From positions 592,470 through 622,036 of the forward strand of contig NZ_JAAAPJ010000005.1 in the NCBI RefSeq assembly GCF_009909145.1: a DNA stretch of 29,567 nucleotides. The letters are read 5' to 3'. Below are positions 1 to 29,567 of the stretch, in pieces; the stretch's first letter is position 1, and each line of letters starts with the position of its first letter. Below the pieces are notes generated by a model. The model had not been told where the DNA came from, searched no databases, and was given only the letters and a program-made list of their open reading frames with translations. The position numbers were made by a program, and so were the translations under genes. This DNA comes from Corallococcus silvisoli (lineage in GTDB: Bacteria; Myxococcota; Myxococcia; Myxococcales; Myxococcaceae).

Positions 1-952
1 CGATGATGCCCTCGCAATCCGACGAGACGCACGTGAGCTCGTCGAGCACCACGTACACGTAGCGACCCGCGGGGACCGGGTTGGCCTCGCTGCCCCCCTC
101 CGGGATGAAGCTGGGGTGCGTGACGACGAGCCGCGCCGGAATGTCCACCAGGTCCGTGTAGTCCGGCACCGCGAAGGGCGCGGGGCGTGGACGCTTGTAG
201 GGGATCTCCACCGACTGCTGGTCCGCGACGACGCGCACGAGCCGGCTGGTGCCGGAGACGTTGCGGATGGCGAGCACCAGGGAGTCCGTGGCATCCGCCC
301 GGGCGGGCAGCGTGATCATGGACAGCACCGTGTCCGCGGCCTTCAGGCAGAAGACGGGCAGCGCGGGAGGCAGCGCGGCGGCGTCGAAGCCCTCCGGACC
401 GGGCAGCTCCTGGCGCATCACGACGCCCCCCCCGAAGGGGCCACAGAGCTGCTCGGCGGCTTCCGGGCGCGTCTGGAGCGCGTAGTACAGGACGCTCGGC
501 GCGCCGTCCGCCACCGGGGCGTGCGCGGCGAAGGCGGTGATGAGCTGGCCGGTCGCCAGGCGCGTCACCTCGTTGAGGCGCGTCCGGTCGGCGGCCACCA
601 CGGAGATGCTCCGGCCACCGGAGTTGCGCGCGTAGATGTAGGGGCCGGACACGTCGGCGCCCTTGGCGTCGTAGCCCACGTCCCGGGTGAGCGAGTCGGG
701 CCGCGCGATGACCGGAATGGCGAGCGGCTCCAGCGGATTGGGCGCGGGGATGAACTCACGCGGCGTGCGACTCAAGTCCAGCACGCGCAGCTCGTCCCGG
801 TCCTGCGAGGTGACGAAGACGAGCTGGTTGGAGAGCACCACGTCGTATGTGCCGGACAGACCGGCGGCGCCCGCGGTGGAGGTGGTGTCGGAGCAGGCGA
901 GCGCGAAGCTCGCGCCACTCAGCAACAGGGCAGCAAGGAAGCCGCGCTTCAA
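1..952 (-). CDS. Lipoprotein, YVTN-like beta-propeller repeat protein; partial, the 3' end runs off the window start
   Basis: Open minus-strand frame from 952 down to position 1 with no stops. The N-terminus reads MKRGFLAALLLSGASFALAC, a lipoprotein signal with an L-A-C lipobox. The TTG start at 950-952 sits 8 nt after AGGAG. Repeats such as YIYARNSGGRSISVVAADRTRL resemble YVTN propeller blades in the upstream paralog. The ORF track misses it because it is truncated by the window edge. Confidence 0.5.
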   Translation of the reverse strand, partial: MKRGFLAALLLSGASFALACSDTTSTAGAAGLSGTYDVVLSNQLVFVTSQDRDELRVLDLSRTPREFIPAPNPLEPLAIPVIARPDSLTRDVGYDAKGADVSGPYIYARNSGGRSISVVAADRTRLNEVTRLATGQLITAFAAHAPVADGAPSVLYYALQTRPEAAEQLCGPFGGGVVMRQELPGPEGFDAAALPPALPVFCLKAADTVLSMITLPARADATDSLVLAIRNVSGTSRLVRVVADQQSVEIPYKRPRPAPFAVPDYTDLVDIPARLVVTHPSFIPEGGSEANPVPAGRYVYVVLDELTCVSSDCEGII

Positions 953-954
953 GG

Positions 955-2484
955 TCAGTTCTCCTGGCACACGCTGGTGCCCTGGTTCGGATCGCGCTGC
1001 TGCTGCGTGCCCAGCTTCGCCACCAGCCTCGCGTCCTGGGGACGCGCGAGGTCGGGGATGTCCACGATGGCCACCTGCCCGTCCCCGAAGTTGGTCACGA
1101 ACAGCCGCGCCGAGTTCACGCCCACCGGGTTGTCCACCGTCAGGCCGAAGGCCTGCGACGGGTTGCTGCCCTGGTTCTGCGCGTTGACCAGCGGCACCTG
1201 CGCGACGACCTGGCCAAGCCCCTCGTCATAGAAGGACACCGCGCTGTCGCCGGTGCTCGTCACCGCGACGATGTGGCTGTCGGGGTCGCTCGGTGACGCC
1301 GTCCGGTTGATGATCTGCATGTCGCTCACGCCGTTCGGCATGGGCACCGCGGAGACCACCCGGAAGACGGGCTGGGTGGCGATGGCGCCGGGCGGCGCGT
1401 CGTAGTCGAAGTCGAGGGTGAGGAGCGTGTCGGGTCCGCGCGCCAGCAGGTAGAGCCGCTCGCGCACGAGGTTCGGACGCACCGCGAGCTCCGCCGCCGT
1501 CACCGGCCGGGGCACCACGCGCGCCGCACGCGCCTCGCGGATGCGGTACACGGACTGCAGGTTGGGCTCCAGGATGCGTCCGGTGTCGAACTTGTCCACC
1601 AGCCGCAGCACGAAGTTCGCGCCCACGGTGCCGTTGACGCCGGCCACGAAGTTGCGGCCCGTCACGTAGAGGTAGCCCGCGCCCACCGTCACCGCATCCG
1701 AGCCGCCATACAGGAAGCCGGTGGGCGACAGCGGAATGAAGCCCAGCGTGTCGCGGGTGGGGTTGTCCAGCTTCACCGTGGCCAGGTAGCTCTCGAAGTT
1801 CTTGCTCGACTTGGCGGGCGAGTCCGCCGCCTCCGAGTGCGTCACGTACAGCGTGCCGCTCGCGTCATCCACCGTCACGCCAATGGGCGACGGCGCGCGA
1901 GGCAGGTCCGGCAGCCCCTCCGTGCGCAGCGACGCCGGGATGTCGTTGGTGAGGGACAGGGCGCCCGTGCGGCAGTCCTCGCCGCCCTGCACGCAGTTGA
2001 GCACCGGCTTGCCGCCCTCGGCCACGCCCACGTCCACCGCGTAGAGGTTGTTGCCCTCCGCGCGCGAGGGGACGAACAAGCGGGGCAGCCCGTTGAGCGG
2101 GTTGATCCACAGGCCCAGCTTCCCCGCGAAGCTGCGGATCTGGACCAGCGACTCGTCGCCCGTCGTCAGGTCCTCGAAGGCGAGCGGGGAGGCGGCGACA
2201 GGGGCGCCCAGCCGGGGCACCAGAACCGACTGTCCGTCCACCTGGGCGCTCAGCGAGTCCAGGTTCAGCGCGACCACCGACCCGGAGTCGTAGCAGTTGT
2301 CGAAATTGGCGTTCGCGACGAACAGGTATCCGTTGCTGTTCGTGGGCCCCCCAGCCGTGGGAGGGCGCCAGAACGCCACCCCGCTGGGGTACACGAAGCG
2401 GGTGGAGGGAGGCGGGTTCGGGTCGGATTCGATCGAACACGCCGCGAAGAACAACAGCGCGGGGGTCAGGAAATGGAGGCGCAT
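955..2484 (-). CDS. Lipoprotein with YVTN/NHL-like beta-propeller repeats (509 aa)
   Basis: ORF 955..2562 trimmed to the ATG at 2484, giving MRLHFLTPALLFFAAC (signal peptide plus lipobox). Repeated LYVTxxxxxxVxVxD-type blades occur (LYVTHSEAAD, YLYVTGRNF, RLFVTNFGDGQVAIVDIP). Confidence 0.7.
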   Translation of the reverse strand: MRLHFLTPALLFFAACSIESDPNPPPSTRFVYPSGVAFWRPPTAGGPTNSNGYLFVANANFDNCYDSGSVVALNLDSLSAQVDGQSVLVPRLGAPVAASPLAFEDLTTGDESLVQIRSFAGKLGLWINPLNGLPRLFVPSRAEGNNLYAVDVGVAEGGKPVLNCVQGGEDCRTGALSLTNDIPASLRTEGLPDLPRAPSPIGVTVDDASGTLYVTHSEAADSPAKSSKNFESYLATVKLDNPTRDTLGFIPLSPTGFLYGGSDAVTVGAGYLYVTGRNFVAGVNGTVGANFVLRLVDKFDTGRILEPNLQSVYRIREARAARVVPRPVTAAELAVRPNLVRERLYLLARGPDTLLTLDFDYDAPPGAIATQPVFRVVSAVPMPNGVSDMQIINRTASPSDPDSHIVAVTSTGDSAVSFYDEGLGQVVAQVPLVNAQNQGSNPSQAFGLTVDNPVGVNSARLFVTNFGDGQVAIVDIPDLARPQDARLVAKLGTQQQRDPNQGTSVCQEN

Positions 2485-2651
2485 CAGAGGGGGGCGGAGT
2501 CTAGGAACGCCGCCCTGCCCCGGGCAACTGAATAGGGGGGTATCTATTCCCCGGCCGCCCACCGGACGACATCCGGCCCCCGCACGCGAGCGCGCGCCGC
2601 TCCCCTGGCTGGGGAACGGGCGCGCTCCGGCGCTGAAGCGGTCCGCGGGCC

Positions 2652-4760
2652 TCAGGCGGCCGCGGCCTCGGCCTGGATCTTGGAGAAGTCCGCCACCTGG
2701 TTGAACAGGGCGCCAATCTCCGTGAGGAACCGGATGCGGTTTTCCCTGAGGTCCCTGTCCTCGGCCATCACCATGACCTTGTCGAAGAAGGTGTCCACGG
2801 CGGGCTTCAGGCCGGTGATCTCCTTGAGGGCCCCGGCGAAGTCATCCGCGCGCACCCGCTCGCCCACCTTGTCCCGCGCGTGGGTGAAGGCGGTGTGGAG
2901 GTTCTTCTCCGGCTCGTCGGTGAAGCGCTGCGGGTTGGTCTGCCCGCCGGCCACGTCCTTGCCCTGCTTCTCCACGATGTTGACCACGCGCTTGAACGCC
3001 GCCGCCAGCGGCTGGAAGTCGGAGTGGCCCACCAGCACGCTCAGCGCCTCCAGGCGCTTCTTCGCCGCGACGAGGTCATCGAACCCCACGGCCAGCACCG
3101 CCTCCACGACGTCCGTGCGGTGCTGCTCGCCCCAGAGCGCCTTGAGGCGTCCGCGGAAGAACTCCAGCACCTGTTCGCGCGGCGCCGCTTCGCCCGGCTT
3201 GCGCTTCACGTTGGCCAGCTTCGGGGCCAGCAGGCGCAGCGCCTCATCCACCGCGGCCGACAGGCTGAAGCGATAGCCGCGCCCCAGCACGATGCGGATG
3301 ATGGACAGGCACGCGCGGCGCAGCGCGAACGGATCCGCCGCGCCCGACGGCGCCTTGCCAATGGCGAAGATGCCGCACAGCGAGTCCAGCCGGTCCGCCA
3401 GGCCGATGAGCGCGCCCGCGTCCTGGGTCGGCAGCGCGTCCTCGGCGCCGCGGGGGAGGTAGTGCTCGGCGATGGCCAGCGCGACCGCCTCGGGCTCGCC
3501 GCCCGCGCGCGCGTACTCGCGGCCCATCACGCCCTGGAGCTCCGGGAACTCGCCCACCATGCCGGTGACGAGGTCCGCCTTGGACAGCGTGGCGGCGCGC
3601 TCCACCGTGGCCACCTCCCCTGCCCTGCCCGTGGCCTGCGCCAGCCAGACGGCCAGCGCGCGGAAGCGCTCGACCTTGTCCAGGTACGTGCCCAGCTGGT
3701 TCTGCCACACCACGCGGCCCAGCTTCTCCACGCGGTCGCCCAGGGGCGTCCGGCGGTCCTCGTCGAAGAAGAAGCGTCCGTCCGCGAGCCGGGCGGCCAG
3801 CACGCGCTGATAGCCGCGCAGGGAGAGCTGCTCGTCGCGCACCGGCGTGTTGGACACGGCGATGAAGAGCGGCAGCAGCTTCCCCTTCTCGTCCGTCAGC
3901 GAGAAGTAGCGCTGGTGGCTCTTCATCTCCTGCACCAGCACCTCGGGCGGCAGGTCCAGGTGACGCGCCTCGAAGCTGCCCACCACGGGGCTCGGCAGCT
4001 CCACCAGGTTCGTCACCTGATCCACCAGCCCCTCGTCCTCCAGGAGGCGGGCACCCGCTGCCTTCGCGGCCGCGTTCACCTTCTCCACCAGCGACGCACG
4101 GCGCTTGCCGATGTCCGCCAGCACGTGCGCCTTCTCCAGCGTGGCCTCGTAGTCCGCGGGCGACTTCAGCGCGATGGGACCGGGCGCGAGGAAGCGGTGG
4201 CCATGGGTGGTCCGTCCGCCCTTCACGTCGCCCAGCACCACGGGCAGCTCCGTGTCGCCCAGGAGCGCCACCAGCCACTGCACCGGACGCGCGAACGCCG
4301 TGTCCACGTCACCCCAGCGCATGGACTTCTTGAAGTTGATGCCATGCACCGCGGTGTGCAGCGCGTCCTGGAGGATGGCCTCCGCGGGACGGCCCTTCTC
4401 CTCCACGCGCGCGGAGAGGTACTCGCCCTTGGCCGTCGTCGTGCGCCCGAGCGCGTCCACGGACAGCTTGAGGCTCTCGGCGAACTTCTCCGCCGCCTTG
4501 GTGGGCTTGCCCTGCGCGTCGAAGGCGGCCTTGGCGCTGGGCCCCAGCACCTCCTTCGTCACGTCCTCGCCCGCGTCCGCCACGCCGCGCACCCACACGG
4601 CCAGCCGGCGCGGCGTACCGAACGTGCGCACCTCGCCGTGCTTCAGGCGGGCGTCGGCCATGCGCTCGGAGAGGACGCGCTTCAGGTCCTCCAAGGCCGG
4701 GACGATGAACGACGCCGGGATCTCCTCGGCACCGATTTCCAGGAGCAGATCACGCGCCAC
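2652..4760 (-). CDS. glyS: Glycine--tRNA ligase beta subunit (702 aa)
   Basis: The conserved GlyS N-terminus (V)[17 protein letters not shown] follows a GTG at 4758-4760. Length and motifs throughout match (HQRYF, tRNA-binding C-terminus). It overlaps the glyQ stop by 11 nt. Confidence 0.9.
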
Positions 4761-5742
4761 GGGCCACCTCCCCCTTCTCCTTCTTCTCCACCGGCTTGTT
4801 GAGCTGCACCGTCTTCCAGTAGTCGCTGGCGGGCTTGCCCTCCAGCACCGGCGGCTGCTCACCCACGGTCCACGGCGTCTTCGTCAGCGGGAAGCCCAGG
4901 CGCTCGCGCATCTGGAGATAGCCTTCCGCGCACAGGCGCGCGTTGTCGCGCACGCGCTTGATGAAGTTGGCGCGCTCGGTGACGGAGATGGCGCCGCGCG
5001 CGTCCAGCAGGTTGAACGTGTGCGAGCACTTGAGCGCGAAGTCGTACGCGGGCAGCGGAAGGTGGCGCTCGATGAGGCGCTTGCACTCCTTCTCGTACGC
5101 GTCGAACAGCGCGAAGAGCATCTGCGGATCCGACTCGTGGAGGGCGTACTTGCTCATCTCCACTTCGTTCGCGTGGAACACCTCGCCGTACTTCACGCCC
5201 TTGACCCACTCGATGTCGAAGACGTTCTCGACGTTCTGCAGGTACATCGTCAGGCGCTCGAGCCCGTACGTCAGCTCCGCGGCGACCGGGCGGCAGTCGA
5301 AGCCACCGCACTGCTGGAAGTAGGTGAACTGCGTCACCTCCATCCCATCACACCACACCTCCCAGCCCAGGCCCCACGCGCCCAGGGTCGGCGACTCCCA
5401 GTCGTCCTCCACGAAGCGGATGTCGTGCTCCAGCGGATCCATCCCAATCTTCCGCAGCGACTCCAGGTACAGCTCCTGGACGTTCTTGGGCGCGGGCTTG
5501 AGGATGACCTGGAACTGGTGGTGCTGGAACAGGCGGTTCGGGTTCTCACCGAAGCGGCCGTCTGCGGGGCGCCGCGAGGGCTGCACGTAGGCGACGTTCC
5601 ACGGCTCGGGGCCGAGCGCGCGCAGGAACGTGTACGGGGCCATGGTGCCCGCGCCGACTTCCGTGTCGTACGACTGGGTGACGATGCATCCCTGGTCGGC
5701 CCAGTGCTTCTGGAGCGTGAGGATGAGGTCCTGGAAATACAT
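4750..5742 (-). CDS. glyQ: Glycine--tRNA ligase alpha subunit (330 aa, with a ~25 aa K/E-rich C-terminal extension)
   Basis: [19 protein letters not shown]...[11 protein letters not shown] is the canonical GlyQ. The ATG at 5742 is preceded by a GAAGGA Shine-Dalgarno (SD). Confidence 0.93.
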
Positions 5743-5831
5743 GATGGCGAGTCCTTCTCGCAGTGCGTCGAAGGCGGAGGCTGAACGCGGCGGACCCTAG
5801 TGAGGGGGTCCAGGAGCGTCAAGGACGGGCA

Positions 5832-8114
5832 TCAGTCCGAATAGGCCGGGAGGTCGGCCAGTCGAATCTGGAGCTTCGTCACCTCCCCTGGACGGATGGG
5901 AGCGGACAACAGCTTGCTCGTTCCGCCGGGGTCCTGAGGGTCCACGATGCGCAGGCGGTAGGTGCCGATGGGGAGCGGGAACTTCGTCAGCGGGGACGTG
6001 CCCAGCTGCGTCGCGCCGTCGAATACCGCGGCGTTCTTCGGCACCGTGTAGAGCGTCAGCCAGCCCAGGCCCGCCTTCGCCGCGCCCTTCGCGGTGGTCG
6101 TGTCGAGCACCTCCGGGGCCTCCGTCTGCGTGACCGTGGTGACAGGCTCCGGCACACGGGGTGGGGCCACGGTGGGCGCGGCCGGCGTGGGCTTCGGGTC
6201 GACCTTCGCGACCGTCGGCTTGTCGGCGGGGGCCACCCAGTTCGCGGGAGAGCTGCCCGGCTTCGCCTTGCGGGCGCCCTTGCCGGCGGCGCCCTTCTTC
6301 GCGTCGGCGGTCGGGGTCTCCGCCTCCGCGACGGGCTCGGACGGGGGGGCCGGAGGAGTCTCCTGCTGCGGCGGCTTCTCGGGCTCGGTCTTCGCGACGA
6401 AGCCCGGCGGAGGACCGGACCGCTTGGGGGGCCACTCCGCGGTCGCGCTGGGATCCACGGGCGCTGCCGGATCCAGCTCCGCCTTCACCCACTGCTTCGC
6501 GGAGTCGAACGCGGGCATGAACAGGCGGCGCACCGGCTCCAGCGTCGCCAGGTAGCCCACGCCGCCCAGGATGAGGAGCAGCACGAGGCGCATGCCCCAA
6601 TTGGAGCGCTGCGGTGGAGCCTCCGGTGCCGCGTCCGCGGCCTCCCCGGCCCCACGCGCGGGCCGGGTGCCCCCGCGCGCCGGCCGGGTGCGGAAGCGCT
6701 GCGTCTGGAGATCGCTGGGGGGATCCAGCAGCGCGTCGGCCTGGGGTGCGTTCCGGGCCTCGGCGGCCTCCGGGCGCGCCGAGGGACGTGCCCTGGCGGG
6801 CCGCGCGCTGTCCGCGGGAGGACGCACCACCCGGGGGATGGGAGCCGCTTCAGCGCCCGCGGGCCGCTGCGCACGCGGCGTCATCGGTGGCGTGTTGACG
6901 CGCGACGCCCCGTCGGCGGAAGGACGCGGGGTCGCGCGAGGGGCGGGCGTCGGGGACTCGGCCGCGGTGCGGCGCACGGGCGTGGGACGGAAGGACGCCG
7001 CGGCCTCCGAGGGCGGGGCGTCCGCGTGCGGCGACTTCACCTGCGCGGTGGTGGCGGCCGCCGCCTGATCCGTGCCCTCCTCCACCTGAAGCGCACCGGC
7101 GGCCTCGCTGACGCGGGCGTCCTCGGCGCGGCTGGCCAGTTCCAGGAGGGTGCGCGTCTTCTGACGCTTCTCCTCGAAGAGCTCGCCCATGACGGCGGTC
7201 ATCTGATCTTCGTCGAACAGCTCGGCGCCGAGCGTGGCCTCGATGGCGCGCGCCATCTCCCGACAGGTGCCGAAGCGCTGGGCCGCGTCGCGCGAGAGCG
7301 CCTTGAGCACCACCGCTTCAATCGCCTCCGGGAGCGTGGCGTTGAGCGAGCGCGGCGCGGGAATCTCCCCGTCCACGATCTGCATCATCACCGCGGCCTC
7401 GCCCGGAGCGTTGAACAGCCGCTGACCGGCGACGAGCTCATGGAACATCACGCCCGCGGAGAACTGGTCGCTGCGGCCATCCAGGCCCTGTCCCCGCACC
7501 TGCTCCGGGGACATGTACCCGCTGGTTCCCTTCACCGTGCCCACCTGCGTGCGGCCCAGCTTGCCGCGCGCCTTGGCGATGCCGAAGTCGATCACCTTCA
7601 CGACGCCGTCGTAGGTGATCATCACGTTCTTCGGGGACACGTCGCGGTGCACCACCGCCACGGGCCGCCCAGACGGATCCATGAAGTGGTGCGCGTAGTG
7701 CAGCCCCAGGCACGTGTCGCGCATCACGCGGGCGCTGAAGCCCAGCGGCAGCGCGTAGTTGCGCCGGGCCGCCATCTTCACCACCTGCTCCAGGTTCTGA
7801 CCGGGCAGGAACTCCATGGCGAGGTACAGCTCGCCGTCCTCCTCACCCAGGTCGAACACCTGTCCGATGTTCGCGTGCGAGAAGGCGGCGGTGATGCGCG
7901 CCTCGTCGAGGAACATCTTGACGAACTGGTCGTCCTTCTTGATGTCGGGGAGGATCTGCTTCACCGCGACGAACTTGCGGAAGCCGCCGGGACCGGAGGT
8001 GAACGCGAGGAACAACTCCGCCATCCCGCCCATCGAGAGTCGGGTGAGGATCTCGTATTTTCCGATGCGCCGCCCCCGGTCGGGATCTTCTCCGGCGCCT
8101 CCCTGCGTGCTCAT
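5832..8114 (-). CDS. Hanks-type Ser/Thr protein kinase: N-terminal kinase domain, long Pro/Ala/Arg-rich linker, one TM helix, C-terminal PEGA-like domain (760 aa)
   Basis: Kinase motifs are present: GKYEILTRLSMGGMAELFLAF (Gly loop), VAVKQI, HRDVSPKNVMI, DFGIAKA, SGYMSPE. The TM segment is MRLVLLLILGGVGYLATL. The C-terminus VFDGATQLGTSPLTKFPLPIGTYRLRIV fits the PEGA pattern. Start is the ATG at 8114 (MSTQGG...) rather than the track's upstream extension. Confidence 0.85.
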   Translation of the reverse strand: MSTQGGAGEDPDRGRRIGKYEILTRLSMGGMAELFLAFTSGPGGFRKFVAVKQILPDIKKDDQFVKMFLDEARITAAFSHANIGQVFDLGEEDGELYLAMEFLPGQNLEQVVKMAARRNYALPLGFSARVMRDTCLGLHYAHHFMDPSGRPVAVVHRDVSPKNVMITYDGVVKVIDFGIAKARGKLGRTQVGTVKGTSGYMSPEQVRGQGLDGRSDQFSAGVMFHELVAGQRLFNAPGEAAVMMQIVDGEIPAPRSLNATLPEAIEAVVLKALSRDAAQRFGTCREMARAIEATLGAELFDEDQMTAVMGELFEEKRQKTRTLLELASRAEDARVSEAAGALQVEEGTDQAAAATTAQVKSPHADAPPSEAAASFRPTPVRRTAAESPTPAPRATPRPSADGASRVNTPPMTPRAQRPAGAEAAPIPRVVRPPADSARPARARPSARPEAAEARNAPQADALLDPPSDLQTQRFRTRPARGGTRPARGAGEAADAAPEAPPQRSNWGMRLVLLLILGGVGYLATLEPVRRLFMPAFDSAKQWVKAELDPAAPVDPSATAEWPPKRSGPPPGFVAKTEPEKPPQQETPPAPPSEPVAEAETPTADAKKGAAGKGARKAKPGSSPANWVAPADKPTVAKVDPKPTPAAPTVAPPRVPEPVTTVTQTEAPEVLDTTTAKGAAKAGLGWLTLYTVPKNAAVFDGATQLGTSPLTKFPLPIGTYRLRIVDPQDPGGTSKLLSAPIRPGEVTKLQIRLADLPAYSD

Positions 8115-8219
8115 GGCCCGGGGGATGTTACCTGTCACGCCCCCCCAGGTCGATGCTCGTCTTCTCTTGGACGGACAGGCCCTCCCCCCCAAACGGCTCA
8201 GGAGCCCGGGGAAAGCCGC

Positions 8220-9008
8220 TTAGGCGCCGAACCGTTGCCGCCGCACGTCAAGCATCCAGGCCTCGAGCGCCGCCACCGCCGACGCGGGGGGCTCCAGCGG
8301 CAGCGTGGAGGACGCGTCCGCCTCGTCGAGCACCGCGAAGGCGCGCGTCACCCCCTGTTGCCACTGCTCGCTGAGCGCGTCGGACAGCTCGATGTGCTCC
8401 CCCCGCTGCTTGCGCTCCACCAGCGCGCGGGCTTCGGCGAAGCCATACGGCTCCAGCAGGTGGGTGACGTCCGTCTCCACTTCGCCCGTGCGCAGCAGAT
8501 GCGTCCCGGTGAGCGTGGTGCGCAGCACGTACAGCAGCTTCTTCGCGGAGCGAAAGCCGCTCTTCTCCCATTCGCGGAGCTGCCCCTGCGCGAAGCCGCG
8601 GTAGTGCCGGTGGACACGCCGCGACAGGACGGCCCGGACCCGAGGCCGCAGCGCCTCCAGCTCCGGCAGCGCCCGCACGGTGACGGCGCCGAGCACCCGC
8701 TCGATGTAGTTGCCGTTGCCCTGCAGGATGCCGAGCAGCACCGGCTGCAGCTCGTTGGACGAGTAGTCCACCTCCACGCCCTCCCGCACCTCCAGGCGCT
8801 CCGCCGGCACGTGCCGGGGCTGGAGGCCCAGGAGCGCGGCGGTGGGTGCGATGTGGATGGACTTGAGGTCCAGATCGCTGTCGTGCGAGGGGAAGCCGTA
8901 CGCATGCGCGCCAGACAGCGTGATGACCAGGTGCTCGCGCTGGAGGGACTCCTCGTCCAGCACCCTGTCCGCCATGCGTGCCTGATGCTCCGTCACCATG
9001 CCCTTCAT
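8220..9008 (-). CDS. Pol-beta superfamily nucleotidyltransferase (262 aa), downstream member of an NTase pair
   Basis: HLVITLSGAHAYGFPSHDSDLDLKSIHI gives the G[SA]-x10-DxDx NTase signature, with a third acidic cluster at VEVDYSS. The ATG at 9008 (MKGM) is preceded by GGAGGGAGG and overlaps the upstream gene's stop as ATGA. The Arg/Gly-rich 355-aa N-terminal extension in the ORF track is rejected. Confidence 0.75.
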   Translation of the reverse strand: MKGMVTEHQARMADRVLDEESLQREHLVITLSGAHAYGFPSHDSDLDLKSIHIAPTAALLGLQPRHVPAERLEVREGVEVDYSSNELQPVLLGILQGNGNYIERVLGAVTVRALPELEALRPRVRAVLSRRVHRHYRGFAQGQLREWEKSGFRSAKKLLYVLRTTLTGTHLLRTGEVETDVTHLLEPYGFAEARALVERKQRGEHIELSDALSEQWQQGVTRAFAVLDEADASSTLPLEPPASAVAALEAWMLDVRRQRFGA

Positions 9009-10297
9009 TCCGCTCCTCCCTCCAGCGCCGGGGCCTCCGGCGCGTCGCGGCCCAAGGGCCCAGGGGTCTTCAACACCCAACGCCGAGCCACCTCGTCCCC
9101 CACCTTGCGCAGCAGCCGGTCCGCGCGGGCGTAGTCCGGATGTTCCGGCAGCCGGCTCTCCCGGTGCGCGGCCTCCAGCTCGGGCGCCATCGCCTCCGCG
9201 TCGCGCAGCACGTCCTCCAGGGGCACCTGTCCCCCCTTGATGTCGAGCAGCCGCGCCTTCAACGGCCCCGTCGCCTCGAAGGTGGGGACACCGTCCCGCA
9301 GCCAACCCGTGGCCAGGGCCACCAGCCGCAGCAGGTTGTAGGCGTTCTTCGGCCGCAGCTCCCGCGCGGAGGGAGGGCGCTGGCCGCCACCTCGCGCGTA
9401 CACCGTGAGCGCCGCGAAGTCGTTGGCGGCGAGCAGTCCCTGATCCCACAGCGAGCGATAGAGCTGCTTGACGTATGTCTTCGCCGCGAGCACCGCGTCC
9501 TCGGGCGAGGGTGCGGCGCGTGGAGACACTGCGGCCAGGCGCCGAGCCACTTCGTCCAGGTCCGGCGTGGGATCTTCGCACAGCCACGCGAGGAGCAGGT
9601 CCCGGTGCTCGGCCAGCCGCTGGCTTCGCGTGAGCTTGTCGAGCTGGCTCATGGCATAGCGCCCGAAGCTGCCGAAGATGGCCTTGGAGACGAACGCCTC
9701 GCGCGCCTCCAGCACCCATTCGCCCAGGGTGTCCACCGCCGTCGCGCCCGGGACGAAGAGCGTCTCGAGCGTGTTTGGATCCGCGCGCAGGGCCTGCTCC
9801 ACCGCCTTGCGCACCTCCCAGTACGTGGTGCTGCCGTCCGCGCTCACCAGGTCCCGCGCAGGCTCCCCGAGCCCCAGCGTCCACGACAAGGGCAGCGCGA
9901 ACACGCCGCGCACATCCACGTCGGAGCGCTCGTCCGCGAGCCCCCAGGCGTGGCTGCCCACCCGCGTCTCCAGCACCACGCACGGCCGCAGCGCGCCCCA
10001 GGCCGCCTCTCGCCGCTGGGCGAACTGCACCTGGCCCATGCGCCGGGGAACCAGCTCGTCGCGCGCGAACCACACCTCGCCCACGCCGACGATCTGCACG
10101 TCGAACCCACCGTCATGCGCGCGCACCACGCGGCCCACCACGCCCTGCGGAATGCGGCGCCCCGCCGAGGCCACTCGCTCCACACGCGTCGTCACCTCGG
10201 TGCCGTGCGGAAGGGGCACGGACAGCCGGTCGATCTGCTCCAGGCCCCGGACCCTCGCGGCGGTGGAGGAAGCGGCATCAGCTCGCGGGTCACTCAT
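9005..10297 (-). CDS. Pol-beta superfamily nucleotidyltransferase with an extra ~110-aa N-terminal domain and a C-terminal helical region (430 aa), upstream member of the NTase pair
   Basis: VVLETRVGSHAWGLADERSDVDVRGVFALP gives the GS-x10-DVDV signature, with a third acidic site near DLVSADGS. Start chosen at the ATG at 10297 (MSDPRAD), preceded by AGGAGG at 5-nt spacing. The track's GTG at 10327 has no SD. Confidence 0.75.
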   Translation of the reverse strand: MSDPRADAASSTAARVRGLEQIDRLSVPLPHGTEVTTRVERVASAGRRIPQGVVGRVVRAHDGGFDVQIVGVGEVWFARDELVPRRMGQVQFAQRREAAWGALRPCVVLETRVGSHAWGLADERSDVDVRGVFALPLSWTLGLGEPARDLVSADGSTTYWEVRKAVEQALRADPNTLETLFVPGATAVDTLGEWVLEAREAFVSKAIFGSFGRYAMSQLDKLTRSQRLAEHRDLLLAWLCEDPTPDLDEVARRLAAVSPRAAPSPEDAVLAAKTYVKQLYRSLWDQGLLAANDFAALTVYARGGGQRPPSARELRPKNAYNLLRLVALATGWLRDGVPTFEATGPLKARLLDIKGGQVPLEDVLRDAEAMAPELEAAHRESRLPEHPDYARADRLLRKVGDEVARRWVLKTPGPLGRDAPEAPALEGGAE

Positions 10298-10375
10298 CGG
10301 TCCCTCCTGCTTGGGTGGGTGGGCCACGGTGGACGCAGTGAACCACGGGAGCCTGACCCGGCACGGCGCTTCCCG

Positions 10376-11401
10376 TCAGCGCGCGGCGCGTCGCGCGGCG
10401 TCGGGCCGGGGCGGTCGCACGGGGAGGAGGCCCTCCACCTCGGACGCCAGGGGCAGTGCCGCCAACGCGCCCAGCTTCGTGACCACCCTCGCCCCCACGC
10501 TGGCGGCGAAGGCCATCAGCGCGCTCAGCTCTTCGCGGGTCGCGTCCTCCAGCGAACGCGCATCGCCGTACCAGCGCACCAGTCCGTGAAGCATCGCGGA
10601 CACGAAGCCGTCACCCGCGCCGGTCGTATCGACCACCGTGACCTGGGGCGCGGGAATGGAGATGACCTCGCCGCGCCAGAGGAACACCGCCCCGCGCTCG
10701 CCCAGCGTCACCACCGGAAGCCGCACGCCCTGCCCCGCCAGGACGCGCAGGGCGTCCTCGGGCGTCGTCGCCCCCGTCGCGAAGGACACCTCTTCCTCGG
10801 ACAGCTTCACCACCGTGCACAACGGGAGCATGCGCCCCAGGAGGACTCGCAGCTCCTCCGGCTGGCTCCACACGTGCAACCGCAGGTTCGGATCACAGCT
10901 CACCAGCATCCCGGCGTCGCGCGCCAGGGTGAGCATGCGCACCATGGCCTCACGCGCCTCCGGCAGCAGCAGCGAGTTGGAGCCGCAGTGCACCGCCTTC
11001 GCGCACCGCACGAAGTCCCCATCCACGTCCGAGTCATCCAGCAGGAACTCCGCTGAACGCGTCCGGAAGTACGTGAACGTCCGCTCGCCGCGAGCATCCA
11101 GGGAAACGAACAGCAGGCCCGTGCGCGCGTGGTCCACCTGCCGCAGGCGGCTCACGTCCACGCCGTCCGCCGCCAGCCGCTCCCTCAGGAAGTGGCCGAA
11201 CTCGTCCGCGCCCACCACGCCCACCATCGCCGAGCGCAGCCCCAGCCGCGCGAGCCCCACGGAGACATTGGCCGGAGAGCCCCCGGGCGAAGGCCGCCAT
11301 GCCTCCACGTCCCGCACGCGCGAGGCGCCGCCCGCCACGGGAAGGAAGTCCACCAGCGTCTCGCCGACACACACCACGTCCAGCGATCCGGCCTCGTGCA
11401 T
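10376..11401 (-). CDS. PfkB-family carbohydrate/nucleoside kinase (341 aa)
   Basis: VVCVGETLVDF at the N-terminus and VVDTTGAGDGFVSAML (the PfkB signature-2/anion-hole motif) near the C-terminus. Start is the ATG at 11401 (MHEAGSLDVV). Confidence 0.85.
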   Translation of the reverse strand: MHEAGSLDVVCVGETLVDFLPVAGGASRVRDVEAWRPSPGGSPANVSVGLARLGLRSAMVGVVGADEFGHFLRERLAADGVDVSRLRQVDHARTGLLFVSLDARGERTFTYFRTRSAEFLLDDSDVDGDFVRCAKAVHCGSNSLLLPEAREAMVRMLTLARDAGMLVSCDPNLRLHVWSQPEELRVLLGRMLPLCTVVKLSEEEVSFATGATTPEDALRVLAGQGVRLPVVTLGERGAVFLWRGEVISIPAPQVTVVDTTGAGDGFVSAMLHGLVRWYGDARSLEDATREELSALMAFAASVGARVVTKLGALAALPLASEVEGLLPVRPPRPDAARRAAR

Positions 11402-11430
11402 GACTCTTCCCCTCGGGAGCGCGCGCGCCG

Positions 11431-12165
11431 TCAGTCCAGGCCCACCTGGGCCATGAAGTCCACGCTCTTGAGCTTGCGGCCCAGGTGGTGCGCGATGAAG
11501 ACGTTGAGCAGCCCGCGTGCACGGGCCCGGAGGTCCGCGGGCAGCGGCGTGCGCGCGCCTTCCTGGAGCGAGCGCAGGCCGGACAGGAGCGCCACCGGTA
11601 CCGCCACCGAATCGCGCGCGCGTCCGCCGCAGGGCTCGCACACGGCACCGCCGTGGCCCTGGTCGAACCGCGGACGCTCACCGGGCTGTCCACCACACAG
11701 CGAGCAGGAGTCGAAGCGAGGCATCAGCCCTGCCTGCGCCAGCGCCGCCAATTCGAACGCGAGCAGCGACGTGGGGCCGGCCTCCTTCGCGTCCAGGCGG
11801 TGCAGATAGCCCTCCACCAGTTGGAACAGCTCCGGATGCGGCTCATGGTCGCGCGTGAGCTCGCGGCACAGCTCCACCGCGTACAGCGCCCGGGCGATGA
11901 GGGACAGGTCCTCGCGCGCCGCGTAGAAGCCCGCGACGATGTCCGCCGAGTCCAACCGCACCGTGCTGCCGCGCGTCTCCACCAGTTGCACGCGCAGACG
12001 CATGAACGGCTCCAGGGCGCCCGCGAACCGCCGCTTGCTCTTGCGTGCCCCCGCCGCGAACGCGGTCAGCTTGCCGTGCTCGCGCGTCAGCAGCGTCACC
12101 AGCCGGTCGGACTCACCGTAGTCGACCGTGGACAGCACGAACGCATCGTCGGCGTACCGCTCCAT
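11431..12165 (-). CDS. recO: DNA repair protein RecO (244 aa)
   Basis: N-terminal OB-fold region (FVLSTVDYGESDRLVTLLT), a CxxC...CxxC zinc motif (CSLCGG...CEPCGG), typical length. The ATG at 12165 is preceded by AAGGGGG. Confidence 0.88.
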   Translation of the reverse strand: MERYADDAFVLSTVDYGESDRLVTLLTREHGKLTAFAAGARKSKRRFAGALEPFMRLRVQLVETRGSTVRLDSADIVAGFYAAREDLSLIARALYAVELCRELTRDHEPHPELFQLVEGYLHRLDAKEAGPTSLLAFELAALAQAGLMPRFDSCSLCGGQPGERPRFDQGHGGAVCEPCGGRARDSVAVPVALLSGLRSLQEGARTPLPADLRARARGLLNVFIAHHLGRKLKSVDFMAQVGLD

Positions 12166-12174
12166 GATCCCCCT

Positions 12175-12561
12175 TCAACGCGCCACGGGAGACGGAAGCT
12201 TCCCGGACACCATCAGGAACAGGACCGCGCCCAGGAGCAGCACCGCCAGCAGCACCGCCAGGACGACGTACGCCCGCTTGCGCCGCTCCTTCTCCAGCTG
12301 CACGGGCGACGGCGCGGGCACCGCCCGGTCCACCTCCTCGTAGCGCAGCGCCGCTTCCTCGGGCGACAGGCCGATGACCTGCGCGTACGCGCGGATGTAG
12401 TTCAGCACGAACACGCGCTCGGGCAGCCGCTCCACCTGTCCCGCCTCCAGCGCGGCGACGAGGCTGGGGGGAATCTTCGTCTCCCGGGAGACGTCCTCGC
12501 GAGACATGCCGCGCAGCTCGCGCTGCTGGCTGAGGTATTTGCCAAAGTCGACGTGATCCAC
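12175..12561 (-). CDS. Small HTH (XRE/RodZ-N-terminal-like) protein with a single C-terminal TM helix (128 aa)
   Basis: GKYLSQQRELRGMSREDVSRETKIPPSLVAALEAG is a Cro/C1-type helix-turn-helix, and AYVVLAVLLAVLLLGAVLFLMV is a TM helix. GTG start at 12561. It sits 9 nt upstream of recO, consistent with co-transcription. Confidence 0.6.
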   Translation of the reverse strand: MDHVDFGKYLSQQRELRGMSREDVSRETKIPPSLVAALEAGQVERLPERVFVLNYIRAYAQVIGLSPEEAALRYEEVDRAVPAPSPVQLEKERRKRAYVVLAVLLAVLLLGAVLFLMVSGKLPSPVAR

Positions 12562-12582
12562 GGTCTCTCAGCGCCCCCTGGC

Positions 12583-13341
12583 TTAGAGGTGTTCCAGCAG
12601 TGAGCGGCAATCGTCCTTCAGCACCTGCTCGGAGGGCTGGGCCTTCGCCTCGCAGCCCGCGAACGCCTTCTTCGCCGACTCCACCTGCCCGAGCTTCGCC
12701 TGGCACACACCCTCGCGGTGGTAGGCCTCCGCGACGTCCGGGCACTTCTCACGGAAGTTCCCGAACTGCCGGCAGGACTCCTCCGTCTTGCCCGTCTCGT
12801 CGTAGATGATGCCCAGGTTCCGGTAGCCCATGCAGAAGTCCGGATTGGTGGTGATGGCCGCCTTGATGTTCTGCAGGGCGTTCGACGTATCGCCCTTCTT
12901 GTACAGCGCCCAGCCCAGGTTGCCCTGCGCGGAGAAGCCGAAGCGGTACTGCATGTCGTTGAGCGCCTCCTCGTACAGCTTGATGGCGTCGTCGTAGCGG
13001 CCCTGATCCAGGCGCAGGTTGCCCAGGTTGTTGCGCGCGTCGGAGAAGGTCGGCCGCAGCTTCAGGGCCTGCTCGTAGTGGGAGGACGCCTCATCGAGCC
13101 GCCGGAAGGACAGGTGCAGGAGGATGCCCACCGCGTTGTGGGCCTCTGGGTTGTCCGGGTTCTGCGCCAGCGCCTTCTGGTACTCCGCGAGCGCGTCCTG
13201 CACGTGGCCCTGCTGCTGCGCCTGCACGCCCAGGTCGTAATAGATCTCCGAACTCCGGCGCTCTTTCTCCGTGGGGACGTGCGCGCAGCCCGCGGAAGCG
13301 AGCACGAGCGCGAGGAAGCTGGAGGAAGCGATGCGGAACAT
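12583..13341 (-). CDS. TPR-repeat lipoprotein (252 aa)
   Basis: MFRIASSSFLALVLASAGC gives a signal peptide plus lipobox. Multiple 34-aa TPR units follow (ALAEYQKALAQNPDNPEAHNAVG, AIKLYEEAL...). The ATG at 13341 is chosen over the Arg-rich upstream extension. Confidence 0.7.
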   Translation of the reverse strand: MFRIASSSFLALVLASAGCAHVPTEKERRSSEIYYDLGVQAQQQGHVQDALAEYQKALAQNPDNPEAHNAVGILLHLSFRRLDEASSHYEQALKLRPTFSDARNNLGNLRLDQGRYDDAIKLYEEALNDMQYRFGFSAQGNLGWALYKKGDTSNALQNIKAAITTNPDFCMGYRNLGIIYDETGKTEESCRQFGNFREKCPDVAEAYHREGVCQAKLGQVESAKKAFAGCEAKAQPSEQVLKDDCRSLLEHL

Positions 13342-13364
13342 GGGTGCCAATCCGGGATGGAGGT

Positions 13365-13829
13365 TCAGAACGCGGCCAGGAAGCGGCCCAGGGTGGTGGC
13401 GACGTTGCGCTTCTCTTCGGCGCGGGCCTTCACGGCGGGCACGAGCGTGGGCTCCCGGAAGAACACGGGCAGCGTCTTGAGCCACTCGTCCTGCTGCGCG
13501 GGGGCCGCGGCGCGCCAGTTCGCGTTGTCCATCATGAAGCCCAGCGACTCCACGAACGCGAGCGCGTCGTCCTCGTCCTCGCGCAGCTCATCCGCGGACT
13601 GGATGCGCCGGCCGGACACGTACACCGCGCAGTCGCCCGCCTCCACGAGGTACAGGTACACGAAGACGCCCGCGCCCTGCCCGCCCCGAAGCCCCACCAC
13701 GAAGGCCTGCGCGGGCCCCGCCTGCTTGCCGGGGATGGCCACGTGCGGAGTGTTGAGGGCCAGGTGCAGCGCGAGCACCTGGTCGCGGCTCGCGGGAAGG
13801 CCCCGGTAGCGCTCGTCGATGGTGAACAC
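13365..13829 (-). CDS. Hypothetical protein (154 aa)
   Basis: Clean ORF with codon bias like its neighbours. GTG start at 13829 is preceded by GGGAG at 7 nt. No motif recognised. Confidence 0.5.
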   Translation of the reverse strand: MFTIDERYRGLPASRDQVLALHLALNTPHVAIPGKQAGPAQAFVVGLRGGQGAGVFVYLYLVEAGDCAVYVSGRRIQSADELREDEDDALAFVESLGFMMDNANWRAAAPAQQDEWLKTLPVFFREPTLVPAVKARAEEKRNVATTLGRFLAAF

Positions 13830-13862
13830 CGTCGTCTCCCTTCCTGAGCGCCCGCCCCACCT

Positions 13863-14549
13863 TCAGCGGGTGGTGAGGGTGAACTCCTCGGTCGCGTCCT
13901 GCGCGTCCGCAGCCGTCTTCTGGAAGCGGATGAGGGGCGTGTCAATCATCACGTTGCCGCCACCCTCGTTGCCCTCGCCGATGATCACCTTGAAGACGTT
14001 CCCGGGAGAGCTGCTGCGGCGGCTCCCCGCGACGACCTTGCGGGCCATCAGCGTCACCGCGTTCGGACCGGGACGCAACTGACTGGTGATGTCCATCACC
14101 ACCTGGTCCTCGTTATTGCGCAAACGGCGCAGCCAGCGCGAGTTCACATACACGTCGATGTCGAAGTCCGTCATCCCCGGCGTCGTCTGCTCCGTCACCA
14201 GCCAGTAGCGCTGCGAGATTCGGCCCGGCACGGAAGCCGGAGGAGTGGGCGCCGCGGCCGGCGCGGGGGCCTGGGCAACGCCCGCGTCCGGAGGCGTGGC
14301 GGCCGGCGGCGGAGGCGTGGCGGGAGGCGTCGAGGGCGTGGGGGTCACGGTCGTCACGCGAGCGGCGTATCCCGGCGCGTCGATGTGGACATTGCCCTCC
14401 GCGTCGATGCGGACGGTGGCCTTCTCGAAGCGCTGGTTCTTCACGCCGTCGATGTTCACACCGTTCAAGAACACCGAGCCAGCCAGGGCCAGCACGGGAA
14501 CGAGGGAAGCCACGAGGGTGAGCGCGATGCGGTCGGACGAGCGGGGCAT
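13863..14549 (-). CDS. Secreted two-domain protein with a Pro/Thr/Ala-rich linker (228 aa)
   Basis: The ATG at 14549 is preceded by GGAGG. The signal peptide is MPRSSDRIALTLVASLVPVLALAGSVF, the linker is TPTPSTPPATPPPPAATPP...APTPPAS, and a C-terminal globular domain follows. Confidence 0.6.
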   Translation of the reverse strand: MPRSSDRIALTLVASLVPVLALAGSVFLNGVNIDGVKNQRFEKATVRIDAEGNVHIDAPGYAARVTTVTPTPSTPPATPPPPAATPPDAGVAQAPAPAAAPTPPASVPGRISQRYWLVTEQTTPGMTDFDIDVYVNSRWLRRLRNNEDQVVMDITSQLRPGPNAVTLMARKVVAGSRRSSSPGNVFKVIIGEGNEGGGNVMIDTPLIRFQKTAADAQDATEEFTLTTR

Positions 14550-14720
14550 GGGGGCATTCCTCCAGGGAATCCTCAACAGTCCCGGGGGCTTGCAACGACT
14601 TAGCGCACCCGGGGGAGCGGGACAAGGCGGGTGTGGCCCACCATGGAGCGCACCGCCGCCCCGAACATTCACCCCGGGGCCCGTGTTCCTCACCCCCGTC
14701 CAGCGGACTCGGACGAGGGC

Positions 14721-15482
14721 TCAGGGCGCCGCGGTCGGAGACGCGCCAGACGCTTCGGGAGGCAGCTCCCGCTGCGCGAGCGCCCAGTCCCCGCCCAGGC
14801 CGTGGCCCTCGCGGAAGCGGCGAAAGTCGCGCCGCACGGCACGCGGGTAGCGGCGGAACTTCTCCAGCTCCCCGGCCCGCATGGCGTCCCGGATGCGCGT
14901 GGGGCCGGCGTTGTACGCCATCAGCGCCAGGTCCAGGTCTCCGCCGAAACGCCCCTGGAGCGAGCGCAGGTAGCGGATGCCCAGGCGCACGCAGACGGCC
15001 GGGTCGGACACCACTTCCTCGCGCGACAGCCTCAGCCCTTCCTTCTCCGCCAGGAAGTGCAACGTGCTGGGCTTGATCTGCATCAGGCCCCGGGCCCCCT
15101 TCTCGGAGATGGATTCCTCCTCGAAGTCGGACTCCACGTCGATGAGCGCCAGCACCAACAGCGGGTCATACCCCGTGCGGCGGGACTCCTCGTCGATGGC
15201 CTGCCCCAACCGCCGGCGCAACGTGAGGCCCAGATCCGGGGCCCGCTTGGCCAGCACCGCGTCGATGAGGACCGCCTCCTCGGAGGCGGACTCCATCCCC
15301 ACCACCTCGGGGACCACGGGCTGGGGGGTGGGCTCCTCCAGGAGAGGCACCACCCGCGCGGACACCACGAGCGCCACACCCGCGAGCAAGGGGAGCCGGG
15401 AGCACCCACTGCTCAGGGCATGCAGCCCCGCGAAGAACCGCGTCCCCAGCGACCTGCCGCCCGAGGCGGCGGGTCCACTCAC
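14721..15482 (-). CDS. Lytic transglycosylase (SLT/goose-lysozyme-like domain), membrane-anchored (253 aa)
   Basis: ESDFEEESISEKGARGLMQIKPSTLHFL...AYNAGPTRI is the SLT-domain catalytic Glu plus the GLMQ and AYNAG motifs. The GTG start at 15482 overlaps the upstream phasin stop as GTGA. Confidence 0.8.
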   Translation of the reverse strand: MSGPAASGGRSLGTRFFAGLHALSSGCSRLPLLAGVALVVSARVVPLLEEPTPQPVVPEVVGMESASEEAVLIDAVLAKRAPDLGLTLRRRLGQAIDEESRRTGYDPLLVLALIDVESDFEEESISEKGARGLMQIKPSTLHFLAEKEGLRLSREEVVSDPAVCVRLGIRYLRSLQGRFGGDLDLALMAYNAGPTRIRDAMRAGELEKFRRYPRAVRRDFRRFREGHGLGGDWALAQRELPPEASGASPTAAP

Positions 15483-15829
15483 TTGCGGTGCTCCAGGGCC
15501 TGGATGCGTTCGGACAGACGCTCCAGGCGGGCGCCGAACGCCTGCAACTCCTCGCGGCGCGGCAGCTTCAGGAGGGTCAGGGCCGTACGGACCCGCTCCT
15601 CCACGTTGTGCTCCAGGTCCTTGCGGTGCCCCGCCAGGCGGTCGGAGAACTCACGGGCCTGGCGCTTCACCTCGTCCTGGCTCCAACCCGCCACGGAGGC
15701 CACGCGCTGCACCGCGCGGGAAGCCTCCTCTTCCGCCGTGTTCACCGCGAGGAGCGCCTGGCTCCAGATCCGCTCGAATGCCTCCGCCACGGAGGTCTTC
15801 TCTCGGGGGGCCTCGGTGTTGTTGTCCAT
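15479..15829 (-). CDS. Phasin-family (PHA granule-associated-like) protein (116 aa)
   Basis: Helical, Ala/Glu/Arg-rich sequence: SVAEAFERIWSQALLAVNTAEEEASRAVQRV...LKLPRREELQAFGARLERLSERIQALE. ATG at 15829 (MDNNTEAP). Confidence 0.7.
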   Translation of the reverse strand: MDNNTEAPREKTSVAEAFERIWSQALLAVNTAEEEASRAVQRVASVAGWSQDEVKRQAREFSDRLAGHRKDLEHNVEERVRTALTLLKLPRREELQAFGARLERLSERIQALEHRK

Positions 15830-15930
15830 GAAGTCGCTCCGGGAGTACCCCAGGCCCTCTTGGAGGGAACCCGGGGCATTCAAAGGGGGTCTGCGACCTA
15901 AGCACACCCCATGGGTGAAGAAAACGCTGC

Positions 15931-16392
15931 TCAGGCCCGCGGAGAAGACGCCGCGCCGCCCGAATTCTTGGCCGCCGGGTGGGGACGCCGGGTGGGCTTG
16001 AGGAGCACATCCAGCTTCTTCGACAGGCGACCCAGCTCGTGGGTGATCTGCTCCACCTGGGACTGGCTGGCAACTCCCACCGCCTCCACGACCTTCGCCT
16101 GAAGCCCGTCCAGCCGCTTGCGCAGCTCCGCGCCCGCCGCGTCCACCTTCTTGCTCAGCTCCACGACCCGCGGATCCACGCGCAGCTCACCGGCCTGCAC
16201 CTTCGTCCACAGGGCCTGGACCTCCTTCGCCGCCACCTGGCCCCGCGTCTCCAGCGCCCGGAAGGCCCTGTTCGCCTCCCCTTCCAGGCCCTCGAAGCGC
16301 TTCTGCGCCTGCGTGAACCGCCCCTTCAGGTAGGCCTCCACGTTCTGCGTGACGCCCGTCTTCTCCGCTGCCTTCGCACTCGTCGTCGCCAT
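15931..16392 (-). CDS. Phasin-family protein, paralog of the downstream gene (153 aa)
   Basis: MATTSAKAAEKTGVTQNVEAYLKGRFTQAQKRFEGLEGEANRAFRALETRGQVAAKEVQALW... is coiled-coil and phasin-like. The ATG at 16392 is preceded by GGGAG at 7 nt. Confidence 0.7.
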   Translation of the reverse strand: MATTSAKAAEKTGVTQNVEAYLKGRFTQAQKRFEGLEGEANRAFRALETRGQVAAKEVQALWTKVQAGELRVDPRVVELSKKVDAAGAELRKRLDGLQAKVVEAVGVASQSQVEQITHELGRLSKKLDVLLKPTRRPHPAAKNSGGAASSPRA

Positions 16393-16438
16393 GTCGTGCT
16401 CCCCCCCGGCTGTTCCGGGTCTCATAACGTGATGCGTC

Positions 16439-16466
16439 AACATAACGCACCGCGACATGGTGTCAA
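16439..16466 (-). promoter_or_regulatory. Sigma-70(SigA)-like promoter candidate for the phasin gene pair
   Basis: On the minus strand, TTGACA (plus 16461-16466) is followed by a 16-nt spacer and TATGTT (plus 16439-16444), about 45 nt upstream of the phasin ATG and just downstream of the rpoC terminator. Confidence 0.3.
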
Positions 16467-16486
16467 GGCGACAGAATGTGAAGTGT

Positions 16487-16533
16487 GCAAAACGAGAAAG
16501 CCGCCGTCCCGGCATGACACCAGGACGGCGGCT
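16487..16533 (-). terminator. Rho-independent terminator of the rpoBC transcript
   Basis: Perfect 10-11 bp GC-rich inverted repeat (gccgccgtcc...ggacggcggc, 16500-16532) with a 13-nt loop. On the minus strand it is followed by UUUCUCGUUUUG, 36 nt after the rpoC stop. Confidence 0.7.
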
Positions 16534-16568
16534 GGCTCAGGAAGCGTCAGGGACGCTCCGAGCAGGCA

Positions 16569-20777
<4,209 letters not shown>

Positions 20778-20909
20778 GTTGCCTCCGAAAACTTATGAGC
20801 GCCCGAGGCGCCAAACGTTTCGGGCCCCCGCCCTGCACCCGGCCAGCCGCTCCCCCTACGAGGAAGCAGCCAGCCGGTCAGGCGGGCGCACCGGCTTCTT
20901 TGAAAAGGC

Positions 20910-25136
<4,227 letters not shown>

Positions 25137-25200
25137 TCGGTCTCCGGGGACGGCTGCTCGGGCGGGGCAAACTTCAGTAACGCGCGGCGGCGCCGGGAAA

Positions 25201-25253
25201 TTTGGCAAATGTCAAATGGGCAAAGCCGGCGTCCCAGCAATGGGGACGCCGGC
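25201..25253 (-). terminator. rplL-rpoB intergenic attenuator (partial terminator) hairpin
   Basis: Perfect 11-bp stem gccggcgtccc/gggacgccggc (25225-25253) with a 7-nt loop. On the minus strand it is followed by UUUGCCCAUUUGACAUUUGCC. Its position matches the known E. coli rplL-rpoB attenuator. Confidence 0.6.
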
Positions 25254-25316
25254 CTGCTCATCCGGTCAGGAGGCTGCCCGGGATTTCCCGGAAGAACAGG
25301 ACAGCCCCTGTAAGAA

Positions 25317-25688
25317 CTACTTGATCTCGACGGTGGCGCCAGCCGCGACGAGCTGGTCCTTGATCTTCTTGGCGTCGTCCTTGTTGACGCCTTCCTTGAC
25401 CGTCTTGGGCGCGCCCTCGACCAGGTCCTTGGCCTCCTTCAGGCCCAGGCCGGTGATGGCGCGGATTTCCTTGATGACGTTGATCTTGTTGGCGCCGGCG
25501 TTCGCCAGCACCACGTTGAACTCCGTCTTCTCCTCAACAGGGGCGGCGGCGGCGGCAGCCGGGCCCGCGGCAACGGCCACGGCGGCGGCGGAAACGCCCC
25601 ACTTGGTCTCCAGCGACTTCACGAGCTCGGCGGCCTCGAGAATGGTCAACTGGGAGAGCTGCTCAACAATCGCGTTCAAATCGGCCAT
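25317..25688 (-). CDS. rplL: 50S ribosomal protein L7/L12 (123 aa)
   Basis: [33 protein letters not shown]..., an Ala-rich hinge, and a C-terminal [24 protein letters not shown]. Confidence 0.97.
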
Positions 25689-25777
25689 GGAACATGTCCT
25701 TCTGTTTGACTAACGGCCGGCGACCCAGCTGGGTGGCTCGACCGAAGAGGTTGCGGTAGAAAAACTTCTCGGAACGA

Positions 25778-26299
25778 TTACTGCCCCTGCGCCTTGTCCG
25801 CGTTGGCCTGGATGACCCGCGCGAGCTGCGACCCGGGGGCCGCGATGGTCCGAACCAGCTTGCCAGCAGGCTGGTTGAGCATGCCGAGCAACTGCCCGCG
25901 CAGCTCATTGAGGCCCGGCAACTTCGCCAGCGCCTTCACGCCGTTGGCGTCGACCTTGTTACCGGCGACGACGGCGCTACGGACCTTGATGGTCTCCATG
26001 TCCTTGATGAAATCCATCAGGATCTTCGCAGGAGCCACCTCGTCGTCGTAGCTGATGCAGAGGGCCACGGGACCGGTGAAGTCATCGGAAATCACGGAGA
26101 CGGACGTACCCTGAGCGGCACGGCGCGCCAGCGTGTTCTTGATGACCTTGTACTCGACCTTGCCCTCGCGGAACTTGCGACGCAGCTTGGTGACGGTCTC
26201 CACGTCCACCTTGGAGAATTCGGCGACAACCGCCGTCTTCGTCCGGGCGAACTTCTCGTGGAGCTCCTTGATCATTTCTTCCTTCTCGCTCTTCAGCAC
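25778..26299 (-). CDS. rplJ: 50S ribosomal protein L10 (173 aa)
   Basis: MLKSEKEEMIKELHEKFARTKTAVVAEFSKVDVETVTKLRRKFRE aligns with the L10 N-terminus. GTG start at 26299 is preceded by AAGGAGGTG at 7 nt. Confidence 0.95.
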   Translation of the reverse strand: MLKSEKEEMIKELHEKFARTKTAVVAEFSKVDVETVTKLRRKFREGKVEYKVIKNTLARRAAQGTSVSVISDDFTGPVALCISYDDEVAPAKILMDFIKDMETIKVRSAVVAGNKVDANGVKALAKLPGLNELRGQLLGMLNQPAGKLVRTIAAPGSQLARVIQANADKAQGQ

Positions 26300-26560
26300 C
26301 TTGACTCACCTCCTTCATGGCCCGACCGGACGGTCGGGCGTGATGCCTGGGCCAAAGTGGCAGAGCGAGAGGGGGGCCTCCGAGAGGCACCACACCGCAC
26401 CTCCAGTCTCGGCAGGGCTGACCTTGCGGCCGTTTGAACCAGGAGTGGATGGACGGCCCGACCGGTTGCCCGGTTCCCAACGGACGCGTCTTCTCCCTTC
26501 CAGGTCCCTGCTGTCATGAACCAGGTCGGAACGCCGCGTCTCTCGACATGGCGCTCCAAT
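26300..26560 (-). promoter_or_regulatory. rplJ 5' leader region (candidate L10(L12)4 autoregulatory leader plus the L10 promoter)
   Basis: About 260 nt of non-coding sequence lie between the rplA terminator and the rplJ SD. An 8-bp perfect hairpin cccgaccg-ga-cggtcggg (26321-26338) abuts the SD, and further GC-rich imperfect repeats (gacgcg..., aaccgg aaccgg) follow. By synteny this region carries the L10 leader in other bacteria. Confidence 0.35.
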
Positions 26561-26561
26561 T

Positions 26562-26589
26562 GCAAAAGCCGGGGGCCTATACCCCCGGC
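26562..26589 (-). terminator. Rho-independent terminator/attenuator downstream of rplA
   Basis: 8-bp stem gccggggg/cccccggc with a 6-nt loop (26568-26589), followed on the minus strand by UUUUGCAAUU. It lies about 110 nt after the rplA stop. Confidence 0.55.
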
Positions 26590-26697
26590 TTTCGCAAAGA
26601 TCCAGCACTTTCTATCGAACGGACGTTCAGCGGATGACGGGAGGGACGCTCCCCGTTGAGGAGCGCACCCTTCCCTACCCACCCGGGCACCCTGGGA

Positions 26698-27411
26698 CTA
26701 GCGGTGACGCGCCAGGATTTCCGTGGTGTCGAGCTTGATGCCCGGCCCCATGGTCGTCGAGATGGCGATGCCCTTCAGGTACACGCCCTTGGCGGTGGCC
26801 GGCTTGAGCTTCATCACCAGGTCCACCAGCGCGTTGAAGTTCGCCTCGAGCTTGTCCGCGGCGAAGGAGGCCTTGCCCATCTTCGCGTGGACGATGCCCG
26901 CCTTCTCCGCGCGGAAGTCCACCTTACCGCCCTTGGAGTCGCGGATGGCCTTGGCGACATCCATGGTCACCGTGCCCACCTTCGGGTTCGGCATGAGGCC
27001 GCGGGGACCGAGCACCTTACCGAGGCGGCCGACGACGCCCATCATGTCCGGCGTCGCGATGACGGTGTCGAAGTCGAGGAAGCCCTCCTCGATGCGCTTC
27101 TGGAGGTCCTCCGCGCCCACGATGTCCGCGCCGGCGTTGGTGGCCTCGGTGGCGCGCTCGCCCTTGGCGAACACGGCGACGCGCACGGTGGCGCCGGTGC
27201 CGTGCGGGAGCACCACGGCGCCACGGACCATCTGGTCCGCGTGCTTCGGGTCCACGCCCAGGTTGATGGCGACATCCACCGTCTGGTCGTACTTCGTCGC
27301 GCGCGAGTCCACCGTCTTCTTCAGCAGCGCGAAGCCCTCGGCGACTGCGTAGCGCTTGTTGCGGTCCACCAGCTCGGAGGACGCGCGGAACTTCTTTCCA
27401 TTGGTAGCCAT
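26698..27411 (-). CDS. rplA: 50S ribosomal protein L1 (237 aa)
   Basis: [32 protein letters not shown]...[18 protein letters not shown] at 27411. The track's upstream extension overlapping rplK is rejected. Confidence 0.95.
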
Positions 27412-27439
27412 GGCAGGAATCCTTGAGAGATGGGGCGGG

Positions 27440-27886
27440 CTAGCCGACGACGTCGATGCCCATGGAGCGCGCGGTGCCAGCAATGGTGTTCATGCAGGCT
27501 TCGATGGACGCGGCGGTGGTGTCCTGGATCTTCTTGTTGGCGATCTCCTCGAGCTGCTTGCGGGTGATCTGCCCCACCTTCTCCTTGCCCGGCTTCTTCG
27601 CGCCCGAACCCTTCTTCTTCTCCGTGTGGAGACCCGCGGCCTTCTTGATGAGGATGGCGGCGGGGGGCGTCTTCAGGATGAAGGTGAAGGAGCGGTCCTG
27701 ATACACGGTGATGATCACCGGGATGATCAGACCCTCCTTGGCCTCCGCCTGCGTCTTGGCGTTGAACTGCTTGCAGAACTCCATGATGTTCACACCCTGC
27801 TGACCGAGGGCGGGACCGATCGGCGGGGCGGGGTTCGCCTTGCCGGCGGGGATCTGCAACTTGACCTGACCTGTGACCTTCTTCAT
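27440..27886 (-). CDS. rplK: 50S ribosomal protein L11 (148 aa)
   Basis: [45 protein letters not shown]. Confidence 0.96.
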
Positions 27887-27995
27887 CGGCGGACTGCTGC
27901 CTTTCGAGAGGGTGGTTCCAACGGGTCGCCAGACGGGACGACCCTCCCACCCGTTGATCCACGCCCTTCACTCGGGCGCGGAAGACTGGGAACTG
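27887..27995 (-). promoter_or_regulatory. rplK leader, candidate L1-binding autoregulatory structure
   Basis: 109-nt nusG-rplK spacer. A nested stem-loop at 27919-27956 has an outer 8-bp stem CAACGGGU/ACCCGUUG and an inner GGGA-GGGUCG-UCCC hairpin. A second hairpin CGCCC-gagugaa-GGGCG follows the nusG stop. Assignment is by synteny with the E. coli L11 operon leader. Confidence 0.3.
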
Positions 27996-28544
27996 CTAGC
28001 CGGTGGTCTTCTCCACCTGCATGAAGTCGAGCTCCACGGGGGTCGCACGACCGAAGATGCTGACGAGCACGCGGACGCGGCCCTTCTCCGGGTTGACCTC
28101 TTCCACGGTGCCGTTGAAGTTGGCGAACGGGCCGTCGATGACGCGCACCGTGTCGCTCGTCTCGAACTGGACCTTGGGCTTGGGCTTGTGCGCGCCCTCG
28201 GTGACCTGCGCCGTGAGACGCGCGACCTCCGCGTCCGACATGGGCCGAGGCTGCTCGTTCTGCCCGACGCCCGGGAACCCGGTCACCTTGGAGGTGTTCT
28301 TCACCAGGTGCAGGGTGGTGTCGCTAAGCTCCATCTGGACGAAGATGTAGCCGGGGAAGAGCTTGCGGCGGGTGGTCTTCTTCTCGCCGTTCACCATCTC
28401 CACGACCTGCTCCATGGGGATGAGGATCTCACCGATCAAGTCCTGGTCCTGCAGGCCCTTGAGGCGCACCTGCTCTTCCAGGTTCTTCTTCGCCTGGTTC
28501 TCGTAGTTCGAGTAGGTCTGGACCGTGAACCATTTCTTCGCCAT
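27996..28544 (-). CDS. nusG: Transcription termination/antitermination factor NusG (182 aa)
   Basis: MAKKWFTVQTYSNYENQAKKNLEEQVRLKGLQD... with a C-terminal KOW (FANFNGTVEEVNPEKGRVRVLVSIFGRATPVELDF). The ATG at 28542-28544 overlaps the secE TAA as TAATG. Confidence 0.93.
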   Translation of the reverse strand: MAKKWFTVQTYSNYENQAKKNLEEQVRLKGLQDQDLIGEILIPMEQVVEMVNGEKKTTRRKLFPGYIFVQMELSDTTLHLVKNTSKVTGFPGVGQNEQPRPMSDAEVARLTAQVTEGAHKPKPKVQFETSDTVRVIDGPFANFNGTVEEVNPEKGRVRVLVSIFGRATPVELDFMQVEKTTG

Positions 28545-28987
28545 TACAGCTTCCCCCACAGGGCAGGCAGCCACTCCACCATCAAGTTGTAGGCGACGGT
28601 GTCGATGCAGAAGAGCAGAACGGCCGCCACGAGCGAGGCGACGACCACGGCCATGGTCGACGCGCGGGTCTCCGACCAGGAGGGCCAGGTGACCTTCATC
28701 AGCTCGGACGCCACGTCGATGGACAAGGCGTGCGTACGGGGGTGGAAGTAGGACGCCAGCACGAGCCCCAGGGCCGTCACGTAGCCCACCAGGGTCGACA
28801 CGCGCCAGCCGAGGCCCTCGAACAGTTCGACGTCACTCCAGCCGAACCGGCTCCAGAGCAACCCGAAGACGTGCTCCAGGAAGAGGGCCAGGACGATGCC
28901 GGCGACGAGATAGAAGATGACCACGAGCCGCTTGGGGTCGATACCCGAGCGGTTAGCCTGCTGGCTGGCCTCAGATGCCGTCGCCAT
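28544..28987 (-). CDS. secE: Preprotein translocase subunit SecE (147 aa, 3-TM form)
   Basis: Three hydrophobic helices; the C-terminal helix TMAVVVASLVAAVLLFCIDTVAYNLMVEW is SecE-like. Synteny places it between tRNA-Trp and nusG. Confidence 0.88.
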   Translation of the reverse strand: MATASEASQQANRSGIDPKRLVVIFYLVAGIVLALFLEHVFGLLWSRFGWSDVELFEGLGWRVSTLVGYVTALGLVLASYFHPRTHALSIDVASELMKVTWPSWSETRASTMAVVVASLVAAVLLFCIDTVAYNLMVEWLPALWGKL

Positions 28988-29020
28988 GGTGCCTCACGAG
29001 GGACTGTGGAAGCTGGACTG

Positions 29021-29066
29021 CGAAAAGGCAGGGACCCCCGGCACCGCTCGGTACCGGGGGTCCCTG
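29021..29066 (-). terminator. Long hairpin plus U-tract between tRNA-Trp and secE (terminator/attenuator or processing stem)
   Basis: The 13-bp perfect stem cagggacccccgg/ccgggggtccctg extends to ~17 bp with one mismatch (29029-29066). On the minus strand it is followed by CCUUUUCG, and it lies 10 nt downstream of the tRNA 3' end. Confidence 0.5.
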
Positions 29067-29075
29067 TACTGAAGC

Positions 29076-29151
29076 TGGCAGGCCAGGAGGGATTCGAACC
29101 CCCAACACGCGGATTTGGAGACCGCTGCTCTACCGTTGGAGCTACTGGCCT
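29076..29151 (-). tRNA. tRNA-Trp (anticodon CCA), CCA 3' end encoded
   Basis: The minus-strand sequence AGGCCAGUAGCUCAACGGUAGAGCAGCGGUCUCCAAAUCCGCGUGUUGGGGGUUCGAAUCCCUCCUGGCCUGCCA has a 7-bp acceptor stem, a GGUAGAGC D-loop, a CU-CCA-AA anticodon loop and a GGUUCGAAUCC T-loop. It is 76 nt long. Confidence 0.9.
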
Positions 29152-29173
29152 AAACCTTCATGGAACAGACGAC

Positions 29174-29338
29174 CTAGACCTTGCCTTCCTTGTGGTCCGT
29201 ATGCTTGCGGCAGCGAGGGCAGAACTTGCTCAGCTCAAGCTTGTCCTGGCTCTTCCGCTTGTTCTTCGTGGTCGTGTAGTTCCGCTCTTTGCACGTCGTG
29301 CACTCGAGCGAGATGATGGAACGGTTACCCTTCGGCAT
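29174..29338 (-). CDS. rpmG: 50S ribosomal protein L33 (54 aa; below the ORF-track size cutoff)
   Basis: Hand translation gives [54 protein letters not shown], with the L33 zinc-ribbon Cys pairs CxxC...CxxC. The ATG at 29338 is preceded by GGUGA at 8 nt. Stop TAG at 29174-29176. Confidence 0.9.
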
Positions 29339-29362
29339 GGCTCATTTCACCAGATGCGAGAA

Positions 29363-29388
29363 GGGAAGGCTACAAAAGCAGCCCTCCC
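29363..29388 (-). other. Imperfect hairpin in the tuf-rpmG spacer
   Basis: gggaaggct-acaaaagc-agccctccc forms a 9-bp stem with one G-U pair. No convincing U-tract follows, so its function is unclear (processing site or weak attenuator). Confidence 0.25.
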
Positions 29389-29432
29389 CTCCGCAACTCA
29401 GTGCCCGTGAAAGCTGGTCGGCGGGAAGCCGA

Positions 29433-29567
29433 TCAGGCGATGATCTCCGCAACGACGCCCGCGCCCACCGTACGACCGCCCTCGCGGACGGCGAACCGGA
29501 GCTCCTTCTCCATCGCGACCGGGGTGATCAGCTCCACCTCGATGGCGATGTTGTCGCCCGGCATGAC
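29433..29567 (-). CDS. tuf: Elongation factor Tu, C-terminal 44 codons only (gene continues beyond the window end)
   Basis: The minus-strand translation ...[44 protein letters not shown] is the conserved EF-Tu C-terminus. Stop TGA at 29433-29435. Confidence 0.9.

What the first reader, a model, noticed from the sequence alone, without database searches (positions are those of the whole stretch)
8220..10297. Two divergent, translationally coupled Pol-beta-type nucleotidyltransferases of unknown function
Both proteins carry the minimal NTase signature: GS-x10-DVDV in the 430-aa protein and GA-x10-DLDL in the 262-aa protein, each with a third acidic cluster ~30 aa later. Pairwise similarity is otherwise low, so this is an old duplication or a heteromeric pair rather than a recent tandem copy. 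The genes overlap by ATGA, which implies stoichiometric co-expression. Neither resembles CCA-adding enzymes, GlnE/GlnD, or obviously a CD-NTase, and the upstream member carries an unassigned ~110-aa N-terminal domain. Paired small NTases act in several conflict and signalling systems (toxin-antitoxin NTases, second-messenger synthases), so this is the most likely place in the window for an undescribed activity. Assigning it to a named family is not possible from sequence alone.
Basis: partly seen in the sequence, partly recalled or inferred. Interest (0 to 1): 0.6.

Follow-up and report, generated by a model that had tools for sequence, protein, structure and literature searches.

The report
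Conserved two-subunit RlaP nucleotidyltransferase pair
The two overlapping genes encode two different members of the RlaP family of RNA-end nucleotide-adding enzymes. The same ordered pair sits inside RNA-repair operons in other bacteria and is fused into one protein in some, so it is an uncharacterised variant of a known RNA-repair enzyme, not a new kind of system.

Summary
Two minus-strand genes, A (9005-10297, 430 aa) and B (8220-9008, 262 aa), overlap by ATGA. They carry GS-x10-DVDV and GA-x10-DLDL.

Both match Pfam PF10127 RlaP (RNA-ligase-associated Pol-beta NTase). A 2025 preprint reports that two Pseudomonas RlaPs add 1-2 NMPs to RNA 3'-OH ends.

A and B represent two old subfamilies. 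The order A then B, mostly with a 4-nt overlap, is kept across Myxococcota. In Deinococcus and many metagenome contigs the pair sits inside Hen1-A-B-Pnkp operons or next to Rnl/HD-Pnk, RtcB or CCA-adding genes. At least 18 sequence clusters encode A-B fusions that keep both catalytic sets.

A also has an N-terminal SH3/KOW-like barrel, which is not in Pfam, and a helical insertion of about 90 aa.

Best reading: a heteromeric RlaP enzyme that restores or extends RNA 3' ends. In Myxococcota it is vertically inherited and unlinked from any ligase. The activity, the complex and the reason for two active sites are inferred, not shown. I rate it a new variant of a known kind, of moderate interest.

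The parts
9005..10297 (-). Gene A: 'long A-type' RlaP nucleotidyltransferase, 430 aa
   Evidence: ORF and sequence. Pfam PF10127 RlaP, E = 5.2e-22, aa 107-226. It is 93-97% identical to Corallococcus proteins and 50-88% identical across Myxococcota. AlphaFold model with pLDDT 84.9.
10303..10308 (-). AGGAGG ribosome-binding site, 5 nt upstream of the ATG of A
   Evidence: Read directly from the sequence. It supports the 430-aa start over the GTG at 10327. Homologues are 428-431 aa.
10043..10216 (-). N-terminal SH3-like (KOW/Tudor-like) beta-barrel of A, aa ~28-85, with conserved LPxGTxV ... PxGxxGxV motifs
9755..10033 (-). NTase core of A (aa 89-181)
9914..9958 (-). Catalytic motif of A: G114-S115-x10-D126-V-D128
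   Evidence: Sequence. Invariant in 44 Myxococcota homologues, in 18 fusion proteins and in 15 short A-types.
9815..9838 (-). Candidate third metal ligands of A: D154 and W160-E161
   Evidence: D154 is invariant within Myxococcota. The W-E pair is invariant in fusions and in short A-types. These residues align with D81 and E86 of B.
9074..9730 (-). Helical C-terminal domain of A (aa 190-408), HEPN-like bundle. It includes an insertion of about 90 aa (aa ~225-312, nt 9362-9625) that short A-types lack.
9326..9349 (-). Conserved helix motif of A: K317-N-A-Y-N321-L-L-R324 (family-wide pattern K-x3-[H/Y/N]-x2-R)
   Evidence: Invariant. The same motif is found in all RlaP types compared.
9005..9008 (-). 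ATGA stop/start overlap between A and B
   Evidence: Sequence. The same 4-nt overlap occurs in 50 of 68 related split loci and in the Deinococcus operons.
9015..9019 (-). GGAGG ribosome-binding site for B, inside the 3' end of A
   Evidence: Read directly from the sequence.
8220..9008 (-). Gene B: 'B-type' RlaP nucleotidyltransferase, 262 aa
8868..8912 (-). Catalytic motif of B: G33-A34-x10-D45-L-D47, within the B-type signature SGAHxYGFPSxDSDxDL
   Evidence: Sequence. Invariant in Myxococcota, in fusions and across phyla. The second position is A, S or G.
8751..8774 (-). Candidate third metal ligands of B: E79, D81 and E86
   Evidence: E79, D81 and E86 are invariant in Myxococcota. D81 is invariant across phyla, and position 86 is always D or E.
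8520..8543 (-). Conserved helix motif of B: K156-K-L-L-Y160-V-L-R163, followed by the B-type-specific TLTGxH (H170)

Best explanation
A and B are the two non-identical subunits of a heteromeric RlaP-family (PF10127) nucleotidyltransferase.

Each subunit has a Pol-beta NTase core plus a helical, HEPN-like domain, and each has a complete set of catalytic residues. A adds an N-terminal SH3/KOW-like barrel that probably binds the RNA substrate or a partner. The overlapping stop and start codons give coupled, roughly equimolar synthesis.

By homology with the Pseudomonas RlaPs described in a preprint, and from the company the same A/B pair keeps elsewhere, the complex most likely adds one or a few nucleotides, without a template, to the 3'-OH of broken or trimmed RNA such as tRNA or rRNA. 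This would restore lost nucleotides before re-ligation or re-use.

In Myxococcota the pair has a helical insertion in A, is inherited vertically as a self-contained two-gene unit, and is not linked to any ligase gene. It therefore probably works with unlinked ligases, or acts as a general RNA 3'-end maintenance enzyme.

What is shown: family membership, conserved residues, fold, pairing, fusions and contexts.
What is inferred: the physical complex, the RNA substrate, the number of nucleotides added, and the division of labour between the two active sites.
For: Family:
- Both proteins pass the Pfam RlaP cut-off and match the phage NTase families phrog_388 and phrog_14344.
- The helix motif K-x3-[H/Y/N]-x2-R is shared with single RlaPs.

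Reported activity of the family: addition of 1-2 NMPs to RNA 3'-OH; DNA and protein are not substrates; Mn2+ is preferred (preprint 10.64898/2025.12.29.696909).

Two orthologous subfamilies:
- A-types score 82-243 bits with A but at most 39 bits with B-types.
- B-types score 103-159 bits with B but at most 46 bits with A-types.

Pairing:
- Of the 84 loci analysed (80 from the genome scan plus 4 metagenome loci found earlier), 71 have A directly followed by B. Of these, 50 have a 4-nt overlap and 3 are fused.
- 'B-only' loci turn out to have a diverged A upstream.
- The few viral-collection hits also have an A next to the B where sequence upstream is available.

Fusions: at least 18 distinct clusters (50% identity) of 640-725 aa proteins have A at the N terminus and B at the C terminus, with both G[SA]...DxD sets invariant.

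RNA-repair context of the same pair:
- Hen1-A-B-Pnkp with 4-nt overlaps on Deinococcus gobiensis and D. ficus megaplasmids.
- 26 of 80 metagenome loci have Hen1, Pnkp, Rnl, HD-Pnk, RtcB or a CCA-adding enzyme next to the pair.
- A single RlaP lies next to a CCA-adding enzyme and RtcB on a C. botulinum plasmid.

Vertical inheritance: identity to A falls with taxonomic distance. Corallococcus 93-97%, Myxococcus 83-88%, Archangiaceae 75-80% among named genomes (unnamed Archangiaceae MAGs go down to 63%), Sorangium 61-64%, Kofleriaceae about 52%, Bradymonadia about 30%. GC content is not anomalous.

Folds: NTase plus HEPN-like bundle in both proteins; SH3/KOW-like barrel in A.
Against: - None of the 84 long-pair loci analysed, nor the window itself, has Pnkp, Rnl, HD-Pnk, RtcB or a CCA-adding enzyme within about 8 kb. 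One MAG has only a Hen1 fragment. The defining 'ligase-associated' context is therefore missing exactly where this pair lives.
- Even for the short pair, only 10 of 26 loci of at least 10 kb show a repair neighbour.
- The only biochemistry is a preprint on single Pseudomonas RlaPs from a different cluster. No A-type, B-type or pair has been assayed.
- The closest solved folds for B are adenylyltransferases of small molecules and proteins (ANT, DrrA, GlnE), not RNA enzymes.
- Seven Myxococcota loci have A with no B in the following 8 kb, and a phage-like contig carries a short A alone. A is therefore not strictly dependent on B.
- No complex was modelled.
Confidence: 0.55

Rival explanations
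1. Two independent RlaP enzymes that happen to be co-transcribed. Each acts alone, as a monomer or homodimer, on its own RNA substrate or nucleotide. There is no A/B complex.
For: A occurs without an adjacent B in 7 Myxococcota loci and in a phage-like contig. The Pseudomonas RlaPs characterised in the preprint are single genes. In a few metagenome loci other genes are wedged between A and B.
Against: B-type was never found without an A-type directly upstream wherever upstream sequence was available. The order and the 4-nt overlap are conserved from Deinococcus to Myxococcota. There are many independent A-B fusion proteins.
Confidence: 0.15
2. A protein- or small-molecule-nucleotidylylating system, possibly GlnE-like. 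The two homologous NTase modules would either add and remove an NMP on a target, or modify a metabolite or antibiotic.
Against: These matches are at fold level only (9-15% identity) and are shared by all NTase-plus-helical-domain enzymes. Sequence places both proteins in RlaP, not GlnE or ANT families. The flanking kinases are not conserved outside Corallococcus. Informative contexts elsewhere are RNA-repair genes. The RlaPs in the preprint did not label E. coli proteins.
Confidence: 0.12
3. B is a catalytically dead scaffold or regulatory partner (GA instead of GS). Only A is an enzyme.
For: The canonical Ser of the hG[GS] motif is Ala in most B-types. B-type has its own divergent signature, YGFPS and TLTGxH.
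Against: The DSDxD motif, D81, the acidic position 86, K156, Y160 and R163 are invariant across phyla and in the fusions. Such conservation is unexpected for a dead site. The second position of hG[GS] tolerates small residues: S or G occurs in some B-types.
Confidence: 0.08
4. One reading: a conflict or signalling NTase pair, either a toxin-antitoxin NTase or a second-messenger synthase of a defence system.
Against: There are no meaningful PADLOC hits. No effector, antitoxin or receptor gene is conserved next to the pair. The pair is inherited vertically across the phylum in a housekeeping region. The similarity to HalB is weak and limited to the generic NTase core.
Confidence: 0.05

Closest known systems
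RlaP (PF10127), as characterised for Pseudomonas fluorescens and P. aeruginosa RlaP in the rtcB-rlaP-rtcA operon (preprint 10.64898/2025.12.29.696909). The family was named by Burroughs & Aravind 2016, a paper I could not read here.
   Same: Same Pfam family for both A and B. Same two-domain build, with an NTase core and a helical domain forming a cleft. Three conserved carboxylates. The K-x3-[H/Y/N]-x2-R helix motif is shared with single RlaPs.
   Different: The characterised enzymes are single genes next to RtcB. Here there are two diverged paralogues (28% identity) in a fixed order, an extra SH3/KOW-like N-domain and a ~90-aa insertion in A, and no ligase gene nearby. Nothing in this pair has been assayed.
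The Hen1-RlaP(A)-RlaP(B)-Pnkp operon of Deinococcus gobiensis and D. ficus megaplasmids and of many metagenome contigs. This is the Pnkp/Hen1 bacterial RNA-repair system with two inserted NTase genes.
   Same: Orthologous A-type (including the N-terminal barrel) and B-type (including SGAHxYGFPSxDSDxDL). Same order and the same 4-nt overlaps.
   Different: The Deinococcus-type A is about 300 aa and lacks the insertion. That pair is embedded between the healing, sealing and methylating enzymes. The Myxococcota pair stands alone in a chromosomal housekeeping region.
Split CC-adding and A-adding tRNA nucleotidyltransferases of some bacteria (from general knowledge)
   Same: Two related Pol-beta NTases that would act in succession on one RNA 3' end. 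This is a possible model for why two different active sites are kept.
   Different: They belong to a different family (PolyA_pol, PF01743). Those enzymes are not known as an obligate fused or overlapping pair. The analogy was not tested here.
Kanamycin, lincosamide and streptomycin nucleotidyltransferases (ANT(4'), LinB, ANT(3'')(9)), and GlnE and DrrA adenylyltransferases
   Same: Closest solved folds: an NTase core followed by a HEPN-like helical substrate-binding domain. GlnE likewise has two tandem modules.
   Different: Only 9-15% identity and no sequence-level family match. Their substrates are antibiotics or proteins, and their genomic contexts are unrelated.

Membership tests
RlaP (Pfam PF10127) | Score above the curated Pfam gathering threshold | tested here: met
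   A scores 79.2 bits and B scores 94 bits against a cut-off of 23. B covers profile positions 23-247 of 249. A covers only 20-144, but its C-terminal part aligns with short A-type RlaPs and carries the family helix motif.
RlaP (Pfam PF10127) | Pol-beta NTase signature hG[GS]-x9-13-[DE]h[DE]h plus a third carboxylate | tested here: met
   A has G114, S115, D126 and D128, plus D154 and E161. B has G33, A34, D45 and D47, plus E79, D81 and E86. These are invariant in family alignments. Which downstream carboxylate is the metal ligand could not be decided.
RlaP (Pfam PF10127) | C-terminal helical domain packing against the NTase core to form the substrate cleft (PfRlaP crystal structure as described in the preprint) | tested here: inconclusive
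RlaP (Pfam PF10127) | Gene neighbourhood with an RNA ligase or end-healing enzymes (the origin of the family name) | tested here: not met
   No ligase, Pnkp, Hen1, HD-Pnk or CCA-adding gene occurs in the window or within about 8 kb in the 84 related long-pair loci. The only exception is a Hen1 fragment in L039. The feature is met for the orthologous short pair. This is a contextual feature of part of the family, not a requirement of the Pfam definition.
RlaP (Pfam PF10127) | Template-independent addition of 1-2 NMPs to RNA 3'-OH | not testable with these tools
   Known only from the preprint on two Pseudomonas enzymes.
CD-NTase / CBASS or other defence NTases (PADLOC models) | Match to a defence-system NTase model and an adjacent effector gene | tested here: not met
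   PADLOC gives no hit for A and only a chance-level Cas11f hit for B (E = 0.061). No conserved neighbour exists beyond the pair itself.
MNT/HEPN or AbiEii toxin-antitoxin NTases | Pfam NTP_transf_2 or AbiEii match with a cognate HEPN or AbiEi partner gene | tested here: not met
   Only RlaP is hit in Pfam at E <= 1. The partner of each protein is another RlaP. The HEPN-like fold is the enzyme's own C-terminal domain.
CCA-adding enzyme / poly(A) polymerase (PF01743) | PolyA_pol head-domain match | tested here: not met
   No match. A true CCA-adding enzyme found next to RlaP genes elsewhere is clearly distinct.
GlnE / GlnD | Sequence match to GlnE or GlnD NTase families | tested here: not met

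The most novel reading that the evidence does not exclude
In Myxococcota the ancestral RNA-repair accessory pair has been domesticated into a phylum-wide, ligase-independent, obligate heterodimeric (sometimes fused) RNA 3'-end-modifying enzyme. Its two different active sites would carry out two distinct, ordered chemical steps: for example, adding two different nucleotides, or adding and proofreading or removing. The SH3/KOW-like barrel and the lineage-specific helical insertion would target it to a specific cellular RNA or to the ribosome. That would be a housekeeping or developmental RNA-tailing activity with no described counterpart.
Probability: 0.2. Interest if true: 0.6.

Novelty: new variant of a known kind. 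Interest (0 to 1): 0.38.

Why it matters
RlaP is a large NTase family (more than 10,000 sequences according to the preprint). Its first biochemistry appeared only in late 2025, and only for single enzymes.

This analysis shows a distinct, widespread form of the family. It is an ordered A/B pair with two intact active sites and an extra SH3/KOW-like domain. The pair is fused in some lineages, embedded in Pnkp/Hen1 and other RNA-repair operons in others, and stand-alone and conserved throughout Myxococcota.

This gives RNA-repair researchers a concrete target. The questions are whether nucleotide restoration before ligation needs a two-subunit enzyme, and what each site does.

It also corrects database names. 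Several homologues of A are labelled as UDP-phosphate GlcNAc-1-phosphate transferases.

For the genome scan itself, the finding is not a new class of system.

Tried and rejected
1. Sequence searches of the PDB with A, B and profiles of short A-types and B-types found only chance hits. No RlaP structure is in the copy searched, so the PfRlaP comparison could not be made.

3. NCBIfam gave no match. PADLOC gave nothing meaningful. Pfam run separately on the N-terminal domain and on the C-terminal half of A gave no match.

4. An hhalign comparison of the two Myxococcota alignments gave only a weak core alignment because the alignments are shallow.

5. I looked for a conserved third gene around the Myxococcota pair and found none. 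Ser/Thr kinases recur nearby, but with different positions and orientations, and they are abundant in these genomes. I rejected them as partners.

6. The promoter and terminator scan of the locus was uninformative. No tRNA or Rfam element lies near the pair.

7. A Pnkp-like hit upstream of the pair in L069 is probably a generic calcineurin-like metallophosphatase, judged by eye from its sequence motifs; no family search was run on it. I did not treat it as repair context.

8. I recalled that the D. radiodurans DR_B0094-0098 region might hold RlaP genes. The review I read does not support this, so I dropped the idea.

9. The Burroughs & Aravind 2016 paper that named RlaP is not in the library. 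I could not check whether it already described the tandem pair.

10. A complex prediction was not possible.
Full report
**Observation.** The window is a high-GC (about 70%) chromosomal segment. Its proteins are 93-97% identical to Corallococcus proteins. All coding-like frames lie on the minus strand. Their order is secE, rplKAJL, rpoB, rpoC, an SLT transglycosylase, a TPR protein, an HTH_25 protein, recO, a PfkB kinase, gene A, gene B, a Ser/Thr kinase, glyQ and glyS.

Gene A runs 10297->9005 (430 aa). Gene B runs 9008->8220 (262 aa). They overlap in ATGA. Each is preceded by a Shine-Dalgarno-like purine run (AGGAGG for A, GGAGG for B). A and B share 28% identity over 127 aa (E = 3e-5).

**Family assignment.** Both proteins hit one Pfam family, PF10127 RlaP ('RNA repair pathway DNA polymerase beta family'). 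A scores 79 bits and B scores 94 bits, against a cut-off of 23. B matches the profile nearly end to end. A matches only with its NTase half. Both also match the phage NTase families phrog_388 and phrog_14344. NCBIfam and PADLOC give nothing meaningful.

A December 2025 preprint (10.64898/2025.12.29.696909) reports that two Pseudomonas RlaPs, encoded between rtcB and rtcA, add one or two NMPs (or dNMPs) to the 3'-OH of RNA. They do not act on DNA or protein, and they prefer Mn2+. They partly restore aminoacylation of a tRNA that had lost an anticodon-loop nucleotide before ligation. Their crystal structure is described as an NTase domain plus a helical domain forming a cleft.

**Structure.** AlphaFold models built on family alignments are confident: A has pLDDT 84.9 and B has pLDDT 92. 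Both have an NTase core followed by a helical bundle.

The 'unassigned N-terminal domain' of A has three parts: a disordered tail (aa 1-22), a five-stranded SH3-like barrel (aa ~28-85), and the first NTase helix (aa 89-106). The barrel resembles KOW, Tudor and SH3 domains and OapB. It has no Pfam family. Its motifs LPxGTxV and PxGxxGxV are strongly conserved.

Compared with shorter relatives, A also carries a helical insertion of about 90 aa (aa ~225-312).

**Two old subfamilies that travel together.** A search of 1.8 billion cluster representatives with A found 2,991 relatives. Among the top hits were many proteins of 640-725 aa with two matched stretches. Reading and aligning 18 of them shows A-type at the N terminus and B-type at the C terminus. 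Both catalytic sets are invariant, at a mean column identity of 46% across the alignment. These are real fusions, not frameshift artefacts.

A bit-score matrix separates two groups:
- A-type group: window A, the N-halves of fusions, Deinococcus A, and a phage-like 303-aa protein.
- B-type group: window B, the C-halves of fusions, and Deinococcus B.

Single RlaPs from Clostridium and Bacillus plasmids lie nearer the A-type.

The genome-collection scan found at least 585 relatives. The 80 best are nearly all Myxococcota: Myxococcaceae, Archangiaceae, Sorangium, Chondromyces, Minicystis, Labilithrix, Nannocystaceae, Kofleriaceae and Bradymonadia. There are also single MAGs of Vulcanimicrobiota, Planctomycetota and Verrucomicrobiota.

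I analysed 84 loci: these 80 plus 4 metagenome loci found earlier. In 71 of them A is directly followed by B. Of those 71, 50 have an ATGA or GTGA overlap, 3 are fused, and the rest have other short overlaps or gaps. Apparent 'B-only' loci have a diverged A-type upstream. Seven loci have A with no B in the next 8 kb. Identity to window A declines with taxonomic distance, which fits vertical inheritance. Apart from the pair itself, no neighbour is conserved. Nearby Ser/Thr kinases vary in position and orientation.

**Functional context elsewhere.** A tblastn search of plasmids found Deinococcus megaplasmids. In D. gobiensis and D. ficus the annotated gene order is Hen1, NTase (304-318 aa), NTase (259-264 aa), an extra ORF in D. 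ficus only, and Pnkp. All these genes overlap by 4 nt. Reciprocal BLAST shows that the first NTase is an A-type, including the N-terminal barrel (E = 3e-23 to A). The second is a B-type (E = 2e-30 to B over 241 aa).

A metagenome scan seeded with B-types found at least 595 relatives. Among the best 80:
- 26 have recognisable RNA-repair neighbours.
- 21 have Pnkp and 15 have Hen1, usually in the order Hen1-A-B-Pnkp.
- 5 have an RNA ligase (PF09414) together with an HD-plus-P-loop kinase.
- 4 have RtcB.
- At least 1 has a CCA-adding enzyme, confirmed by Pfam in L141; the CCA query also matched the HD-plus-kinase genes in four other loci.

Among the 26 loci of at least 10 kb, 10 have such neighbours and 16 do not. 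A single RlaP on a C. botulinum plasmid overlaps a CCA-adding enzyme gene and lies near RtcB.

None of the 84 long-pair loci, nor the window, has any of these genes within about 8 kb. The only exception is a truncated Hen1_L fragment in one Archangiaceae MAG. M. xanthus is known to encode several RtcB paralogues (cited in PMC10630183), so unlinked ligases exist in the phylum.

**Interpretation.** Three things are shown:
- Both proteins are RlaP-family NTases with complete catalytic sets.
- They represent two ancient subfamilies kept in a fixed order, translationally coupled and repeatedly fused.
- The same pair is a recurrent component of RNA-repair operons outside Myxococcota.

From this I infer a heteromeric enzyme that adds nucleotides to RNA 3' ends, with the N-terminal barrel of A as an RNA- or partner-binding module. 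In Myxococcota it has become an autonomous, vertically inherited unit.

Several questions remain open. Why are two active sites kept? Which carboxylate is the third metal ligand? A-types keep W-E invariant, whereas B-types keep D81 invariant. What does the insertion in A do? Which ligase, if any, cooperates with the pair?

The rivals are listed with their tests: independent enzymes, a GlnE- or ANT-like NMPylation system, a pseudo-enzyme B, and a defence or signalling NTase. None has more than fold-level or anecdotal support.

**Novelty and score.** The family is known and has recently been characterised. The paired and fused A/B form, with its extra domain and its stand-alone conservation in Myxococcota, is uncharacterised. 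As far as the held literature shows, it is also undescribed. The paper that named the family could not be read. I rate it a new variant of a known kind, with moderate interest (0.38).

Noticed in passing
homologues of window 9005-10297 (P0002, P0003, P0007, P0035, P0070 and others): Several NCBI and UniRef records name A homologues 'UDP-phosphate N-acetylglucosaminyl 1-phosphate transferase' or 'undecaprenyl-phosphate ...'. This conflicts with their RlaP domain and looks like a propagated mis-annotation.
   Followed up: no
L039 3234-5563 (Archangiaceae MAG): A truncated Hen1_L domain lies upstream of A (Pfam E = 2.9e-62; only the first 148 of 242 profile positions; 57% identical to Deinococcus Hen1 aa 1-147). 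It is followed by a 584-aa HEAT-repeat protein whose stop overlaps the start of A by 4 nt. This may be a relic of an ancestral Hen1-A-B-Pnkp operon, or a MAG chimera.
   Followed up: partly
L121 6084-6992; L159 6409-6972; L135 5220-7001; L130 2284-6987; L127 5833-6987: In some metagenome loci a gene is wedged between A and B. The inserted genes are an R2K-clade ATP-grasp (Pfam R2K_3, E = 5.8e-40), a 188-aa protein that looks macro-like by eye but has no Pfam hit, a 594-aa P-loop ATPase, a 1568-aa STAND/HEAT-like protein, and an unknown 385-aa protein.
   Followed up: partly
L087 7685-8398 (D. ficus pDFI2); relatives in L091 and L149: An extra 237-aa ORF with no Pfam hit sits between B and Pnkp, with 4-nt overlaps on both sides. 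It recurs in two metagenome contigs.
   Followed up: no
window 8499-8522 (B aa 163-170); alignments A2 and A5: B-types have a strictly conserved R-x6-H (R163...H170, within LRTxLTGxHL) on the second long helix of their HEPN-like domain. A-types and single RlaPs lack this His. It superficially resembles the HEPN Rx4-6H motif, but it sits on a different helix than I would expect for that motif (from memory). Its significance is unknown.
   Followed up: partly
L042, L046, L052, L060, L063, L071 and L074: Some Myxococcota (Hyalangium, Enhygromyxa, and some Archangiaceae and Polyangiaceae MAGs) have a long A-type with no B in the following 8 kb. In Hyalangium and L042 a convergent gene follows A instead; by eye it looks like a purine nucleoside phosphorylase, but no family search was run. 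Whether B is elsewhere or lost is unknown.
   Followed up: partly
L085 11765-13139 (D. gobiensis plasmid P2): An AbiEi/AbiEii toxin-antitoxin pair and an IS3 element lie directly downstream of the Hen1-A-B-Pnkp operon.
   Followed up: no
window 2-1225, 955-2841, 13365-13862 and 13863-14720 (all minus strand): Four frames with coding-type GC3 have no Pfam match at E <= 0.001.
   Followed up: no
window 5832-8192 (minus strand): The Ser/Thr kinase directly downstream of B (27 nt away) has a long Pro/Ala-rich low-complexity linker and a C-terminal region without a Pfam hit. A kinase also lies just downstream of the pair in Sorangium, but in convergent orientation.
   Followed up: partly
L173 and L174 (IMG/VR contigs of 135-203 kb): A long-A/B pair occurs on contigs classified as viral: the A-type scores 533 bits with the Myxococcota A profile. 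B-types are otherwise rare in the viral collection, with 4 loci.
   Followed up: partly
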